This document shows positions 1-64,000 of a stretch of DNA of 64,000 nucleotides, one piece after another; the stretch's first letter is position 1; each line of letters begins with the position of its first letter. Under the pieces are notes generated by a model that worked only from the letters and a program-made list of their open reading frames with translations, was not told the DNA's origin and made no database searches. This DNA comes from Thermoplasmata archaeon (GTDB lineage Archaea > Thermoplasmatota > Thermoplasmata > Lutacidiplasmatales > UBA184). The stretch lies in NCBI GenBank assembly GCA_022750115.1, contig JAKIWI010000003.1:175948-239947 (forward strand), written 5' to 3'. Made by a program: the position numbers and the translations under genes.

Positions 1-1
1 C

Positions 2-1651
2 GCGCGGCAGAAGCGCGAGACGCTCACGACGATCGCCCACGAGATCGCCCACCAGTGGTTCGGCAACCTGGTCACGATGCGGTGGTGGACCGACATCTGG
101 CTGAACGAGAGCTTCGCGACGTTCATGGAGGAGAAGATGATCGAGCGGCTCCACCCGTCGCTCGGCCTGTTCGACGATTTCCTCCTCGATTGGGGCTCGT
201 ACGCCCGCCTCGGCGACTCGCTCGAGTCGACGCACCCGATCCACGTGCCGGTCCACCACCCGAACGAGATCGGCGAGATCTTTGACGAGATCTCCTACGG
301 GAAGGGCGCGAGCGTGCTCCGGATGGTCGAAGCGCTGCTCGGCGAGGAGGAGTTCCGCGCGGGCGTCTCCGAGTATCTCAAGCAGCACGCCTACGGGAAC
401 GCGAGCAGCGAGGACCTGTGGGCGGCGCTCGAGCGCTCCTCGGGCCAACCGGTCGCCCCGCTCCTTTCCGAATGGGTCCGCCGCCCGGGCCTGCCGCTCC
501 TCGAGGCCGACTCGGTCGGCGACGACGTCGTCGTCCGGCAGAGGCGGTTCCGGATGAGCGGCGAGCACAGCGACGAGACCTGGCCGGTGCCCCTCGGGGT
601 GTACCGCGACGGCGTCGTAGAGCGCAAGCTGTTCTCGACCCACGAGACGACGGTCCCACGGAACGGAGCGACGCCGTTCCACCTCAATCCGGGGGGTCTC
701 GGGTTCTACCGGGTCCGCTACGACGCGAAACTTCTGGGAGAGCTTCTGGAGGCGTTCCCCGGGCTACCTCCGATCGACCGCTGGGCGGTCCTGGTCGACC
801 TGTACGCGTTCGTCATCTCGGGGGACGCCACCCTGGAGGAGTACCTCCGCTTCGTCTCCGCGAGCCGCGACTCGACGGACTACCTGATCGTCCACGAGCT
901 CGCGAATCAGATGGCGTCCGTCCGGCCGACCCGGATCACTCCCCTGGGCGCGCTGATCGCCGACACCGAGCCGTTCCAACGCCACGGCCTCGGATTCTTC
1001 CGGGCGCAGAACGAGCGGCTCGGCCTCGCTTCGCTCTCCGGCGAACCGGACACCGACGGGATCCTGCGGGAGCGCGTGGCGCTCGGGCTGTTGCCCTACG
1101 ACGATGCCTTCGCCCGCCGGCTGGCCGGCCATTTCGACGAGTACGACCGACTCGACCCGAATCTCCGCGAGCCGGTCGCCTACGCCTACGGCCGCGTCGG
1201 CGGAGCGAAGGCGCGGTCCGTCCTGCTCGACCGGATCCCGGTCGCGCGGAACGAGGGCGACCAGATGAAGCTCGAACGCGGGCTGGCCGGGCCGACCGAC
1301 CCCGCGCTCCTGCGCGGCGCGCTCGACGCCCTCGAATCTTCGACGATCAACCGCGCCCACGTCTCGGTCCTGGTCTACCAGGTCGCTCTGAATCCGGCGG
1401 GCCGCGCCGTCGCCTGGGAGTGGATCACGCGCCGGCTGCCCGAGCTCGCCCCGTCCTATCGGGGGACCGGGCTCGTCAGCGAGATTCTCCAGTGGGCGTT
1501 CCCGTTCGCGAGCTTGGACCTCTCGGATGCCGACGCTCGGGCGCCGTTCGAGGCGAAGCCGCTGCCGGAAGGCGAGCGGGGTCTTCGGAAGGGGCTCGAA
1601 TGGCGGCGTCTCTTCCGCCAGGTCCGGCGGCGCCTCCACCCCAGCGACTAA
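2..1651 (+). CDS. M1-family zinc aminopeptidase (aminopeptidase N / tricorn-interacting-factor-like), 5'-truncated by window edge
   Basis: Reading frame open from position 2; translation begins ...TIAHEIAHQWFGNLVTMRWWTDIWLNESFATF = HExxH(x18)E gluzincin motif of M1 peptidases; long C-terminal ERAP-like helical domain; ORF runs to stop at 1651. Confidence 0.85.
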   Translation, partial: ARQKRETLTTIAHEIAHQWFGNLVTMRWWTDIWLNESFATFMEEKMIERLHPSLGLFDDFLLDWGSYARLGDSLESTHPIHVPVHHPNEIGEIFDEISYGKGASVLRMVEALLGEEEFRAGVSEYLKQHAYGNASSEDLWAALERSSGQPVAPLLSEWVRRPGLPLLEADSVGDDVVVRQRRFRMSGEHSDETWPVPLGVYRDGVVERKLFSTHETTVPRNGATPFHLNPGGLGFYRVRYDAKLLGELLEAFPGLPPIDRWAVLVDLYAFVISGDATLEEYLRFVSASRDSTDYLIVHELANQMASVRPTRITPLGALIADTEPFQRHGLGFFRAQNERLGLASLSGEPDTDGILRERVALGLLPYDDAFARRLAGHFDEYDRLDPNLREPVAYAYGRVGGAKARSVLLDRIPVARNEGDQMKLERGLAGPTDPALLRGALDALESSTINRAHVSVLVYQVALNPAGRAVAWEWITRRLPELAPSYRGTGLVSEILQWAFPFASLDLSDADARAPFEAKPLPEGERGLRKGLEWRRLFRQVRRRLHPSD

Positions 1652-2169
1652 GGGGACCGGGCGCGCGTCCCGGGAGTCGGGCGCTTCGACCAGGTGCCAT
1701 CGCCCTTCGCCCAAATGTACCACGTGCCGTGCGCCTGGCTGAGGCGGACCCCGTCGCCGTCGTAGAGGTTCCCCTCGGCGAACGCGAGGTGTCGGCCGCG
1801 GCGAACGACCTCCCCCCGCGCCCGGAGGCGCGCGCCCTTCACGGCGGGCCGCAGGAACTCGATGTACAGGCTGGTCGTCGCCGTGACCTCGTCGTCCCGC
1901 AGCGTCGTCACGACGGCGCCGCCCATCGCGGTGTCGAGGATCGTCGCGTAGACGCCGCCGTGCACGACGCCGTTAACGTTGAGGTGGCGTGCCTTCACTT
2001 CGCCGGAGACGACGCAGATGCCCGCACCGGTGCCGACCGGGTCGACGGCGAAGCCGACCGACTTGTGGAACCCGCCGAGGCCGCCGGGGGTGAGCCAGCT
2101 GGGCGGCGGACGGACCGGCTTCGGTTCGGGAGCGGACCCGCTGGCCATCGTTCGCCGACGAAGCTCCAC
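1648..2169 (-). CDS. hotdog-fold acyl-CoA thioesterase (PaaI/YbgC-like)
   Basis: 173-aa ORF; core HLNVNGVVHGGVYATILDTAMGGA resembles PaaI/4HBT thioesterase motif; 4-bp overlap with upstream convergent gene end. Confidence 0.65.
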   Translation of the reverse strand: MELRRRTMASGSAPEPKPVRPPPSWLTPGGLGGFHKSVGFAVDPVGTGAGICVVSGEVKARHLNVNGVVHGGVYATILDTAMGGAVVTTLRDDEVTATTSLYIEFLRPAVKGARLRARGEVVRRGRHLAFAEGNLYDGDGVRLSQAHGTWYIWAKGDGTWSKRPTPGTRARSP

Positions 2170-2204
2170 GGCTGATAAGTAGTCCGTTCCGTGGTCCGCC
2201 CTCG

Positions 2205-3221
2205 ATGGCGCGCCGGCCGGTGGAGGCGTCGTTCGAGGCGGCGCCGAACATCGCGCTCGTCAAGTACTGGGGGGTCCGGGACGAAGCGCTCGGGCTTCCC
2301 TACAACAGCTCGCTGTCGGTCACGCTCAACCGGCTGAGGACCCGGACGACGGTCCGCTTTGACCCGAAACTTTCCAGCGACCGGTTCCTCCTCGACGGCG
2401 AGGCGCAGTCGGGCGGTCCCCTCACGTCGGTCAGCGGCTTCCTCGACACCGTCCGGGCGATCGCGCGATTCGAGACCCACGCGCTCGTCCGCTCCACGAA
2501 CAACTTCCAGACGGCGAGCGGCCTCGCGAGCAGCGCGAGCGGGTTCGCCGCGCTCGCAGGAGCCGCCTCGCTCGCGGCCGGCCTCCATCTCTCGCCCGCC
2601 GACCTTTCGCGGCTCGCCCGGCTCGGGTCGGGCAGCGCCTCGCGCTCGCTGTTCGGTGGCTTCGTGGAGTGGCGCGCCGGGACGCGCTCCGATGGGCGGG
2701 ACTGCTTCGCTCGCCCGCTCCATCCGCCGTCGCACTGGCCGAGCCTCGTCGACCTGGTCGCGATCATCGCGGACGCGCCGACGAAGCCGGTCCGTTCGTC
2801 GGTGGCGATGCAACGGACCGTGGCGACGTCCCCGACCTACGCCCAACGGCAGCGCGAACTCCCGCGGAGACTGCGAGCGATGAAGCGGGCGATCGCCGTG
2901 CGAGACGCGCCGACGCTGTTCGACCTCACGATGGAGGAGTGCGATAGCTTCCGGAACGTCTGCGAGACGACCGTCCCGACGCTCGACTACCTCGTGCCGG
3001 CCTCGCGGGCGGTGCTCGCGGACGTGAGGGCCGCGAACGAGGAGAACGGTACGACGCTCGCGGGCTACACCCACGATGCGGGCGCGCACGTCCACGTGTT
3101 CACACTCCAACGTCACGCCGGAACGCTCCGGCGCCGTCTCGCCCGCATCCACGGGGTCGCGAAGGTGCTCGCACTCTCGCCGGGGCGCGGTGCCCGCCCG
3201 ATCCGCCGGTGGCGCGCCTAG
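2205..3221 (+). CDS. GHMP-kinase-family mevalonate (di)phosphate decarboxylase homolog (MVD/PMD/mevalonate-3-kinase family)
   Basis: N-terminal APNIALVKYWGVRDE and ATP-binding SGLASSASGFAALAGAAS motifs typical of diphosphomevalonate decarboxylase family; 338 aa. Confidence 0.8.
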   Translation: MARRPVEASFEAAPNIALVKYWGVRDEALGLPYNSSLSVTLNRLRTRTTVRFDPKLSSDRFLLDGEAQSGGPLTSVSGFLDTVRAIARFETHALVRSTNNFQTASGLASSASGFAALAGAASLAAGLHLSPADLSRLARLGSGSASRSLFGGFVEWRAGTRSDGRDCFARPLHPPSHWPSLVDLVAIIADAPTKPVRSSVAMQRTVATSPTYAQRQRELPRRLRAMKRAIAVRDAPTLFDLTMEECDSFRNVCETTVPTLDYLVPASRAVLADVRAANEENGTTLAGYTHDAGAHVHVFTLQRHAGTLRRRLARIHGVAKVLALSPGRGARPIRRWRA

Positions 3222-3691
3222 GCCGGCCGCCGCTTCGCCTTCTTGGAGGCGCCCTTCGACCCGCGCTTCTTCTTCTTCCCGCGCTTCGGGACCGTGTAGA
3301 CCTCGAGGACGATGTCGTCGGGGTCAACCCACGTCGCGCTGACGTAGCCCGGGGCGAACTCCGGGTGCTCCTCGGTGCGGAAGATCGGATAGAGCTCCGA
3401 CTTGGCGAGCCGGTCCTCGACGGCCTGCACGCGCTCCGCCGACTCGACGTGGAACGCGAGGTGCTCGGCGATAACCTCCTCCTCCCCGGTCGGGGCCCGT
3501 CGCTTGACGCGGGGCGAGCGTTCGTGGATCAGCCAGACGGTGAGGTCGCCGTCCGTGTAGGCGACGTACCCGGTGTCCTGGACGAACCGTCGGAACCCGA
3601 GCTCTCCGAAGAACCGGTCGTAGAACCACGTCGTTCGGGCGACGTCGCTGACCTCGAGGGAAACGTGACGGAGAGCGGCGGTGGGCGCCAT
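3218..3691 (-). CDS. VOC/glyoxalase-family protein with Lys-rich C-terminal tail
   Basis: HVSLEVSDVARTTWFYDRFFGELGF start is typical of glyoxalase/bleomycin-resistance fold; KRGKKKKRGSKGASKKAKRR tail. Confidence 0.55.
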   Translation of the reverse strand: MAPTAALRHVSLEVSDVARTTWFYDRFFGELGFRRFVQDTGYVAYTDGDLTVWLIHERSPRVKRRAPTGEEEVIAEHLAFHVESAERVQAVEDRLAKSELYPIFRTEEHPEFAPGYVSATWVDPDDIVLEVYTVPKRGKKKKRGSKGASKKAKRRPA

Positions 3692-3738
3692 CGCCCGGCA
3701 GACCCCCCGGGGCTCTTAACGGCGGAGCGCGGCCGCGT

Positions 3739-4035
3739 TCAGCCGAAGCAGTTCAAGAACAGTACGGCGAGCAGGAGAAGACCGGGGGCGTTGTTGGCGA
3801 GGTCCCCCGATGCCCCGGACTCGGCGATGACCCCGAGGATCTGGAGGAGGAGCGCGAGCCCGGCGAGGACGAGGAACAGCCGACGGCGCGCCGGCCCGAG
3901 GGGACGCGCGGCCGGGTCCCACCATCGCGAGGTCAGGACAACGATCGCGACGACGGGCGCGAGGACGACCGCGTCGAACGCGAACGGCAGGAGGAGTCCC
4001 TTGACGTCGATGAGGAACCCGACCAGGTAGACCAT
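3739..4035 (-). CDS. small hypothetical membrane protein (3 predicted TM segments)
   Basis: 98-aa ORF, strongly hydrophobic segments; no recognisable family. Confidence 0.35.
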   Translation of the reverse strand: MVYLVGFLIDVKGLLLPFAFDAVVLAPVVAIVVLTSRWWDPAARPLGPARRRLFLVLAGLALLLQILGVIAESGASGDLANNAPGLLLLAVLFLNCFG

Positions 4036-4161
4036 CGTTAGCCCCGAGACGACGAGCCGGACCGTCTGCGGCTGAAGCCATCTCGGTGGCGGCGGGGGTG
4101 CGTCGGAATTCCCCTCGGGATCCGGCTTCGGCGCGCCGCGCGCGCTCAGGGGCCCGGCCCC

Positions 4162-4998
4162 CTACAGGATGTGCCGGTCGAAGTCGGACGGCGGAAGCTC
4201 GAGGCCCATAGCGTTCGTGAGGGGCGTGACCTCCTGAATGAACCGCTCCCGCGCCTCTTCGTTGGTCCAACGCTTGAGGCCGAGGGCGATCGCTTTGCGG
4301 CTCGTCTCCGAGTTGGAGTGGCCGAACATGTCGAGGGCGCGCGGGTACCACTTGTTGACGGCGGCCTGGGCCTCGGCCTTGTCGCCGTAGTACTTCGCCT
4401 CGTCTTTCGCGATGCGCCGCAGGACGGACGCGCCGAAGTTGAGGTGGAGCTGCTCCTCCGAGAGCATGAGCGGCATCGCGCGAGCGAGCGGCCCGTACGA
4501 GCATTCTTGGAACGCCCGCAGCTGGTAGACGCCGACCCGGTCGACGAAGCAGGTGAACGCGCCGACGTCGCTCCAGCGGTCGAACTTCATGTTGAACGCG
4601 TCGAGCTTGTGGTGGCCTTCCTCCTTCCCGAGGAGCTCGTCGATCATCTTCTGGCCCTCCTCGCCAAAGTCGCGGAGGATCCGGCACGCCTGGAGCCCGT
4701 GGCGGGCCTCGTCGGCAACGATCCGCGCCTCGATCCACCGGTCTTCGAGGGTCGGGGCCCGGTCGAGCCAGGGCCGGTGCTGTTGGATGGAGGCGAACTC
4801 GGTGTCCGCCTGGACGACCATGAGCTTCACGAGAAGCTTCCACATGTCGGCGGGGACCTCCTCGGCGGTCTCGTACTTGCGGACCCCCGCGGCGCTGCCC
4901 CACAGGATCTCGCGAACCGGTTCGATGGTGCCGCCGTCCTTCAGCGACTTCGGGACCGGGGCGCCCAGGTCCGTGCGCGGCCCGTCCGACTTCGCCAT
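4162..4998 (-). CDS. ferritin-like diiron oxygenase, PaaA-like (phenylacetyl-CoA 1,2-epoxidase subunit A family)
   Basis: Two ExxH diiron motifs (DEARHGL, EEQLHLNFG) in a ~280-aa four-helix-bundle-type protein; DTEFASIQQHRPW region resembles PaaA/PaaC. Confidence 0.6.
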   Translation of the reverse strand: MAKSDGPRTDLGAPVPKSLKDGGTIEPVREILWGSAAGVRKYETAEEVPADMWKLLVKLMVVQADTEFASIQQHRPWLDRAPTLEDRWIEARIVADEARHGLQACRILRDFGEEGQKMIDELLGKEEGHHKLDAFNMKFDRWSDVGAFTCFVDRVGVYQLRAFQECSYGPLARAMPLMLSEEQLHLNFGASVLRRIAKDEAKYYGDKAEAQAAVNKWYPRALDMFGHSNSETSRKAIALGLKRWTNEEARERFIQEVTPLTNAMGLELPPSDFDRHIL

Positions 4999-5018
4999 GC
5001 GGTGCGACCTTCTCTAGA

Positions 5019-5801
5019 CTACCGGCCCTTAAAGCTCGGTTTCCGCTTTTCGACGAACGCGGCGAGACCTTCCTTCGCGTCCTCGGTGACGAACAGGCGG
5101 TTCTGCAGCTCGCGCTCGAGCGCGAGGCCGCCGGTGAGCGGGAGTTCGACGCCCTCGAGGACCGAGCGCTTGATCAGGCTCACCGCGCGCGAAGGCCCAT
5201 GTGCCAGGGCCACGGCGTACGCGTGGACGTCCTTGACGAACGATTCCTTGGGGTACACGTAGTTCACGAGGCCGATCTGGAGCGCCTCGTCGGGGGTGAT
5301 CAGCTTGCCGGTGATCATCATGTCGAGGGCGCGGGACGTCCCGATGAGGCGGGGCAGACGCTGCGTGCCGCCGGTGCCCGGGAGCACGCCGAGGGTGACC
5401 TCGGGAAGCCCGAGCTTTCCGGAGTCCTTCGCCATCATCCGCAGGTCGCAGGAGAGCGCGATCTCGAGCCCGCCACCGACCGTGTGGCCATTGAGGGCCG
5501 CGATGACGACCTTCGGGGTCTTCGCGAACTTGTCGAGCGTCTCCTGCCAGTAGAGGCAGAAGTTCGCCTTGAAGTTCGGCTCGCTCGCCTTGAGCATCTC
5601 GATGTCGGCGCCGGCGCTGAAGAATCCGGGGGTTCCGCTCGCCAGGATGAGGACCCGGGCGTTGTCGTCGAACCGGAGCTCCTCGATCGCCTGGTCGAGC
5701 TCCTGGCGCATCTCGTTGTCGTAGGTGTTCGCCTTGCCCTTCGCGATCTCGATGTAACCGACGTGGTCCTCAACGCGCGTCCGGATGTACTTGCCTTGCA
5801 T
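5019..5801 (-). CDS. enoyl-CoA hydratase/isomerase (crotonase family)
   Basis: GFFSAGADI oxyanion-hole motif and NGHTVGGGLEIALSCD second motif; 260 aa. Confidence 0.8.
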   Translation of the reverse strand: MQGKYIRTRVEDHVGYIEIAKGKANTYDNEMRQELDQAIEELRFDDNARVLILASGTPGFFSAGADIEMLKASEPNFKANFCLYWQETLDKFAKTPKVVIAALNGHTVGGGLEIALSCDLRMMAKDSGKLGLPEVTLGVLPGTGGTQRLPRLIGTSRALDMMITGKLITPDEALQIGLVNYVYPKESFVKDVHAYAVALAHGPSRAVSLIKRSVLEGVELPLTGGLALERELQNRLFVTEDAKEGLAAFVEKRKPSFKGR

Positions 5802-5879
5802 CGATGTCTCGCTCCGAGAGGGGTCGGGCCAACGGAGTGCCCGCGATAAAGCTGACGCGCGCGACGCGCACCCCCGAAC

Positions 5880-6587
5880 TCAGCGCGACCCGCGCGCCCG
5901 CCGCTCTTCGACGGAGCCGTCGGGTCGGCCGATCAGGACCGTATTCGCGAGGCCGACGAAGAGACCCGTCTCCACGACCCCCGGGAACCCGTGGAGCTCG
6001 GCGTCGAGGCGACCGGGGTCCTCGAGCACCCCGGACGGACGCACATCGAGCACTTCGAGCCCATTGTCGGTGCGGAACGTTCCCTTCCCGTCGGCGGCCG
6101 GCCGGACCGTTGCGGGGAGTCCGCGGCCGTTCAGTTCGGCGAGGAGCGAGTCTCGGGCGTACGGCACGACTTCGACCGGGATCGCCGAGCGGGACCCGAG
6201 GTGCTCCACGAGCTTGCTCGGGTCGACGATAACCAGGAACTGTTGCGAGCGTCGTGCCAGGTACTTTTCCCGGAACAGCGCCCCTCCACCACCCTTGGTC
6301 AGCGACAACGACGGGTCGACCTCGTCGGCGCCGTCAATCATGAGGTCGAAGCGATCTCCCGCGGCCAGCGCGCGGATTGGGACGTGGAGTTCCCGGGCGA
6401 GGGCCTCCGTCCGCTCCGAGCTGGCGACGCAGGTGAGGCCCCCTCCGTCCGGGAACCGGGCGGCGAGCGCGGAGACCGCGTGGGCAGCCGTGGTGCCCGT
6501 TCCGAGGGCGACGCGCATCCCGGGTTGAACCCGACCGACGGCCGCCCGGGCAGCGGCCGCCTTCTCCGCCTCGTGCGGGTCGACCAT
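5880..6587 (-). CDS. rpiA: ribose-5-phosphate isomerase A
   Basis: VALGTGTTAAH, DGADEVD, TKGGGGALFREK motifs; start taken at internal ATG (6587) rather than the long GC-extended ORF start at 6725. Confidence 0.8.
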   Translation of the reverse strand: MVDPHEAEKAAAARAAVGRVQPGMRVALGTGTTAAHAVSALAARFPDGGGLTCVASSERTEALARELHVPIRALAAGDRFDLMIDGADEVDPSLSLTKGGGGALFREKYLARRSQQFLVIVDPSKLVEHLGSRSAIPVEVVPYARDSLLAELNGRGLPATVRPAADGKGTFRTDNGLEVLDVRPSGVLEDPGRLDAELHGFPGVVETGLFVGLANTVLIGRPDGSVEERRARGSR

Positions 6588-6714
6588 CGGCCGGACGGGG
6601 GTGGAATGCCCTATAAGCGGTTCGTCGGCCGGAGGAGGCCAGCCGCCGACACCCCAGACGCGAACGAGAGTGCGGCGCCAAAGTTGAAGGGACTCCTCCG
6701 TGTGGGCCGCGACC

Positions 6715-7428
6715 ATGGGCGCCACCGACCAGCCGGGTCCTCGCCCGGTCGTACTGTCGGTCGGCGGCTCGGTGATCTTGAGCGCGGACAGCGCCTCCGA
6801 TGCCCCCTACCTCACTGAACTGGCCGACGTGCTCCGGGAGTTCGGGCGGACCACCCCGCTCGCGGTCACGACTGGCGGTGGCCGGATCGCCCGGGAGTAC
6901 ATCCGGCTCGGACGCTTGCTCGGCCTCACGGAAGTAGAGCTCGATGAGGTCGGGATCGCGGTGACGCGAATCCATGCGCGATTGCTCGCCGCGCGCATCG
7001 GCCCGCCGACTCCGCTCACCCCCGCCGTGACGACCGAACAGGCGGCCCATGAGCTCCACCGCGCCTCGCCGGTCGTCCTCGGCGGCACCGAACCCGGGCA
7101 CACCACCGACGGCGTCGCCGCGATGTTGGCGGTTCGACTAAGAGCGGCCCGGCTCGTTAACGCGACCAGCGTCGCCGGCCTTTACGACCACGACCCACGG
7201 ACCCATCCGGACGCGCAGCGGCGGGAGCGTCTCGGCTGGGAGGAGTTCCGGGCGATCGTCCACGAGTCGGCCGGAGAGCACGCCGGCCAGGAGTTCGTCT
7301 TCGACCGGTTCGGGGCCGACCAGCTCCGCCGCGCCGGCATCCCGCTCGCGATCGTGGACGGGCGCGATCTGCCGAACCTTCGGAAGGCGCTCGCGGGGAA
7401 GCCGTTCCTCGGCACTTCCGTCGAGTAA
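6715..7428 (+). CDS. pyrH: UMP kinase (archaeal type)
   Basis: VLSVGGSVI...TTGGGRIAREYI amino-acid-kinase fold motifs; ~237 aa; alternative GTG start at 6700. Confidence 0.8.
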   Translation: MGATDQPGPRPVVLSVGGSVILSADSASDAPYLTELADVLREFGRTTPLAVTTGGGRIAREYIRLGRLLGLTEVELDEVGIAVTRIHARLLAARIGPPTPLTPAVTTEQAAHELHRASPVVLGGTEPGHTTDGVAAMLAVRLRAARLVNATSVAGLYDHDPRTHPDAQRRERLGWEEFRAIVHESAGEHAGQEFVFDRFGADQLRRAGIPLAIVDGRDLPNLRKALAGKPFLGTSVE

Positions 7429-7485
7429 GGCGGCCGGCCGTCTCCTCCGCACAAGGGTTTTCCCTTCCCGTCGGTCGGCGCGCGC

Positions 7486-8124
7486 ATGGTCCGCATCGTC
7501 CTCCTCGGCCCGCCGGGCGCTGGGAAGGGGACGCAGGCGAAGCAGCTCGCGAAGCGGCTCGGGATCCCCCACCTCTCCACGGGGGACCTTCTCCGCGAAG
7601 CCGTCCGGGCCAAGACCCCTCTCGGGCTCGAAGCGGACGACTACATGCGGGCGGGCAGGCTCGTCCCTGACGACCTCGTCCTCCGCATCCTGCGCGAACG
7701 TCTCGCGCGCCCGGACGTCGGGCCCGGGTTCATCCTCGACGGGTATCCCCGAAACGTCGCGCAGGCGAACGAACTCGCTCGCATCTCCCCCGTCGACCGG
7801 GTCATCTCCTTCGACATCCCCGAGGGGGTGCTCGTCGAGCGGCTCACGATGCGTCGCTCGTGCCCGGCCTGCGGCACGGTGTACAATCTCTCGACGCGGC
7901 CCCCGCAAACCGCGGGGGTCTGCGATAACGACCAGACCGCCCTCCTCCAGCGCTCGGACGATACGGCCGAGGCGGTCCGCACCCGGCTCGGAGTCTACCG
8001 GGCGGAGACCGCACCGTTGCTCGAGCATTTCCGGCGGCTCGGGCTCTTGGCTCCGATCGACGCGACCGGGACCCCCGAGCAGGTCGCGGAACGCCTTCGT
8101 TGGGCCCTCGAATCGCGGTCCTAA
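7486..8124 (+). CDS. adk: adenylate kinase (long bacterial-like form with Cys4 LID zinc knuckle)
   Basis: P-loop GPPGAGKGTQ; LID domain CPACGTVYN...CDNDQ; 212 aa. Confidence 0.9.
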   Translation: MVRIVLLGPPGAGKGTQAKQLAKRLGIPHLSTGDLLREAVRAKTPLGLEADDYMRAGRLVPDDLVLRILRERLARPDVGPGFILDGYPRNVAQANELARISPVDRVISFDIPEGVLVERLTMRRSCPACGTVYNLSTRPPQTAGVCDNDQTALLQRSDDTAEAVRTRLGVYRAETAPLLEHFRRLGLLAPIDATGTPEQVAERLRWALESRS

Positions 8125-8174
8125 CGAGGCCCGCGCGCGAAGCCTTATAGTCCGAGCCTCCGTCGACCCGGCAT

Positions 8175-8280
8175 CCCGGCTTAGCTCAGTGGTAGAGCGG
8201 GGGACTGTAGTCAGGACCGTCGAAGTTCGGCGGCCCCCGTAGATATCCTCAGGTCGCCTGTTCGAGTCAGGCAGCCGGGA
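8175..8280 (+). tRNA. tRNA-Tyr(GTA) with ~34-nt intron after position 37
   Basis: Acceptor CCCGGCT/AGCCGGG, D-arm GCTC-AGTGGTA-GAGC, anticodon stem GGGGA/TCCTC with loop CTGTAG|intron|A, T-arm GCCTG-TTCGAGT-CAGGC; intron position canonical for archaeal BHB splicing. Confidence 0.7.
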
Positions 8281-8312
8281 CCTGAGGTTCCGCGGCCGGT
8301 CGGGCGCCGGCC

Positions 8313-8720
8313 CTACTTAGCGGCCTTCTTCAGCGGGGAGGTAAGTTCGACGATGTTCCCGTCCGGGTCGAACACCTGGGAATTCCGAAGACCCATCCGG
8401 GGCCGGTCGGTCGGGGGCGAAGCGATGGCGACTCCCTTGGCCTTGACGCGCTGGTACTCTTGGTCGGCATCCTTCATCTGGACCGCCAAGCCGAGGCCCT
8501 CGCGTTTCCACGCCCGCGGGGTCGGTCCTGCGAGCCCGCCGACCGTCCTCCCGAAGGCGTGGTCGAGGATCACGAGGACGCTCTTTCCGCCCGTGAACTC
8601 GGCGTAGGGGTTCTCCCCGTCACCCTTCATGCCGAGCGTGTCGCGGTAGAACGAAAGCGACGCCTCGAAGTCGCGCACGTTCAGCATCGGACCGAAGAAC
8701 TTCGGAGCAGCGGCCTTCAT
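8313..8720 (-). CDS. VOC/glyoxalase-family protein
   Basis: MLNVRDFEASLSFYRDTLGM start, 135 aa, glyoxalase-like βαβββ pattern. Confidence 0.55.
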   Translation of the reverse strand: MKAAAPKFFGPMLNVRDFEASLSFYRDTLGMKGDGENPYAEFTGGKSVLVILDHAFGRTVGGLAGPTPRAWKREGLGLAVQMKDADQEYQRVKAKGVAIASPPTDRPRMGLRNSQVFDPDGNIVELTSPLKKAAK

Positions 8721-8765
8721 CGGACCGACGAGCCGACCGGGCTATTTCTACCGGCCGTTCCGTAC

Positions 8766-9200
8766 ATGAGTCAACAACACTTGGGAACACCCTCGACGAT
8801 GGCCGCCTGGCGTCAGCGTCGGCGCGACACGGCGATGCGCGCCGCCCGACGCGCGGAGGGGATCGACTGGCTCGCGGCAGGACTGACGAACGCCGAGGTG
8901 GCCGCCCGGTTGGGAGTGAGTCGCGCGGCCGTGTCTCACTGGGTGCGACGCGCGAACCTTGGGGGGCCGGAGGGCGTTCGGCCCATTCCTCGGAGGGGGC
9001 GCCCTCCGAAGGTCGCCCGCGCGATCTCGTCCACGCTTCCTCGGTTGCTCGCCCGGGGTCCGCGTCGATTCGGGTTCTCCAGCGATAACTGGAGCCGGAT
9101 CTGGATCCCGGAAGCGGCTTCGGCGGCTTGGGGGGTCCGATACTCCCGCGGGACGAGGCACCGTCTCCTCCTGGCCCAAGGATTCCGATGGCGTCGCACC
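8766..9200 (+). pseudogene. IS630/Tc1-mariner-family transposase N-terminal (HTH) remnant, DDE domain missing
   Basis: Translation LTNAEVAARLGVSRAAVSHWVRRANLGGPEGVRPIPRRGRPPKV...FGFSSDNWSRIWI...AWGVRYSRGTRHRLLLAQGFRWRR matches the paired-HTH N-terminus of IS630 transposases; frame then degenerates into Arg/Gly-rich nonsense running antisense into the next gene; no DDE motifs. Confidence 0.55.
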
Positions 9201-9336
9201 GGCGGGGGATCCGCCCCGGTCGTGCAAGGGGCGGGCGACCGTGGATCCGGATGGTCGCCGGGTCCCCGCGTGTTGCGGCTGCTGCGGCCCCACCGTCGGA
9301 TCGCCCGAGGCGGGCGGCGCCGTTCCGGGACGACCG

Positions 9337-10023
9337 TCACCAAGGAACGCGGAGCGCCCCGGCGAGGAACCGGTTCACCGGATCGGTCCGGAGGGCGGCG
9401 TCGAGGAACTTCTTCCGGAAGCCCGGCGCCGTCACCTCCGCGTCGGAGAACTTCAGGGACGTGACGAAGTCCTTGCGGCGAAGGTCGTCCGCGAACTCGT
9501 GGTTGGCATCGTAGCCAGCGGGGACGCGGACGTACGCCTCCTCCGACGTGAGCGGGGCTTGGAGGATTGCCCGTGACCAGTCCTTCGGCTTCGCGACGAT
9601 GCGGTCCCGGATCTGCCCGAGCCCCGCGGCGGACGGCTGCCAGACGCCGGCCGAGACCATGCTCTCCCCCGGCTCGAGGTGAAGGTAGACGCCCGGGAGG
9701 TGCTCCTCCGAACTCACGGACTCCGCGTGGGCAAAGTGGATGCCCACATTGGTCCGGTAGGGGGACTTGTCCCGAGAGAAGCGAACATCGCGGTAAATCC
9801 GGGAGACGGAGCCGCCGTACGGTCGGGCGTCGGCGACGATGTGCGGGCTCATCTTGGCCATGCCGGGTTCGACCTCCTTCACGAACCGTACCGCCGGCTC
9901 GAGCACCGTCGACTCGTAGCGCGGCTTGTTCGACTGGAACCACGCGCGATTGTTGTGGCGTTCGAGATCGCGGAAGAATCGGAACAGGTCCGGCGAGAAC
10001 GAGGGGGCCGAGGTCGCGGTCAT
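9337..10023 (-). CDS. DUF2461 (TIGR02453) family conserved hypothetical protein
   Basis: FFRDLERHNNRAWFQSNKPRYE...IYRDVRFSRDKSPYRT pattern typical of DUF2461; 228 aa. Confidence 0.6.
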   Translation of the reverse strand: MTATSAPSFSPDLFRFFRDLERHNNRAWFQSNKPRYESTVLEPAVRFVKEVEPGMAKMSPHIVADARPYGGSVSRIYRDVRFSRDKSPYRTNVGIHFAHAESVSSEEHLPGVYLHLEPGESMVSAGVWQPSAAGLGQIRDRIVAKPKDWSRAILQAPLTSEEAYVRVPAGYDANHEFADDLRRKDFVTSLKFSDAEVTAPGFRKKFLDAALRTDPVNRFLAGALRVPW

Positions 10024-10090
10024 GGTCGTTGCCCGCCAGACCGGGGGTCCTTTTCTGCCTGCCGAGGGGGCGCGAGGCGATAGGCCCGGA

Positions 10091-10162
10091 TGCGGTTGTC
10101 GGGATTTGAACCCGAGTAGGTAGCTTGGGAAGCTACCGTCCTAACCACTAGACCACAACCGC
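10091..10162 (-). tRNA. tRNA-Gly(CCC)
   Basis: Reverse complement GCGGTTGTGGTCTAGTGGTTAGGACGGTAGCTTCCCAAGCTACCTACTCGGGTTCAAATCCCGACAACCGCA folds as canonical cloverleaf, anticodon loop TTCCCAA. Confidence 0.8.
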
Positions 10163-10210
10163 GCAGCGGCGGGGGAGCGGCCGCGGCTCTTGAGATTTGT
10201 CGAGCGGAGA

Positions 10211-10699
10211 TTACAGGAGGAGGCCGACCGACTCGGAGGGGATGGCGGGCGAGCGCGCCACGAGATCGGCGTTCGTGATCAGCCGCTCCGCCTTCTCGCT
10301 CACGAACCCCGCTTCCTCGAGCACCCGCCGGGCCCGTCGGACATCGTCCGTGGCGATGGCGGCGAGGATCCGAGACCCCTCTCGGGCGACCAGGATGGCG
10401 ATGCTCTCCACGTTGACGCGAGAGGCGGCGAGGATCTCGAGCACCTTCAGGAAGCTCCCGGCCCGGTCCTCGAGGTGGACGACGATCGTCTCGTGGAGGT
10501 CCACGGTGAATCCGGCGTCCTCGAGGATCCGGAGCGCCCGGTCGGGGCGGTCGGTGATCAATCGGACGTTCGAGCGGGACCCGCTCGAGTCGAGCGAGAT
10601 GGAGGCGATGTTGACCTTCTGCTCCGCGAGGAGCCGCGCGATCCGGGCGATCTGCCCCGGGCGGTTCGGCATCCGGAGCGCGATCTCTTTCAGTGCCAT
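10211..10699 (-). CDS. tandem ACT-domain protein
   Basis: Two repeats of ACT-like βαββαβ (MALKEIALRMPNRPGQIARIARLLAEQKVNI... and TIVVHLEDRAGSFLKVLEILAASRVNV...); start at internal ATG 10699. Confidence 0.55.
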   Translation of the reverse strand: MALKEIALRMPNRPGQIARIARLLAEQKVNIASISLDSSGSRSNVRLITDRPDRALRILEDAGFTVDLHETIVVHLEDRAGSFLKVLEILAASRVNVESIAILVAREGSRILAAIATDDVRRARRVLEEAGFVSEKAERLITNADLVARSPAIPSESVGLLL

Positions 10700-10808
10700 G
10701 GCGGGCCGTTCCGGCTCGTCCGAGCGCGCCGGACCCAATACCCTTGCGTCTGTACCGGAGGAACGGGGCGCAGAATCGCCGTCGTCGCCGCGCGCTCCTC
10801 CGAGCCTA

Positions 10809-10814
10809 TTTATA
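10809..10814 (+). promoter_or_regulatory. candidate archaeal TATA box (TTTATA) upstream of pilin-like gene
   Basis: Only AT-rich hexamer in GC-rich spacer, ~57 bp upstream of ATG 10871. Confidence 0.3.
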
Positions 10815-10870
10815 CCGGGAGCCGGCTAAATTCCGCATGCTTGGGGCGTTCCGTCCTAGGCCGGTCCGCC

Positions 10871-11803
10871 ATGGGGGTTCCATATGCTTCACTTCGTCGC
10901 CGGCGGTACCGCCGAAGGCTGCGGGGTAACCAGCGCGGCGTGGTCGCGGTCATCGGGACCCTCCTCGCGCTACTGGTATTCTTCGCGCTGTTCGGCGTGT
11001 TCCTCACCCAGTACCTTCCGCTGTGGATGAACGAGAACGAGGTCGCCTTCACGAACTCCGCGGAGGCGTCGTTCGCCGAGCTGAAGTCGAACATCGACCT
11101 CCAGACGGCGCTCGGCTCGCCCCCCGTGTTCCAGACGCCGTTCACGATGAACTCCCAGGGCGTCCCGCTCATCGCCCAGCCGACGATCGGCGTGCTGTCG
11201 TTCATCCCGTTCACCCCGGGCGTGTTCGCCAACGTCTCGATGAACCCGGGCCCGGGCAACAGCCACCTGTTCTGGCAGAACGTAACCCTCGGCACCGTCT
11301 CGATGTACCTGCCGAACCGGTACTTCACGCCCCAGATGTTCTCCTACGAGGACGACGCGGTCGTCCAGGAGCAGACGGACACCACCCAGATCCTCGCCTT
11401 CCCGCCGACGCTGACCGTCAACCAGACGGGCAACCAGATCGCCGTGACGATGTCGCTCGTCCAGCTCCTCGGGAACGCCTCCCAGGTGATCACGACCGGC
11501 ACCCAGCAGGTGTCGAGCCACTTCGTCTTCACCCAGACCTACGCGAGCAACGGCACGGGCCTCCCCGGCTCGCTGAACGCTTCGTTCGCGATCGGCACGC
11601 ACTACCCGTGCGCCTGGGCGTCGTACCTCAGCCAGACGCTCTCGCAGTCGAACATCGCCGCGAGCCACTTCGCGCTGACCCCCAGCACGTGCATCGCCTC
11701 CGGCGGGAACGTGGTTCCCGTTTCCCTCACGTTGACCGCCATCAGTTCGTTCACCCTCGTCTTCGCCGAGCTGAACATCGTCGCTGGCGTCGGGGTCGAA
11801 TGA
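10871..11803 (+). CDS. large type-IV-pilin-like protein with class III (prepilin) signal peptide, N-glycosylation-sequon rich
   Basis: N-terminus MGVPYASLRRRRYRRRLRGNQRG|VVAVIGTLLALLVFFALFGVFL: basic stretch, RG then hydrophobic helix = archaeal class III signal; >12 NxS/T sequons (NVS, NVT, NQT, NAS, NGT); first gene of pilus locus. Long GC-extended ORF (10190) rejected upstream of this ATG. Confidence 0.6.
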   Translation: MGVPYASLRRRRYRRRLRGNQRGVVAVIGTLLALLVFFALFGVFLTQYLPLWMNENEVAFTNSAEASFAELKSNIDLQTALGSPPVFQTPFTMNSQGVPLIAQPTIGVLSFIPFTPGVFANVSMNPGPGNSHLFWQNVTLGTVSMYLPNRYFTPQMFSYEDDAVVQEQTDTTQILAFPPTLTVNQTGNQIAVTMSLVQLLGNASQVITTGTQQVSSHFVFTQTYASNGTGLPGSLNASFAIGTHYPCAWASYLSQTLSQSNIAASHFALTPSTCIASGGNVVPVSLTLTAISSFTLVFAELNIVAGVGVE

Positions 11804-11813
11804 GGGACGATCG

Positions 11814-13472
11814 GTGAGCGCTGCGTCCTACCGGGTGAAAGTCCCGCGGGCGGCGCCCCGGGCCGCCGAGAACCCGCTCGCCGCCCCGCGGACCCAGGCC
11901 GAGGAGAGCCCGTCGTCCGAGCTTCCGGGGACGTTCATCACCGCGATGCCGGCGCTCGCGGACCGCGACATGCGCGAGCTCGAGGTGACGGCGGTCAACC
12001 CGCCGTACAGCTACGCGCGGATCAGCTACCACGAGCAGAAGAAGGAGTATCTGTACGAGGTCATCGAGCCCCAGCTCTCCCAGCACGAGCGCGAGCTCGT
12101 CACCCACCTGAAGGGGACGCTCACGCGGATCCTCGGCTCGGAGGTCGCCGACCTCTCGATCACCGACAAGCGCACCTACCTCCGGGGCGAGGTCGAGGGC
12201 TACCTCAAGAGCCGCCAGATCAGCCTCTCGCCGATCTCGACCGAGCGGGTCGTCTACTACATCGTCCGCGACTTCGTCGGCTACGGCCCGATCGACGCGC
12301 TGATCCTCGACATCCAGGTCGAGGACATCAGCTGCGACGGCGTCGGCGTGCCGCTGTTCATTTTCCACGGAAAATACGAGAGCGTGAAGACGAACGTCGT
12401 CTTCGACGACGAGGACCAGCTCAACTCGTTCATCGTCGCGCTCGGCCAGCGCTGCGGGAAGGCCGTCTCCGTCTCGAACCCGATTCTCGACGGCACGACG
12501 CCCGAGGGCCACCGGGTCCAGGCGACGTACGCCCGCGAGATCACCACGCGCGGCGCGAGCTTCACAATCCGGCGGTTCAAGGAGCGACCGTTCACGCCCG
12601 TCGACCTGGTCCTGACGGGGAGCGCGTCGGAGGAGATGATCGCCTACTTCTGGCTCGCCGCCGAGCAGGGCGAATCGCTGATCATCTGCGGCGGCCCCGC
12701 CGCCGGGAAGACGAGCACGCTCAACGCGATCGCGCTGTTCATCCCGCCGACGTCGAAGATCGTCTCGATCGAGGACACCCGCGAGGTGAACCTCCCGCAC
12801 GAGAACTGGATCCCCGGCGCGACGCGGAGCGGCACCGGCGACCGCGGCGCCGACGGGAAAGCCGCCGGAGAGGTCGACATGTTCGACCTCGTGCGCGCCG
12901 CGTTGCGGCAGCGCCCGAACTACATCATCGTCGGCGAGGTCCGCGGCCGCGAGACCTATACAATGTTCCAGGCGATGGCCACGGGCCACACGACCTACTC
13001 GACGATGCACGCGGACAGCGTGAAGTCGATGGTCAACCGCCTCGAGAACCCGCCGATCAACACGCCACGGATTCTCCTCTCGGCGCTCAATAACGTCATC
13101 ATCCAGGTCCAGGCGCGCACCGACAAGGGCGTGGTCCGCCGGTTGAAGCAGGTGCTCGAGATCGTCGGCTTCGAGCCCGAAACGAACGAGCTGATCACCA
13201 ACACGGTCTACGAGTGGGACCCCGGCACGGACAAGTTCGTGTTCAAGGGCCACTCGTTCCTGTTTGACAAGATCATGGAACTTCGGAACTTCACCCACGA
13301 CGAGATGGAGGCCGAGTTCCAGCGCCGCGTCGCCGTCGTGAACTACCTCGCGAAGAACAAGGTCAACGACTACCGCCAGCTCTGGAAGCTCGTCTCGGCC
13401 TACTACAAGGACCCGAAGGACGTCATGGCGCGCGTCGAGTCGAACGCGGTCATCGTGCCGGGGGCGGCGTAG
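11814..13472 (+). CDS. type IV filament assembly ATPase, FlaI/TadA/VirB11 superfamily (paralog 1)
   Basis: Walker A GGPAAGKTST, Walker B/Asp box, His box, ASFTIRRF and ENWIPGATRSG conserved blocks of archaeal FlaI/ArlI-like ATPases; 552 aa. Confidence 0.85.
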   Translation: MSAASYRVKVPRAAPRAAENPLAAPRTQAEESPSSELPGTFITAMPALADRDMRELEVTAVNPPYSYARISYHEQKKEYLYEVIEPQLSQHERELVTHLKGTLTRILGSEVADLSITDKRTYLRGEVEGYLKSRQISLSPISTERVVYYIVRDFVGYGPIDALILDIQVEDISCDGVGVPLFIFHGKYESVKTNVVFDDEDQLNSFIVALGQRCGKAVSVSNPILDGTTPEGHRVQATYAREITTRGASFTIRRFKERPFTPVDLVLTGSASEEMIAYFWLAAEQGESLIICGGPAAGKTSTLNAIALFIPPTSKIVSIEDTREVNLPHENWIPGATRSGTGDRGADGKAAGEVDMFDLVRAALRQRPNYIIVGEVRGRETYTMFQAMATGHTTYSTMHADSVKSMVNRLENPPINTPRILLSALNNVIIQVQARTDKGVVRRLKQVLEIVGFEPETNELITNTVYEWDPGTDKFVFKGHSFLFDKIMELRNFTHDEMEAEFQRRVAVVNYLAKNKVNDYRQLWKLVSAYYKDPKDVMARVESNAVIVPGAA

Positions 13473-14435
13473 ATGGCGATCGACCCGCGCCCGGTCGAGG
13501 TCGCCGCGGTCGAGGGGACCCGGACGATTCGCCTCAAGAAGGGCGAACAGCCGACCCATTCCCCCCTCACCCCGTTCGAGTCCTGGGCGTGGAAGACCTT
13601 CCGCGAGCGGGTGACGAACCGCCCACCCGACCCGCTCCTCGATGAGCAGCTCCTCAAGGCCCACATGCGGATCCGCGGCGACGAGTACCTCGCGAAGGTC
13701 TACGCGACGACCGTCGTCGCGGTGATCGCCCTCGCCGCCGTCGGCATCGTCCTCGCCGTCCTCCTCAGCACCGCGGGCCTCGCGTTCCTCGGCATCGGGC
13801 TCGCCATCGTGCTCCCCGTCCTCGGGGGAATCGGCTCGTTCTTCGCCCTCAAGGGTGCCCCGGGCGGCAAAGCGAAGTCGCGCGGCAAGGCGATCGACCG
13901 AAAGATCTCCTCGTCGATGAGCTTCGTCAGCGCGATGGCGTCGGCCGACGTCAACATCGACGCCATCTTCAAGGAGCTCGCGCGCCAGAAGATCTACGGG
14001 GAGGTCGCCGAAGAGGCGGCCTGGATCACCCGCGACACCGAGCTCCTCGGGCTCGACATCCTGACCGCGATCCGCAACGGCGCGACCCGCACGCCGTCGA
14101 AGCGGTTCCAGGACTTCCTGCAGGGCGTCGTCACGACCGCCACGAGCGGCGGCCAGCTGAAGCCCTACTTCCTCGCGAAGGCCGAGCAGTACGAGCGCGA
14201 GAACAAGCTCGAGCTCCTCCAGCGCGTCGAGACGATGGGTCTCCTCGCCGAGACGTTCGTGACCGTCGTCGTGGCGTTCCCCCTGTTCCTCGTGATCATC
14301 ATCGCCATCTTCGCGATCATCGGCGGCGGCGGGGCGTTCATGATCACCGTGCTCTACGGGATCATCCTCGGCATGATCCCGATGTCGCAGATCGGGTTCA
14401 TCTTTTTCATGTATTCGCTGGCGCAGGAGGCCTAG
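13473..14435 (+). CDS. half-size pilus platform membrane protein (TadB/TadC/FlaJ-like, T2SS-F domain), copy 1
   Basis: 320 aa, TM helices flanking a cytoplasmic T2SSF-like domain (SMSFVSAMASADVNIDAIFKELARQKIYGEVAEEAAWITRDTELLGLDILTAIRNGAT); start ATG abuts stop of ATPase 1. Confidence 0.7.
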   Translation: MAIDPRPVEVAAVEGTRTIRLKKGEQPTHSPLTPFESWAWKTFRERVTNRPPDPLLDEQLLKAHMRIRGDEYLAKVYATTVVAVIALAAVGIVLAVLLSTAGLAFLGIGLAIVLPVLGGIGSFFALKGAPGGKAKSRGKAIDRKISSSMSFVSAMASADVNIDAIFKELARQKIYGEVAEEAAWITRDTELLGLDILTAIRNGATRTPSKRFQDFLQGVVTTATSGGQLKPYFLAKAEQYERENKLELLQRVETMGLLAETFVTVVVAFPLFLVIIIAIFAIIGGGGAFMITVLYGIILGMIPMSQIGFIFFMYSLAQEA

Positions 14436-15394
14436 TGGCGACGGCGACGGTCCTCAAGCCCGCTCAGTTCGCGGACAAGCTGGGCGACGTCAGCGAAGAG
14501 GCGACGATCCCCAAGGAGACTCTCGTCCTCATCGTCGGGCTGATCGCCGGCATCGCCCTGATGGTCGTCGGCGCGATGGACTACCTCGGCGCGCTGAACG
14601 TCCAGGTCCGCCCCGGGGAAGGGGCTGGCACGAACCCCGCCCTCGACTTCCTCGTCCTCGGCATCTCCGCGATCTTCGGGCCGTACGGCTTCGTCATGAC
14701 GGCGAAGCTCCGGAGGATCCAGAAGATCGAGGAGCGCCTCCCCGACTTCCTCCGCGACGTCTCCGAGGCCGGGCGCTTCGGGATGACGCTCCCGGACGCC
14801 ATCATCGTCGCCTCGCGCGGACGCTACGGCCTCCTCACCGAGGAGATCAAGAAGATGGCGAGCCAGCTCGAGTGGGGCGTCCCGGTGGCCACGGCGCTCC
14901 GTCTCTTCGAGGAGCGCGTGCCCACGCCGCTCGTCAAGCGCGTCGTCTCGATCATCACCCGCGCGAACGAGGCGGGCGGGAACGTCGCCGACGTCCTGAC
15001 GATGGTCGCGCACGACACGCGGGAAGTGCAGCTCTCCTACCAGGCGCGCCAGATCTCGATGCTGACCTACGTGACGGTCATTTACATCTCGTTCTACGTC
15101 TTCCTCGTCACGATCTACATCATGGCGGCGGTGTTCCTGCCGCAAATGGTCGTCGCGGGCCAGGGGATTTCCTCGAGCAGCCTCGCCGGCGCCGGGGCCG
15201 TCAACCTCCAGTTCAGCTTCGTCCCGGTGCTGTTCATTGCCTTCATGCTCGCCGTCATCGTCCACGCCGTCGGCGACGGGATCATGGCGGGGGTGCTGTT
15301 CTCCGGACGCCTCAGCGAGGGGCTCCAGCACGCGACGATCATGCTGCTGTCGGGATGGGCGATCATGCGCTTCGTCGTCCCGCCGCTCTCCTAG
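14435..15394 (+). CDS. half-size pilus platform membrane protein (TadB/TadC/FlaJ-like, T2SS-F domain), copy 2
   Basis: 319 aa, GTG start overlapping preceding stop; T2SSF-like block LPDFLRDVSEAGRFGMTLPDAIIVASRGRYGLLTEEIKKMASQLEWGVPVATAL; TM helices at both ends. Confidence 0.7.
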   Translation: MATATVLKPAQFADKLGDVSEEATIPKETLVLIVGLIAGIALMVVGAMDYLGALNVQVRPGEGAGTNPALDFLVLGISAIFGPYGFVMTAKLRRIQKIEERLPDFLRDVSEAGRFGMTLPDAIIVASRGRYGLLTEEIKKMASQLEWGVPVATALRLFEERVPTPLVKRVVSIITRANEAGGNVADVLTMVAHDTREVQLSYQARQISMLTYVTVIYISFYVFLVTIYIMAAVFLPQMVVAGQGISSSSLAGAGAVNLQFSFVPVLFIAFMLAVIVHAVGDGIMAGVLFSGRLSEGLQHATIMLLSGWAIMRFVVPPLS

Positions 15395-15402
15395 AGGTTC
15401 CG

Positions 15403-17160
15403 ATGGCCAGCGAATCCGTGCAGCGAACGACCTCCGACGTACCGGGCCGCAAGGCCGCGCCGCGGCGGAAATCGACCGGGACGTTCTCCCCGTGGCTCAA
15501 GATCGGCGCCGCGCTTCGCAAGGGGACGAGCGAGCCGCGTCCGGTCAAGCTCGCGCGCCTCGGCGTCTCGGGCCAGGGGGCCGAGGGGCTCGTCACGCCG
15601 ATCCCCCCGCTCGACGACCCGGCGCTCCAGCTCCTCGAGCTCGACCCGATCCGGGAAGGGTTCTCCTACGTCCGCATCACGTTCCACAACCAGCGGAACG
15701 AGCACCTCTACGAGGTGATCGAGCCGCCGCTGTCCGAGATCGAGAAAGAGCTCCTCGAACGCCTCAAGGTCCTCCTCGTCGACCAGTTCGAGCCGCTCCC
15801 CGAGCTCGACATCGATACGAAGCGCCGCGAGCTCCGCCGGATGGTCGACGACCAGTTCCACGAGTGGGAGATCTCCCCGAGCCCGACGACGAAGGGACGG
15901 ATCATCTACTACCTCGAGCGCGAGTTCACCGGCTACGGCGTCGTCGACGCGCCGATGACCGACAGCGAGGTCGAGGACATCAGCTGCGACGGGGTCGGCA
16001 TCCCGCTCTACATCTACCACCGCAAGTACGGCTCGATCCGCTCGAACCTGAAGTTCGAGGATGCGCTCCGCCTCGACAGCTACGTCGTCTGGCTCGCGCA
16101 GCGTTCGGGCAAGCACATCTCCGTCGCGAACCCGATGCTCGACGCGACCGTCCCGGACGGCTCGCGTCTCCAGGCGACGCTCGGGATGCACGTCACGAAG
16201 CGCGGGAGCTCGTTCACGATCCGGCGCTTCCGCGACAACCCGTTCACGCCGGTCGACCTGCTGAAGTTCCGGACGATGAGCCCGGACATGATGGCCTACC
16301 TGTGGATCGCCATCGAAGCGGGCCAATCGATGATGGTCTGCGGGGGAACGGCGTCCGGCAAGACGACGACGCTCAACGCGACGCTCCTGTTCATCCCGCC
16401 CCAGATGAAGATCGTCTCGATCGAGGACACGCGGGAGCTCAACCTCCCCCACGAGAACTGGGTCCCGTCGCTCACGCGCGCCGGGTTCGGCGCGAAGAAC
16501 CTCGTCAGCGGGAAGGCCCCGGGCGAGATCGACATGTTCGACCTCCTCGCCGCGGCCCTCCGTCAGCGCCCGCAGTACCTGATGGTGGGGGAGGTGCGAG
16601 GTGCCGAGGCGTTCATCGTCTTCCAGGCGATGGCGACCGGCAAGACCTGCTACACGACGTTCCACGCCGAGAGCGTGAGCGCGATGGTCCACCGGATGGA
16701 GAACCCTCCGATCTCGCTCCCCCGCTCGCTCGTCTCGGCGCTGAACCTGGTGCTCCTCCAGCGCCAGGTGAAGGTCGGGAACAAGATGACCCGCCGCGTC
16801 CAGAGCCTCACCGAGATCGTCGGCCTCGACCCGGAGACGAACGAGCTGATCACCAACTCGGTCTACTCGTGGAACCCGGGCGACGACACGTTCCTCTTCT
16901 CGGGCCACTCCTACGTCTACGAGCGCGTCGCGATCGTGAAGAACCTCACGATGAAGGAGATGGAACGGGAGGTCCGCCAGCGCGTCGAGATCCTCGAGTA
17001 CCTGAAGTGGCTCGAGGCGCGCAGCACGCGCCAGAACCCGTTCACGCACCGCGAAGTAGGCCGGCTCGTCTCCTTCTACTACAAGGAGCCTCAGCAGGCG
17101 CTCGCCGAGGCCCGCGCCGCCGCCGCCTCCGGAAAACCGCCATCGAAGCCGGGCGCGTAG
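15403..17160 (+). CDS. type IV filament assembly ATPase, FlaI/TadA/VirB11 superfamily (paralog 2)
   Basis: Walker A GGTASGKTTT; same conserved blocks as paralog 1 (SSFTIRRF, ENWVPSLTRAG, MVGEVRGAEAF); start at ATG 15403 not the GC-extended ORF 14872. Confidence 0.85.
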   Translation: MASESVQRTTSDVPGRKAAPRRKSTGTFSPWLKIGAALRKGTSEPRPVKLARLGVSGQGAEGLVTPIPPLDDPALQLLELDPIREGFSYVRITFHNQRNEHLYEVIEPPLSEIEKELLERLKVLLVDQFEPLPELDIDTKRRELRRMVDDQFHEWEISPSPTTKGRIIYYLEREFTGYGVVDAPMTDSEVEDISCDGVGIPLYIYHRKYGSIRSNLKFEDALRLDSYVVWLAQRSGKHISVANPMLDATVPDGSRLQATLGMHVTKRGSSFTIRRFRDNPFTPVDLLKFRTMSPDMMAYLWIAIEAGQSMMVCGGTASGKTTTLNATLLFIPPQMKIVSIEDTRELNLPHENWVPSLTRAGFGAKNLVSGKAPGEIDMFDLLAAALRQRPQYLMVGEVRGAEAFIVFQAMATGKTCYTTFHAESVSAMVHRMENPPISLPRSLVSALNLVLLQRQVKVGNKMTRRVQSLTEIVGLDPETNELITNSVYSWNPGDDTFLFSGHSYVYERVAIVKNLTMKEMEREVRQRVEILEYLKWLEARSTRQNPFTHREVGRLVSFYYKEPQQALAEARAAAASGKPPSKPGA

Positions 17161-17203
17161 GCGCGCGGCGTCGTACTTTTCCCCCGCTCCCCTTAGCCCG
17201 GCG

Positions 17204-18280
17204 ATGCCGGGCCCGGTCCCGTTCGCGCGCCTCGTCGGCCCGAACGGCGCCCCCGTCGTCCTGTACGAGGCCGACTCGGTCCGGACGCTCCCGAAGCTCC
17301 TCGCGAAGGGATCGGTCGACTGCGTCGTCACCTCACCTCCGTACAACCGCAAGGTCGCCTACGGGAGCTACGACGACGACCGGCCGCGGGCCGAGTACCT
17401 CCGGTGGATCGGCACAGCCGCCGACTCGGTGCGGCGGGTCCTATCGCCCGCCGGGTCGTTCTTCCTCAACGTCGGCGGCTCTCCCACCGACCCGTGGCTC
17501 CCCTGGGATGTCGCCCGCGAGGTCGGCCGGCGCTTCGCGCTCCAGAACGTCGTGCACTGGGTGAAATCAATCGCCATCGACCGGGAGCTCGCGGGGAAGG
17601 ACGCCGGGCTCACGCGCGATCTTGCGGTCGGGCACTACAAGCCGCTCAACTCGAAGCGCTACCTGCACTCGGGCCACGAGTACGTCTTTCACTTCACCCA
17701 CCGCGGCGACGTCGAGCTCGACCGGCTCGCCGTCGGCGTCGCCTATCAGGACCCCTCGAACGTGGACCGGTGGCGCTCGAGCGGGTCGAACCGTCGCTGC
17801 CGGGGCAACACATGGTTCCTCCCGTACCGGACGATCCGCTTCCGCTCGAAGGACCGCCCGCATCCGGCGGCGTTCCCCGTCGAGTTGCCCGAGCGTTGCT
17901 TCCGATTGCACGGCGTCGGGCGCCTGCGCCTCGCCGTCGACCCGTTCGTCGGGATCGGCTCCTCCGCCGTCGCCGCGGTGCGGCTCGGGATCCCGTTCGT
18001 CGGCTTCGACGTCGACCCCGAGTACCTCGCCACAGCGGAGACCGCTCTGCGGGCGGCCGGCGCCATTGTCCCGCCGCCGACCCCTTCGACCGTCGGCGAA
18101 CGCCGCCGAAACCCGAGCCTTAAGTACGCCGGACCCGAGTTTCCCCTTGGAGCGACGTCGTCCGGATGGCAAGCCCCGCGCGAACCCGGCCGGGCCCGGA
18201 CTCCACCGGCCGCCAGCCGTCGTCCCCGGCCGAACGGGAAGCGCTCGACTACCTTGGCCGCGAGATCCGGCCAGTTCTGA
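17204..18280 (+). CDS. DNA methyltransferase, beta-class amino-MTase (N4-cytosine or N6-adenine), apparently orphan
   Basis: Motif IV SPPY (VVTSPPYN) precedes motif I FxGxG (DPFVGIGSS) = circularly permuted beta architecture; catalytic fold ends ~18080, remainder of ORF is low-complexity read-through. Confidence 0.75.
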   Translation: MPGPVPFARLVGPNGAPVVLYEADSVRTLPKLLAKGSVDCVVTSPPYNRKVAYGSYDDDRPRAEYLRWIGTAADSVRRVLSPAGSFFLNVGGSPTDPWLPWDVAREVGRRFALQNVVHWVKSIAIDRELAGKDAGLTRDLAVGHYKPLNSKRYLHSGHEYVFHFTHRGDVELDRLAVGVAYQDPSNVDRWRSSGSNRRCRGNTWFLPYRTIRFRSKDRPHPAAFPVELPERCFRLHGVGRLRLAVDPFVGIGSSAVAAVRLGIPFVGFDVDPEYLATAETALRAAGAIVPPPTPSTVGERRRNPSLKYAGPEFPLGATSSGWQAPREPGRARTPPAASRRPRPNGKRSTTLAARSGQF

Positions 18281-18564
18281 GCCGGGGCGAGCACCGCGTG
18301 CTCGCGCGCGCCGTCACGACGGCGGTGACCTCGGGCTCGGTCAGCGACCTGGCACGATTGGGGGAGCGGCAGCGGCGCGAACTCCTCGATACGATCGAAC
18401 AGCGTCTGTCCCGGGGTCGGCCGGCCCCAACCGCCCGAGCCCTCGTTCGGCTCACGTCAGTCATTTCGGCCGCCCCGAACCCCGACGGTCCTCGCATGCG
18501 CGTCGTCGCGTCGCCCGCTCGGTAGTCCCGGGTTCGCCCCCAAGGGGCTCCGTCCCCGACCTGC

Positions 18565-18848
18565 GTTCGCTCGACGGCGATCGTGTTCGTCTTCGCCGCC
18601 TCGTGCCGGAGCGCGAGGACCGGGGTGCACGGGAGCGAGCCGTACTATGCCCGCACGGCGTCCATCGTCGGAAACTCGAGCCGGACCACGCGCGACGGGT
18701 TCCAACCCCCGTCGAGGACGACCGGCGGACCTTGGACGGCGAGCGTTTTCCCGCCGAACTTCTCCCGCGCCGGGCCGAACAGCGTCCGGTCTTCGTTCGC
18801 CTTCTTCTCGTCGTGCCGGTCGATCTCGGTGATCACATAGGCGGGCAA
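18565..18848 (-). pseudogene. DUF1330-family gene interrupted by in-frame TAG at conserved Trp codon
   Basis: MPAYVITEIDRHDEKK...RLEFPTMDAVRA-TAG-YGSLPCTPVLALRHEAAKTNTIAVE: similarity to DUF1330 C-terminus (AWY.S.EY..AR.LR..A......VE) continues past the stop at 18645-18647. Confidence 0.5.
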
Positions 18849-19134
18849 TCCGGGGGCCTAGACTCCCGCGGCGCTACGCCGCGATTGCATTCGAGCGGAG
18901 CGGCGGCCGTCCGAAGTATCCGGTCCTTCCTAGACCGCTCTTGGGGGCCTTCAAACCGAACTCCGGCGACGATGGGCCGCCGGTCGGGTCGAGGATCGCG
19001 CCGAGCCGGATTCTTGACGAGTGGGGGGGGCATCAGTTCGCCGGCCGAACGGGCGGCGAGGGGATTCGCGACGTCACCCCACGACGGACTCGCGCGGAGG
19101 AACGACTTTCCCCTCAGTGACCGCTGGCCCGCCG

Positions 19135-19554
19135 ATGCGCCCAGTTCGATTGGCCCTGATCTCGGTTCTGGTCGCCGGCCTCGTGGTCGTGGCGGTTACC
19201 ACGGCCGCGCTCTGGCCGAAACCCGTCAGCTGCGGATCTGGTGGTGGGGCTCAATCGAACGGCGGTCCCCTGCCGGGTGGCGGAAGCTGGGCGAACGCGA
19301 GTGTGGCGACCGTCATGTTTCCGGGAGGAGCCCACGTCTCCTTCAACTGGTCGACCCCGGACGGGTCGGTCGCGACGTTCCGGGTGGTTTCCCCCGCGGG
19401 CGCTCAACTGTACGGCGTGACCGCGGCGAGTGGCTCGGGGACGTTCACCGCCGGCTCCTCCACTGGATCTGATGGGGGCTACGGGTTTGGAATTGGGTTG
19501 ACCCCAGCGAATGAGACCGTCGACTACGAGTATGCCTGCACCACGCTCAAATGA
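19135..19554 (+). CDS. small secreted/anchored Gly/Ser-rich hypothetical protein
   Basis: MRPVRLALISVLVAGLVVVAVTTAALW signal/anchor; NAS, NWS, NET sequons; stop overlaps start of next gene (ATGA). Confidence 0.45.
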   Translation: MRPVRLALISVLVAGLVVVAVTTAALWPKPVSCGSGGGAQSNGGPLPGGGSWANASVATVMFPGGAHVSFNWSTPDGSVATFRVVSPAGAQLYGVTAASGSGTFTAGSSTGSDGGYGFGIGLTPANETVDYEYACTTLK

Positions 19555-21011
19555 CCGACATGACCCCCGCCGGAGCCGACGCCGGTTCGTCGGCGCGGGA
19601 GGCTCGGGAGGCAGCGCCGGCAGCTCGGGAATCCGAGCCGGACCGAGACTCGGCATTCCGCCAACTGGAGGCGAATGAGCGCGACCTCCATTCTGCGCTC
19701 CTCGGGATTCTAGCGTTTGTCGTCGTCTATGCGTCGCTCGCGATGCTCGAGTGGATCGCGTGGGCGTGGGGAACGGGACTGTACGCCCTCCAATCCGAGC
19801 TGCCATTCCTGGTCTTCTTCGAGCTGGCGATCGTCTGCCTCGTCGTCGCCGGACTTTCGATGAGCCACCGACGTCGCCTCGAGTTGGAGCATATTCGCCG
19901 GCAGCTTCTGCATGGCCAGGAGGGGGGTCGGGGTTTCCACTCCCCTCTGGCGCACGCGGAGATGAACGCCGGCGTACTCCGCGGCCTCTCGCGCCAAGTG
20001 GACTCGCTCCTGCTCTGGCTGCCGTTTGCCATCGTCATGACCGTATGGATTGGACTGATCCTGTTGGGGAACCTGCTGGCCAGAGCGACGAACTCGACAC
20101 CGCTGGACCGGACGCTGGGCTTGGCCATCATCCTCATTGGGGTCCCACTCGCGGTAGCGATCTTCGGAGTGGGAGTTCTACTCGCAATCCGCAACTCGAC
20201 CCGGCGCCAAGTCCGCCTCTCGCGAGTTTCCCTCGAGTGGTGGAACGCGGAACCTCCAACCCCCGGAACCGGACCGGCCACCCAGGGCTCTGAAGTCCCG
20301 GGTGGCTCCACTCACCTGATTCCCATCCACCCATCCTTCGCCGTCGCGAGACTTCGGCGGCGTCGGAGTGAGGAGCGGCGGGCCGTCCTCGTAACCGCGG
20401 GGGGGGCCCTCCTCGCGATGGCCGCATTGGCTGGCGTCGCGGCTGGCTTGAGCTCCTACATCGCCGGCCCCCGCGACTGCTGCTGGGGTCTGTATGCTCC
20501 ATTCACGGGGGTCGTTTTCGGAATCCTGCTGGCGGGCTTCCTACCGCCTGCCTACGTGGGGATCCTCGTCCTCCGCCGAGCTTCGGACCCTCGTTCGACC
20601 GGCGGCGGGCGGGACGAAGTCGGATTGGCCGGCAACCGGATCTCAGACACCATCGCCTGGTTCGTCCAAGCGGAAACCCTCCGAGGTGGGCTCCGCGAGG
20701 ACGCACGAGACGCACTCTGGCTGGCCTGGTTCGCGACGGCGTGGTCGATCGGCGGTCTGTTCCTTCTTTGGACCTTCGGCATTCAGCCGGTCCGGATTTT
20801 TCCCGAGGGGGTCCCTGGTCTCGAAACGGGCCCGTTGGCTGCACTCGTCATCGGGGAGTCCGTCGTCGCTCTGGTGCCACTCGCCCTCGCAGCGTTCGCC
20901 ACAGCGCTGTGGATGCGCCGACGTCGGGATGATCTGGCCTCCGAGGACGAGTCCCGGTCCGTGCTCCAGGCATACGCCGCCCTCGAGCAGGGCTTTTGGG
21001 AACGGTTCTAA
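19551..21011 (+). CDS. polytopic hypothetical membrane protein
   Basis: 486 aa with ≥8 hydrophobic helices; translationally coupled to upstream small gene. Confidence 0.5.
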   Translation: MTDMTPAGADAGSSAREAREAAPAARESEPDRDSAFRQLEANERDLHSALLGILAFVVVYASLAMLEWIAWAWGTGLYALQSELPFLVFFELAIVCLVVAGLSMSHRRRLELEHIRRQLLHGQEGGRGFHSPLAHAEMNAGVLRGLSRQVDSLLLWLPFAIVMTVWIGLILLGNLLARATNSTPLDRTLGLAIILIGVPLAVAIFGVGVLLAIRNSTRRQVRLSRVSLEWWNAEPPTPGTGPATQGSEVPGGSTHLIPIHPSFAVARLRRRRSEERRAVLVTAGGALLAMAALAGVAAGLSSYIAGPRDCCWGLYAPFTGVVFGILLAGFLPPAYVGILVLRRASDPRSTGGGRDEVGLAGNRISDTIAWFVQAETLRGGLREDARDALWLAWFATAWSIGGLFLLWTFGIQPVRIFPEGVPGLETGPLAALVIGESVVALVPLALAAFATALWMRRRRDDLASEDESRSVLQAYAALEQGFWERF

Positions 21012-21020
21012 GGAGCCTGA

Positions 21021-21299
21021 TTGCCGGACCCACTCGAACGTCCAGACCTTTGGGTCGTGGCCCGACTGTTGGAGGCACTCACCGAGGGTGGAAGCCGGAT
21101 GAAGCGCACGCCGCTCCAGATGGCGACGGGCGTCAACTACACGGTCTTCAGCCGCTACCTTTCCTGGATGGCGCTTCGGGGCCTCGTGGATGTATCCTCA
21201 GAACCCGACGGCGCATCGTGGGTGACCCTCACCCCGAGAGGTGCGGCGGCGTATCGCTACCTCCGCGAGGGCATCGACAGGCTCGTCGGCGCAACGTGA
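21021..21299 (+). CDS. small winged-helix DNA-binding protein (putative transcription regulator)
   Basis: 92 aa; MKRTPLQMATGVNYTVFSRYLSWMALRGLV helix-turn-helix followed by wing; 9 bp after membrane-protein stop. Confidence 0.5.
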   Translation: MPDPLERPDLWVVARLLEALTEGGSRMKRTPLQMATGVNYTVFSRYLSWMALRGLVDVSSEPDGASWVTLTPRGAAAYRYLREGIDRLVGAT

Positions 21300-21354
21300 C
21301 ACAACCGCGTATCCTGTTGCCGGCCCGCTCGTCGGGGTAGAACCGGCCCGTCGC

Positions 21355-22638
21355 CTACGACCGTTCGAGCGTCGCCGTGAGGCAGTGGGCCCCGCCATAC
21401 GCTCCCGTGAGGTTCTCGAGGGGAACCTGCGTCGAGTCGACCGCGAGGTCCCGGAACTCGGGCTTGTTCGGGAAAAAGCTCCCTTCGGCCCTGAGCTGAG
21501 AGAACTCCCGGGCCGCTCGCAGGTAGAGGCGGCCGTAGCGCGCCGGCTGGCGCTCCGCCGCCCTCCGGAGGTTCGCAAGGACCCGCTCGGCGTTCCGCCC
21601 CACGTCGGGCACGACGATGGTGCGGTCCTTCGTGGTCAGGAAGTTCGTGGCGTAGCACAGCTGTTCGAGGGTGGAGATGCCGACGACCCGGAAGCCGTGC
21701 GTCTCCTCCAGGTACGGGAGGAGCCGGGTCTCCCGGGACCTATGGTAGGCGCCCCCCTCGCGGAGGTAGATCTCGACCCGCGCGGCCTCGAGCATCTCGC
21801 GGTGCCCGACGGCGATCCCCTCGCCCGGGAAGTTGAGGTAGGTGTCGAGATGCATGTTCACCATCGGGTCCGGCGTCGGGAGGAGCGGGTGCCGCGGCTG
21901 GTGGACGACGCCGACCTCGGGGAAGCCGAGGCCGTGCTCGAGCACCTCGCGAACTCCGGTGGCGTTCGTGCGGTCGCCCGTTCCGAGGAGCGCGAACTCC
22001 CCCGCCGGTAGGAAGTCGCCCCCCTCGAACGTCCCCTTCACGACCTGGGCGACCGGCCGCTCGCCGGCGGCCCGCCACACGAAGGAGGTGATCTCGGTCT
22101 CCCCGCGCCGCTGGGGCTTGGCGAGCCGCCCGATCACGATCCCGCGGTCGGTGACCGCCTGCTGGTCCCGGAGGAAGAACAGGTTGGTGAGCGGCTTTCG
22201 CAACGTCGGGAAGGAGGAGACGGACCGGGTCCCGCGACCCCGCTCGAACCGGATCGTCGGGGAGAGGACGAGGATCTGGACGAGCTGCTCGCGGTCGAGC
22301 AGGCGGACGTTCTCGCGGAACTCCCGCCGCGCGCGGTCGGAGCCGGGGCCGTTGAACCGGACGGTCGCGAGCACCCGGTCGACGAGCTCGCGCGCCACCT
22401 CCGCGCGGCGTCCCGCCGCCTCGAGCAGCAGCTCGTCCGGGTTCAGGACGTGTACGCCGAAGCCGGTCCGGAGCGTGTGGACGAGCTCCTCGTGTTCCCG
22501 GCGGGCCTTTTGCAGGCTGAACACGCGCTCGTAGAGGCTCGTGTACGGCTCGAGAAGCCCGAAGAACGCCTCGAGACCGGGGGGACGCGCTGCCACCCGT
22601 CGGAGCGGGTGCCACTCGGCGAGCGCCCGGGCGGTCAC
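21355..22638 (-). CDS. amidinotransferase-superfamily enzyme, arginine-deiminase-like
   Basis: 427 aa; C-terminal catalytic GGAHCLT cysteine motif typical of arginine deiminase/ amidinotransferase fold; internal His/Asp/Glu spacing consistent. Confidence 0.6.
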   Translation of the reverse strand: MTARALAEWHPLRRVAARPPGLEAFFGLLEPYTSLYERVFSLQKARREHEELVHTLRTGFGVHVLNPDELLLEAAGRRAEVARELVDRVLATVRFNGPGSDRARREFRENVRLLDREQLVQILVLSPTIRFERGRGTRSVSSFPTLRKPLTNLFFLRDQQAVTDRGIVIGRLAKPQRRGETEITSFVWRAAGERPVAQVVKGTFEGGDFLPAGEFALLGTGDRTNATGVREVLEHGLGFPEVGVVHQPRHPLLPTPDPMVNMHLDTYLNFPGEGIAVGHREMLEAARVEIYLREGGAYHRSRETRLLPYLEETHGFRVVGISTLEQLCYATNFLTTKDRTIVVPDVGRNAERVLANLRRAAERQPARYGRLYLRAAREFSQLRAEGSFFPNKPEFRDLAVDSTQVPLENLTGAYGGAHCLTATLERS

Positions 22639-22752
22639 GTCGACCTGAGTCGTATCCGTCCCGGGGGCGCATATAGATGTCCCGGACCGCTCCCCGTCGC
22701 CGAGACGCGGCGGATCGCCCGGGCCGGCCGCGTCCGGGTGCCCGCGGCGCGC

Positions 22753-25722
22753 CTAGGGCTCCGACTCGGGGGATTCGACGATCTCGCCCTCGAGGGCAGC
22801 CGAGGGAGGGCCGCGGCGGGAGCGCAGCACCAGCGCGAGCGCCGCGATCGCGAGGATCCCGACGATCGCGACCACCGCGACCCCCTCCTCCAGGGCCGAG
22901 AGGCCCGCGCTGGGGGGGCCAAAGTTGGTCGGGGGCGCTATGATCGTGAGATTGGCGAACGCCGACATCGTCGTGCCGGCAAACGTGCCGTTCACCTCGA
23001 CCTCGACGACCCCGGCGGTCGAGCCCCCGACGACCGAGACGACGCCCCCGCTGCTGCGGTTCAGCGACCCGAGCGCGGCGGGGGCGAGGGACCATTCGAA
23101 CGACACGCCGGTGAGCGCGTGGCCCGTGGAGTCGGTCGCGCTCGCCGCGAACTGGGCGCTCGCGCCGAAGTCGACGGTCGCGGTCGTCGGGGAGACCGTG
23201 ACCCTGCCGAGCATCACCGGGCCCGTCGTGACGTTCAGCGAGAGCACGGCGCTGGTGACGCGGTTCGCCCCGGCGTCGGAGACCGTGACCGTCACGTCGA
23301 AACTGCCAGCGGCGCTCGGTCGACAGGCGTCCTGGGTCGCGTTCGCGCTCGCGCAACCGGTCGGCAGCCCGTTCCAGACGATTGCGTAGGGGACGACCCC
23401 GCCGGAGATCGTGACCGAAAGTGTCGTGTTCGAGCCCGCGGCCACCGGATTCACGGTCGCTGTCGGGGCGCTCACGAGTAACGGGACCGGCACGCTCACC
23501 GCACCAAGCGCCCACCAGCTCCCCGTGCCGAACCCGCCTCCCTCGCCGGGCGCGTCGAATCCAAACTCGTAGCCGTCGGAGCGGTCATCGACGAACGCGA
23601 CGCCCGCGCCGTTCGTCGGCCCGGGCCCCACGAGCGAGGTTACGTTCGTCCAGACGCCGGATCGGTACGTCCACGTGTCCGCGAGCTCAATCTGGTTGCA
23701 CGATGTGAAGTTCGGGCCGCTGATGCAGTGGTACCCGTAGCCGCCGAACAGGACGTCCGCCCCGAATGCGGGGCTGTAAACCGCCCCCGCCGTAGCGCGG
23801 ATGGGTGGGCTGTGGGCGACGGCATGGAGGCTCCACGCCCCGGCCACCCAGGTCCACGTGTCGTTGCAGAGCCCCCCGATGCTCGACCGGCTGCAGACGC
23901 CGCCGAACAGGACGACGCCGAGGTCGGTGGGGTCGTCCGCCATCGTCGCACCGCTCCGGGTGGAGGGGGAGAAACCCACCGGCGTCGCGTTCGTCCATTT
24001 CCCGGCATGGAACGACCAGGTGGCGTTGAAGTCCGAGATTCGCGCGGCCCCGCCGAAGAGGACAACTTGCTGGCTCGTGGAGTCATAGGCGGCGGACGCG
24101 GAGACGGCCCCCGAGGGTCCTCCCGCGCTCGAGGTGAGGTTCGTCCAGGTCCCGTTCGCCCAGGTCCAGGTGTCGTTGTAGTAGACCACCCCGAGAGGGC
24201 CTCCGACGATCGCCTCCCCGCCCCACAGGACGAGCTCGTGGTCGGCCGGGTCGTCGGTCAGGACCCCGGCCACACGACCCGGGGGACTTCGGGACGGATG
24301 GAGCAGCGTCCACGCTCCGTGCGCGTAACTCCAGGTGTCGTTGAGACCGGAGCCTCCGAACAGGATCACGCCGTCGGTCGCCGTGTCGTACGCCATCATC
24401 GGAGCGAGACGTGGCGTCGGGGAACTGGCGTTCCCGGCGGGCGTCCACGTCCCCGCGACGAGGGTCCAGGTGTCGTTGAACGGGGTCTGGTTGAACTGGT
24501 CGTACCCCCCGAAGAGGAACACACCCCCGATGCCGGGGTCGTCCGCCATCGCCGGGATGACCCGCGAAGAGGGCGCGGTCGCGCCGGTCGCGAGGCGTGC
24601 CCAGGTTCCGTTGTGGAATCGCCAGGTGTCGCGGGGCTCGGCGGGTAGGAGCGTGCCGTTCGGAGGGGGGAGGTACCCGCCGAACACCACCGCGCCGCCG
24701 TCCGTCGAGTCCGTGGTGATCCCCCCATCGATCCGGGGTCCAGGGGTGCCGACCGCGACGGAGGTGAGGTTCGTCCAGCGGTTGCCGGTGAACGTCCAGG
24801 TCTGGTTCGGGTAGGACTGAGCCGCCACTCCGCCGGAGAACAGCACGACGCCGCCGCTGCCCGCGTCGGCGGCCATCAGGGGGTAAGAGCTCGCGGCGGG
24901 GGAGGAGGTCTGGTTGCCCGTGACGTTCGACCAGCGGCCCGCGACGAGCTCCCAGGTCCCGTTCACCGCGGCGTTGGTTCGGTTGAAGCCTCCGAACAGA
25001 ACGGCCGCGGAGTCGTTGGCATCGTAGGCGAAACCCCCGCCGTAGCGGGGAGGCGGAGCCGGGCCGAGGCCCGCTCCGATCTGGGTCCAGGCTCCTCCCC
25101 GGAACGACCAGGAGTCGTTCGCGACCGTGAAGTTCGTCGAGACGAGGACCGCTCCACCGAACAGGACGACCGCGCCGAGAGCGGGGTCGTAGGTCATCGA
25201 ACCGAGCTCCCGGGCCGGGGGCGATGCGGTCAGCGAACTTGTCCGGTTCGTCCACGTTCCGTTCGCGTACGTCCACGTCGAGCCGGGGTCGAACAAGCCC
25301 CCGAAGCTCAGGACGAAGCCATCGACCGGGTCGTAACACATCGAAGGACCGTAGCGGACATCAGTCCGGCCGAGCTGATGCCACCCGCCCAGTACGGACG
25401 GAGCGGCGTTGCCCATCGCGCGGGGGGTCTCGCACGTCAGGGGGTCCCAGCAGCCGATCCGAGCCGGCCAGCCCTCCGGGAGCGGCGCGCGCTGCGCCGG
25501 TCCCCCGCCGTCGGCCAGCGACCGTTGCGCGGCGCCCAGCCGCTCCGCCGCGATCGCGGCCGAATCGGCAGACGGGGACGCGGGTGCGAACGCACCGGCC
25601 GAGGTGGGGACGACGGCGCCGGAACCATGGCTGGCGACGTGGGTCCCTGCGAGCCCGGAAACGAGGAGGAGGAGAAGAACGACGACCGCGAACGGCGCCC
25701 GGAAGGTCGGATGGCCCGGCAC
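22753..25722 (-). CDS. giant surface protein: signal peptide, Kelch-type beta-propeller repeats, PKD/Ig-like domains, C-terminal TM anchor
   Basis: 989 aa; N-term MPGHPTFRAPFAVVVLLLLLVSGLAG signal; recurring VLFGG...W.F....W Kelch blades; GGVVPYAIVW PKD-like block; C-terminal GVAVVAIVGILAIAALALVL anchor; many NxS/T sequons. Confidence 0.7.
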   Translation of the reverse strand: MPGHPTFRAPFAVVVLLLLLVSGLAGTHVASHGSGAVVPTSAGAFAPASPSADSAAIAAERLGAAQRSLADGGGPAQRAPLPEGWPARIGCWDPLTCETPRAMGNAAPSVLGGWHQLGRTDVRYGPSMCYDPVDGFVLSFGGLFDPGSTWTYANGTWTNRTSSLTASPPARELGSMTYDPALGAVVLFGGAVLVSTNFTVANDSWSFRGGAWTQIGAGLGPAPPPRYGGGFAYDANDSAAVLFGGFNRTNAAVNGTWELVAGRWSNVTGNQTSSPAASSYPLMAADAGSGGVVLFSGGVAAQSYPNQTWTFTGNRWTNLTSVAVGTPGPRIDGGITTDSTDGGAVVFGGYLPPPNGTLLPAEPRDTWRFHNGTWARLATGATAPSSRVIPAMADDPGIGGVFLFGGYDQFNQTPFNDTWTLVAGTWTPAGNASSPTPRLAPMMAYDTATDGVILFGGSGLNDTWSYAHGAWTLLHPSRSPPGRVAGVLTDDPADHELVLWGGEAIVGGPLGVVYYNDTWTWANGTWTNLTSSAGGPSGAVSASAAYDSTSQQVVLFGGAARISDFNATWSFHAGKWTNATPVGFSPSTRSGATMADDPTDLGVVLFGGVCSRSSIGGLCNDTWTWVAGAWSLHAVAHSPPIRATAGAVYSPAFGADVLFGGYGYHCISGPNFTSCNQIELADTWTYRSGVWTNVTSLVGPGPTNGAGVAFVDDRSDGYEFGFDAPGEGGGFGTGSWWALGAVSVPVPLLVSAPTATVNPVAAGSNTTLSVTISGGVVPYAIVWNGLPTGCASANATQDACRPSAAGSFDVTVTVSDAGANRVTSAVLSLNVTTGPVMLGRVTVSPTTATVDFGASAQFAASATDSTGHALTGVSFEWSLAPAALGSLNRSSGGVVSVVGGSTAGVVEVEVNGTFAGTTMSAFANLTIIAPPTNFGPPSAGLSALEEGVAVVAIVGILAIAALALVLRSRRGPPSAALEGEIVESPESEP

Positions 25723-25834
25723 GAGAGGGTCGAGTGGCAGGCTCCCCTTTAGGGTTCAGGAGCGGCCCGGTCCGCAGTACAGTGGAAAATGGCGGGTCCG
25801 GTTCCCACCAGGAGGAGGCGGGGCCAGCCGATCC

Positions 25835-26272
25835 TCAGGGAGGGGATTCGGGCTCGTTCCCCGGGGAGTGCCACTGCTTCATCGGAGTGCGGCGGACGCC
25901 GGCGATCCGCGCCGCGGCGTTCTTCGTCCCTTCGACCGCCCGGGCTCCGGCGGATTCGATCGCATCACCCGTGGCGTTCGCGAAACGGCTCGACGCCGAA
26001 CCGATCGCTCCGCCGGCCCTCGAGACGGCCGAGCCGACCTGGTGCGGAAGCGCGTGCAGTTCGTGGTCGATGGACCGGCTGAGCGCGGTGAAGTCGTCTC
26101 GGATGTCCTCCATCGCGTACTTCGCATCCTTCGAGGTGAGCTTCCCGAGCCGGTCGATCTTCTCGTCGATCGTGCTGATCTCGGTCGCGAAATCGCGGCC
26201 GAGGCCCCCGACGGCTCGGCGCATCTCTTTCAGGTGCTCGCGGAACTGGACCTGCTCGTCGGTGTCGGGCAT
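25835..26272 (-). CDS. hypothetical helical protein downstream of the vWA gene in the AAA+/vWA/coiled-coil unit
   Basis: 145-aa ORF in same orientation immediately downstream of vWA gene; helical/coiled-coil-like composition. Confidence 0.4.
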   Translation of the reverse strand: MPDTDEQVQFREHLKEMRRAVGGLGRDFATEISTIDEKIDRLGKLTSKDAKYAMEDIRDDFTALSRSIDHELHALPHQVGSAVSRAGGAIGSASSRFANATGDAIESAGARAVEGTKNAAARIAGVRRTPMKQWHSPGNEPESPP

Positions 26273-26342
26273 CGTCGGAACTCCAAGGATTTTACCCCGA
26301 CCATCGGGTATAACCCTATGTCCCGAGTGGAAGGGGGAGTCG

Positions 26343-27917
26343 CTACCCGCCCATTCGTCGGTCGGACTTCCGTCGGCGGCCCTTCGCCGTGGCGGCTCCG
26401 GGCGCGGGCGATGCCGCCACCGGCCGCGGCGCGGGGAGCGGGTTCACCGGCTGACGGATCGTCTCCGAGGTTCCGATCCACCGGACGAGGAGCTCGACGC
26501 CGAGACGATTCGGGTCGGTCACGACCATCGTGCCTTCGAGCGTCCGGGTGATCTCCCTCGCCGCGGCCTCGTACTCCGGATGCTCGGACCGGATCAGGAT
26601 CAGGGAGAACTTCAGGGGACGAACGGTCGCGAGCTCGCGCGCGCGGCCGAGCGCGGCCTCCATCGCCATCGGGAGGTTGCCCGAGCGGACCGAGCCGTCC
26701 GAGTCGGTGTACGCCTCCGGCAGACCGTCGGTGACCAGGTACACCTCGCGCCGGGTCGCGCGCGAGGCGCGCAGGAGGAGGAACGCCGTGCGGAGCGCCT
26801 CCGCCGTGTTCGTGAACGCCCCGGGCGTGCACTCCCACAGCTCGACGAGGTCGAGCAGGTCGACGCGGTTGTCGAACGCGACGACGTCGATCGTGGCGTC
26901 GGGGTGCCGCCGGCGGATTGCCACGTAGAGCGCGAGCAGCGCCTTCTTCGCCGCCGGGAGCTTCTCTCCCTCGGCCATGCTGCCGGAGCGGTCGAACGCG
27001 AGCACGACGTGCACGCGCTCGCTCGTCACCTCCCGATAGACGTAGCTCGTCGATTCGTCGATGTGCCGCAGCCCGGCTTGGCGAGCCGCGAGGATCGAGC
27101 TGGGGAGATCCAGGTGGGCGATCTCCTCCGGTTGACGGAGCCGCGCCTTCTCGTAGACCCCGGTCGACGCACCGCCGGCGAGCGAGAGGCGCGCGTCGGC
27201 GGGGAGCTGGCGGGTCTCCTCCTCGAGCACGAGGCGGGCGAACCGCTCGACGAGGCCGTACGTGACGGCGAGGGTGCCGTCCTTCTCGGTCACGAACCCG
27301 CGCTCCTTCATCTCGCGCTCGAGACGGCGGGACTCGGCGTCGCGGACGCGACCCCGTTCCTCCTCCTCGGCCCTCCGGCGGGCTTCCTCCCGCTCGGCGG
27401 CGAGGGCGCGGCGCTGCTCCTCGGCTTGGCGGCGCTTCTCCTCCGCCTCGCGCCGGAGGTCGCGCTCGCGGGCGCTGAGGGTCTGGTCGACCCGTTCGGT
27501 GAGCTGCTGCCGTTCGTCCGGAGTCAACCGGGCGATCGCCTCCCCGAGGTCCGAGGAACCGATCGACCGACCGCCCTCCCCCAGACGGGCGAAGACCACC
27601 GACCGCGCGCCCCGAACTTTCGGGGCGCGGGTCGGCGTTCGGCCGAACAGCGACCGGAACCAAGCGATGAGGCGAGCGAACCACGCGCGCAGTCGTGCGA
27701 CGAACGAGGGCTTCTCCGGTTGCATCCACGGAGCGTCGGGGAGCAGAAGCGCGCTGCGGACATCGTCGACGAACCCGTCGTCGATCTTCGACCAGTCGAG
27801 CCCCCGGGCGCGGCGACGCCGATCCTCGGCGTTCGCGAGCTCCGCCGCCAGCTCCGCCTCGGTCCTTCGCCGGACCGTCTCGAGCTCGCCCTCGCGCCGG
27901 TCGTACTCGCCCATCAC
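26343..27917 (-). CDS. vWA-domain protein with N-terminal charged coiled-coil region
   Basis: C-terminal VLAFDRSGSM (DxSxS MIDAS) ... DATIDVVAFDNRVD ... TNTAEAL vWA motifs; Arg/Glu-rich helical N-terminus; chosen over overlapping frame 26230..27729. Confidence 0.7.
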   Translation of the reverse strand: MMGEYDRREGELETVRRRTEAELAAELANAEDRRRRARGLDWSKIDDGFVDDVRSALLLPDAPWMQPEKPSFVARLRAWFARLIAWFRSLFGRTPTRAPKVRGARSVVFARLGEGGRSIGSSDLGEAIARLTPDERQQLTERVDQTLSARERDLRREAEEKRRQAEEQRRALAAEREEARRRAEEEERGRVRDAESRRLEREMKERGFVTEKDGTLAVTYGLVERFARLVLEEETRQLPADARLSLAGGASTGVYEKARLRQPEEIAHLDLPSSILAARQAGLRHIDESTSYVYREVTSERVHVVLAFDRSGSMAEGEKLPAAKKALLALYVAIRRRHPDATIDVVAFDNRVDLLDLVELWECTPGAFTNTAEALRTAFLLLRASRATRREVYLVTDGLPEAYTDSDGSVRSGNLPMAMEAALGRARELATVRPLKFSLILIRSEHPEYEAAAREITRTLEGTMVVTDPNRLGVELLVRWIGTSETIRQPVNPLPAPRPVAASPAPGAATAKGRRRKSDRRMGG

Positions 27918-28146
27918 CCGCTGGACGCGCCGCGACGCCTGGCGACGCAGGCGCTCGCGGAGCGCCGCGATCCGCGCGGCGAGCGTGCTGTCGCGGGCCG
28001 CCTGCTCGGCGACGAGCGCCTTCGCGGCGTCGACGCCGCCCTCGGCGAGGGCGCGGACCAGCGCCGCCCGGTCGACGAGGTCGAGGATGTCGGTCGAGCC
28101 GACGTCCTCGGGGAACTGGGTGCAGTCCGGGAGCTCGATCGCGGTC

Positions 28147-29721
28147 TCAGAGGCGGGCGTCGTCGTCCGCGTCCTCTTCCGAGCAGGTGAACAAGGAGTA
28201 CCGCTCGAGAAGCTCGAAGGTCCGGAGGGCGGCGTCGACCGGCCGCAGCCCGGGCGGACGACGGCCCCGCTCGCCGACGTAGGAGGTGAACGCCCGGAAC
28301 TTCGGGAACTCGTTCCCCGGCACGGCGACGGTGTCGACCAGGGCCGGGTCGTTCTTCAGTCGCCGACCCTCGGAGACGACGGCCTCGCCGTCGGACTTGT
28401 TCTGCTTCAGGACGTTGCCGTAGAACCGGCACCAGTAGACGCCGCTCGAGCGCTTCAGCGCCGGCTCCAGATGCTGCTCGACGAACTCGCGCACGCGCCG
28501 CTCGTTCTGGTCGAACGAGTCGCCGCTGCGGGCGCGGATGCGGCCCCGCATGGCGTGGAGAAGTCCCGCCTGGACGTCCTCGACGCCCGCGACCGGGTGG
28601 TCGTGGAGGCTCGCGATGGCGGCGGTACGCGCCGCAATGTCGATGAGCGTCCGGTTCGACCCGACCTCCCCGATGTCGGGGTTGTCGTCGGACGCCTTCT
28701 GGCGCCACGTCTCGATGACGCGCACACCGGCGTCGACGAGGATCTCGGGGACGAAGCTCGTCCCGTCGATCGCGGCGGCCAGCTGCACGATGCGGCGGTT
28801 GGCGGCGTGCGAGGCGTTGTAGGTGACGTGGAGGCTCGTCAGGCGGTCGGAGAGCGGGTCGTTGATGTTGTCGAGGTCCGAGAGGTTCGATGTACCGACG
28901 GCGACGAACATCCCGGGGAAGCTCTCCCGGGACTTGGACGGGGTGACCGTCCCCTCCTGCAGCGCCTGGAGGAGCACGTTCTGCGTTCCGAGCGGGAGCT
29001 TGCCGATCTCGTCGACGAGGAGGAGGCCGCGGTTCGCCTGCAGGAGCTTCCCCGGCTCGAGCACGAGCGGGCTCATCGGGTCGCCGATCTCCTCGAGCCG
29101 TCGGAGGTTGATGTTGCCCGTCAGGTGGTCCGGGAACACTTCGCTGCTCCCCTGCAATCGGGCGAAGCCGTAGCCCTCGCGGAGGCGGACCTGCTCCGCG
29201 GGCACCTTCGTCGGGTCGATGGAGGCCGGGTCGAACGCCGAGACGTCGTTGCCCGGCGCGAACCGGCGGCGGCAGATCGGGCACGGGGGGAACCGCTCCG
29301 CCGCCTTCGGGTCGACGATCGAGAGGGGATGGTCGAGGACGGGGCAGTTCGGGACGACCCAGGCGTCCTTCGGGAACAGTTCCCAGACCTCCTTCGCGAG
29401 GTTCGTCTTGCCGGCGCCGGACGGGCCGAAGAAGAGGACGTGGGACCCAGCGACCAGCGCGGTCGTCAGGTCTTCGTAGGTGTTGGACGGGAGGACCGTC
29501 CGCGGGAACAGCGCCGCGGTCGCTTCCTCGCGGCTCATGCCGCCGCGCCGGCCGGCGTCGAGGCGCCGGAAGATCTCGGTGCGCAGGCGCTCGTTCGGGG
29601 TCTCGACCGCGACGCCCCGCTCCTTCAGCTGCTGGGCCGTCGCCTTCGTCCCGGCCGGGACGGACGACCTCGGGGCGGCACCGCTCGCCGTCGACACGCG
29701 CGGCCGAGCGAGGCACGCCAT
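28147..29721 (-). CDS. AAA+ ATPase (MoxR/ChlI-like clade) with Cys4 zinc-ribbon insertion
   Basis: Walker A GPSGAGKT, Walker B LLLVDEIGKL, sensor-1 VAVGTSN, insert CPVL...CPIC between A and B; chosen over overlapping frame 27914..29716. Confidence 0.75.
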   Translation of the reverse strand: MACLARPRVSTASGAAPRSSVPAGTKATAQQLKERGVAVETPNERLRTEIFRRLDAGRRGGMSREEATAALFPRTVLPSNTYEDLTTALVAGSHVLFFGPSGAGKTNLAKEVWELFPKDAWVVPNCPVLDHPLSIVDPKAAERFPPCPICRRRFAPGNDVSAFDPASIDPTKVPAEQVRLREGYGFARLQGSSEVFPDHLTGNINLRRLEEIGDPMSPLVLEPGKLLQANRGLLLVDEIGKLPLGTQNVLLQALQEGTVTPSKSRESFPGMFVAVGTSNLSDLDNINDPLSDRLTSLHVTYNASHAANRRIVQLAAAIDGTSFVPEILVDAGVRVIETWRQKASDDNPDIGEVGSNRTLIDIAARTAAIASLHDHPVAGVEDVQAGLLHAMRGRIRARSGDSFDQNERRVREFVEQHLEPALKRSSGVYWCRFYGNVLKQNKSDGEAVVSEGRRLKNDPALVDTVAVPGNEFPKFRAFTSYVGERGRRPPGLRPVDAALRTFELLERYSLFTCSEEDADDDARL

Positions 29722-29831
29722 ATGTAATTTGGGGACGCCACCGACGGTGGCGAACCGGTTTTCTCTCGGCGGCGGATCGTCCGCGCCGCCAGCATTAAGT
29801 AGGGAACGCGGGTCGGCGGCCCGCGCGACCG

Positions 29832-30551
29832 ATGGCCGAGAAGGAGGCCCAGCCGAAGAAGACGACGCTCGCCCGGACCGTCAAGGACAAGTGGCGGTCC
29901 AAGCACTGGTTCGTCGTCCGGGCGCCGTCGCTGTTCAACCACGCCGAGATCGGCGAGACGATGGCGAGCGAGCCCGAGCAGATCATCGGCCGGACGCTCG
30001 AGACCACCCTCCAAGAGATCACCGGCGGCGCCGACGTTGGCAAGGCGCACATCAAGCTCAAGTTCCAGATCGAGCGGGTCTCCGGGGAGAAGACCGCCGA
30101 GAGCCGATTCATCGGCCACGAACTCACGACCGATTACGTGCGGCGGCTCGCACGGAGGAAACGGTCCAAGATCGACACCTCGCTGATGGTGACGACGAAG
30201 GACGGGGTCCAGATCATCGTCAAGCCCGTCGCGGTCGGCGAGCAGCGCCTGCAGACACGCCTCCAGGCGGAGCTCCGCCTGCGCCTCCGCTCCCTCCTCA
30301 CCGAGGAGGCCGCGAAGAAGACCGGCGCCGAATTCGTGCGGGAGATGCTGGGCGGCGAGCTGGGCAAGATCCTCGCCCACGGCCTCAAGTCGCTCTATCC
30401 GCTCAAGAAGATCGAGATTCGTCGCTCCGTCGTGCTGGGGACCATCGAGGTCACCGCGCCCGGCGAGCTCGCTTCCGAGGCGGTCGGTGGCCCCACCCCC
30501 GAAGTCCCGATGGCGGTCGAGACGGCCCCGAGCACGCCCGCGGACGCTTGA
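29832..30551 (+). CDS. rps3ae: 30S ribosomal protein S3Ae (eS1)
   Basis: KDKWRSKHWFVVRAPSLFNHAEIGET N-terminus and overall ~240-aa length characteristic of eS1. Confidence 0.85.
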   Translation: MAEKEAQPKKTTLARTVKDKWRSKHWFVVRAPSLFNHAEIGETMASEPEQIIGRTLETTLQEITGGADVGKAHIKLKFQIERVSGEKTAESRFIGHELTTDYVRRLARRKRSKIDTSLMVTTKDGVQIIVKPVAVGEQRLQTRLQAELRLRLRSLLTEEAAKKTGAEFVREMLGGELGKILAHGLKSLYPLKKIEIRRSVVLGTIEVTAPGELASEAVGGPTPEVPMAVETAPSTPADA

Positions 30552-30597
30552 ATCGGAGTCCGGGATGGTCCCCAGGGCCCCCGCCGTTCTCCCCCGT

Positions 30598-30699
30598 GTC
30601 GGGGTGGCTCAGCCTGGTAGAGCACGGGACTCATAGCGGGACGGCCACGCCGTTCCGGGAGAGATCCTGGGGCCGGGGGTTCAAATCCCCCCCCCGACA
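30598..30699 (+). tRNA. tRNA-Met(CAT) with ~28-nt intron after position 37
   Basis: Acceptor GTCGGGG/CCCCGAC, D-arm GCTC-AGCCTGGTA-GAGC, anticodon stem CGGGA/TCCTG, loop CTCATA|intron|A, T-arm GGGGG-TTCAAAT-CCCCC. Confidence 0.7.
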
Positions 30700-30894
30700 C
30701 CCACGGCGGTTTCTTCGTCGAGAGACCGGGCCCGGACGATCGGGAATCCGTCGGGGGAGGAACCAACCGGACGGGCTCCCGGGCCGGGACCTCTCCCGGC
30801 GCCGATACCGACCGCGACCGAGAAACCCTGGGGCGGGCCGGGACACCGATTCTAATAGTTTCCGACTCCATTCTATCCTTGTCCGGCCCGAAAC

Positions 30895-31947
30895 ATGTTC
30901 GCCCATGGCGCCCTCCATTCGGAATCCCGCCTCTGGAACCAGGGAGCCTCCGAGGTTCGCGTCAGTTCGGAGCTCCACTACGGGCGCCCGATCCCTTCGG
31001 TTTGGCGGGACCGGGGCGACCAGCAAAAGACTCGGCAGAACGGGCCGAGAACTTCCGGGGAAGAAAGCAGCGGGCTGGCCGCGAGTTTTCCCCTAATCTT
31101 CTTCGGTGCCGGACTGACGTTCGTGGGTTTCTACCTCCGGTCCGAGGACCCCGGTGCCTACCTCGCGCGGCTCCCGGTATGGGTCCCCTTCCTGCTTCTC
31201 GGGCTCATCGCCCTGGGTGGCGGAATTCTCTCCGTCTTCGCGAGGCCGAGCGACATTCCGGGCACCGTTCGCGACGACGGGCCAGTACGGGACCGCGGTC
31301 CGAGCCGGGACCGCGACCCTCCTGCCATTCCGGCACGACGGTCAACACGGCCAGGGTGGCGATTCGAGAATCCCCCGACACGGTCTCGCTCGCCGGTGAG
31401 CGCCGCACCGGTGGACCGACCCAGCCGACGAGCGTTCGCTCCGGCCGATGGTGCCGGCGGACCAGAATCCCGGCGCGCCGCAAGGCCCGAGGACAACTCC
31501 GGGCCCCAGTTCGATTTCTCGTCCCTGCTCCAGGAGCTCGAATCCATCGATGCCGAACTGCGCGGTGCTCCAGCTGGGCGGCCGCCTTCGCCGCGGAGAC
31601 CTGCCGTCGAATCTCCGGACGATTCCGACGGCGGGCCAGCGGAATCCCTTCCGGAGGGGGCAATCAGCCAGACCAACGAAGCCCCCAGCGTTCCCCGGAT
31701 GGCCCCCAACCGACCCGCGAGGGTGCCCCCACCCCTCCCGAACCTCAACTGCGTCGGGTGTGGTTCGGCAATCACCGAGGTTTCGCCGGGCGCCGTCTGT
31801 GGGGGGTGCGACCAGCCCCTCTGCTCGGAGTGCCGAGGTCGGGCGGAGGCGGAGGGCATGCCAGTTCGGTGTCCGTTCTGTTCCGCACTCGATACCCTCG
31901 ACGCCCCGGCACTGAAGGCCGTGGTCCCCGCGCGCGATCGCCTGTGA
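30895..31947 (+). CDS. membrane protein with C-terminal double zinc-ribbon (4x CxxC)
   Basis: Two TM helices (FPLIFFGAGLTFVGFYL, VWVPFLLLGLIALGGGILSVF), long Pro/Arg-rich linker, C-terminal NCVGCGSAI...CGGCDQPLCSECRG...CPFCSAL. Confidence 0.45.
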   Translation: MFAHGALHSESRLWNQGASEVRVSSELHYGRPIPSVWRDRGDQQKTRQNGPRTSGEESSGLAASFPLIFFGAGLTFVGFYLRSEDPGAYLARLPVWVPFLLLGLIALGGGILSVFARPSDIPGTVRDDGPVRDRGPSRDRDPPAIPARRSTRPGWRFENPPTRSRSPVSAAPVDRPSRRAFAPADGAGGPESRRAARPEDNSGPQFDFSSLLQELESIDAELRGAPAGRPPSPRRPAVESPDDSDGGPAESLPEGAISQTNEAPSVPRMAPNRPARVPPPLPNLNCVGCGSAITEVSPGAVCGGCDQPLCSECRGRAEAEGMPVRCPFCSALDTLDAPALKAVVPARDRL

Positions 31948-32118
31948 CCGGGTGCGGATTCTGTACCGGTTCGACCCTACCCTAGCGTTTTCGTCCCCGC
32001 AGCTCCGACCCGAGCGAGCGCGTGGCCCCGCCGTGGAAGAGCGGCGCGCGACACGGCGCGCGCTGGGTGGAAGAAGGGGTTGGCTGCGGCGGCTAGTTCC
32101 CCCGGGGCTCGTGCGGCC

Positions 32119-32619
32119 CTAGTCCCCCGTAATCCCTACGTTGGAGGTGGTCGAACTCGCGGACGTCCCGACTTCGTAGAACACGTTGGTCGTGATCGCG
32201 TGGGTTACCGTCGTCGTCAGGGAAACGGTGAACAGAACCGGGGCGTTGGTGCCGACCGTCACGGCGAAGTTGTCGATGGGGTTGGCGAAGAGGGCGGTTC
32301 CGGGGAACGTGAGTTCCTCGAACCAGTCCGGAGTGGCAGTCTGGCAAGCCACGGGGCCCGCGACGAACGCGTTGGCCGTCGGGCCGACGGAGGTGACGCT
32401 TCCGCTCGCGGTGCAGGTCGTCGCCGTTGTCCACACCAGATTCACGGTGGGCGTGCCGGTGGCGTACGACGTGCCGGTCGCCGAGGTGACGCTGTAACCG
32501 TTCTGTCCCCCGGTGGTGATGGTGGAAACGAACGACGCCAACGCCAGGCCGCCGACCATGGCGAGCATGACGGCGATCGTCCCGGTGTAGACCGTTCTCC
32601 GGCGCAGTTTCAGTCCCAT
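32119..32619 (-). CDS. small Thr/Ser-rich secreted or pilin-like protein
   Basis: N-term MGLKLRRRTVYTGTIAVMLAMVGGLALA basic stretch then hydrophobic helix; remainder ~35% Thr/Ser; flanked by AT-rich island. Confidence 0.45.
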   Translation of the reverse strand: MGLKLRRRTVYTGTIAVMLAMVGGLALASFVSTITTGGQNGYSVTSATGTSYATGTPTVNLVWTTATTCTASGSVTSVGPTANAFVAGPVACQTATPDWFEELTFPGTALFANPIDNFAVTVGTNAPVLFTVSLTTTVTHAITTNVFYEVGTSASSTTSNVGITGD

Positions 32620-33027
32620 TGTTCTTCCTTAGCACCAGACAGGGGTCCGTGCGAAATAATACTCGATTCGAGTGGTATAAGAATCCCCTAGGCGGAGACG
32701 CACCGTCCCCGAATATCCCCCGACATGGGCGGGCGGCTCCCAGCGCCGTGGACCACCGACGGCGCCCTGGAGCCGGAGAGGTGTCCGGCCCACCTGGAGC
32801 GGACACGATCCGATGGATGGACCTGATCGCACCGGCGATCGTGAGTCGGGCCAAGGAGAGACGTCAGACGACCGTCTCACCCTGTGAGGGAGGCGTCGCC
32901 ACGGAACCACGAATGGCTGCTTTCCGCCGAATCGGTGGAGCGGGATGGCCCCGATCGGCCCGCCGGAGCCGGCCGCAGCACCGACCGGCCTCGAACGCTG
33001 GGTTGCTAGGTGCTTCGACAGCCTAAT

Positions 33028-33072
33028 TAGATTACTAAATGTGTAATGTTTGCACTATTTAGAATACTAAAA
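33028..33072 (+). promoter_or_regulatory. AT-rich promoter island with two 13-bp direct repeats (TAGATTACTAAAT / TAGAATACTAAAA) and TATA-like TTTAGAATA
   Basis: Seen directly in sequence; repeats 32 bp apart; ~50-90 bp upstream of ATG 33124; surrounding DNA is GC-rich. Confidence 0.4.
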
Positions 33073-33123
33073 AGACGACCGCTTATGTAGGGTCCGCCCC
33101 TGGTGGGCCTTGAGTGAGGCCCC

Positions 33124-33837
33124 ATGTTGCTCAACGGAAAGACGGCAGTGATCTACGGCGCCAACAACCCGACCGGAGCATCGGTCGCACGCGCGTTCGC
33201 GAGGGAGGGGGCGACGGTGTACTTGGCCGGTCGCTCGAGGGAGCGGCTGGAGCCGGTGGCCCGCGAGATCGTGGCGGCCGGCGGGGCGGCGGAGTTCGCC
33301 GAAGTCGACCCGCTCGACCTGAAGTCGGTCTCCGACCACCTCCACCAGGTCGCCGTCGATCACGGGACGGTCGACATCAGCCTCAACTTGGCGTTCGTCG
33401 GGATGGAGGGCGCCGCTCGCCTCTGCAACCTCACCCACGAGCAGTTCGACGCCGCGACGTTCACCCGGATTCGCTCGAATTTCGTGACCTCCGCCGCCGC
33501 GGTGAAGGTGATGGCCTACCAGGGCGGGGGAACGATCCTCGCGACCGCCGTGCCCGAGAAGCCCTCCCCCTTCGGCACGTCCGCGGGCCAGGCGATCGGC
33601 AGCGCCGCCATCGGGGCGCTCTGCGAACAGTTGCGCCTCGACGTCGGGTCCTTCGGGGTCCAGATCGTCTACGTACCCGATGTCGCGGCCTCCGAGGAGG
33701 AGCTGATCGAGAAGCTCTTCGTGGTCCTCGCGGGGCGGCCGACCACCTCCCCGTCCCCCAGTGGGATGCTGATGGGGCCCGCTGCCTCGACCGATTCCCC
33801 GCAAACGGAAGCGCCCGCCGGCGCGGCGACCGGCTAG
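33124..33837 (+). CDS. short-chain dehydrogenase/reductase (SDR) family oxidoreductase
   Basis: N-terminal Rossmann KTAVIYGANNPTGASVARAF; ~237 aa. Confidence 0.7.
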   Translation: MLLNGKTAVIYGANNPTGASVARAFAREGATVYLAGRSRERLEPVAREIVAAGGAAEFAEVDPLDLKSVSDHLHQVAVDHGTVDISLNLAFVGMEGAARLCNLTHEQFDAATFTRIRSNFVTSAAAVKVMAYQGGGTILATAVPEKPSPFGTSAGQAIGSAAIGALCEQLRLDVGSFGVQIVYVPDVAASEEELIEKLFVVLAGRPTTSPSPSGMLMGPAASTDSPQTEAPAGAATG

Positions 33838-34110
33838 GCGGGCTGGCACAACGATCGACCCGCGACCGATAGACGGCCCCGCATCCCGAACACGGTCTCT
33901 CGACTCCCTTCCGGGTCGTGGGGCAACCTCTTCCGACCAAGTTCGACCCACCGCTCCGGATCCGAATTTTTCGTCCGAGCAACCCCCGACACGCCAGGTC
34001 GGTTCACCCCCCACGCGCCCCGTAGGTGAGCGTGGGACCACGCGTCCGAGTGCCGTCCGCGTCGCAACGCTGTGACCCCGTCGCTCCGGGCACGACCGGG
34101 TTGGCGGCCG

Positions 34111-37100
34111 ATGCACTCTTTGCTACGGGCCCCTGGCTTCCCCAACGCGATGGGAGCGGCCGGGGCCCGAAGCGATGCCCCGACCTCGGACCTCGCGCGC
34201 TTCCGGCATCGCGGCGTGCTCTGGGCCGTCTTGTTCGTAGCCGCCGCCGGAACGATGGGCCTCCCGGCGGGATTGTCGGGGATCGTGGACGCAACGGCGT
34301 CCGCGAATTCCCTCGCGGGCGTTCCCGTCCCTCCACCCGGCCGCGCTCTCGGCGCACCCCCGTCGGCCATCACCCCCACGCTCCCTTCGGGCGCCGCAGG
34401 TCACGCGGTCGAGTCGATGGCCGCTGCGAGCGCGAACGCCAGCGCGTGGTGGCCGTGTCGGTTGTGCGGGCCTCCCGCGCGAGCCAACTTCACGCTCGTC
34501 TCCGACCCGCGGAACGGGGAGCTCGTCCTCCAGGGCGGGTACGCTAGGGCGACCGGCTACTCGCCAGATGTCTGGACGTCCCGCAACGGCCACTGGACCG
34601 AGTCGTTCGCCTACCCGAACATCGGTCGTCGGCAAGGCGCGGCGGCGGCCTACGATCCCGCCATCGGTGAGACGGTCCTCTTTGGTGGGCTCTACGGATG
34701 GGACTACAGCGACACTTGGCTGTTCGACGGCACCAACTGGACCCAGCCGGCGTGCTCCTCGACCTGCCCGCCCCCCGCGCGGTTCGGGGCGAGCATGGCG
34801 TACGACGCTCAGGACCAGTACCTGCTGATGTTCGGTGGTCGCGCCTGCGTCGATTTCTCGTGTCCCCTCAACTCGAGCTTGTCCAACGACTCGTGGATGT
34901 ACCGCGCCGGCGCCTGGACGCAGCTCGCGCCGCCCGTCTCCCCCTCGCCCCGGGCGTGGGCGTCCATGGTCTACGATGCCCGCGACGGCTACGTGGTCCT
35001 GTTCGGCGGAGAGAACGGCGGCCTCCTTTCCGATACGTGGACCTTCCGATCCGGAATCTGGACCAATGTCACCTCACTCGCCGGAGGGGCACCCGCCGCT
35101 CGGGCGTACGCCAGCGCCACCTACGACCCGATCGGGGGGCGGGTCGTCCTCTTCGGCGGCCGGACCGCCATCGGCCCCACCAATGACCTCTGGCAGTTTG
35201 CCGGGGCCGCATGGAATCCTCTACCGGTCCTGCCCGGTCCGATTCCGGCACCTCGAACCGGTGCGGGACTGGCGTACGACCCTACCGCCGGGGACCTGGT
35301 TCTGGTGGGCGGCGCCGCCGGAGGGGGCGCCAAGGATCTCGGAGACTTCTGGGAGCTTCGGGGGGATCGATGGACCGTGTCCCCGGTCCACCAGTCGGCC
35401 TCCAGCGGCCAGGTGATCGCCTACGACGCCAAGGACCACGAGCAGGTCCTCTTCGGGGGTGGCACGATCGGCCTGCTCGGGGACGCGACTTGGAGGTTCC
35501 AAAACGGGGCCTGGAAGGACATCTCGAACCTGAGCCCCACACTCCCGAACCCTCGATTCTCCACCCAAATGACCTACGACGCCCGGGACGGCTACGTGCT
35601 CCTGTTCGGGGGGTACGGCTGCTTTTCTCCGGGCTGCACCGGCGGCATCTTTGGGCAGGGCCCGCTCAACGACACCTGGTCGTTCTCGGGGGGAAACTGG
35701 TCCCCGATCACGACTCCCGTCGCTCCCCCGACGACCGAAAACGGCGGGTTGACCTACGACTCGACGGACCAGGAGGTGGTTCTCCTGACCGAGTGCTCGT
35801 GCAGCGTTTCCTCACCGGTCACGGAGACCTGGACGTACGCGGCCGGGGTCTGGACGAACGTGACCGCCAACCAATCCGTCCAACCCTCGTTCGGCAGCGG
35901 GGGTGTTTCCATCGCGGACTCCCCGTGGGACAAGGGTGTCATCCTGTTCGGCGGTCAAGGGTTCAACTCGACCTGGCTGTTCTCCAACGGAAGTTGGAGC
36001 AATATCACGGGTACCGTCGGTCCGGGTCCGGCCTCCCGGTACGACGCGGGCTTCGCGTTGGATTCGACGGAGGGCTCCCCGGTGCTCTTCGGCGGGTTCC
36101 TTCAACCCGTGTGCTCGACCTGCTTGCCGACCGTGAACGACACGTGGGTGTTCCATCACGGCAGGTGGGTCAACGCGTCGGGCGGTTGGGCTCCCACTCC
36201 GCGCGGCACCGGTCAGGTGGCGGACGACCCGGCCGACCGCGGCGCCCTGCTATGGGGCGAATCCGGGGGACTGAACGCCGCCGACACTTGGTGGTACGGC
36301 CCCCCGCCGAACCTGACGGTCGACCCCCGGGCTTCGCCCCCGGTGGTCGATGCCTCGCTGCCGGTCCAGCTCTTCGCGGGGGAGTCGGGGGGAGTTCCGC
36401 CCTACCTGCTCAATTGGACCCAAGGAAACCGAACCTTGGGCTCGACACCCACGCTGACGGAGCAGTTCGGAGCCCCCGGGCACTACGTCGTCGGGATCAA
36501 CGCCTCCGACCGCAACAACCACTCGGCGAACGCAACGACCTCCGTCGACCTCGTCGCCAACCTGACCGAGACCGCCAACGCCTCGTCGACTCAAGACGCG
36601 GCGGGCGTCGCGATCCAGTTCGCGGGGTCCCACAACGGCGGCGTGGCGCCGTTCCTGACGATCTGGCGCTTCGGGGACGGTGCCTGGAGCAACCGCTCGA
36701 ATTGCTCGCACGTTTTCCAAACGTCCGGCTCGTACACCGTCTGGTTCTGGACGAACGACAGCGCCGGCGCCTCCGTCGGCACGCCCATCGCGCTGACCGT
36801 GACTGCGGCCATCTCCACCGCCGTCACGGAGTCGGCGAACGTCACGGATGTCGGAGTGGCGGTCGTCTTCAACGCGACCGCGATGGGCGGCGTGCCCCCG
36901 ATCCAGTCCTCGTGGAATTTCGGAGACGGCGCGACCGCGATCGGTCCATCGGCATCGCACATCTTTCTCGCCCCCGGACACTACGTCGTGCAGTCCTGGG
37001 CGAACGACAGCGTCGGCGGCTCCGTGACGGCGTCGATCGCCCTGACGGTGAATGCTCGACCCGTCGTCTCTCTGGTGAGCAGCGGACCGCTCGACCTGGG

Positions 37101-38106
37101 GCAGACCCTCGGCCTGCAAGCCAGCTCGGTCAACGGCTCCGGGACGATCGGCTACTCGTGGCAGGGATTGCCCACGGGGTGCGGGACGTCGCCGCTCGCT
37201 CGGATCTACTGTGCTCCCTCGACCGCCGGCGGCTTCGTTGTGGTGGTGACCGGGACCGATGCCGTCGGCGTATCGGTGGCTTCTCCCGCCGTTGCTGTGA
37301 CGGTGTTTCCGATCCTGAACGCCACGCTTCACCTCGCACCCACCTCGATCGACCTGGGGCAGGCCGCCAGCCTCTCGGTGAATGTCTCGGGAGGGGCGCC
37401 GCAGGATGCGATCACGTTCAGCGGCCTTCCGTCGGGCTGCCCGAGTGAGAATGCCACCTCGATCCGCTGTGTCGCCGGGGCACAGGGAACTTTCCACATC
37501 CGGGCCCACGTCACCGATTCCGTCGGCGGCAGCGCAAACGGCTCGGCGTCCCTCGTGGTCAACCCGGGACTCGCCGTGTCGGGGTTCTGGGTCAACACCT
37601 CGTTCATCAATCTCGGCGACAACGTGACGTTCACGTTCGCCGCCATCGGCGGGAGCGGCGCCCGATCGTACTCGTACACGGCCCTGCCCCCGGGGTGCGC
37701 CTCGTCCAACACCTCCCTCCTCTCGTGCCGCCCCTCAGCCGCCGGAAATTTCACTGTGGACGCCCTCGTGGCCGACGCGGCCGGAGAACACGCGGGCGCG
37801 AACGTTTCGCTGTTGGTGTTGCCCGCACCCGGCGGTGGGACGACGGCGACCGGTCTCTCCGGAGCGATACCGTACGAGCTCCTGGGCGCAGTCGGAGCGG
37901 CCATCCTCGCGGTACTGCTCGTTTGGCGGCGATATCGCCGACCCCCGACGGGCACGACGGGCGCCAGGACGGAGGCGGAGCAGGACCGGGAGGTGGGGCA
38001 CGATCCGGGCGTTGCGGAAGCGCACCTGGATTCGGAACCCACGGAACGCGGGAGCCCGCTCGATCATCCCAATCGGGGTCGTTCCCGTCGGCCTGCGACC
38101 GGATAG
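34111..38106 (+). CDS. giant surface protein: Kelch-type beta-propeller region followed by multiple PKD domains and C-terminal TM anchor
   Basis: ~1330 aa; repeated VLFGG / WxF blades in first ~600 aa; PKD hallmarks GGVPPYLLNW, GGVAPFLTIWRFGDGAWSN, GGVPPIQSSWNFGDGAT; anchor AILAVLLVWRRYRR; abundant NxS/T sequons; start could be a later in-frame Met. Confidence 0.7.
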   Translation: MHSLLRAPGFPNAMGAAGARSDAPTSDLARFRHRGVLWAVLFVAAAGTMGLPAGLSGIVDATASANSLAGVPVPPPGRALGAPPSAITPTLPSGAAGHAVESMAAASANASAWWPCRLCGPPARANFTLVSDPRNGELVLQGGYARATGYSPDVWTSRNGHWTESFAYPNIGRRQGAAAAYDPAIGETVLFGGLYGWDYSDTWLFDGTNWTQPACSSTCPPPARFGASMAYDAQDQYLLMFGGRACVDFSCPLNSSLSNDSWMYRAGAWTQLAPPVSPSPRAWASMVYDARDGYVVLFGGENGGLLSDTWTFRSGIWTNVTSLAGGAPAARAYASATYDPIGGRVVLFGGRTAIGPTNDLWQFAGAAWNPLPVLPGPIPAPRTGAGLAYDPTAGDLVLVGGAAGGGAKDLGDFWELRGDRWTVSPVHQSASSGQVIAYDAKDHEQVLFGGGTIGLLGDATWRFQNGAWKDISNLSPTLPNPRFSTQMTYDARDGYVLLFGGYGCFSPGCTGGIFGQGPLNDTWSFSGGNWSPITTPVAPPTTENGGLTYDSTDQEVVLLTECSCSVSSPVTETWTYAAGVWTNVTANQSVQPSFGSGGVSIADSPWDKGVILFGGQGFNSTWLFSNGSWSNITGTVGPGPASRYDAGFALDSTEGSPVLFGGFLQPVCSTCLPTVNDTWVFHHGRWVNASGGWAPTPRGTGQVADDPADRGALLWGESGGLNAADTWWYGPPPNLTVDPRASPPVVDASLPVQLFAGESGGVPPYLLNWTQGNRTLGSTPTLTEQFGAPGHYVVGINASDRNNHSANATTSVDLVANLTETANASSTQDAAGVAIQFAGSHNGGVAPFLTIWRFGDGAWSNRSNCSHVFQTSGSYTVWFWTNDSAGASVGTPIALTVTAAISTAVTESANVTDVGVAVVFNATAMGGVPPIQSSWNFGDGATAIGPSASHIFLAPGHYVVQSWANDSVGGSVTASIALTVNARPVVSLVSSGPLDLGQTLGLQASSVNGSGTIGYSWQGLPTGCGTSPLARIYCAPSTAGGFVVVVTGTDAVGVSVASPAVAVTVFPILNATLHLAPTSIDLGQAASLSVNVSGGAPQDAITFSGLPSGCPSENATSIRCVAGAQGTFHIRAHVTDSVGGSANGSASLVVNPGLAVSGFWVNTSFINLGDNVTFTFAAIGGSGARSYSYTALPPGCASSNTSLLSCRPSAAGNFTVDALVADAAGEHAGANVSLLVLPAPGGGTTATGLSGAIPYELLGAVGAAILAVLLVWRRYRRPPTGTTGARTEAEQDREVGHDPGVAEAHLDSEPTERGSPLDHPNRGRSRRPATG

Positions 38107-38280
38107 GAGCGGCCTCGGGAGAGGCCCGAGTCGCAACCGGACCGAGGTATCGCGAGCCGTATCGCGGCTAAGGTTGAAGAGCGGCAGCCCTGTGCGCCGG
38201 CACGGTGGCCTGGCCCACCCCTACGGGGGGTGGTCCGGTACGCCATACGGACCGGGGACTCGGGGGCGCGCGCAGTGTCG

Positions 38281-41200
38281 ATGTCGTACCGACGGTTCCC
38301 AGGGATCCGGTGGATTCCGATCAGCGTCGTTCTCCTCGTGCTCCTGACGGGGAACGGGTTCGCCTTGTCTCCCCCGGGGAGCGCGCCTCATTCGCCGGGC
38401 ACCGCGACCTCGGGCGCAACGGAGCTACGTGCGGTCGGCCCCGCCACGTCGCCGCCCGTCAACGTGACCCTCACGATCGGGAACCGGGCCGCGAACATCT
38501 CGAGCCAGTTCTTCGGCACCACGGTGAACAACGAAGTGCGGATGTTCCGCGGCGAAGCGACCGCGGTGAACGCCACCCCGGCGCGGGTCCTGGTCTGGCC
38601 CGGCGCCATGGCGGGCGAAGACTACGACCCGCTCACCCAGACCCACTACGACACGTATTCCGGAATTCCCAAGCACGCCCTCACGAACGAGAGCCAGTTC
38701 GTGCAATTGTGCAAGGCCACCCACTGCACCGCGATCGTCCAGGTCCCCGCCGAGATCGACAACGCCAGCTTCGCCGAGGCCGTCGTGAACTACACCGAGG
38801 TCAACCTGAGCTTCACCCCGGCCTACTGGATGATCGGCAACGAACCGGAGCTCTGGTCGCATTGGAAGCTCCCGTGGAAGGACTGGGCGACCCAGTCCAG
38901 CGGAGGCCCCGACCCGACCCAGTTCGGGCACGAGGTCGTCGCCTACGTGAAAGCGATCCGGGCGGTGGACAGCACGACCCCGATCCTCGGCCTGCCCGCC
39001 TCCGGCTGCACCTGCGGCTCGTGGACGTTCCCGCAGTGGATCTCGGGCGTCCTGAACGTCACCGGCTCGAAGATCCAGTCCGTGGCGTTCCACGAGTACC
39101 CCGCCGGCTGGCTTGGGACCGGGGACGGGAGCCTCGAGGACTTCTACGGGACGATCCAGAGCGCCGCGGGCATTCCGCCCCGGCTCGTCGCAGCCCGCGC
39201 CGCGGTCACGTCGTCGTGCCCCGGTTGCAACGTCTCGGTCTTCATCAGCGAGCTCGGCGCGGCGCTGTCCTGGTCGGCGTACGGCCAGTATTCGATTGGC
39301 TTCTCCGGGCCGTTGAGCCTCGCTTCCCAGATCACCCAGTCGATGGACCTGAACCTCACGAACGTCGACCTGTTCGCGACGGAGCTCACGACCACGAACT
39401 CGTGGTTCAACAACACCGGCCACGCCCGCGTGGACTACTCCCTCTACACCGGGATCCTGAACCACCTCGGCACCGAGGCCTTCCCCGTCAACATCACCGG
39501 GCTCGGGAACACGATCTACGGGATCGACACCATCGCTCCGGGCGATCACGGCCGCCGGGACCTGATGGTCGTGAACGACAACATCACCCATTCGATCTCC
39601 TTCGCCCCTCGATTCGCTGAGTCCTCGGTGAGCGCGCCCGTCGAGGCGTGGAGCTGGAACGGTTCGATCCACGCGACCGCCGGAAACGGAACCACCTGGG
39701 TGGAGCCGTACACCCCGCAGCCGGTCCCGCACGAGTTCTCCGACGGGCTGCCCGGGAACTACACGCTGCCGCCGCAGAGCCTGGTCCTGTTCGAGATGTA
39801 TCCGTCGGGCGCGACGTACGTCCGCGTCCTCGAGAACGGGGTGCCGGCCCCGACGGCCTGGTACGCCAGCGTCGGCCCGCAGTTCTACGGGACGACCGCC
39901 GACAACATCTCGCTCCTGCTCCCCGCGGGGTCGTACCCCGTCGCCTCGGTGCCCATTCCCCTCCCGATCGGCGGGCGCGAGCGCACCCCGATCGAGCAGC
40001 TGGCCCCCAACGCTCCCTCGCCGTTCCAGGTGAGCGGCTCCCACGCGAACGTCACCGTCACCTTCCTCACGCAGTGGGCCGTGAACGCCTCCGCCTCCCC
40101 CGCCATCGGGGGCACCGTCGCGCCGAACGTCGGGTGGTGGAACTCGAACGAGTCGTTGAACCTCACGGCCACGCCGACGCTCGGCTACGCCTTCGTCGGC
40201 TGGAGCGGATTTGGTCCGGGAAACTACAGCGGGGGGGGACGGACGGCCACCCTCACCCCGACCGGTCGGGTCTCCGAGAAGGCGCGGTTCGTGGTGGGCA
40301 ACCAAGTCGTCTTCGAAGAGTCCGGGCTGACCGCGGGGACGCCGTGGTCGGTGGACGTCCGCAGTTTCACGTCGACCTCCATCTCCAACCTCCTTACGGT
40401 CTACGAGCCGAACGGCCACTTCGGATTCTCCCTGAGCAATGTCGCGGGATTCCGGACGATCCCTCGGAACGGCAGCTTCAGCGTCGCGGGCGGGTGGAGC
40501 CTCGTCCACGTGCGGTACGACCCGATCACGCCGCCCCAACCGCAGTACCAGGTGACGTTCCAGATCGCGGGCCTCCCGTCCTCGATGACGGTCGCGATCA
40601 CCGTGCGGAACGTGACCGAGACCACCGGCTACTTCGTTCCCCAGTACCAGCTCGGGAACGGCACCTACGCCTACCGTGTGGGCGCCGAACCGGGGTACCA
40701 CGTCGCGGTGCCGGACAAGACGTTCGTCGTGAACGGCGGCTCGCTCGTCGTCACGGTCCCGTTCGTTCCGACCGTCTACACGGCGACCTGGGAGGCGGCG
40801 GGAACCCACCCCGGACTGAACTGGAGCGTCGTCGTCAACGGCTTGACCATCGTCGCGAGCTCGGCGTGGGTGTCGACCTCGTTGCCGAACGGCACCTACC
40901 CGTACGCGATCGTGTTCCCCGCCAACTACACCGCGAGCCCCTCGACGGGGGTCCTGTCGATCGGCGGCTCCGGGGTCCAGCAGCCGCTCGCGTTCTCCCT
41001 CGCGGAGTACCGAACCTGGTTCGACGCTTCGGGCCTCGGCTCGACGACCGCCTGGTCGGTACGGCTCGGGAACTCGACGCAGGGAACCTCGACCAACCGG
41101 ACGGCGTTCCTGGCGGCCAACGGCACCTACACCTTCGACGTGCACGCCCCGACCGGCTACTACGCGGTCCCCTCGCACGGGACCCTGACGATCTCCGGGT

Positions 41201-41364
41201 CGATGCCGTCGACCCACATCCAGTTCTATCCCGTCTCCGAACTGCCCTCGGCGGCCCTGGTCGCCGCCCTGAGCTCGGGCGCCCTCATGACCTCGATCTG
41301 GATCGGCGGGTCGATCTTCGTCGGGTTTGCCGCCGTCCGCGGGCTGCGGCGCCGGGACGGTTGA
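38281..41364 (+). CDS. surface-anchored protein with N-terminal clan GH-A-like (TIM-barrel) glycoside hydrolase domain, beta-sandwich repeats and C-terminal TM anchor
   Basis: Signal peptide MSYRRFPGIRWIPISVVLLVLLTGNGFALSPP; WMIGNEPELW (NEP acid/base motif of clan GH-A) and ISELG (candidate nucleophile); C-terminal IWIGGSIFVGFAAVRGLRRR anchor; antisense 1119-aa ORF rejected. Confidence 0.55.
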   Translation: MSYRRFPGIRWIPISVVLLVLLTGNGFALSPPGSAPHSPGTATSGATELRAVGPATSPPVNVTLTIGNRAANISSQFFGTTVNNEVRMFRGEATAVNATPARVLVWPGAMAGEDYDPLTQTHYDTYSGIPKHALTNESQFVQLCKATHCTAIVQVPAEIDNASFAEAVVNYTEVNLSFTPAYWMIGNEPELWSHWKLPWKDWATQSSGGPDPTQFGHEVVAYVKAIRAVDSTTPILGLPASGCTCGSWTFPQWISGVLNVTGSKIQSVAFHEYPAGWLGTGDGSLEDFYGTIQSAAGIPPRLVAARAAVTSSCPGCNVSVFISELGAALSWSAYGQYSIGFSGPLSLASQITQSMDLNLTNVDLFATELTTTNSWFNNTGHARVDYSLYTGILNHLGTEAFPVNITGLGNTIYGIDTIAPGDHGRRDLMVVNDNITHSISFAPRFAESSVSAPVEAWSWNGSIHATAGNGTTWVEPYTPQPVPHEFSDGLPGNYTLPPQSLVLFEMYPSGATYVRVLENGVPAPTAWYASVGPQFYGTTADNISLLLPAGSYPVASVPIPLPIGGRERTPIEQLAPNAPSPFQVSGSHANVTVTFLTQWAVNASASPAIGGTVAPNVGWWNSNESLNLTATPTLGYAFVGWSGFGPGNYSGGGRTATLTPTGRVSEKARFVVGNQVVFEESGLTAGTPWSVDVRSFTSTSISNLLTVYEPNGHFGFSLSNVAGFRTIPRNGSFSVAGGWSLVHVRYDPITPPQPQYQVTFQIAGLPSSMTVAITVRNVTETTGYFVPQYQLGNGTYAYRVGAEPGYHVAVPDKTFVVNGGSLVVTVPFVPTVYTATWEAAGTHPGLNWSVVVNGLTIVASSAWVSTSLPNGTYPYAIVFPANYTASPSTGVLSIGGSGVQQPLAFSLAEYRTWFDASGLGSTTAWSVRLGNSTQGTSTNRTAFLAANGTYTFDVHAPTGYYAVPSHGTLTISGSMPSTHIQFYPVSELPSAALVAALSSGALMTSIWIGGSIFVGFAAVRGLRRRDG

Positions 41365-43492
41365 TTCTCCCGATGGCCGGGAGCGGACGCGGGCGACGCG
41401 TACCGCGCCCTCGGGAGCTGTGATCCCCCTGCTCCCGCTCGACAACCTCGAAGACTTCGTCCAGTCGCTCGGGATTCCCGTCGGCGGGATCCTCGTCGGC
41501 CTCGCGCTCGGAGTCGCGTTGTTCGCGACGGCGGATTGGCTCCGCCATCGTCCTGCGAAGTCGGTCGTCGGCACCGTGCCGATCCGGATCGTCCCGGACC
41601 CCTCCGAGGCCGCCGCGACCCCCCCCGGAACCTCGGCCGTCCCGTCCGCGCCCGTCACGGTGTCGTCTGCGGAGGGGTCACGTACCGTGTTCCTGCGGGG
41701 GGCGGGGCTCTCGCCGAACGCCCCCCTCCCCCGGGCGCGCCGGTTCATCGCAATTCTAGTGGGGTCGTTCGTGGCCCTTTCCACGATCGAGCTCGCGCTG
41801 TTCTCGCGGCTGTTCCTTCCGTACGACCATCTCGTCGGCTATGCCGGCACCGCTCTGTTCTGGCCGACGCCGTGGCCGGGGGTGTACGCGGTAAACTCGG
41901 CGTCGCAGCTCGTTCCCGACTACATCTTCCCGATGTACCTCGCCGCGATGGCAGCGTTCGTCATCGCGAGCGGCCTCCTCTACCGCCGCCCCGCGCTCCC
42001 GCGGTACCGCCGGGCGCTGGCGGTCGGGCTGATCCTCCTCTACGTCGGCGTCGAGGTGATCTTGGACGCGGTGTTCTTCACCGTCCCGGGTCAGAGCGTC
42101 AAGAACTTCGCCATCGTCGTCCGCACGATGACCGGTGGGGTGTTCCTCTCCGGCCTCGCCTTCTGCGCGCTGTTCCTGCCGACGCCGCAGCGGGTGAAAC
42201 CTCGATTCCGTCGCGACCCGAACGCGCTGCTCCAGTTCTTCGGGACGGGGATCATCGCCATCGCGGTCGCGGGCGCGGCCTTGATCCTCGTCGACCGCTA
42301 CCTCGGGGACGATGGAGTGCTGCTGCCGTTCACGCTCCTCCTGCTCCTGCCGCTGGTGACGCTCGAGACGTTCATCGCCCTCAATCGACCGCAGTACTTC
42401 CGCCAGCTCCGCCGCCGTCCGCTCCCGCCGCTCTCCCGCTACCATCCGCCGGTGTCGATCGTCATGCCGGCGTACAACGAGGAGCGGTGGATCGCCGAGG
42501 CGATCCGGTGCGCCGACGTCGCCGCGGGCAAGTACCCGGGTCCCGTCGAGATCATCGTCGGCAACGACGGCTCGACGGACCGGACCTCGGAGATCGCCCG
42601 CACCGCGATCCTGGGCCTTCAACACGCGAAGGGGATGGTCGTCGACCTCCCGCACGCCGGGAAGTCGAACGGGCTCAACGGCGCGCTCGCGCTCGCGACG
42701 GGGGACATCGTGATCCGGCTCGACGCCGACACGTTCGTGTCCGAACGCTTCGGGTTCGCCGCGATCATCCCGCACTTCGCGGACCCGCAGATCGGCGGGG
42801 TACAGGGTTCGATCCACCCCCGCCAGCGCACGGGGTGGACCCGCAAGCTCCGCGCGCTCGAGATCGCCTGGGGCCACTACTTCCAGCGACCGGCCGTGAT
42901 GGGGGCCCGCTCGGGCGAGGTGATCGACGGCCTGTTCTCCGCCTTCCGCCGCAAGGACCTCGTCTCGCTCGGCGGCTGGGTCCCGTGGAACGGCGAGGAC
43001 ACCGAGCTGTCGATGCGGATCCAGCGGCTCGGCTACCGGGTCCGGATGGAGTTCGGGGCGCGGGCCTACGAGGACGTCCCCGAGAACTACGAGGCGCTCC
43101 GGCGGCAGCGCGTCCGATGGGCCCGCGGCATGCTGATGGCCAACGGCCAGCACTACCCCTCGCTCGTCGGGAACACCCCCGAGTTCGCCGGCCTCGGCGT
43201 GTTCCTCTGGTTCCTCACCTTCGCGCGCTCGGGCGTGCGCAGCCTCGTCTACGTGTTCCTGGTCCTGCTGCTGCTGCTACTGGGCGTCCACGCGCTCATC
43301 GACGTCGCCTACCTGCTGCTGCTCGCGCTCGTGCTCCGCGCCGTCCCGCTCGCCTACTTCCTCGGGAAGATGGGGCGCTGGGACATGCTGGTCTGGATTC
43401 CGTTCTTCCCGATCGCGAGCGTGATCAAACAGTCGTTCCGGTTCGAGGCGTTCGGGCTGATGGGCCCCGAGGCGAATCACGAGTACGCCTGA
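41327..43492 (+). CDS. processive family-2 glycosyltransferase (cellulose/chitin/hyaluronan-synthase-like) with N- and C-terminal TM bundles
   Basis: SIVMPAYNEERWI, GNDGSTDRT, DAD (DxD), QRVRWARG (QxxRW) motifs; ~8 N-terminal and ~4 C-terminal TM helices; alternative GTG start at 41420 avoids overlap with upstream gene. Confidence 0.8.
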   Translation: MPPSAGCGAGTVDSPDGRERTRATRTAPSGAVIPLLPLDNLEDFVQSLGIPVGGILVGLALGVALFATADWLRHRPAKSVVGTVPIRIVPDPSEAAATPPGTSAVPSAPVTVSSAEGSRTVFLRGAGLSPNAPLPRARRFIAILVGSFVALSTIELALFSRLFLPYDHLVGYAGTALFWPTPWPGVYAVNSASQLVPDYIFPMYLAAMAAFVIASGLLYRRPALPRYRRALAVGLILLYVGVEVILDAVFFTVPGQSVKNFAIVVRTMTGGVFLSGLAFCALFLPTPQRVKPRFRRDPNALLQFFGTGIIAIAVAGAALILVDRYLGDDGVLLPFTLLLLLPLVTLETFIALNRPQYFRQLRRRPLPPLSRYHPPVSIVMPAYNEERWIAEAIRCADVAAGKYPGPVEIIVGNDGSTDRTSEIARTAILGLQHAKGMVVDLPHAGKSNGLNGALALATGDIVIRLDADTFVSERFGFAAIIPHFADPQIGGVQGSIHPRQRTGWTRKLRALEIAWGHYFQRPAVMGARSGEVIDGLFSAFRRKDLVSLGGWVPWNGEDTELSMRIQRLGYRVRMEFGARAYEDVPENYEALRRQRVRWARGMLMANGQHYPSLVGNTPEFAGLGVFLWFLTFARSGVRSLVYVFLVLLLLLLGVHALIDVAYLLLLALVLRAVPLAYFLGKMGRWDMLVWIPFFPIASVIKQSFRFEAFGLMGPEANHEYA

Positions 43493-43514
43493 GGCGCGGT
43501 CGCCGTCGGCGCGC

Positions 43515-43943
43515 CTACGACCGACCGCTCGCCGCCGCCGAAACGCGGCCGACGGTGGAGACCATCGGCACGGGATGCAGCGAGTTCCGCGTGGACCAGC
43601 CCTCGAGGGCGCGGAATAGTTCTCCGAGCTCCGCGGTCTTGGCCGTCGGATGGTACTCGACGCGGGGGGGGATCTCGCTGAACGCCTGGCGGGCAAGGAA
43701 CCCCATGTCCACGAGCGTCTTCAGTCGGTCCGAGAGCGTCTTGGGCGAGATGCCGAGCCGGGTTTGCAGCTGTCCGAACCGGATCGGGGCACCACCGGAC
43801 TCGGCGAAGGCGTGCAGGATGTCGAGCATGCGCGGGCGCCCGAGGACCGAGAACAACTCGGCCACATGACAGCCGCCCGACCCGCGGGCGGACGGTGCCT
43901 CGCCCGAGCGCGTGGGTGCCGGGGCGCGGCGCGGTGCGGGCAT
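43515..43943 (-). CDS. HxlR-family winged-helix transcriptional regulator
   Basis: MLDILHAFAESGGAPIRFGQLQTRLGISPKTLSDRLKTLVDMGFLARQAFSEIPPRVEYHPT matches HxlR-type HTH; start may be the internal Met. Confidence 0.7.
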   Translation of the reverse strand: MPAPRRAPAPTRSGEAPSARGSGGCHVAELFSVLGRPRMLDILHAFAESGGAPIRFGQLQTRLGISPKTLSDRLKTLVDMGFLARQAFSEIPPRVEYHPTAKTAELGELFRALEGWSTRNSLHPVPMVSTVGRVSAAASGRS

Positions 43944-44098
43944 CTTGGACCCAGTATAGAAAGGGAAGCATTAGAAGTTTCGTATCGTGGCAATGCAGAG
44001 GGTGCGGGCCGCCGCGCCTTGAAACTATCCCGATGGTTAGCGACTTTCATAGTATCCAGTGGGTAGTCTAAATACTTCATATTGTATAGTATTGGTCG

Positions 44099-44770
44099 AT
44101 GTCCGCTGCGTCCCCCGCCGCCGCATTGCGCTCCCCTGGGCCGAGCGACCCCGCCGCGATTCTCCGCTTCGGAGAGCTCGCCTCCGAGGAGCGGCTCCGC
44201 ACCGCCGTCGTCGCCCTCGAGCAGAACGGCATCTCCACCACCGTCGTCTCCACGCGCGCCGAGGCGGTCCAGGCCGTGCTCGACCGGATCCCCTCCGGCT
44301 CCGAGGTCCTCGATGCCCCGTCCCAAACGCTGGTCGCGTTGGGGCTCGACGTCGCCCTCGCCGATCCCGCGCGCTTCCACGACATCCGAGCCGAATTGAT
44401 GCGGCTTCGGGAGGAGAAGAAGTCGGACGCCCAGCGGAAGCTCGGCGCCTCCCCCGACGTGATCGTGGGAAGCGTCCACGCGATCACCGAGAAGGGACAG
44501 GTCGTCATCGCCTCCGCGACCGGGAGCCAGCTCGCGCCGTACGTCTCCGGCGCGGGGAAGGTCATCTGGGTCGCCGGCACCCAGAAGATTGTCGCGGATC
44601 TCGACGCCGCCTTCCAGCGGGTCCAGGAGTACACGCTCCCGCGCGAAAGCGAGCGGGCGATGAAGGCGTACGGATTCCCCTCGTTCGTCGCGAAGTTGCT
44701 CGTCGTGAACCGCGAGTTCACCCCCGGGCGCATCCACCTCGTGCTGATCCGCGAGAACCTCGGCTTCTAG
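44099..44770 (+). CDS. LUD-domain (LutC/YkgG-like) protein
   Basis: 223 aa; overall pattern of DUF162/LUD domain (…IVGSVHAITEKGQVVIASATGSQLAPY…VIWVAGTQKIV). Confidence 0.6.
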   Translation: MSAASPAAALRSPGPSDPAAILRFGELASEERLRTAVVALEQNGISTTVVSTRAEAVQAVLDRIPSGSEVLDAPSQTLVALGLDVALADPARFHDIRAELMRLREEKKSDAQRKLGASPDVIVGSVHAITEKGQVVIASATGSQLAPYVSGAGKVIWVAGTQKIVADLDAAFQRVQEYTLPRESERAMKAYGFPSFVAKLLVVNREFTPGRIHLVLIRENLGF

Positions 44771-44789
44771 GCGTCTCCGACCGGGTGAG

Positions 44790-46043
44790 CTAGTCCGCGG
44801 GAACGGTCGATTCCGAGCGGAGCGCGACCTCGAGCCGGTCCTTGAAGCCCGCCGGGCCGACACGCCCCAGCCGGACCGTCGCGCCGCCCAAAGTGGCGAG
44901 GGTACGCCGAATCCCCCGGGCGAGGGGAACGACAACGGTCGCGAGGTCGACGCCGCGCTCCCACCACGCCCGCTCGAGGCAGAGCGCCCCCGCTGTCCGG
45001 TCGAACGTCGGCTCGATACGTCCGACCAATCGGTCCCCGACGAGGACGGGGAGTACGTAGTACCCCCAGCGTCGGTCCGCCGCCGGCTTGTACACTTCCC
45101 AGAGGTACTCGAAGTCAAACAGGGTCCGGGCCCGTTCCCGGCCCGCGACGACGTCGAGGGGTGCCACGAAAACCGCCTCGGTCTCGGCGGTGAGTGGTTT
45201 CCAAAACTTCGGAGTTCCGCCGCTCTCGACCTCCTCCAGGATGGGCTGCCATTCCGTCGGAAGCACGGCGGGCGTCCGATCTCCTTCGACCTCCACCTCG
45301 ACGAGGCGGCCGGCCTCGACGAGCCGTTGACGGATCTGCGCCTTGGTGAGCTTCGACCGCCCGCGCCCGTCCTCCTGGGTCCGCAGGTACGCGATCCCGT
45401 ACTTGCCCGTGAGACCGAGCCAACGAAGGGTCTCCAGGGCGCCTTCGTCCCGCGTCACGTCCCGTGGGAGGGGCTCGGCCATCGCCCCGAACATCCGCTC
45501 CGTCCGGTCGTAGAACTTTCGATTCCCTTCCCGGTGGTGGACGAGAACGTCGAGCTTTCGCCAGAGGTAGTAGAGGGCGAGACCCTCGAGCCGACCGGCA
45601 CGGTAATCGGCCGTTCGCGCCCCCTCGGGGTAGTCACGGGATTCGTGGGGGCCGTTGCGGTCGATGTCGGCGAGGACCCGGCGGACGACGGCCGCATTCT
45701 CCCGGCCCCACGTCTCCCATCGGACGGGGAGTCCCTCGTTCTGCACCCACGACCAGTGGAGCCCGAGCCGCGCGCGCGGCCAGATTGACATCGCCCCCCC
45801 GTGCTCGAAGGCGATTCGCTCGCCGTAGAGCAGCGCCTCGAGGTCTCCCGCTCGGTAGCCCGCGACCCGGCTCGCGAGCACCAGGTCTTGATTGCGGCCG
45901 ACGACGTCGAGCGGGTCGACCTGAATTCGGCGGGTCTCCACCAAGGCGGAGCGGACCCCTTCTCGCCCCCGCCAGCGTCGGCCGGGCCAGAGCCCTTGAA
46001 GCCCCAAAACCATCCGGCGCTCCGTGATTTTCGAGACTTTCAT
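44790..46043 (-). CDS. winged-helix DNA-binding protein of the YcaQ/AlkZ (DUF1006) family, putative DNA glycosylase
   Basis: 417 aa; C-terminal RRWGYYVLPVLVGDRLVGRIEP block typical of DUF1006/HTH_42. Confidence 0.5.
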   Translation of the reverse strand: MKVSKITERRMVLGLQGLWPGRRWRGREGVRSALVETRRIQVDPLDVVGRNQDLVLASRVAGYRAGDLEALLYGERIAFEHGGAMSIWPRARLGLHWSWVQNEGLPVRWETWGRENAAVVRRVLADIDRNGPHESRDYPEGARTADYRAGRLEGLALYYLWRKLDVLVHHREGNRKFYDRTERMFGAMAEPLPRDVTRDEGALETLRWLGLTGKYGIAYLRTQEDGRGRSKLTKAQIRQRLVEAGRLVEVEVEGDRTPAVLPTEWQPILEEVESGGTPKFWKPLTAETEAVFVAPLDVVAGRERARTLFDFEYLWEVYKPAADRRWGYYVLPVLVGDRLVGRIEPTFDRTAGALCLERAWWERGVDLATVVVPLARGIRRTLATLGGATVRLGRVGPAGFKDRLEVALRSESTVPAD

Positions 46044-46096
46044 GACGCGCCGATTCGGGGACGGCCGACCATGGCGATAAGGCGACCCGGGCGGCG

Positions 46097-46648
46097 GTGC
46101 CCCGATTCATTAGGCGATGCGAGGTTCGTCCGGCCGTGTTCGCACCGGTCGACATCCGCGAGATCACGGCCTACAATCGCGCCGTGCTCGCCCGCTACGA
46201 GCGGGCGCTCCGACGCCTCACCTGGAAAGAGTCCGGTAAGGACCGTGGGACAGGTCACCTCTCGCTGCGCGACACCTACGTGCACATCGTCCAGGTCCAC
46301 GACGGCTGGCTCAACTTCGTCGTGCCGGCGCGGTTCGGCGACATGGAGGGGCGGCCCGACCCGTTCGAGTTCCACTCCTGGAAGGAGATCGGCGCATGGG
46401 CGGATTCCGTGTTCCGGGAAATCCAGGCGCGAACCGCTGCCCTGACCGCACGTGAGCTCCGTCGCGTCGTCCGCGCCCCGTGGATGCCCGGCCGATACAC
46501 CGTGTCGGACGCCTATCTCCAGGTGACCATGGAGCAGGCGCACCATCTCGGCGAGATCATCGCGGCGTTCTGGCAGATGGACCGGGCTCCGCCCGACATG
46601 ACCTGGATCGACACGCGCCGGAATCTTACCCGCCGACGGCCGCGGTGA
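46097..46648 (+). CDS. DinB/YfiT-superfamily metal-dependent protein
   Basis: Four-helix DinB-like His pattern (…RDTYVHIVQVHDGW… EQAHHLGEI). Confidence 0.55.
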   Translation: MPRFIRRCEVRPAVFAPVDIREITAYNRAVLARYERALRRLTWKESGKDRGTGHLSLRDTYVHIVQVHDGWLNFVVPARFGDMEGRPDPFEFHSWKEIGAWADSVFREIQARTAALTARELRRVVRAPWMPGRYTVSDAYLQVTMEQAHHLGEIIAAFWQMDRAPPDMTWIDTRRNLTRRRPR

Positions 46649-46669
46649 CGGGACGGGGGAAGGGTCGTT

Positions 46670-47005
46670 CTACCGGGGAGCGGGTCCCGACCGGCCCTCG
46701 AGGCGCTCGAGCTTGCCCGTGCGACCCACGCTGATCTGCGGACGGCCGCGGTAATCGGAGACCCACCCTTCCACGATTCGGATCCGGTCGCCCACCGCGA
46801 CGCTGTCGACCTCGGTCCCCCAGAGAACGAGCGAGATCTCCCCGGTGGCGTCCTTCAGCCGCGCGTTCCGGACCCGCTTCGGCGTCCCTTCGCGCGTCGC
46901 GACGTCGCGGACCGCCTCGAGCTCCGAGACCGTCGCCTCGATCGTCGCGACCCGCGACGGTCGGAGGTCGGAGATGAACGTCGCCGGCGGTCGGCTCTCC
47001 GGCAT
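46670..47005 (-). CDS. OB-fold nucleic-acid-binding protein (RPA/SSB-like single OB domain)
   Basis: ~111 aa from internal Met; ATIEATVSEL…ARLKDATGEISLVLWG…GDRIRIVEGWVSDYRGRPQISV matches OB-fold anticodon/ssDNA-binding topology. Confidence 0.45.
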   Translation of the reverse strand: MPESRPPATFISDLRPSRVATIEATVSELEAVRDVATREGTPKRVRNARLKDATGEISLVLWGTEVDSVAVGDRIRIVEGWVSDYRGRPQISVGRTGKLERLEGRSGPAPR

Positions 47006-47102
47006 CGCGAATCGGAATGGTTCAACGCACTTAAGGCGTGGACGCGACACGGCGTTCCGAACGCCGGAGGCGAAGGGTGGACTCCTCCGAACGACACGCC
47101 CG

Positions 47103-47789
47103 ATGACGACGCTCCGAACCCTCGCGGTCCACGACATCGTCCAGCGGGCGTACCCGCGGCCGCCCCCGGAAGAGAAGGAAGAGGTCGCGATGGCGACCGG
47201 CCGGGCGATCGATGGAGCGCTGACGGAGCTCGCCTACGAGCTGCGGCAGGGCCGTCGCCCCGGCGGGAGCGCGATGGTCGCCCGGGCCGGTACGATCCTG
47301 GACGACGCCCTGGCGGACGCCGCCGTGACGATACCGGCCGAGGAGCGGGACCGAATCCTCGGGCAAGTGCGGGGCGTCCTCAAGGTCTACCGGGAGAGCG
47401 AGATCTTCGGACTCGCCCGGCCGAGGACCCGCGTGATCGTGATCGGGAACCGGGTCGGCATCTACGCGCAACCGGATTTCTGGGACGGGCGAAGCCGGTT
47501 TTTCGAGTTGAAGAGCTACCGAGCGATCCCGATGCCGCCGGACGTCGCCCTCCAGATGCGACTGTTCCAACTCGCCTACCCAGGGTTCGAGTCCGTCCTG
47601 CTCTGCCTCAACCGGCACACCACGCCGGTCGAGGTCACGTCGGCCCGCATCTCCCCGGCGAGCGAGTCCGAGGCGGCCGCGGCGATCCGACTCGCCTACG
47701 ACCTCGGCCTCGAGTTCGGCGAGGAGAAGGTGCGGGAGTACATGACCGGACCGTTCGTGCCGTACGAGCCGCCGCTCCCGTCCGGATAA
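47103..47789 (+). CDS. hypothetical PD-(D/E)XK-nuclease-fold protein
   Basis: GIYAQPDFWDG...FFELKSY = D…(D/E)xK signature. Confidence 0.4.
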   Translation: MTTLRTLAVHDIVQRAYPRPPPEEKEEVAMATGRAIDGALTELAYELRQGRRPGGSAMVARAGTILDDALADAAVTIPAEERDRILGQVRGVLKVYRESEIFGLARPRTRVIVIGNRVGIYAQPDFWDGRSRFFELKSYRAIPMPPDVALQMRLFQLAYPGFESVLLCLNRHTTPVEVTSARISPASESEAAAAIRLAYDLGLEFGEEKVREYMTGPFVPYEPPLPSG

Positions 47790-47822
47790 CGCCTCGCGAG
47801 CGTCCCGAGACGTACCGGAGGA

Positions 47823-48461
47823 TTGCCAGACTACAGCATGACTCGTCGGAGGAGTGTCTTTGACCTCGGAGCCGGTGACCTCGACGAGAATTCTATGACC
47901 GCAACCAACGCAACAGGCTCGGGGACTGGGAACTGGTGGGCGGAGAACGCGGTCTGGTTGAAGACGGTCTTCCGGATCGTGTTCGGGGTCATCTGGCTCA
48001 TCGACGGCTCGCTCAAGTTCGCGCCGGGGTTCGTCGACTCGTTCGCCGGGAGCATCTCGCCCGACGGCCAGCCCGGGTGGCTCGCGCCCTGGTTCAACTT
48101 CTGGGCGTCGCAAGTGGACACGAACACCGCGTTCTACGTCTACTTCGTCGGCAGCCTCGAGCTCGCCCTCGGGCTCGCGCTCGTCTTCGGGTTCATGCGG
48201 AAGGTCGCCTACGCGGGCGGGGCGATCCTCAGCCTGTTCATCTGGTCGGTCCCGGAAGGGTTTGGCGGACCGTACGGTCCCGGCTCGACCGACATCGGGA
48301 CGGGCGCGATGTACGCGCTCCTGTTCCTCGCGCTGATCGTGATCAACGCGACCTACGGCCCGAGCCGCTTCAGCCTCGACGCCCTCGTCGAGCGGAAGTT
48401 CCCGAGGTGGCGGATGCTCGCGGAGTTGGGTCCGGCGCGATTCGCGCCGGGCCGCGACTGA
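47823..48461 (+). CDS. DoxX-family membrane protein
   Basis: Four TM helices with DoxX-like pattern (…VFRIVFGVIWLIDGSLKF…); true start probably an internal Met. Confidence 0.55.
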   Translation: MPDYSMTRRRSVFDLGAGDLDENSMTATNATGSGTGNWWAENAVWLKTVFRIVFGVIWLIDGSLKFAPGFVDSFAGSISPDGQPGWLAPWFNFWASQVDTNTAFYVYFVGSLELALGLALVFGFMRKVAYAGGAILSLFIWSVPEGFGGPYGPGSTDIGTGAMYALLFLALIVINATYGPSRFSLDALVERKFPRWRMLAELGPARFAPGRD

Positions 48462-48479
48462 GCGAACGGCGGCGCCCGC

Positions 48480-49181
48480 CTACGAGGGGGGCGAGTCGGG
48501 CCGGCGGGGCAGCCGGACCGGCCGTTCCCCCGTGACCAGGTAGACGACCCATTCCCCGATGTTGACGGCGTGGTCGCTGAGGCGCTCGAGGTAGCGGTTG
48601 ATCAGGATGCACTCGGCGCCGGTCCTCGGCGTGACGCTCCGACGCGCCATCCCCTCGATGATCAGCTGGAACAGCTCGTCGTGGAACCGGTCGACCGCAT
48701 CGTCGTCGGCGTGGATGTGCGACACGCTCGTCGAGTCCCCCGCGAGGTAGGCGTTCACCGCCGTCCGGATCATCCCGACCGTGAGGTTGCCCATCTCGCG
48801 GAGCTTCGGGAGGCTCTCGCGCCCGTCCCCTTCGCGGTGGAGTTCGTGGGCCGACTCCGCGATGTCCTTGGCGTAGCGGCCGATCCGGTCGAGGTCGGTC
48901 GTGACCTCGAGCGCGACGGTGATCGTCCGCAGGTCCTTCGCCACCGGCGCGTGGAGCGCGATCGTCTCGACGCAGTTGCGGACGATCCGCTCCTTGAGCC
49001 CGTACACCTCGCGGTCGATCGCGCTCACGTCGCCGACGACGCCCGGGTCCGGGGCATCGAGCCCGGCGACGGCGCGCTCGATCGCCTGCACGCTCAACGT
49101 CGCGATCGTCGTCATGTTCTCGCGGAGCGTGTTCAGCTCCTCCGAGAGCGCCTTGCGCTCCACCCGCCCGCCCATCGTCAT
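48480..49181 (-). CDS. phoU: phosphate transport system regulator PhoU
   Basis: Two PhoU repeats with D-x-x-ER motifs (DREVYGLKERI, DDDAVDRFHDEL, NRYLERLSDHAVNI); last gene of pst operon. Confidence 0.8.
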   Translation of the reverse strand: MTMGGRVERKALSEELNTLRENMTTIATLSVQAIERAVAGLDAPDPGVVGDVSAIDREVYGLKERIVRNCVETIALHAPVAKDLRTITVALEVTTDLDRIGRYAKDIAESAHELHREGDGRESLPKLREMGNLTVGMIRTAVNAYLAGDSTSVSHIHADDDAVDRFHDELFQLIIEGMARRSVTPRTGAECILINRYLERLSDHAVNIGEWVVYLVTGERPVRLPRRPDSPPS

Positions 49182-49936
49182 TACCCGAACCTCCCCGTGA
49201 TGTAGCTCTCCGTGAGCTTCTCCGCCGGCCGCTCGAACAGGTCGCGCGTCGGCGCGACCTCGACGAGCTTGCCGAGGTAGAGGAACGCCGTCCGGTCGGC
49301 GACGCGCGCCGCCTGTTGCATGTTGTGCGTGACGATGACGACCGGCACCTGGTTCTTCAGATCGAAGATCAGGTCCTCGATGCGCGCCGTCGAGATCGGG
49401 TCGAGGGCGCTCGCGGGCTCGTCCATCAGCAGCACCTCCGGCTGGACCGCGAGGGCGCGCGCGATACAGAGCCGCTGCTGCTGGCCGCCCGACAGCTGGA
49501 GCGCGCTCTGGTCGAGCTTCTCCTTGACCTCCTCCCAGAGGGCGGCCTTCTTGAGGCTCTCGATCACGAGCCGGTCCATCTCGTCGTGCGAGTAGCCGCC
49601 ATGGAGCTTCAGCCCCGCCGCGACGTTCCCATAGATCGACATCGTCGGGAAGACGTTCGGGCGTTGGAACACCATCCCGATCTTCCGCCGGATCTCGGTC
49701 GGGTCGTCGGCGTAGACGTCCGCGCCGTCGAGGAGCACCTTCCCCTCGGCGCGCGCCTTCGGCTGGGTCTCGTGGATCCGGTTGAGGCAGCGGATAAACG
49801 TCGATTTTCCGCAGCCGGAGGGGCCGATGATCGCCGTAGCGCGCTTGTCCGGAAACGACAGCGAGATGTCCTGGACGGCGTGGGTCTTCCCGTACCACGC
49901 GTTCAGGTTCTCCACCACGAGCTTGTCGCCGGTCAT
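49181..49936 (-). CDS. pstB: phosphate ABC transporter ATP-binding protein
   Basis: Walker [10 protein letters not shown], signature LSGGQQQRL, Walker [12 protein letters not shown]; 251 aa. Confidence 0.9.
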
Positions 49937-50832
49937 GCCGTCCTCCCCCCGAACTTGTTGCGCAGCGCGAGCCGCGCGCCCACGCTGATGAGGAGCATAA
50001 TGAGGACGAGCATGAGCGCCGCGCCCCAGGCGAGCTGCGTCGTGTTCGCATACCCCCCCGCGGCGGAGTAGTAGATCAGCACCGGCAGCGACGGCGTCCA
50101 TCCGGAGAGGCCGGTGATGGCCCCCGTCGTGAATCCGGCGGTGAGGAGGAGGGGGGCGGTCTCGCCGCCCGCGCGGGCGACCGCGAGCAGAGCGCCCGTG
50201 ATGACCCCGCCGCGGGCGGCGGAGAGGACGATCCGAAGGATCGTGCGGTGGCGCGGGATCCCAAGCGCGAGCGACGCCTCGCGGATCGACACCGGCACGA
50301 GGCGCAGCGCCTCCTCGCAAGTCCGCGCGACGACGGGGATCATGATCACGGCGAGCGCGACCGCCCCCGTGTAGCCCGAGGTAATCGAAAACGAGCTGAT
50401 CCATCCCTGCTCGGCGAAGAACAGGAAGATCCCGAAGACGAACACCCCGATGACGATCGACGGGATGCCGGTCATGACGTCGGCGAGGAACCTCGCCGGG
50501 CGCGCGAGCGGCCGGTCCTGGAACTCGGAGAGGTAGATCCCCCCGAGGATCCCGACGGGGAGCGCGATCAGGGAGGCGACGACGACGAGCAGCAGTGTCC
50601 CGAGCAACGCGTCCTGGATCCCGCCCACGGGGCAAGGGGTCGTCGGCCCGGGGTTGCACGGTGGCGGCGGATTCTGCAAGAAGAAGGCCGGGGTGATCGC
50701 CCCCGCGCCGTTGACGAAGCACTCGAGGAGGATGCTCGCGAGCGGGAGGAGCGTGATCAGGACAGCGGTCGCGCAGAGGCCGAGGAGTACCGCGCTCTTC
50801 ACGCGGCGGCGCAGTCGCTTCGGGGGCCTCAC
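49933..50832 (-). CDS. pstA: phosphate ABC transporter permease PstA
   Basis: 6 TM helices, EAA-loop [16 protein letters not shown]; GTG start overlapping pstC stop (ATG alternatives further in); long GC-extended ORF 49933..51396 rejected. Confidence 0.75.
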
Positions 50833-51878
50833 GGCGCCGATCCCCCCATCCGGGTCATCGACCGCAGCATCAGCCGGGCCGCGACGTTCACGAGCAGCGA
50901 GAGCCCCATCAGGATCAGGCCGAGCTCGATCAGGGCGGACTTCTCGAGCGGGAGCGCGTTCCCGAAGTTGATCGCGATCTTGCTCGACAGGGTCTGGCCG
51001 GGGTCGAACAGCGAGGTGGCGAAGTTGTCCGAGTTGCCGATCGTCATCGTTACGGCCATCGTCTCCCCCATCGCCCGGCCCAGCCCGAGGATCGCCGCCC
51101 CGAAGATCCCCGAGCGGGCGTAGGCGAGCGGGCCGAGGCGCGTCGCCTCCCAGCGGGTCGCGCCCAGGCTCAGCGCGGCCTCCCGCTGGCTGTCCGGCGT
51201 CGCGCGGAGGGCTTCCCGGCTCACCGAGGAGATCGTCGGGAGGATCATGATCGCGAGGATGATCGACGCCGTCAGGACGCTCACTCCGCTCTGGCTCCCG
51301 GCGTGCGAGGCGAACAGGGGGGTCCAGCCGAGGTAGTGGACGAGCGCCGGGTCGACGTTCGAGCGCATGTACGGGACGAGGACGTAGAGGCCCCACAGCC
51401 CGAACACGACCGACGGCACGGCCGCGAGGAGGTCGACGACCGAGGCGACGGGCGCCCGCAGCCAGTCGGGCGCGAGCTCAGCAAGGAAGATCGCCGCGCC
51501 GATCGACAAGGGAACCCCGATGAGCATCGCGATGACGCTCGTCTCGAGCGTCCCGGCGACGAACGGCGCCGCGCCGAACGTGATCGGGGAGGTCGGGGAG
51601 GCGCTCGGGACCCAGAACTGGCCGATGACGAACCCGGGGCCGAATCGTACAATCGCCCGCCACGAGGCTTGGGTGATGATGACGATCAGCAGCGCCGGGA
51701 GCGCGATGAGTACGAGGGCGGCGAGGGTCGAGAGACCCCCGAAGAACCGGTCGACCACCCCGGTAAAGCTCCGTCGCCGGTCCGGACCCTGCGACGGGGA
51801 AGGGGTTGCTCCGGCCGGCTCGGCGGGACCCGTCGCGGGGAGGGGGTCCGTGCCGGTGCCGACCGGTGGTTCTGCCAT
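50829..51878 (-). CDS. pstC: phosphate ABC transporter permease PstC
   Basis: 6 TM helices, EAA-loop [15 protein letters not shown]. Confidence 0.85.
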
Positions 51879-51903
51879 GCCGAGGCCTTCCGACGTGGTT
51901 CCC

Positions 51904-53106
51904 CTAGTGCGACGTCAGCGCATGACCGTTGTAGGTGATGCTGCCGATCGCCGCCTCGTCGAGCGTCACCACGTTCGACGGCAGCGGCACGTAGGAGAGA
52001 CCGACCGAGTACGTCTGACCCGTCGTGACCAGCCACCAGAGGAACGCGACGGTGCCCTGCGCGTGCGCCTGGCTCTCGCTCGAGCCGTAGACCGCGCCGA
52101 GGTCCAGGTAGACCATCAGGTAGGAGAACGTCGCGATCGGGTAGGTCGTCGCTCCCACCTCGTTGAGGAGGGAGACGCTGTCCCAGCCGGCCTCGGCGTT
52201 CGCCGCCGGGAGGCCCGCCACGCTCGCCGCGGCCGCCGCGGTGTTCGTCTCGTTCGGCAGGATGTAGTTGCTCGCGGGGTTCTGGACGGCCGCGTACGCG
52301 AGGTTGTTGGTGATCGCGTAGGCGAGGTCGACGTAGCCGATCGAGTCCGGGTTCGTCTTGACGTCGCCAGCGACGCCGAGCGAGCCGCTGCCCTTGATCC
52401 CGACGGGCCAGGTGACGGAGGTGCCCGAGCCGACCTTCGTCTTCCACGAGGAGTTCTCGAGCGTGAGCCAGCTCGTGAAGACGTACGTCGTGCCGCTCGA
52501 GTCCGCGCGCTCCACGACCGTGATGTTCGCGCTCGGGAGCTTCGTAACGGGGTTCAGCGCGACGATCGAAGGGTCGTTCCACGTCTTGATCGTGCCGAGG
52601 TAGATCCCGGCGAGGACCGTGCCAGAGAGGTTGAGCCCCTTCGCGAGCCCGTTGTTGTAGATGATCGAGACGCCCGCGACGACCTCGGGGATCGTGAGGA
52701 CGGTCGAGCCACCCGGTAGCGTGCTCACCTGGGTCGCCGAGAGCGGGGCATCGGATGCCCCGATGTCGACGGTCTTTTGGCTGAGGTCCGTGACGCCGGC
52801 TCCGCTGCCGACGCCGTTGTAGTTCACTTGGCCGCAGGAGTACTGGGCCGACCAGAGCGTCATCAGCGGCTGCACGAGCGTCGAGCCCGCCGCTTGGACC
52901 GTCTGCCCGGTCCCACCGGGGCACGGGCCGCTCGACTTCTTCGGCGAGAGCCACCCGGCGGAGGCTCCGTACGCGAGCACCACCACCACGATCACCACGA
53001 CCACGATCACCGCGTACATCGCGGCGTGGCTCGACGATCGCTTCGGGAGCTTGCTCTTGTCGGCGTCGGTCGGCGCGTTCGTTCCGTTTGCGTTGTTCGC
53101 ACTCAT
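51904..53106 (-). CDS. pstS: phosphate ABC transporter substrate-binding protein PstS (membrane-anchored)
   Basis: N-terminal anchor MYAVIVVVVIVVVVLAYGASAGW; periplasmic-binding-protein type II fold with GSGAGVTDLSQKTVDIGASDAPLS phosphate-binding block. Confidence 0.8.
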   Translation of the reverse strand: MSANNANGTNAPTDADKSKLPKRSSSHAAMYAVIVVVVIVVVVLAYGASAGWLSPKKSSGPCPGGTGQTVQAAGSTLVQPLMTLWSAQYSCGQVNYNGVGSGAGVTDLSQKTVDIGASDAPLSATQVSTLPGGSTVLTIPEVVAGVSIIYNNGLAKGLNLSGTVLAGIYLGTIKTWNDPSIVALNPVTKLPSANITVVERADSSGTTYVFTSWLTLENSSWKTKVGSGTSVTWPVGIKGSGSLGVAGDVKTNPDSIGYVDLAYAITNNLAYAAVQNPASNYILPNETNTAAAAASVAGLPAANAEAGWDSVSLLNEVGATTYPIATFSYLMVYLDLGAVYGSSESQAHAQGTVAFLWWLVTTGQTYSVGLSYVPLPSNVVTLDEAAIGSITYNGHALTSH

Positions 53107-53133
53107 TCCGTTTTTTCCTCCTCGGGGAGTTTC

Positions 53134-54282
53134 CTACTTGGGGAGAGGGAGGTCGGCGGCCCGGCTGTCGGAGGCGAGCGTGGGGCGCACGGTCACGCGG
53201 TCCGACGGCGGGACGGCCAACTGGGCGATGTCCTGGGCGTAGGCGGTGATCCGGTCAAGCGACTCGATGAGCAGCCCGAGGTTCGCGATGACGCTCGGTG
53301 GCATCGGGGTCGCGAGCCCGCGGCTCCAGAACCGCTCGCGCAGCGCCGCGGCGGTCTCATGCAGCGCCTCGCCGGCGTCGACGACGAGGTTCGCGTCGGT
53401 CGGGTCGCGGGCCTCGGCGACCCGGCAGGCGAGCTCGAGGTGGTTCGCGACCTGCGCGTGGTAGGACGTGAGGGATCGGTAGGTCGAGTCGGGGAGGTTC
53501 GCCTCGCGCAGGCGCGCCCCGCGCTCGGCGATCAGGACGGCGTGGTCGGCCGCGCGTTCGAGCGCCCGAGAGAGGAACAGCGGCGCGAACGTCTCCGACA
53601 ACGCCGAGGGAAATCCGCTCGAGCCGGCGTCCGGCCACGGGCGCAGAACGAGGATCCGCTCAATCAGCCAGGCGTGGCGGTCGACCTCGTCGTCGCGCTC
53701 CCGCCAGTCGCTCGTCCGGGCCGCGGCGTTCGAGTCGACCCACGAGCGTCCGGCGTTGCGGATGCGGTCGAGGACGACCTGCGCCATGCGGCGGAGGACC
53801 GGCCCGACCGCCAGGTCCGCGCCGCGGCTGACATCGGCGACGACGATCAGCTCGCCGTCGTCGCTCACGACCTCGGGGCGGATGGTCCGTCGCACGAACT
53901 CGATCACCGCGCCACGGGTCTCGGCGGTGAGCGGCCCATCCTCCCGGACCTCGAACCGGTGAGCGCCGGACAGGTAGGCGCGGAGCAGCTGGCGGAACAG
54001 GTGTTCCGGCGAGCCGCCGGGGGGGACGTGGAGTTGCGCCGTGGCGAGGGCCGGCAGCTCGCGGCCGTCGCGGACCAGGATGGTCCCGTCGGGGCGGGTG
54101 GAGACGAACACCGCCCCGCCGCTGGTGAGACCGCGGCGCGCGACCCACTGGCGCGGAAGGGCGATCCCGACGCTCACCGAGCCGAGGCGGTGGAGCTTCC
54201 GCTCCTCAACCTCCGACCCGAGCTCGGCCACCGCGGGGCGGGCCGGGCGGGTCGTCGTCGACGTCGTCGCGGCTCGGGCCAT
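53134..54282 (-). CDS. phosphate-uptake regulator, N-terminal AbrB/SpoVT swapped-hairpin DNA-binding domain fused to PhoU-like domain
   Basis: VEERKLHRLGSVSVGIALPRQWVARRGLTSGGAVFV (AbrB-like) then PhoU-like helical repeats; start moved to ATG 54282 because sequence 54300-54380 is AT-rich non-coding. Confidence 0.6.
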   Translation of the reverse strand: MARAATTSTTTRPARPAVAELGSEVEERKLHRLGSVSVGIALPRQWVARRGLTSGGAVFVSTRPDGTILVRDGRELPALATAQLHVPPGGSPEHLFRQLLRAYLSGAHRFEVREDGPLTAETRGAVIEFVRRTIRPEVVSDDGELIVVADVSRGADLAVGPVLRRMAQVVLDRIRNAGRSWVDSNAAARTSDWRERDDEVDRHAWLIERILVLRPWPDAGSSGFPSALSETFAPLFLSRALERAADHAVLIAERGARLREANLPDSTYRSLTSYHAQVANHLELACRVAEARDPTDANLVVDAGEALHETAAALRERFWSRGLATPMPPSVIANLGLLIESLDRITAYAQDIAQLAVPPSDRVTVRPTLASDSRAADLPLPK

Positions 54283-54310
54283 CGACGGGGGGAGTCGCTC
54301 GGGGGGATAT

Positions 54311-54376
54311 ATAGAATTATGATTTAGGCTATAGACGCATCCATAGGACGATAGAGTCCGCCATATCTCATAGAGG
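54311..54376. promoter_or_regulatory. AT-rich divergent promoter region with five ATAG(A/G) direct-repeat motifs
   Basis: Seen in sequence: atagaatt, atagacgc, ataggacg, atagagtc, atagaggc within ~65 bp; lies between regulator (minus) and paralog-A gene (plus). Confidence 0.35.
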
Positions 54377-54445
54377 CCACGGTCCGCGGCGGCCCCTCGG
54401 TTCTCGAGCGGGACGCTTTGACCGCGTTCCTCCCTGCCGAGAGCC

Positions 54446-55159
54446 ATGGGCACGCCCATCGCGGGAACCTACCCCCCGCCGCTCGCCTCGGGCGACCGCG
54501 ACGTCAAGGCGTTCGCGTTCAGCCCCTGGCCGCTCCGCTCCCGCCACTTTCCGAACGAGGTCCGACAAACGTTCGAGGGTTGGCCGAGCGCAACGTTTCG
54601 GACCCGGACGAAAGAGGCGATGGAGCGGCTGGGGTTCAGTGTCGCCGCCGAATCCGCCATCCCGCTCTTCCACGCCAAGGCGCCGCGGGAGGGCCACGCT
54701 CCGAAGCCGCTCGTTGGTGTCTGGGTCGGCGAGAGGAACCTGCGCCTGGACCTCACCTTACGGAAGCGCGCCGACCTCAGGATGGCGGGGTTGGCCGTCC
54801 TCGCCGTCGCGCTCGTGGTCGTCACGCTCGCCGTCTCGCCTCTGCGACCGTACCTTGTTCTGGCCGCCCTGGCGGGCGGCATGATGTTCGCGGGCGTGAT
54901 CAGCGCCTATACCGGTCGGGGGGCGTTCGACAGCGACATCGTCTACGTGGTCGCGGAGACCTCGCCGAACCTGGCGCCGGGAACGACGCTGACCCCCGAC
55001 GATCCTCTCACCCTCGAGGTTCGGTCCGGTTCCGCAAGGGTCACGACCGCGAACTGGGCGGCCAAGCACTCGAGCGGTCGTTCTCTCAAGAAAGTGAATC
55101 CTGCCGACCTCGGGCTCACCGGAACCCCGTCCGAACTGCTGAAGCTGATCCGCGGCTGA
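54446..55159 (+). CDS. hypothetical membrane protein, tandem paralog A (unassigned family)
   Basis: 237 aa, two central TM helices; shares blocks GER(N/D)LRLDLxLRK, GRGAFDSD(I/L)(V/I)Y(V/L)V.ET.PN.P.GTTLT, GSARV..ANW.AKHS.GR with downstream gene. Confidence 0.45.
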   Translation: MGTPIAGTYPPPLASGDRDVKAFAFSPWPLRSRHFPNEVRQTFEGWPSATFRTRTKEAMERLGFSVAAESAIPLFHAKAPREGHAPKPLVGVWVGERNLRLDLTLRKRADLRMAGLAVLAVALVVVTLAVSPLRPYLVLAALAGGMMFAGVISAYTGRGAFDSDIVYVVAETSPNLAPGTTLTPDDPLTLEVRSGSARVTTANWAAKHSSGRSLKKVNPADLGLTGTPSELLKLIRG

Positions 55160-55196
55160 ATCCGGCCCCCGCCGAAACCTTTGTCGCCAATCGCGG

Positions 55197-55922
55197 GTGT
55201 CCCAACTCATGGCGACCCCCCTCCCGACCGGGACTCCGAGCGCCCCGGCTCCGCCCCAACTCGGTGCCACTCCGTACCAGTTCATGGCCGGGTCCGTCAC
55301 CCAAAAGCACCTGCCGAACGAGGCGCGCGATCGCCTCGAAGCGTGGTCGTACTCGATGTTGGTGGCGCGGGCGAAGGACGCCCTGGTGGGGCTCGGGTAC
55401 ACGCTCTCGGCGTTCGACCCGATCGAACTCCCCACGACGGTGAAGGTCGCGAAGCACCCGCGGACGCTCTACGGGACGATGGTCGGCGAGCGCGACCTGC
55501 GCCTCGACCTCGCTCTCCGCAAGGCCGCGGGCCAACGCGCGGTCGTCCTCTTCCTCATCGCCGTCGGCCTCGGCGCGATCGGGATCTTCGCCGTTCTCTC
55601 CTACGGGCGCCCGTACGCGGCACTGAGCCTGATGGGTGCCGCGATCGTCGGTGTCGCGGGTGTGATCAGCTTCTCCGGCCGGGGTGCGTTCGACAGCGAC
55701 CTGATCTATCTCGTGTTCGAGACCACGCCGAACGCCCCGGAGGGCACGACCCTCACGAGCGAGACGCCGTTCACGTTCGACATCTGGGCGGGAAGCGCCC
55801 GGGTCTCGAGCGCGAACTGGACCGCCAAGCACTCGAACGGGCGGGACTTCCGCGCGATCCTCGCTTCGGCGTCGCCGCCGTCGGCGACCCCCCACGACCT
55901 GTTCCAACGGATCCGCGGCTGA
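55197..55922 (+). CDS. hypothetical membrane protein, tandem paralog B (unassigned family)
   Basis: 241 aa; same conserved blocks as paralog A. Confidence 0.45.
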   Translation: MSQLMATPLPTGTPSAPAPPQLGATPYQFMAGSVTQKHLPNEARDRLEAWSYSMLVARAKDALVGLGYTLSAFDPIELPTTVKVAKHPRTLYGTMVGERDLRLDLALRKAAGQRAVVLFLIAVGLGAIGIFAVLSYGRPYAALSLMGAAIVGVAGVISFSGRGAFDSDLIYLVFETTPNAPEGTTLTSETPFTFDIWAGSARVSSANWTAKHSNGRDFRAILASASPPSATPHDLFQRIRG

Positions 55923-55938
55923 ACGCGCCGCTCCGCGT

Positions 55939-57609
55939 TCAGACCGCGAGGAGCAACTGCTCCAGGAGGCCGACTGGCGGGGCGCCGGTGGAGAGGAGCC
56001 GGTCGTGGAACGCCCGCTGGGAGCCGTGGAAGGTGGAGGCGAGCAGCCGGCGGCGCGCGTCGAGGATCCGCAACTTCCCGAGGGTGTAGCAGTAGTACTC
56101 CGGGTTGAATGTGCCGCGGATCGCCTCGCGTTCGGCGGGCAGGCGCTCGAAGTGCGCCCGGTCGATGAACAGCTGCGTCGCCTCCTCCACCGACATCCCG
56201 CCCGTGTGGAGCCCGATCGATGCGAGGAGCCGGCAGTCGCGCAGCAACGCGTCGTGGAGCTGGGCCGCCTCCGCCTGCCAGCCGCCGGCGTCGAGGCCGG
56301 CCTCGATCGCGAGCTGCTCGCAGTAGTGCGCCCACCCTTCCGTGAACGACGGGGAGAGGTACACCTTCCGAGCGAGGGAGCCCGTCGAGTGCCGGAAGTG
56401 CAGGAACTGGAGGTAGTGGCCCGGGAACACCTCGTGGATGGTGATGTTCTTCAGCATCGGCCGGTTCAGCGAGCGCAGCCACTCCTCCTGGCGCGCGGGG
56501 GTCCAGGCGGCGTCGACCGGAGTCACGTAGTAGATCCCCTCCTCCCCGCCCACATCGAACGGGCCGGGCGGGTTCATGCTCGCGGTGGAGAGCGCGCGAC
56601 CGTACGACGGCGTCTCCTCGACCCGGCAGATCGCAGGTTCGGGGATCGTGACGAGGTCGTGGGAGCGGACGAACTCCTTCGCCTCCGCGACGAACGCCTG
56701 CGCCGTCGGGATGAGCTCGGCCGCGCTCGAATGGTCGAGGAACAGCGTCTCGAACCGCGCATGGACGTTCGCGGCGCCCCCCGAGATCTCCTCGAGGCGC
56801 GCCTGGTTGCGCAGCCGGTCGGCCTCTCCCTCCCGCCGGATCTCCTCGAACGGCGTGCGAATGCCCTCGCGCACCCACAGGAGCCGCTGGTAGCGCTCCG
56901 GGCCTAGCGCGAAGTCGTCCGTCGCCTTCGGGAGCCACTCGTTCCGGATCCGGTCGAGGAAGTCGGTGACGGCCGCCTCCGCTGGCTCGCGGGCCCGCTT
57001 CACAGCGTCGCCGAGGGCCGGAGAGGACGAACGCGCGAAGGCCTCGGCCTCCGCGAAATGGGTCGGTAGCCCGCCGCCGATGGCGAGCGAGAGCGTCAGG
57101 AACGGCTTCGGGAGCGCGACCTCGAGCCGTCGACGGCCGTCGTCGAGGAGCCGCGGGGCGGCCTCGAGGGTGCGGACGATCGCGCCGACCCGGTCGGCGA
57201 CCGGCGCATAGGCCCGGACCATGTACGAGGTGAGCGAGATGCCGCCGACGTAGACCATCGGGTTCCGGTCGAGGTCGCGGCTCTCGAGGATGTCGAACCG
57301 GGGCGACTCGAGCAGGAGCTCGAGCAGCATTCGGTCGATCGCACGGGCCTCGGACAGCTCGGTCGCCGGCGTGCCGCGGAGTCGGGCGAGGAGGCGGTCG
57401 ACGCCCTCGACCCATCGGTCGGTCGCGGTCCGCGAGAGCTCCGGGACGCGCCCGTCGTAGTCGTGGAGGCCGAGGAAGACGGCGTAGCCGGGCTGGAGGG
57501 TGAAGAAGTGATCGACGACGTCGCGCTCGAGCCGGTCGAACTCCGTCGACGTCCCGCCCGCCCCCTGGTGCTCGGCCATGCTGAGGGGAGAACGGAAGGG
57601 GCACTCCAT
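55939..57609 (-). CDS. DUF885-family metallopeptidase-like protein
   Basis: HEVFPGHYLQF (HExxxGH-type zinc motif) in a ~550-aa alpha-helical protein; chosen over overlapping frame 55706..57604. Confidence 0.6.
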   Translation of the reverse strand: MECPFRSPLSMAEHQGAGGTSTEFDRLERDVVDHFFTLQPGYAVFLGLHDYDGRVPELSRTATDRWVEGVDRLLARLRGTPATELSEARAIDRMLLELLLESPRFDILESRDLDRNPMVYVGGISLTSYMVRAYAPVADRVGAIVRTLEAAPRLLDDGRRRLEVALPKPFLTLSLAIGGGLPTHFAEAEAFARSSSPALGDAVKRAREPAEAAVTDFLDRIRNEWLPKATDDFALGPERYQRLLWVREGIRTPFEEIRREGEADRLRNQARLEEISGGAANVHARFETLFLDHSSAAELIPTAQAFVAEAKEFVRSHDLVTIPEPAICRVEETPSYGRALSTASMNPPGPFDVGGEEGIYYVTPVDAAWTPARQEEWLRSLNRPMLKNITIHEVFPGHYLQFLHFRHSTGSLARKVYLSPSFTEGWAHYCEQLAIEAGLDAGGWQAEAAQLHDALLRDCRLLASIGLHTGGMSVEEATQLFIDRAHFERLPAEREAIRGTFNPEYYCYTLGKLRILDARRRLLASTFHGSQRAFHDRLLSTGAPPVGLLEQLLLAV

Positions 57610-57666
57610 ATCAGTCCGAGCCCCGCGGTGTCCGATTGGACACCGAATCGACGCCGGCTGGGGTCC

Positions 57667-58140
57667 CTAGTCGTTCCAGGTCATCCGACACGTCGGGCAG
57701 AACGACCCGCTCATCTCGGAGCCACAGAGGAAGCATCGCGTGGACCCGGCCAGAGGACGATGGGACGAGCCGCCCGCGGCCACATCGGCCTCGGGAAGTC
57801 GGGGCGGGGGCCCGATGGAGAGAGGTAGTTCAAGCGAGGGGCCGTCGAATGCGGGAGTCAGGGCGGGAGTCTCGGCCGAGGCCTGGGACTCCGCTCCTTC
57901 CGGGGACGACATCTCCTGGGCCGTCGAGGGTGACGTGGGTCCGAACTCCGACTCGGCATCGTCGGTCTCGGCCGGTTCCGGCTCACCGACGATGTCCGGG
58001 TCCCCATCGACTTCGGGCGCGCGGTGGGGGTAGATGTCGGGATCTCCGGAAGCCTCCTCGCCAACGGGTTCGCCCGCCCCGGCCTCCTCGCCCTCCTCCT
58101 TCGGCTTCCGGAGACGTAGCCGTCGGAACAGGCCGGCCAT
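57667..58140 (-). CDS. acidic hypothetical protein with C-terminal zinc ribbon
   Basis: Glu/Asp/Pro-rich body; C-terminal CFLCGSEMSGSFCPTC. Confidence 0.4.
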   Translation of the reverse strand: MAGLFRRLRLRKPKEEGEEAGAGEPVGEEASGDPDIYPHRAPEVDGDPDIVGEPEPAETDDAESEFGPTSPSTAQEMSSPEGAESQASAETPALTPAFDGPSLELPLSIGPPPRLPEADVAAGGSSHRPLAGSTRCFLCGSEMSGSFCPTCRMTWND

Positions 58141-58237
58141 CGGCCGCGGAATGTCCCTCGGAGTTTAGCGGCTTCGTTCGAGCTGCGCCTTCCATAGGAC
58201 AGCAGGCTTTTCTCGGCGCTCCGGGTCGCGCGCCTCG

Positions 58238-58702
58238 ATGCCGACCGGTCCGAGCGAGAAGTTGCGCGAGCTCGGGATCGCTCTTCCCCCACCGCCGAAA
58301 CCCGTCGGAGCCTACCGTCCGGTCGCCGTCGACGGAGACCACGCTTGGGTCTCCGGACAGATCCCGGTGGTCGACGGTCAGCCGCTCCACCCCGGCGTGG
58401 TCGGCCGCGACGTCACGGTCGATCAGGCGAAGGCGGGCGCGGAGCGCGCCGCCCTCCAGGCCCTGAGCGCCCTCCAGCACGAGCTCGGGGATCTCGACCG
58501 GGTCCGCCGGATCGTCCGCGTCGGAGTCTACGTGGCCTCGGCCCCCGATTTTGTCCGCCATGCCGACGTCGGGAACGGCGCGACAGAGCTCCTGGTCCGG
58601 GTGTTCGGCGACGACGGGCGGCCGGCCCGGGTCTCGATGGGGCTCGCCTCGCTCCCGCTCGGCGCCTGCGTCGAGGTCGAACTCCTCGCCCGAATTGCGT
58701 GA
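58238..58702 (+). CDS. RidA/YjgF-family protein
   Basis: 154 aa; LPPPPKPVGAYRPVAVDGDHAWVSGQIP N-terminus and C-terminal ...RVSMGLASLPLGACVEVE pattern of YjgF/chorismate-mutase-like fold. Confidence 0.7.
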   Translation: MPTGPSEKLRELGIALPPPPKPVGAYRPVAVDGDHAWVSGQIPVVDGQPLHPGVVGRDVTVDQAKAGAERAALQALSALQHELGDLDRVRRIVRVGVYVASAPDFVRHADVGNGATELLVRVFGDDGRPARVSMGLASLPLGACVEVELLARIA

Positions 58703-58712
58703 GGGTCGAGCG

Positions 58713-59363
58713 GTGGACGCGACGGAGTGGCCGGGCGTCTACCGCATCGGCCGCGACCTCTACACGCGGAACGCCGTCCCCGGCGAGTCCGTGTACGGCG
58801 AAGACCTCCGCTCCGAATCCGGCACCGAGTACCGTCGGTGGGATCCGTGGCGCTCGAAGCTCGCGGCGTACCTCGCGAACGGCGCCCCGGCGCCGCTCTG
58901 GCCCGGCGTTCGGACGGTCCTCTACCTCGGCGCGGCGCATGGGACGACGGTGAGCCACCTTTCCGATGCGCTCCCGGACGCGATGGTGTTCGCCGTCGAG
59001 AAGAGCCCGCCCGTGTTCGCTCCACTGCTGGCGCTCGCCCGACGCCGCCGCAACATCGTGCCGATCCTCGCCGATGCGCAGCTTCCCGAGCGCTACGCCG
59101 CGGACGTGGGACCGGTCGACCTCCTCGTCCAGGACGTCGCGCAACGCGACCAGAGCCGCATCTACCGGGAGAACGCTGCGGCGTGCCGGGCCAAGCGCGG
59201 AATCCTGATGTTGAAGATCCGGTCCGTCACCCAGCGGCTCCCTCCGAACCGGGTCGTCCGGCAGTCGCGCCACGAGCTCGATGCGGCGGGGCTCAAGGTC
59301 GGCGAGGGAGTCGACCTGGGACCGTTCTCGCGCGAGCACGTCGCCCTGTCGACCGGCGTCTAG
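58713..59363 (+). CDS. flpA: fibrillarin-like rRNA/tRNA 2'-O-methyltransferase
   Basis: YRRWDPWRSKLAA, VLYLGAAHGTTVSHLSD, VFAVEKSP, NIVPILADAQLPERYA, LLVQDVAQRDQ blocks align with archaeal fibrillarin; GTG start assumed after RidA stop. Confidence 0.85.
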   Translation: MDATEWPGVYRIGRDLYTRNAVPGESVYGEDLRSESGTEYRRWDPWRSKLAAYLANGAPAPLWPGVRTVLYLGAAHGTTVSHLSDALPDAMVFAVEKSPPVFAPLLALARRRRNIVPILADAQLPERYAADVGPVDLLVQDVAQRDQSRIYRENAAACRAKRGILMLKIRSVTQRLPPNRVVRQSRHELDAAGLKVGEGVDLGPFSREHVALSTGV

Positions 59364-59426
59364 CCATCGTTCATCGTTCGGCCGGAGGTTCCGGTCAAAG
59401 TAGTTCCTTCCCCGCTCGGTTCGACG

Positions 59427-61217
59427 GTGGTTGCTGTGCGAACGCTCTCGTCGCGCACCGTGGACGTCTCTGTCGCCGCAATGGTCGTCGCGCTCCTGAC
59501 CCTCTCCGGGGGTCTCGGGATCGATCCCTCGTCCTCGGGTCTCCCGACCCATCGCGGGAGCTCGGCGCCGAACTCCCCGGTCGACCTTCCTCCTCCGCAT
59601 TCTCCGCAAGCTCCACCGACCAGCTCGGCGGGGATCGCTCTACCGACCGCTCGATCAACGTCCGCTCGCGCCCTGCCGATGTCGCGCGACCTCGCGGCGA
59701 GCGGCCAGTCGAGTGACGGGTTGACCGTCGCCATCGTCCGGCCACCGGTCGACATCGACGTTCGGGCGAACGTCACGCTCACCGGAGTCGCGCTCGGCGG
59801 CGTGGGGCCGTACGACGCGTTCTGGAGCATGGCGACGGGCGAGGTCAGCCCGGGCTGGTCGATCGGATGGACCGCGCCCGACCAGCCCACCCGGGTGTTC
59901 GCCCTGTTCGAGGTTCGCGATCACCAAGGCTCCGTGGCGGAGGTCCAAGCACCGATCTCCGTGGTGGCGACCCCGTTCCTGGAGCTGTCCGGGCTCGGCG
60001 CGGTCGGGGACGTCGGAGTCCCGTTCCTCTTCTCGGTGAACGTCACCGGAGGGGTCGGTCCGTTCGATGTGACGTGCTCCGTCGTCGATGGAGCGTCGAA
60101 CGAGACCACCGCCGCTCCCTCCGACGGCCGGTTCACGGCCGCCGTGGTACCCGACACACCGGGACCGGTGTGGGTCGTCGGAACGGTCACCGACGCCGAC
60201 GGTCGCAGCTTCTCGGCCGTGACGCCGATCGGCCGCGCGACGCCCCCTCCGGTGCTGTCGATGGCGAATGTCCCGTTCGCGGAGGTCGGTTACGTTACGT
60301 CCCTCCCACTCGCGGTCGCCGAAGGGACCCCCCCGTTCGCGTGGTCAGTCACGGTCGCCCCGGGGGTCTCGGCGGTCACGCCCGCGACCGGGACCCTCGC
60401 CTCCGACGGCGCGATCCCGCTCTCCGCGACGTTCGATGAGGTCGGGCTCTTCTCGATCCCAGTCGCCCTCGTGGATGCGTCCGGCGTGTCGGTCGCGACG
60501 AACCTGACCGTGAACGTCTCGGCCGGCCTCAACCTCACGATCGCTCCCGGCGCGAGCCCCTCGGTCGTCGGGTCGCCCCTCCCGCTCCGGGCCACGATCT
60601 CCGGTGGTCTTCCTCCCTACGAGTACCGGATCGCCCTGTCGGACAACGAGCTCTCCGAAGGGAACATCTCGCAGGTCGGTCCGATCGATTGGACGGCGAC
60701 GCCGGTCGTCGCGGGCTACCTCACCGTGCATGCCTCGGTCCGGGACAGCACCGGTCGGGTCGCGAACGTCACCTTCACCGTTTACGTCGCTCCGGCCGGC
60801 GCGGTCCTCTCCGGTGTCGCTCCCGGATCGGCGACGGGGACGCTCGCCGCGCTCGCGGCCGCCGGAGGCTCCGTCGCCGCACTCGTTGGCGCCTTCCTGT
60901 TCCGCCGCTGGTGGCACCGCCGGTCGCCCAACTTGCCCAAACCCTCGCCGGATGGGCCGGGCCATACCGTCGTTCGGGAGCTCCTCGCGGAGGCCGAGGA
61001 CGGGCTCGACCGCTCCACGCTCGAGCTCCTCGCCGAGGAGCGCCACATCTCCGCTGCGGAGCTCACCGCCGGGATCGCCGCCTGGCAGCGCGCCGGCCGC
61101 GTCCGGGTCGACGACGACGGGGACGGGCGCCAGGTCGTCCGGTGGGTGCCGCCAACGGCCTCCGACCCGGACCTGGGCTCGGCCCCCGCCGGGAAGGCGG
61201 ACGAGGAGGCGCTGTGA
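59427..61217 (+). CDS. surface protein with signal peptide, 4+ PKD/Ig-like repeats, TM anchor and ~100-aa cytoplasmic helical (winged-helix-like) tail
   Basis: GGVGPYDAFWS, GGVGPFDVTCSV, EGTPPFAWSVTV, GGLPPYEYRIAL repeat cores; anchor LAALAAAGGSVAALVGAFLF then RRWWHRR; tail ...TVVRELLAEAEDGLDRSTLELLAEERHISAAELTAGIAAWQRAGRVRV. Confidence 0.6.
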   Translation: MVAVRTLSSRTVDVSVAAMVVALLTLSGGLGIDPSSSGLPTHRGSSAPNSPVDLPPPHSPQAPPTSSAGIALPTARSTSARALPMSRDLAASGQSSDGLTVAIVRPPVDIDVRANVTLTGVALGGVGPYDAFWSMATGEVSPGWSIGWTAPDQPTRVFALFEVRDHQGSVAEVQAPISVVATPFLELSGLGAVGDVGVPFLFSVNVTGGVGPFDVTCSVVDGASNETTAAPSDGRFTAAVVPDTPGPVWVVGTVTDADGRSFSAVTPIGRATPPPVLSMANVPFAEVGYVTSLPLAVAEGTPPFAWSVTVAPGVSAVTPATGTLASDGAIPLSATFDEVGLFSIPVALVDASGVSVATNLTVNVSAGLNLTIAPGASPSVVGSPLPLRATISGGLPPYEYRIALSDNELSEGNISQVGPIDWTATPVVAGYLTVHASVRDSTGRVANVTFTVYVAPAGAVLSGVAPGSATGTLAALAAAGGSVAALVGAFLFRRWWHRRSPNLPKPSPDGPGHTVVRELLAEAEDGLDRSTLELLAEERHISAAELTAGIAAWQRAGRVRVDDDGDGRQVVRWVPPTASDPDLGSAPAGKADEEAL

Positions 61218-61591
61218 GCGCCTTCGGCGGATCGGTCGGCCTGCTGCTCGTCAGCGTCGTTCTGTTGGCCGGATTCGCCCCGCTGGGCGGGACCGGCGCC
61301 CCACGGTCGGCGCCCCCGAACGAGCTCCGCTCCGCCGTGTCGAACGGTTCGGCGGTCGGCAACTTCTCCGCGGTCGTCGCCCGCATCGTCGTCCTGCTCG
61401 GCGCCGCGGGCGGCGGCCTGCTCGCGATCGTCTGGGCACGCGTGGCGCTGTCGTGGTTCTCGAACGATGTGACGAAGAAGATCCAGGCGAAGGACCGCGC
61501 CCGCGACGCGCTCGTCGGGACCCTCCTGTTCTCGGCGGCGCTCTCCGGGCTCATCTGGGGGCTCGCCCGCTGGGTGCTGACCGGCAGCTAG
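61214..61591 (+). CDS. small membrane protein (signal/TM + two TM), VirB2/TrbC/CedA1-like by architecture only
   Basis: 125 aa; GTG start overlapping upstream stop; hydrophobic segments GGSVGLLLVSVVLLAGFAPLGG, IVVLLGAAGGGLLAIVWARVALSWF, LVGTLLFSAALSGLIWGLARWVL. Confidence 0.4.
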   Translation: MSAFGGSVGLLLVSVVLLAGFAPLGGTGAPRSAPPNELRSAVSNGSAVGNFSAVVARIVVLLGAAGGGLLAIVWARVALSWFSNDVTKKIQAKDRARDALVGTLLFSAALSGLIWGLARWVLTGS

Positions 61592-61603
61592 CGGGGGTCG
61601 AGC

Positions 61604-62740
61604 ATGACCTCCGTCTCGGACGCCGTCAACGCGGTCCTGTTCGCGCTGTTCGCCGCGCTGACGGCGGCGCTGTGGGCCGTGACGCTCCCGACCTACAACG
61701 ACCTCCTGGTTCCGGAGATGCAGCCGTCGTCCCTCTACCCTCCGCTGCTCGGCGGCGGGGCGGGGGGGAGCTCGTTCCTCGCCCTCGCGGCGCCGTTCTC
61801 CGCGTACCTCGTCGCGAACGTCGTCGACCCGTCGGTCGCGCTCGTCGTGCTCGCCCTCGGGGCGGTCTACCTCGCGCGGGCGGTGACGACGACGACCCGC
61901 GCGCGCCTCGAGGGACTCCTCCCGCGCCTCGTCGTCGCGGTCGTGCTCGCGAACGTCGTGGTGCCCGTCGCCGCGGCGATCCTCGACGTCGCGGGAGCGA
62001 TGTACCCCGTCGTCGCGAACTTCGACGGCGGTGCCTGGGAGTCGTGGGGCAACCTCGCCGGTACGGGCGGGCTGCGGTTTTCCTGGGACAACGGGCTCCT
62101 CGCCTTCGTCGTCTCGTTCGCGTTGTTCTCGCTCGTGCTGCTCCTCGCCTTCGCCGTCGCGGCGCGCGATGCGCTGCTCGCCGTGCTGATCGTCCTCCTC
62201 CCGCTGTTCACCCTCCTCGGCCCGATCCCCCCGCTCGCGCCGCTCGCCCGGCGGTCGTGGATCCTGTTCGGCGAGCTCGCCTTCGTGCCGATCGTCGTCG
62301 TCGTCCCGCTCGAGCTCGCCGTCGGCGCGCCGTCGATCCTGTTGCTCGTCGCCTACCTCGGCGTCGCCGTCGGAGCGCCGTCGCTCCTCAGCGTCGCCGG
62401 CACCCAACTCGGCCGGCTCGGGTTCCCGTCCGGCGGCTCCGCCCTCACGGGGGGCGTCGAGCGGGGGCTGGGAGCGGCGTCGGTCGGAGTGACCTCGCTC
62501 GCGCGACCGTTCGGCTCCGTCGTGCGCTCCTCGCCCCGCGGGAAGGTCGCGGTCGACGCGGGCCGCGCCCTCGCGCGCGTCCCGATCCCGTACGCCGCCC
62601 CGCTGCTCGCCGCCGAAGGGCTGGGACGCGGCGCGGAAGCGCTGTTCCGGCACATCTCCGACGCGCGCCTCTCGCTCGCGTCCCACCGGTTCGGCGGGGT
62701 TGACGCCGGCCATCCCGAACACCTGTCGGACCACCGGTGA
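61604..62740 (+). CDS. polytopic membrane protein (VirB6/TrbL/CedA-like by architecture only)
   Basis: 378 aa, ~7-8 TM helices, Ala/Leu/Val-rich; 12 bp after previous gene. Confidence 0.45.
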   Translation: MTSVSDAVNAVLFALFAALTAALWAVTLPTYNDLLVPEMQPSSLYPPLLGGGAGGSSFLALAAPFSAYLVANVVDPSVALVVLALGAVYLARAVTTTTRARLEGLLPRLVVAVVLANVVVPVAAAILDVAGAMYPVVANFDGGAWESWGNLAGTGGLRFSWDNGLLAFVVSFALFSLVLLLAFAVAARDALLAVLIVLLPLFTLLGPIPPLAPLARRSWILFGELAFVPIVVVVPLELAVGAPSILLLVAYLGVAVGAPSLLSVAGTQLGRLGFPSGGSALTGGVERGLGAASVGVTSLARPFGSVVRSSPRGKVAVDAGRALARVPIPYAAPLLAAEGLGRGAEALFRHISDARLSLASHRFGGVDAGHPEHLSDHR

Positions 62741-63512
62741 GATCGTGGCCGACGGAGTCTCCCCGAGCGTTTCGATCCCGCTCCCCCGGCCGGTCGACCG
62801 ACGTCTCCACCTCGGGCCGTTCCCCTCGGCGCGCGACGCGCTAAAGTTCGCCGGCTACGCCTGCGCCGGCCTGGTCGCCGTCCCCTTGGCGGGCCCCGCG
62901 GCCGTCGTCCCGTTCGCCGGGCTCGGGTTCCTCCTGGCGGTCTACCGGCGGGACGGGCGCGCGCTCGACGACCGGGTCGCCGGCTACCTCGCCTGGCGAT
63001 GGCGGCGCCGGTTGCGCCACCGACCCTCGGGGGACGCCGGGTCGACCTCGGCCGGCGCCACCGCTCTCGTCGGCGGCGGCCGGGTCGCGGCCGTCGTGCG
63101 GGCGGGGGGAGTGCCGGTCGCGTTCCTCCCGCCGGACGACGCCCGGTCGTTGTTCGAGGGGACCCGTCGGTGGCTCGATGCGCTCGACGGAGGGGTCTAC
63201 CTCGTCGCCGACGCGACGCCGTTCCGGGCGGCGCCGTTCCGGCCGAAGGCGGCGGCGGGACCCGCCGACCGCGCGGCGCGCGACGGCTACGACGAGGTCG
63301 TCCGACTCCTCCTGCGTCGCCGCCGGGCGCGACGGGTCGCGGTCGTGCTCTGGGAGCCGGCCGACCCCGCCGGCGTCGCGCGACTGGAGGGGCGGGTCCA
63401 GGCGACCAGCGAGGCGCTGCGGGGGCTCGGACTAGCGACCGAGCGGCTTCGGGGCGCGGAACTCCGGTCGGACCTGGCGCGACTTGCGCTCTCGGGGGGG
63501 AACGGACGGTGA
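62700..63512 (+). CDS. hypothetical protein with N-terminal TM hairpin and Arg-rich soluble domain
   Basis: TTG/ATG start ambiguity; FAGYACAGLVAVPLAGPAAVVPFAGLGFLLAVY TM hairpin; overlaps previous gene by ~40 nt. Confidence 0.35.
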   Translation: MTPAIPNTCRTTGEIVADGVSPSVSIPLPRPVDRRLHLGPFPSARDALKFAGYACAGLVAVPLAGPAAVVPFAGLGFLLAVYRRDGRALDDRVAGYLAWRWRRRLRHRPSGDAGSTSAGATALVGGGRVAAVVRAGGVPVAFLPPDDARSLFEGTRRWLDALDGGVYLVADATPFRAAPFRPKAAAGPADRAARDGYDEVVRLLLRRRRARRVAVVLWEPADPAGVARLEGRVQATSEALRGLGLATERLRGAELRSDLARLALSGGNGR

Positions 63513-63859
63513 AGTGGATCGCGGCGTTGCATCTCCCCACCGGCATCGATGCCGTCGCCACGGCCGGCCTGTTCGGCGCGGTCGCCGGCGCGGCCTCGGT
63601 CGTCGAACCGTACTGGACGGGCCTCTCGGAGGCCCTCGCCACGGTCGCGGCCGTCGGATGGGTCGCCCGGGCCCGGACGGAGGCCGGCGTCCGGCGTCGG
63701 ACGTGGGTTCCGCCCGCGATCGCCGGCGTCGCGGTCGCCTTCGCCCTCGTCGCCCCCTCCCCGTGGAACGTCGGGCGCGGCCTCGGATTCGGCGGGGCGG
63801 CGGCTGTACTCGCCTGGGGCGCGCGGCGGGGCGTCCGGTTCGGGGAGGACGGAGCATGA
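63509..63859 (+). CDS. hypothetical small membrane protein
   Basis: GTG start overlapping stop; 3-4 hydrophobic segments; followed at 63856 by a new ORF start (MRDPPTHESPSFVV...) truncated by window end. Confidence 0.3.
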   Translation: MKWIAALHLPTGIDAVATAGLFGAVAGAASVVEPYWTGLSEALATVAAVGWVARARTEAGVRRRTWVPPAIAGVAVAFALVAPSPWNVGRGLGFGGAAAVLAWGARRGVRFGEDGA

Positions 63860-64000
63860 GGGACCCACCGACCCACGAGTCTCCGAGCTTCGTCGTCCGC
63901 CGCGGACGACTCGACGGACCCGTGCTCGTCCGCGTTCTCCCGAAGGAGGTGCCGTTCGGCTTCCTCTCCCGCCTCCTCCCGACGAGCAGGTCGTTCGAGG

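Follow-up and report, generated by a model that had tools for sequence, protein, structure and literature searches.

Six closely packed, co-oriented genes, here named A to F, occupy the end of the window, i.e., the whole stretch of 64,000 nucleotides that was analyzed (Table 1). Three of the junctions consist of stop and start codons that overlap by 4 nt each: GTGA at 61214 between A and B, GTGA at 63509 between D and E, and ATGA at 63856 between E and F. The first two overlaps and a new ORF from 63856 were already noticed in the preliminary description of this DNA; both overlaps are real and the ORF is gene F, which is VirB4-like in relatives. A further overlap reported at 62700 is probably wrong: D starts with the GTG at 62745, which lies 4 nt past the stop of C, and a 100%-identical NCBI protein as well as all of the homologs begin at the equivalent site.

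Table 1. Coordinates of the six genes at the end of the window and the basis of each assignment.
Gene	Coordinates	Strand	Length	Basis
A	59427..61217	+	596 aa	ORF and hydropathy
B	61214..61591	+	125 aa	Alignment and hydropathy
C	61604..62740	+	378 aa	AlphaFold model, fold and profile searches
D	62745..63512	+	255 aa	Alignment, structure model, profile matches
E	63509..63859	+	116 aa	ORF conserved in position
F	63856..64000	+	48 codons visible, gene cut by window end	

The genome has 70% GC, and its coding signature is seen in all six frames, whose GC3 values fall between 0.85 and 0.95 (the fibrillarin gene has a GC3 of 0.90); the signature was not found in the long alternative and antisense ORFs. 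The order of the six genes is kept in 63 species genomes, in which the reading frames of the cluster genes are intact, and alignments of the relatives gave mean column identities of 50-68% for B, C, D and F. The co-oriented gene string that was first seen in the single sequence is borne out by coding signature and by conservation.

The hydropathy of A indicates a signal/TM segment at about residues 11-33 and a C-terminal TM segment at about residues 471-493, which is followed by a tail of ~100 aa. The protein is a type I membrane protein with a cytoplasmic tail; the tail of this size in the preliminary description is confirmed. Its ectodomain contains four repeats of ~90 aa, each marked by the motif GGxxP[YF]. 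These were initially labeled as PKD repeats, but they have no match to Pfam PKD and only weak Ig-like or RbmA-like matches. Among relatives the ectodomain differs in length and sequence, and the tail is conserved in 43 loci. A profile of the tail gave sub-threshold matches in the PDB, mostly to wHTH regulators; judged from these, the tail probably forms a winged helix. The NCBI product for A in a 99.5%-identical contig has 585 aa, so the true start of A may be 11 codons downstream. A weak match connects A with PamR, a protein of the CPR pilus system. We regard A as a surface protein whose Ig-repeat ectodomain varies while its cytoplasmic tail is conserved, and as a lineage-specific addition to the cluster.

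An alignment of 55 sequences together with the hydropathy shows that B has a variable N-terminus, which resembles a signal peptide, followed by a nearly invariant hairpin of ~76 aa. The latter is made of two hydrophobic helices with the basic loop NDVTKKIQAKDRARD between them; the KKIQAKD in this loop is nearly invariant. This agrees with the early description of a signal/TM segment, two TM helices and a KKIQAKD loop. The Pfam family T4SS_pilin (PF18895) is weakly matched by 18 of the 55 members (best E 0.0014), while TrbC/VirB2 and CagC are matched by one member each and no further family by more than four. Distant homologs at the position of gene B match at E values of 3e-25 and 2e-23, and one of them carries a precomputed T4SS_pilin match. 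A search with B against PDB sequences gave no matches, and the profiles of B and C have no mutual similarity. With respect to the pilin-like nature of B, the layout stands; the T4SS_pilin matches are weak, and NCBIfam scans of B gave no Ced-named family. B is best read as a putative VirB2-type pilin-like hairpin protein.

C is a polytopic protein, for which the hydropathy scan and the AlphaFold model (pLDDT 82.6) agree on ~6-7 membrane helices and on an amphipathic region at the C-terminus; 7-8 TM helices had been counted before. When the fold was searched with Foldseek over 350,542 PDB chains, each of the top five hits was TrwI/VirB6 from plasmid R388 (prob 0.51-0.98, E 0.04-0.4), and no hit reached E≤0.001. 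A profile of C recovered 82 sequences at E≤1e-3 from 1.84 billion proteins. The only recurrent Pfam families on 58 remote homologs are TrbL (four proteins, best 5e-8) and TrbL_4 (two proteins), and one of these homologs is a fusion with T4SS_pilin. All NCBIfam matches on the 58 remote homologs are to conjugation membrane proteins of monoderm ICEs; the set includes CD3337/EF1877 and MMCAP2_0566 proteins. A weak precomputed TrbL_3 match on about 10 homologs was not reproduced in a live Pfam scan, and no direct match of C itself reached threshold. Of the original likeness to VirB6, TrbL and CedA, that to VirB6/TrbL is upheld by fold and profile, and NCBIfam scans of C gave no Ced-named family. 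C is well supported as a VirB6/TrbL-like protein with a putative role as a channel.

D begins with an N-terminal LGPFPSARD motif, continues with a TM hairpin and ends with a soluble alpha/beta domain of ~150 aa (alignment and structure model, pLDDT 81.8). Hence, of the two further small membrane proteins of the preliminary description, E fits this label and D does not. The hhalign comparison of D with a 349-aa 'PrgI family protein' from the T4SS of an Embleya plasmid gave Prob 78% and E 1.8e-5 over 239 columns; the D profile found the same protein with hmmsearch at E 3.8e-8. Below threshold, eight of 42 members weakly match Pfam PrgI and two of 42 TraC_F_IV. Foldseek for D gave nothing at E≤0.001, and its top match, TrwK/VirB4 (7o42_A), was non-significant (E 0.012). 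The PrgI matches provide good support for D as a predicted long PrgI/VirB3-like membrane anchor, which probably holds the VirB4-like ATPase at the membrane. The following gene E codes for a small hydrophobic protein and is present as an ORF between D and F in 47 loci. The mean column identity in its alignment is 36%, so that the position is conserved and the sequence only poorly; family searches with E gave no consistent match. E is a small membrane protein and a lineage-specific addition.

Everything past position 64000 was read from relatives of this genome. The 48 aa of F are 71-81% identical to the N-termini of proteins with 554-555 aa, which are encoded at the same position in seven related loci (L001-L006 and L013). 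The full-length F proteins of seven relatives match the NCBIfam VirB4-like CD1110 family with E 7.9e-36 at model positions 214-734 of 752, and the F profile matches the VirB4 C-terminal domain in PDB 4AG5 with E 2e-29. The Walker A (GTTGSGKS) and Walker B (VVDEAH) motifs are invariant in the relatives of F, and HerA models match their F proteins much more weakly, at about E 1e-4. Because the scores are below the curated equivalog cut-offs, F is assigned to the VirB4 superfamily and not to a named subfamily. F is best described as a predicted VirB4-like ATPase, with only its first 48 codons in this window and the remainder known from relatives. The ATPase that was expected just beyond 64000 is found as a VirB4-like gene directly after E in the syntenic relatives, with no ordinary metabolic gene in its place. 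The proposed comparison of the membrane proteins with T4SS components also gave similarity: by profile and fold C leads to VirB6/TrbL, D to PrgI/VirB3 and B, weakly, to T4SS_pilin.

Two more genes are seen in relatives. G codes for a small soluble protein 3' of F. H, a convergent gene for a VirD4/T4CP-like ATPase, follows G in the seven nearest relatives; most genomes lack it at this locus, and it is not visible in the window. The H protein is 27% identical to the Embleya T4CP over 326 aa (E 4e-16) and has no significant match to VirB4-like proteins. A T4CP-like H is also present in a distant locus (L071), and the T4CP-like ATPase has a putative winged-helix region. Locus L071, on a distant low-GC archaeal chromosome, has genes for B-like and C-like proteins, a 194-aa protein, a VirB4-like and a T4CP-like protein beside the topoisomerase VI genes.

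Next to the cluster are the genes for DUF885, RidA and fibrillarin; the latter, the intron-bearing tRNAs and the 100%-identical NCBI protein, which comes from a Thermoplasmata MAG, identify the DNA as archaeal. The cluster directly follows DUF885-RidA-fibrillarin in every contig that reaches far enough upstream among the 63 recovered Thermoplasmata species genomes. The downstream flank is housekeeping as well (DNA methylase, OMP-decarboxylase/HPS, TruA, PstS). The cluster genes have diverged in step with the flanking genes (rho 0.59), just as closely as the flanking genes have with one another (rho 0.60). Compared with the rest of the window, the GC content of the cluster is 2-6 points higher; since this excess is common to 31 of 32 loci, it reflects the genes themselves and does not indicate a recent arrival. 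No relaxase, integrase or replication gene was present in the precomputed gene and Pfam tables of L001, L002 and L067 or in scans of selected conserved downstream ORFs; no tRNA that could mark an attachment site was found at the cluster borders, and 2.9 million viral contigs contained no relatives of the cluster. The nearest plasmid homologs of the VirB4-like protein are less than 30% identical. With no integrase or relaxase in these tables and scans, the suspicion of an integrated element was rejected in favor of a fixed chromosomal locus that is conserved across an archaeal lineage. This gene content and the constant chromosomal site also differ from those of a conjugative plasmid or ICE, and they are those of a domesticated T4SS, which is chromosomal, lineage-wide, vertically inherited and free of detectable mobile-element genes.

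Together, these data give good support to the view that positions 59427-64000 contain two-thirds, from the 5' end, of a minimal type IV secretion-like gene cluster, which is relaxase-less and fixed in the chromosome of a Thermoplasmata archaeon. By sequence, the closest relatives of the cluster belong to the MPF-FATA class, the T4SS known from monoderm bacteria and archaeal plasmids. By analogy with Ced and Ted we infer DNA exchange as its function. Transfer of cellular DNA within the lineage is the most likely role because relaxase, integrase and other mobile-element hallmarks were not found and because the cluster is inherited with its housekeeping neighbors. We favor as probable, for the locus as a whole, a fixed relaxase-less MPF-FATA-related T4SS-like cluster that likely serves DNA exchange within the lineage. 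In such a machine D would tether hexamers of F under the channel formed by C. F could power insertion and extraction of B subunits, giving rise to a short pilus or conduit, and also the passage of substrate; H, where present, would feed substrate to the channel. A may mediate cell-cell contact through its fast-evolving ectodomain, and on the cytoplasmic side it might hold DNA or a partner protein.

The same T4SS-like machine could have another use, such as delivery of proteins or effectors to neighboring cells, interaction on contact with a host or a partner, or formation of an adhesive pilus. We judge this rather unlikely, even though a relaxase-less chromosomal MPF-FATA T4SS of Patescibacteria was proposed to be co-opted for non-conjugative roles (PMC12102498) and the core common to the 63 genomes comes without an obvious DNA-processing enzyme. 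The large, adhesin-like ectodomain of A, which evolves fast, and its weak match to PamR point in the same direction. However, two lineages have a T4CP-like ATPase with a putative winged-helix region in linkage with the cluster, the conserved tail of A resembles a DNA-binding fold, no effector-like gene is conserved in the cluster, and the only characterized archaeal chromosomal T4SS derivatives move DNA (PMC9905601, PMC11868833).

It is extremely improbable that the locus is the decayed remnant of an integrated conjugative element or of a plasmid and has no function today. Its parts are those of conjugative elements, the closest named relatives reside on plasmids and ICEs, and the cluster is richer in GC than the remaining window; but a remnant is difficult to reconcile with the conserved locus, order, frames and column identities, the invariant Walker motifs, the strong GC3 coding signature, a GC excess that nearly all loci share, and borders at which the searches described above gave no integrase, relaxase or tRNA. 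It is also very improbable that the genes encode a non-T4SS membrane complex with an ATPase of the HerA/FtsK superfamily, in which the likeness of B, C and D is due to chance between hydrophobic proteins. Each membrane-protein match is individually under the usual significance thresholds, and TM-rich profiles can draw spurious matches. Yet with independent methods each of four different proteins points to the T4SS component expected at its gene position, and no random TM family turned up repeatedly in these scans. Furthermore, VirB4 models fit F 30 orders of magnitude better than HerA models, and D and F are collinear with the PrgI-family/VirB4-like pair of a plasmid on which genes for a T4CP and a relaxase-like protein are found as well.

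An extension of the DNA exchange reading is more tentative. The cluster may be a third, independently domesticated conjugation machine, present in Thermoplasmata including the mesophilic Lutacidiplasmatales of acid soil, which exchanges chromosomal DNA and in which A couples species-specific contact to a DNA-binding winged helix. If this is true, DNA exchange of the Ced/Ted type reaches beyond the hyperthermophilic Thermoproteota, and archaea do possess a VirB3 equivalent.

Among known systems the cluster resembles the MPF-FATA T4SS, examples of which are found in the Embleya sp. NBC_00896 plasmid NZ_CP108778.1, in haloarchaeal plasmids, in the Firmicute CD1110 family and in the Mycoplasma Mbov_0395-0397 ICE modules. 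On the Embleya plasmid the genes run in the order polytopic protein, PrgI-family protein, small protein, VirB4-like protein, T4CP and relaxase-like protein, and the F profile matches its VirB4-like protein collinearly from the N-terminus (E 5e-36). Common to the cluster and MPF-FATA are the VirB4-like protein, the long PrgI-family protein directly upstream of it, a polytopic VirB6-like protein, a pilin-like small protein and the gene order, and in some lineages a T4CP-like second ATPase. In contrast to MPF-FATA systems, the cluster has a fixed chromosomal site, a relaxase-like gene and a cell-wall hydrolase were not found, most genomes have no T4CP at the locus, A, E and G are added, and the identity is below 30%.

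Since relaxase, integrase and an attachment-site tRNA were not found nearby, the cluster also resembles domesticated DNA-exchange systems, which to date have been described only in heat-loving archaea. Both Ced and Ted derive from T4SS, lie on the chromosome without a relaxase, and move cellular DNA (PMC9905601, PMC11868833). Ced, from Sulfolobales and Desulfurococcales, comprises CedA, CedA1, CedA2, CedB, CedD and CedE; it has in common with the cluster the chromosomal, relaxase-less state, a VirB2-like/VirB6-like/VirB4-like trio and VirB4 N-terminal functions that are spread over more than one polypeptide (PMC9905601, PMC11868833). Membership in Ced by sequence was rejected: F reached 11.4 bits with the CedB model, whose cut-off is 700, and 41.3 bits with that of CedD, whose cut-off is 600. 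Both values fall well short of its scores with VirB4 models, and NCBIfam scans of B, C and the 58 remote C homologs gave no Ced-named family. Unlike Ced, the cluster has a single VirB4-like ATPase with a PrgI/VirB3-like partner, whereas VirB3 homologs are described as absent in archaea in the Ced literature (PMC11868833). The hosts also differ, with mesophilic soil Thermoplasmata on the one side and hyperthermophilic Thermoproteota on the other. Ted of the Thermoproteales (TedA, TedB, TedC) is likewise a domesticated T4SS; its VirB2-like pilin bears a signal peptide, its channel is VirB6-like and its ATPase is a bona fide VirB4-like one (PMC9905601). Compared by description, Ted loci come with VirC1/ParA, Rad50 and HerA-like genes, none of which was seen at the cluster (PMC9905601).

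The chromosomal T4SS of Patescibacteria shares with the cluster the MPF-FATA affinity, VirB4, PrgI/VirB3, VirB6 and VirB2-like pilins, and is conserved across its lineage without a relaxase (PMC12102498). It differs in being bacterial, in its link to an epibiotic lifestyle and in TrsD and other components, which were not seen at the cluster. The same archaeal class offers a further parallel: Cuniculiplasma (Thermoplasmatales) has a cluster of T4SS components with arCOG05340, arCOG04034 (VirB4) and arCOG05369 and a separate VirD4-like ATPase, arCOG04816, which is listed in the genome description and was never analyzed (PMC5155288). Compared by description, its parts list is the one found here: a small membrane protein, a multipass protein, a membrane protein and VirB4, with the VirD4-like ATPase elsewhere (PMC5155288). 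Locus L071 has the layout of the Cuniculiplasma cluster, and two of its proteins, the B-like and the C-like one, are homologs of B and C, respectively.

The six genes A to F are co-oriented on the + strand up to the end of the window, as a preliminary description drawn from the sequence alone had them. Stop and start codons overlap by four nucleotides at 61214 (GTGA), 63509 (GTGA) and 63856 (ATGA). The overlap also proposed at 62700 was not supported, since the identical annotated protein and all homologs start at the equivalent of GTG 62745, which is 4 nt past the stop codon of C. All six frames have a GC3 of 0.85-0.95, as does the fibrillarin gene; the long alternative and antisense ORFs of this GC-rich region are without this signature. 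The GC content of the window is ~70% and its most GC-rich part is 60000-64000 (0.73-0.76 versus 0.69). An excess of about 2.4 points over the flanks is seen for the cluster in 31 of 32 syntenic loci; the GC rise at the end of the window is therefore a property of the genes. In a second assembly, a 5.4-kb contig matches window positions 58560-64000 with 99.5% identity and ends 2 nt past the window. Furthermore, an NCBI 'Thermoplasmata archaeon' MAG encodes, on a 277-kb contig, hypothetical proteins that match B and D with 100% identity. Scans of the window's A-F with Pfam and NCBIfam gave no usable match, and neither did PDB sequence searches with the profiles of B, C, D and G, the last a gene 3' of F seen in relatives.

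Genes of the cluster and the preceding fibrillarin gene (window positions)
Feature	Position	Strand	Basis
Fibrillarin gene	58551-59363		
A	59427-61217	+	ORF
B	61214-61591	+	ORF
C	61604-62740	+	ORF
D	starts at GTG 62745	+	start from annotated identical protein and homologs
E	63509-63859	+	ORF
F	from 63856, 48 codons visible	+	ORF

The remainder of the window provided some separate observations. Two tRNA genes of 102-106 nt (8175-8280 and 30598-30699, both +) were found by Rfam and missed by ARAGORN; they are probably archaeal genes with introns. Between the PhoU and DUF885 genes lie two neighbouring ORFs (237 and 241 aa; 54446-55159 and 55197-55922, both +), which have one hydrophobic segment each and look like tandem paralogs; a similar lone gene occurs in the near relative L002. 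An acidic 157-aa protein with a C-terminal CxxC...CxxC zinc-ribbon-like motif is encoded at 57667-58140 (-). It keeps its synteny, is 48% identical to its counterpart in another near relative (L001) and is without a family assignment.

Syntenic loci were reached via homologs of D. Two long contigs among them show the gene order PstS-PhoU-DUF885-x-RidA-fibrillarin-A-B-C-D-E, followed by F, G, H, HxlR and MFS. The genes upstream of the cluster are the same in the window and the relatives (77-84% identity), and the 48 codons of F in the window are 71-81% identical to the F N-termini of the seven nearest relatives. In the two long contigs F is a DUF87 protein of 554-555 aa, G is small and H is a convergent P-loop protein of 867-890 aa. 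F matches the NCBIfam model 'VirB4-like conjugal transfer ATPase, CD1110 family' with an E-value of 7.9e-36 (model positions 214-734 of 752), as well as Mbov_0397 (E 2e-25), VirB4_CagE and TraC. Its profile finds the crystal structure of the VirB4 C-terminal domain, 4AG5, with E 2e-29, and Walker A and Walker B are invariant in 47 F sequences. The matches to the archaeal DNA-exchange proteins CedB and CedD have E-values of 0.09 and 8e-11, respectively. From its sequence F is hence classified as a VirB4-like ATPase. The central prediction of the preliminary description, an ATPase past 64000, is borne out by this protein, which follows E in the syntenic relatives, i.e. by synteny only. A repair module of the HerA-NurA type was also considered; it was rejected because the VirB4 matches are far above those to HerA models (about E 1e-4 at best).

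G is soluble with conserved His-rich motifs; a profile search of the PDB found no relatives of known structure. H has no predicted TM segments and a weak winged-helix match. It shows no match to VirB4-like proteins; it is 27% identical over 326 aa (E 4e-16) to the coupling protein (T4CP) of an Embleya plasmid and also resembles a 679-aa protein of the distant locus L071. The slot 3' of G is variable: it is occupied by the convergent T4CP-like H in the seven nearest relatives versus a methyltransferase in more distant ones. The methyltransferase gene (N6/N4 DNA type) is likewise convergent and adjoins G on the 3' side, e.g. in the related loci L029 (13291-14181, -) and L067 (12532-13371, -) and in ~40 others.

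D combines a TM hairpin with an alpha/beta domain and contains the near-invariant motif LGPFPSARDALKF. Its best fold match, TrwK/VirB4 (7o42_A), is not significant (E 0.012, TM 0.29), and Pfam gave weak matches to PrgI in 8 and to TraC_F_IV in 2 of 42 members. Of the plasmid proteins homologous to F at near-full coverage, the nearest is the 'ATP-binding protein' encoded on the Embleya plasmid, where the genes encode, in order, a 753-aa protein, a 'PrgI family protein' (349 aa), an XF1762 family protein, the ATP-binding protein (643 aa), a T4CP, a replication-relaxation protein and NlpC/P60. The D profile and the PrgI family protein align across 239 columns, with E 1.8e-5 and Prob 78% in hhalign and E 3.8e-8 in hmmsearch, and the F profile is collinear with the ATP-binding protein from the N-terminus (E 5e-36). 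Since D and F match proteins from one neighbourhood of this plasmid, they are identified at the profile level as the PrgI and VirB4 partners in one branch of the monoderm-type type IV secretion systems (T4SS), with D as a long PrgI/VirB3-like protein. The profiles of C and B matched neither the haloarchaeal plasmid neighbours nor the Embleya 753-aa protein, and E did not match XF1762.

C has several TM segments by hydropathy, in agreement with its earlier description as a polytopic protein. Direct searches with its sequence for known families found no match. Its AlphaFold model, built from 57 homologs (pLDDT 82.6), was compared with 350,542 PDB chains; each of the best five is TrwI/VirB6 from the R388 T4SS, and the alignments span ~260 columns with probabilities of 0.51-0.98 and E-values of only 0.04-0.4. 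The C profile collected 82 proteins at E<=1e-3 among 1.84 billion representatives. The recurrent Pfam domains in 58 remote homologs are TrbL/VirB6 (four proteins, best E 5e-8) and TrbL_4 (two), together with one T4SS_pilin fusion, and the NCBIfam matches in this set are exclusively membrane proteins of monoderm integrative conjugative elements (CD3337/EF1877, MMCAP2_0566, Mbov_0395 and Mbov_0396). A weak precomputed TrbL_3 match on ~10 close homologs was not reproduced in a live Pfam scan. The modelled fold and the domains of the remote homologs identify C as a VirB6/TrbL-like protein.

B consists of a variable leader and a near-invariant 76-aa hairpin with a basic loop; hydropathy reproduces the signal-like segment and the two hydrophobic helices around KKIQAKD noted before. 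When 55 members were compared with all of Pfam, 18 matched T4SS_pilin (best E 0.0014), one TrbC/VirB2 and one CagC, while any other family was found in at most four. Distant homologs (E 3e-25 and 2e-23) are located immediately 5' of C-like genes; one distant homolog shows a clear signal-peptidase site (AHA↓S), and a T4SS_pilin match is precomputed for another. B is thus a probable VirB2-type pilin, as judged from these motifs and matches. The B and C profiles showed no similarity in a test of CedA1/CedA-style kinship. A strong T4SS_pilin domain (E 1e-11) is present in a remote homolog of C, and in the distant locus L072 a 435-aa protein (52-1359), encoded upstream of a C-like gene, weakly matches the B profile. 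Both may be pilin-VirB6 fusions, which recall the reported N-terminal homology of CedA1 and CedA. An N-glycosylation sequon, N-F-[ST] (61361-61369, B residues 50-52), is invariant in the 55 sequences at the start of the hairpin; the distant homologs in L070 and L071 have NNST at this position.

The architecture proposed for A is partly retained. The N-terminal hydrophobic segment, the C-terminal TM and the ~100-aa tail are seen by hydropathy; the PKD repeats were not recovered, as there is no Pfam PKD match and weak Ig-like or RbmA-like matches appear instead. Across the relatives A varies from ~560 to 870 aa. Its tail after the TM (60903-61214) is conserved in 43 loci against a strongly diverging ectodomain (26-55% identity). 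About two-thirds of the sub-threshold PDB matches of the tail profile are winged-helix regulators; a membrane-anchored winged helix beside a T4SS-like channel would be unusual. Elsewhere in the window, positions 36613-37578 weakly match the Ig-like repeats of A (26.5% over 358 aa), and the surrounding ORF (34072-38106, +) may from this similarity encode a second large repeat-bearing surface protein. E is small and hydrophobic; its position is conserved, its sequence weakly so.

Searching 185,579 species genomes for a D motif gave 63 loci, all in MAGs of Thermoplasmata; Ca. Lutacidiplasma silvani and Lutacidiplasmatales are among them. Wherever the contig extends far enough, the cluster directly follows DUF885-RidA-fibrillarin. 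On the 3' side of G, distant relatives have genes for a DNA methyltransferase, an OMP-decarboxylase/HPS fusion, TruA and PstS. The gene tables of L001, L002 and L067 and a tRNA scan of the window revealed no integrase, relaxase or border tRNA. The identity of C and D to a reference correlates with that of fibrillarin (rho 0.59) as fibrillarin does with DUF885 (0.60). No relatives of B or D were present in 2.9 million viral contigs, and the plasmid VirB4 homologs of F are all below 30% identity. An integrated element was considered and rejected, because the synteny is fixed and integrase and relaxase were not found in the loci searched. A compact module adjoins the topoisomerase VI genes in a low-GC archaeal chromosome (L071:9640-15860, on a 147-kb JGI contig); its genes encode, in a row, a 115-aa pilin-like, a 347-aa VirB6-like, a 194-aa TM-plus-domain, a 527-aa VirB4-like and a 679-aa T4CP-like protein. 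The occurrence in this distant archaeon indicates that the module predates the GC-rich clade and extends beyond it. Our analysis demonstrates the parts list of the cluster and its fixed chromosomal inheritance.

The roles of the proteins are inferred from established T4SS architecture, namely the R388 structure (PMC9259494) and work on Ced and Ted, the archaeal DNA-exchange systems (PMC9905601, PMC11868833). C would form the membrane channel, under which hexamers of F would be held by D. F would power pilin handling and substrate passage, B would build a pilus or conduit and H would bring in the substrate. With neither a relaxase nor mobile-element genes found, analogy alone suggests that the most likely task of the machine is to carry cellular DNA from one conspecific cell to another. 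In that case the divergent ectodomain of A would confer partner specificity, with its winged-helix-like tail working at the cytoplasmic face. The strongest alternative is a task that does not involve DNA, such as has been suggested for the Patescibacteria chromosomal T4SS (PMC12102498).

Sulfolobales/Desulfurococcales (Ced) and Thermoproteales (Ted) are the only groups in which domesticated conjugation machines are documented to move cellular DNA; according to a structural paper from 2023, no other case of such domestication had been reported (PMC9905601). For Thermoplasmatota, our literature search turned up no analysis of a system of this kind; the Lutacidiplasmatales paper is silent on one, and a genome paper from 2016 merely lists Cuniculiplasma arCOGs for VirB4, VirD4-like and membrane proteins (PMC5155288). 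A cluster with the same logic, chromosomally fixed in at least 63 Thermoplasmata species, would suggest a path of gene flow among archaea of soil and sediment that are abundant and uncultured; the pilin-like gene B is found in ~800 metagenomic protein clusters. The putative B pilus, C channel, D-F motor and A adhesin are targets for structural work and metatranscriptomics. With its PrgI/VirB3-type anchor, this chromosomal system is also relevant to the tethering of VirB4 in archaea, which a later Ced paper describes as being without VirB3 homologs (PMC11868833). By sequence the cluster belongs with the T4SS of the MPF-FATA type, the class of monoderm bacteria and archaeal plasmids, and not with Ced; by lifestyle it parallels both Ced and Ted.
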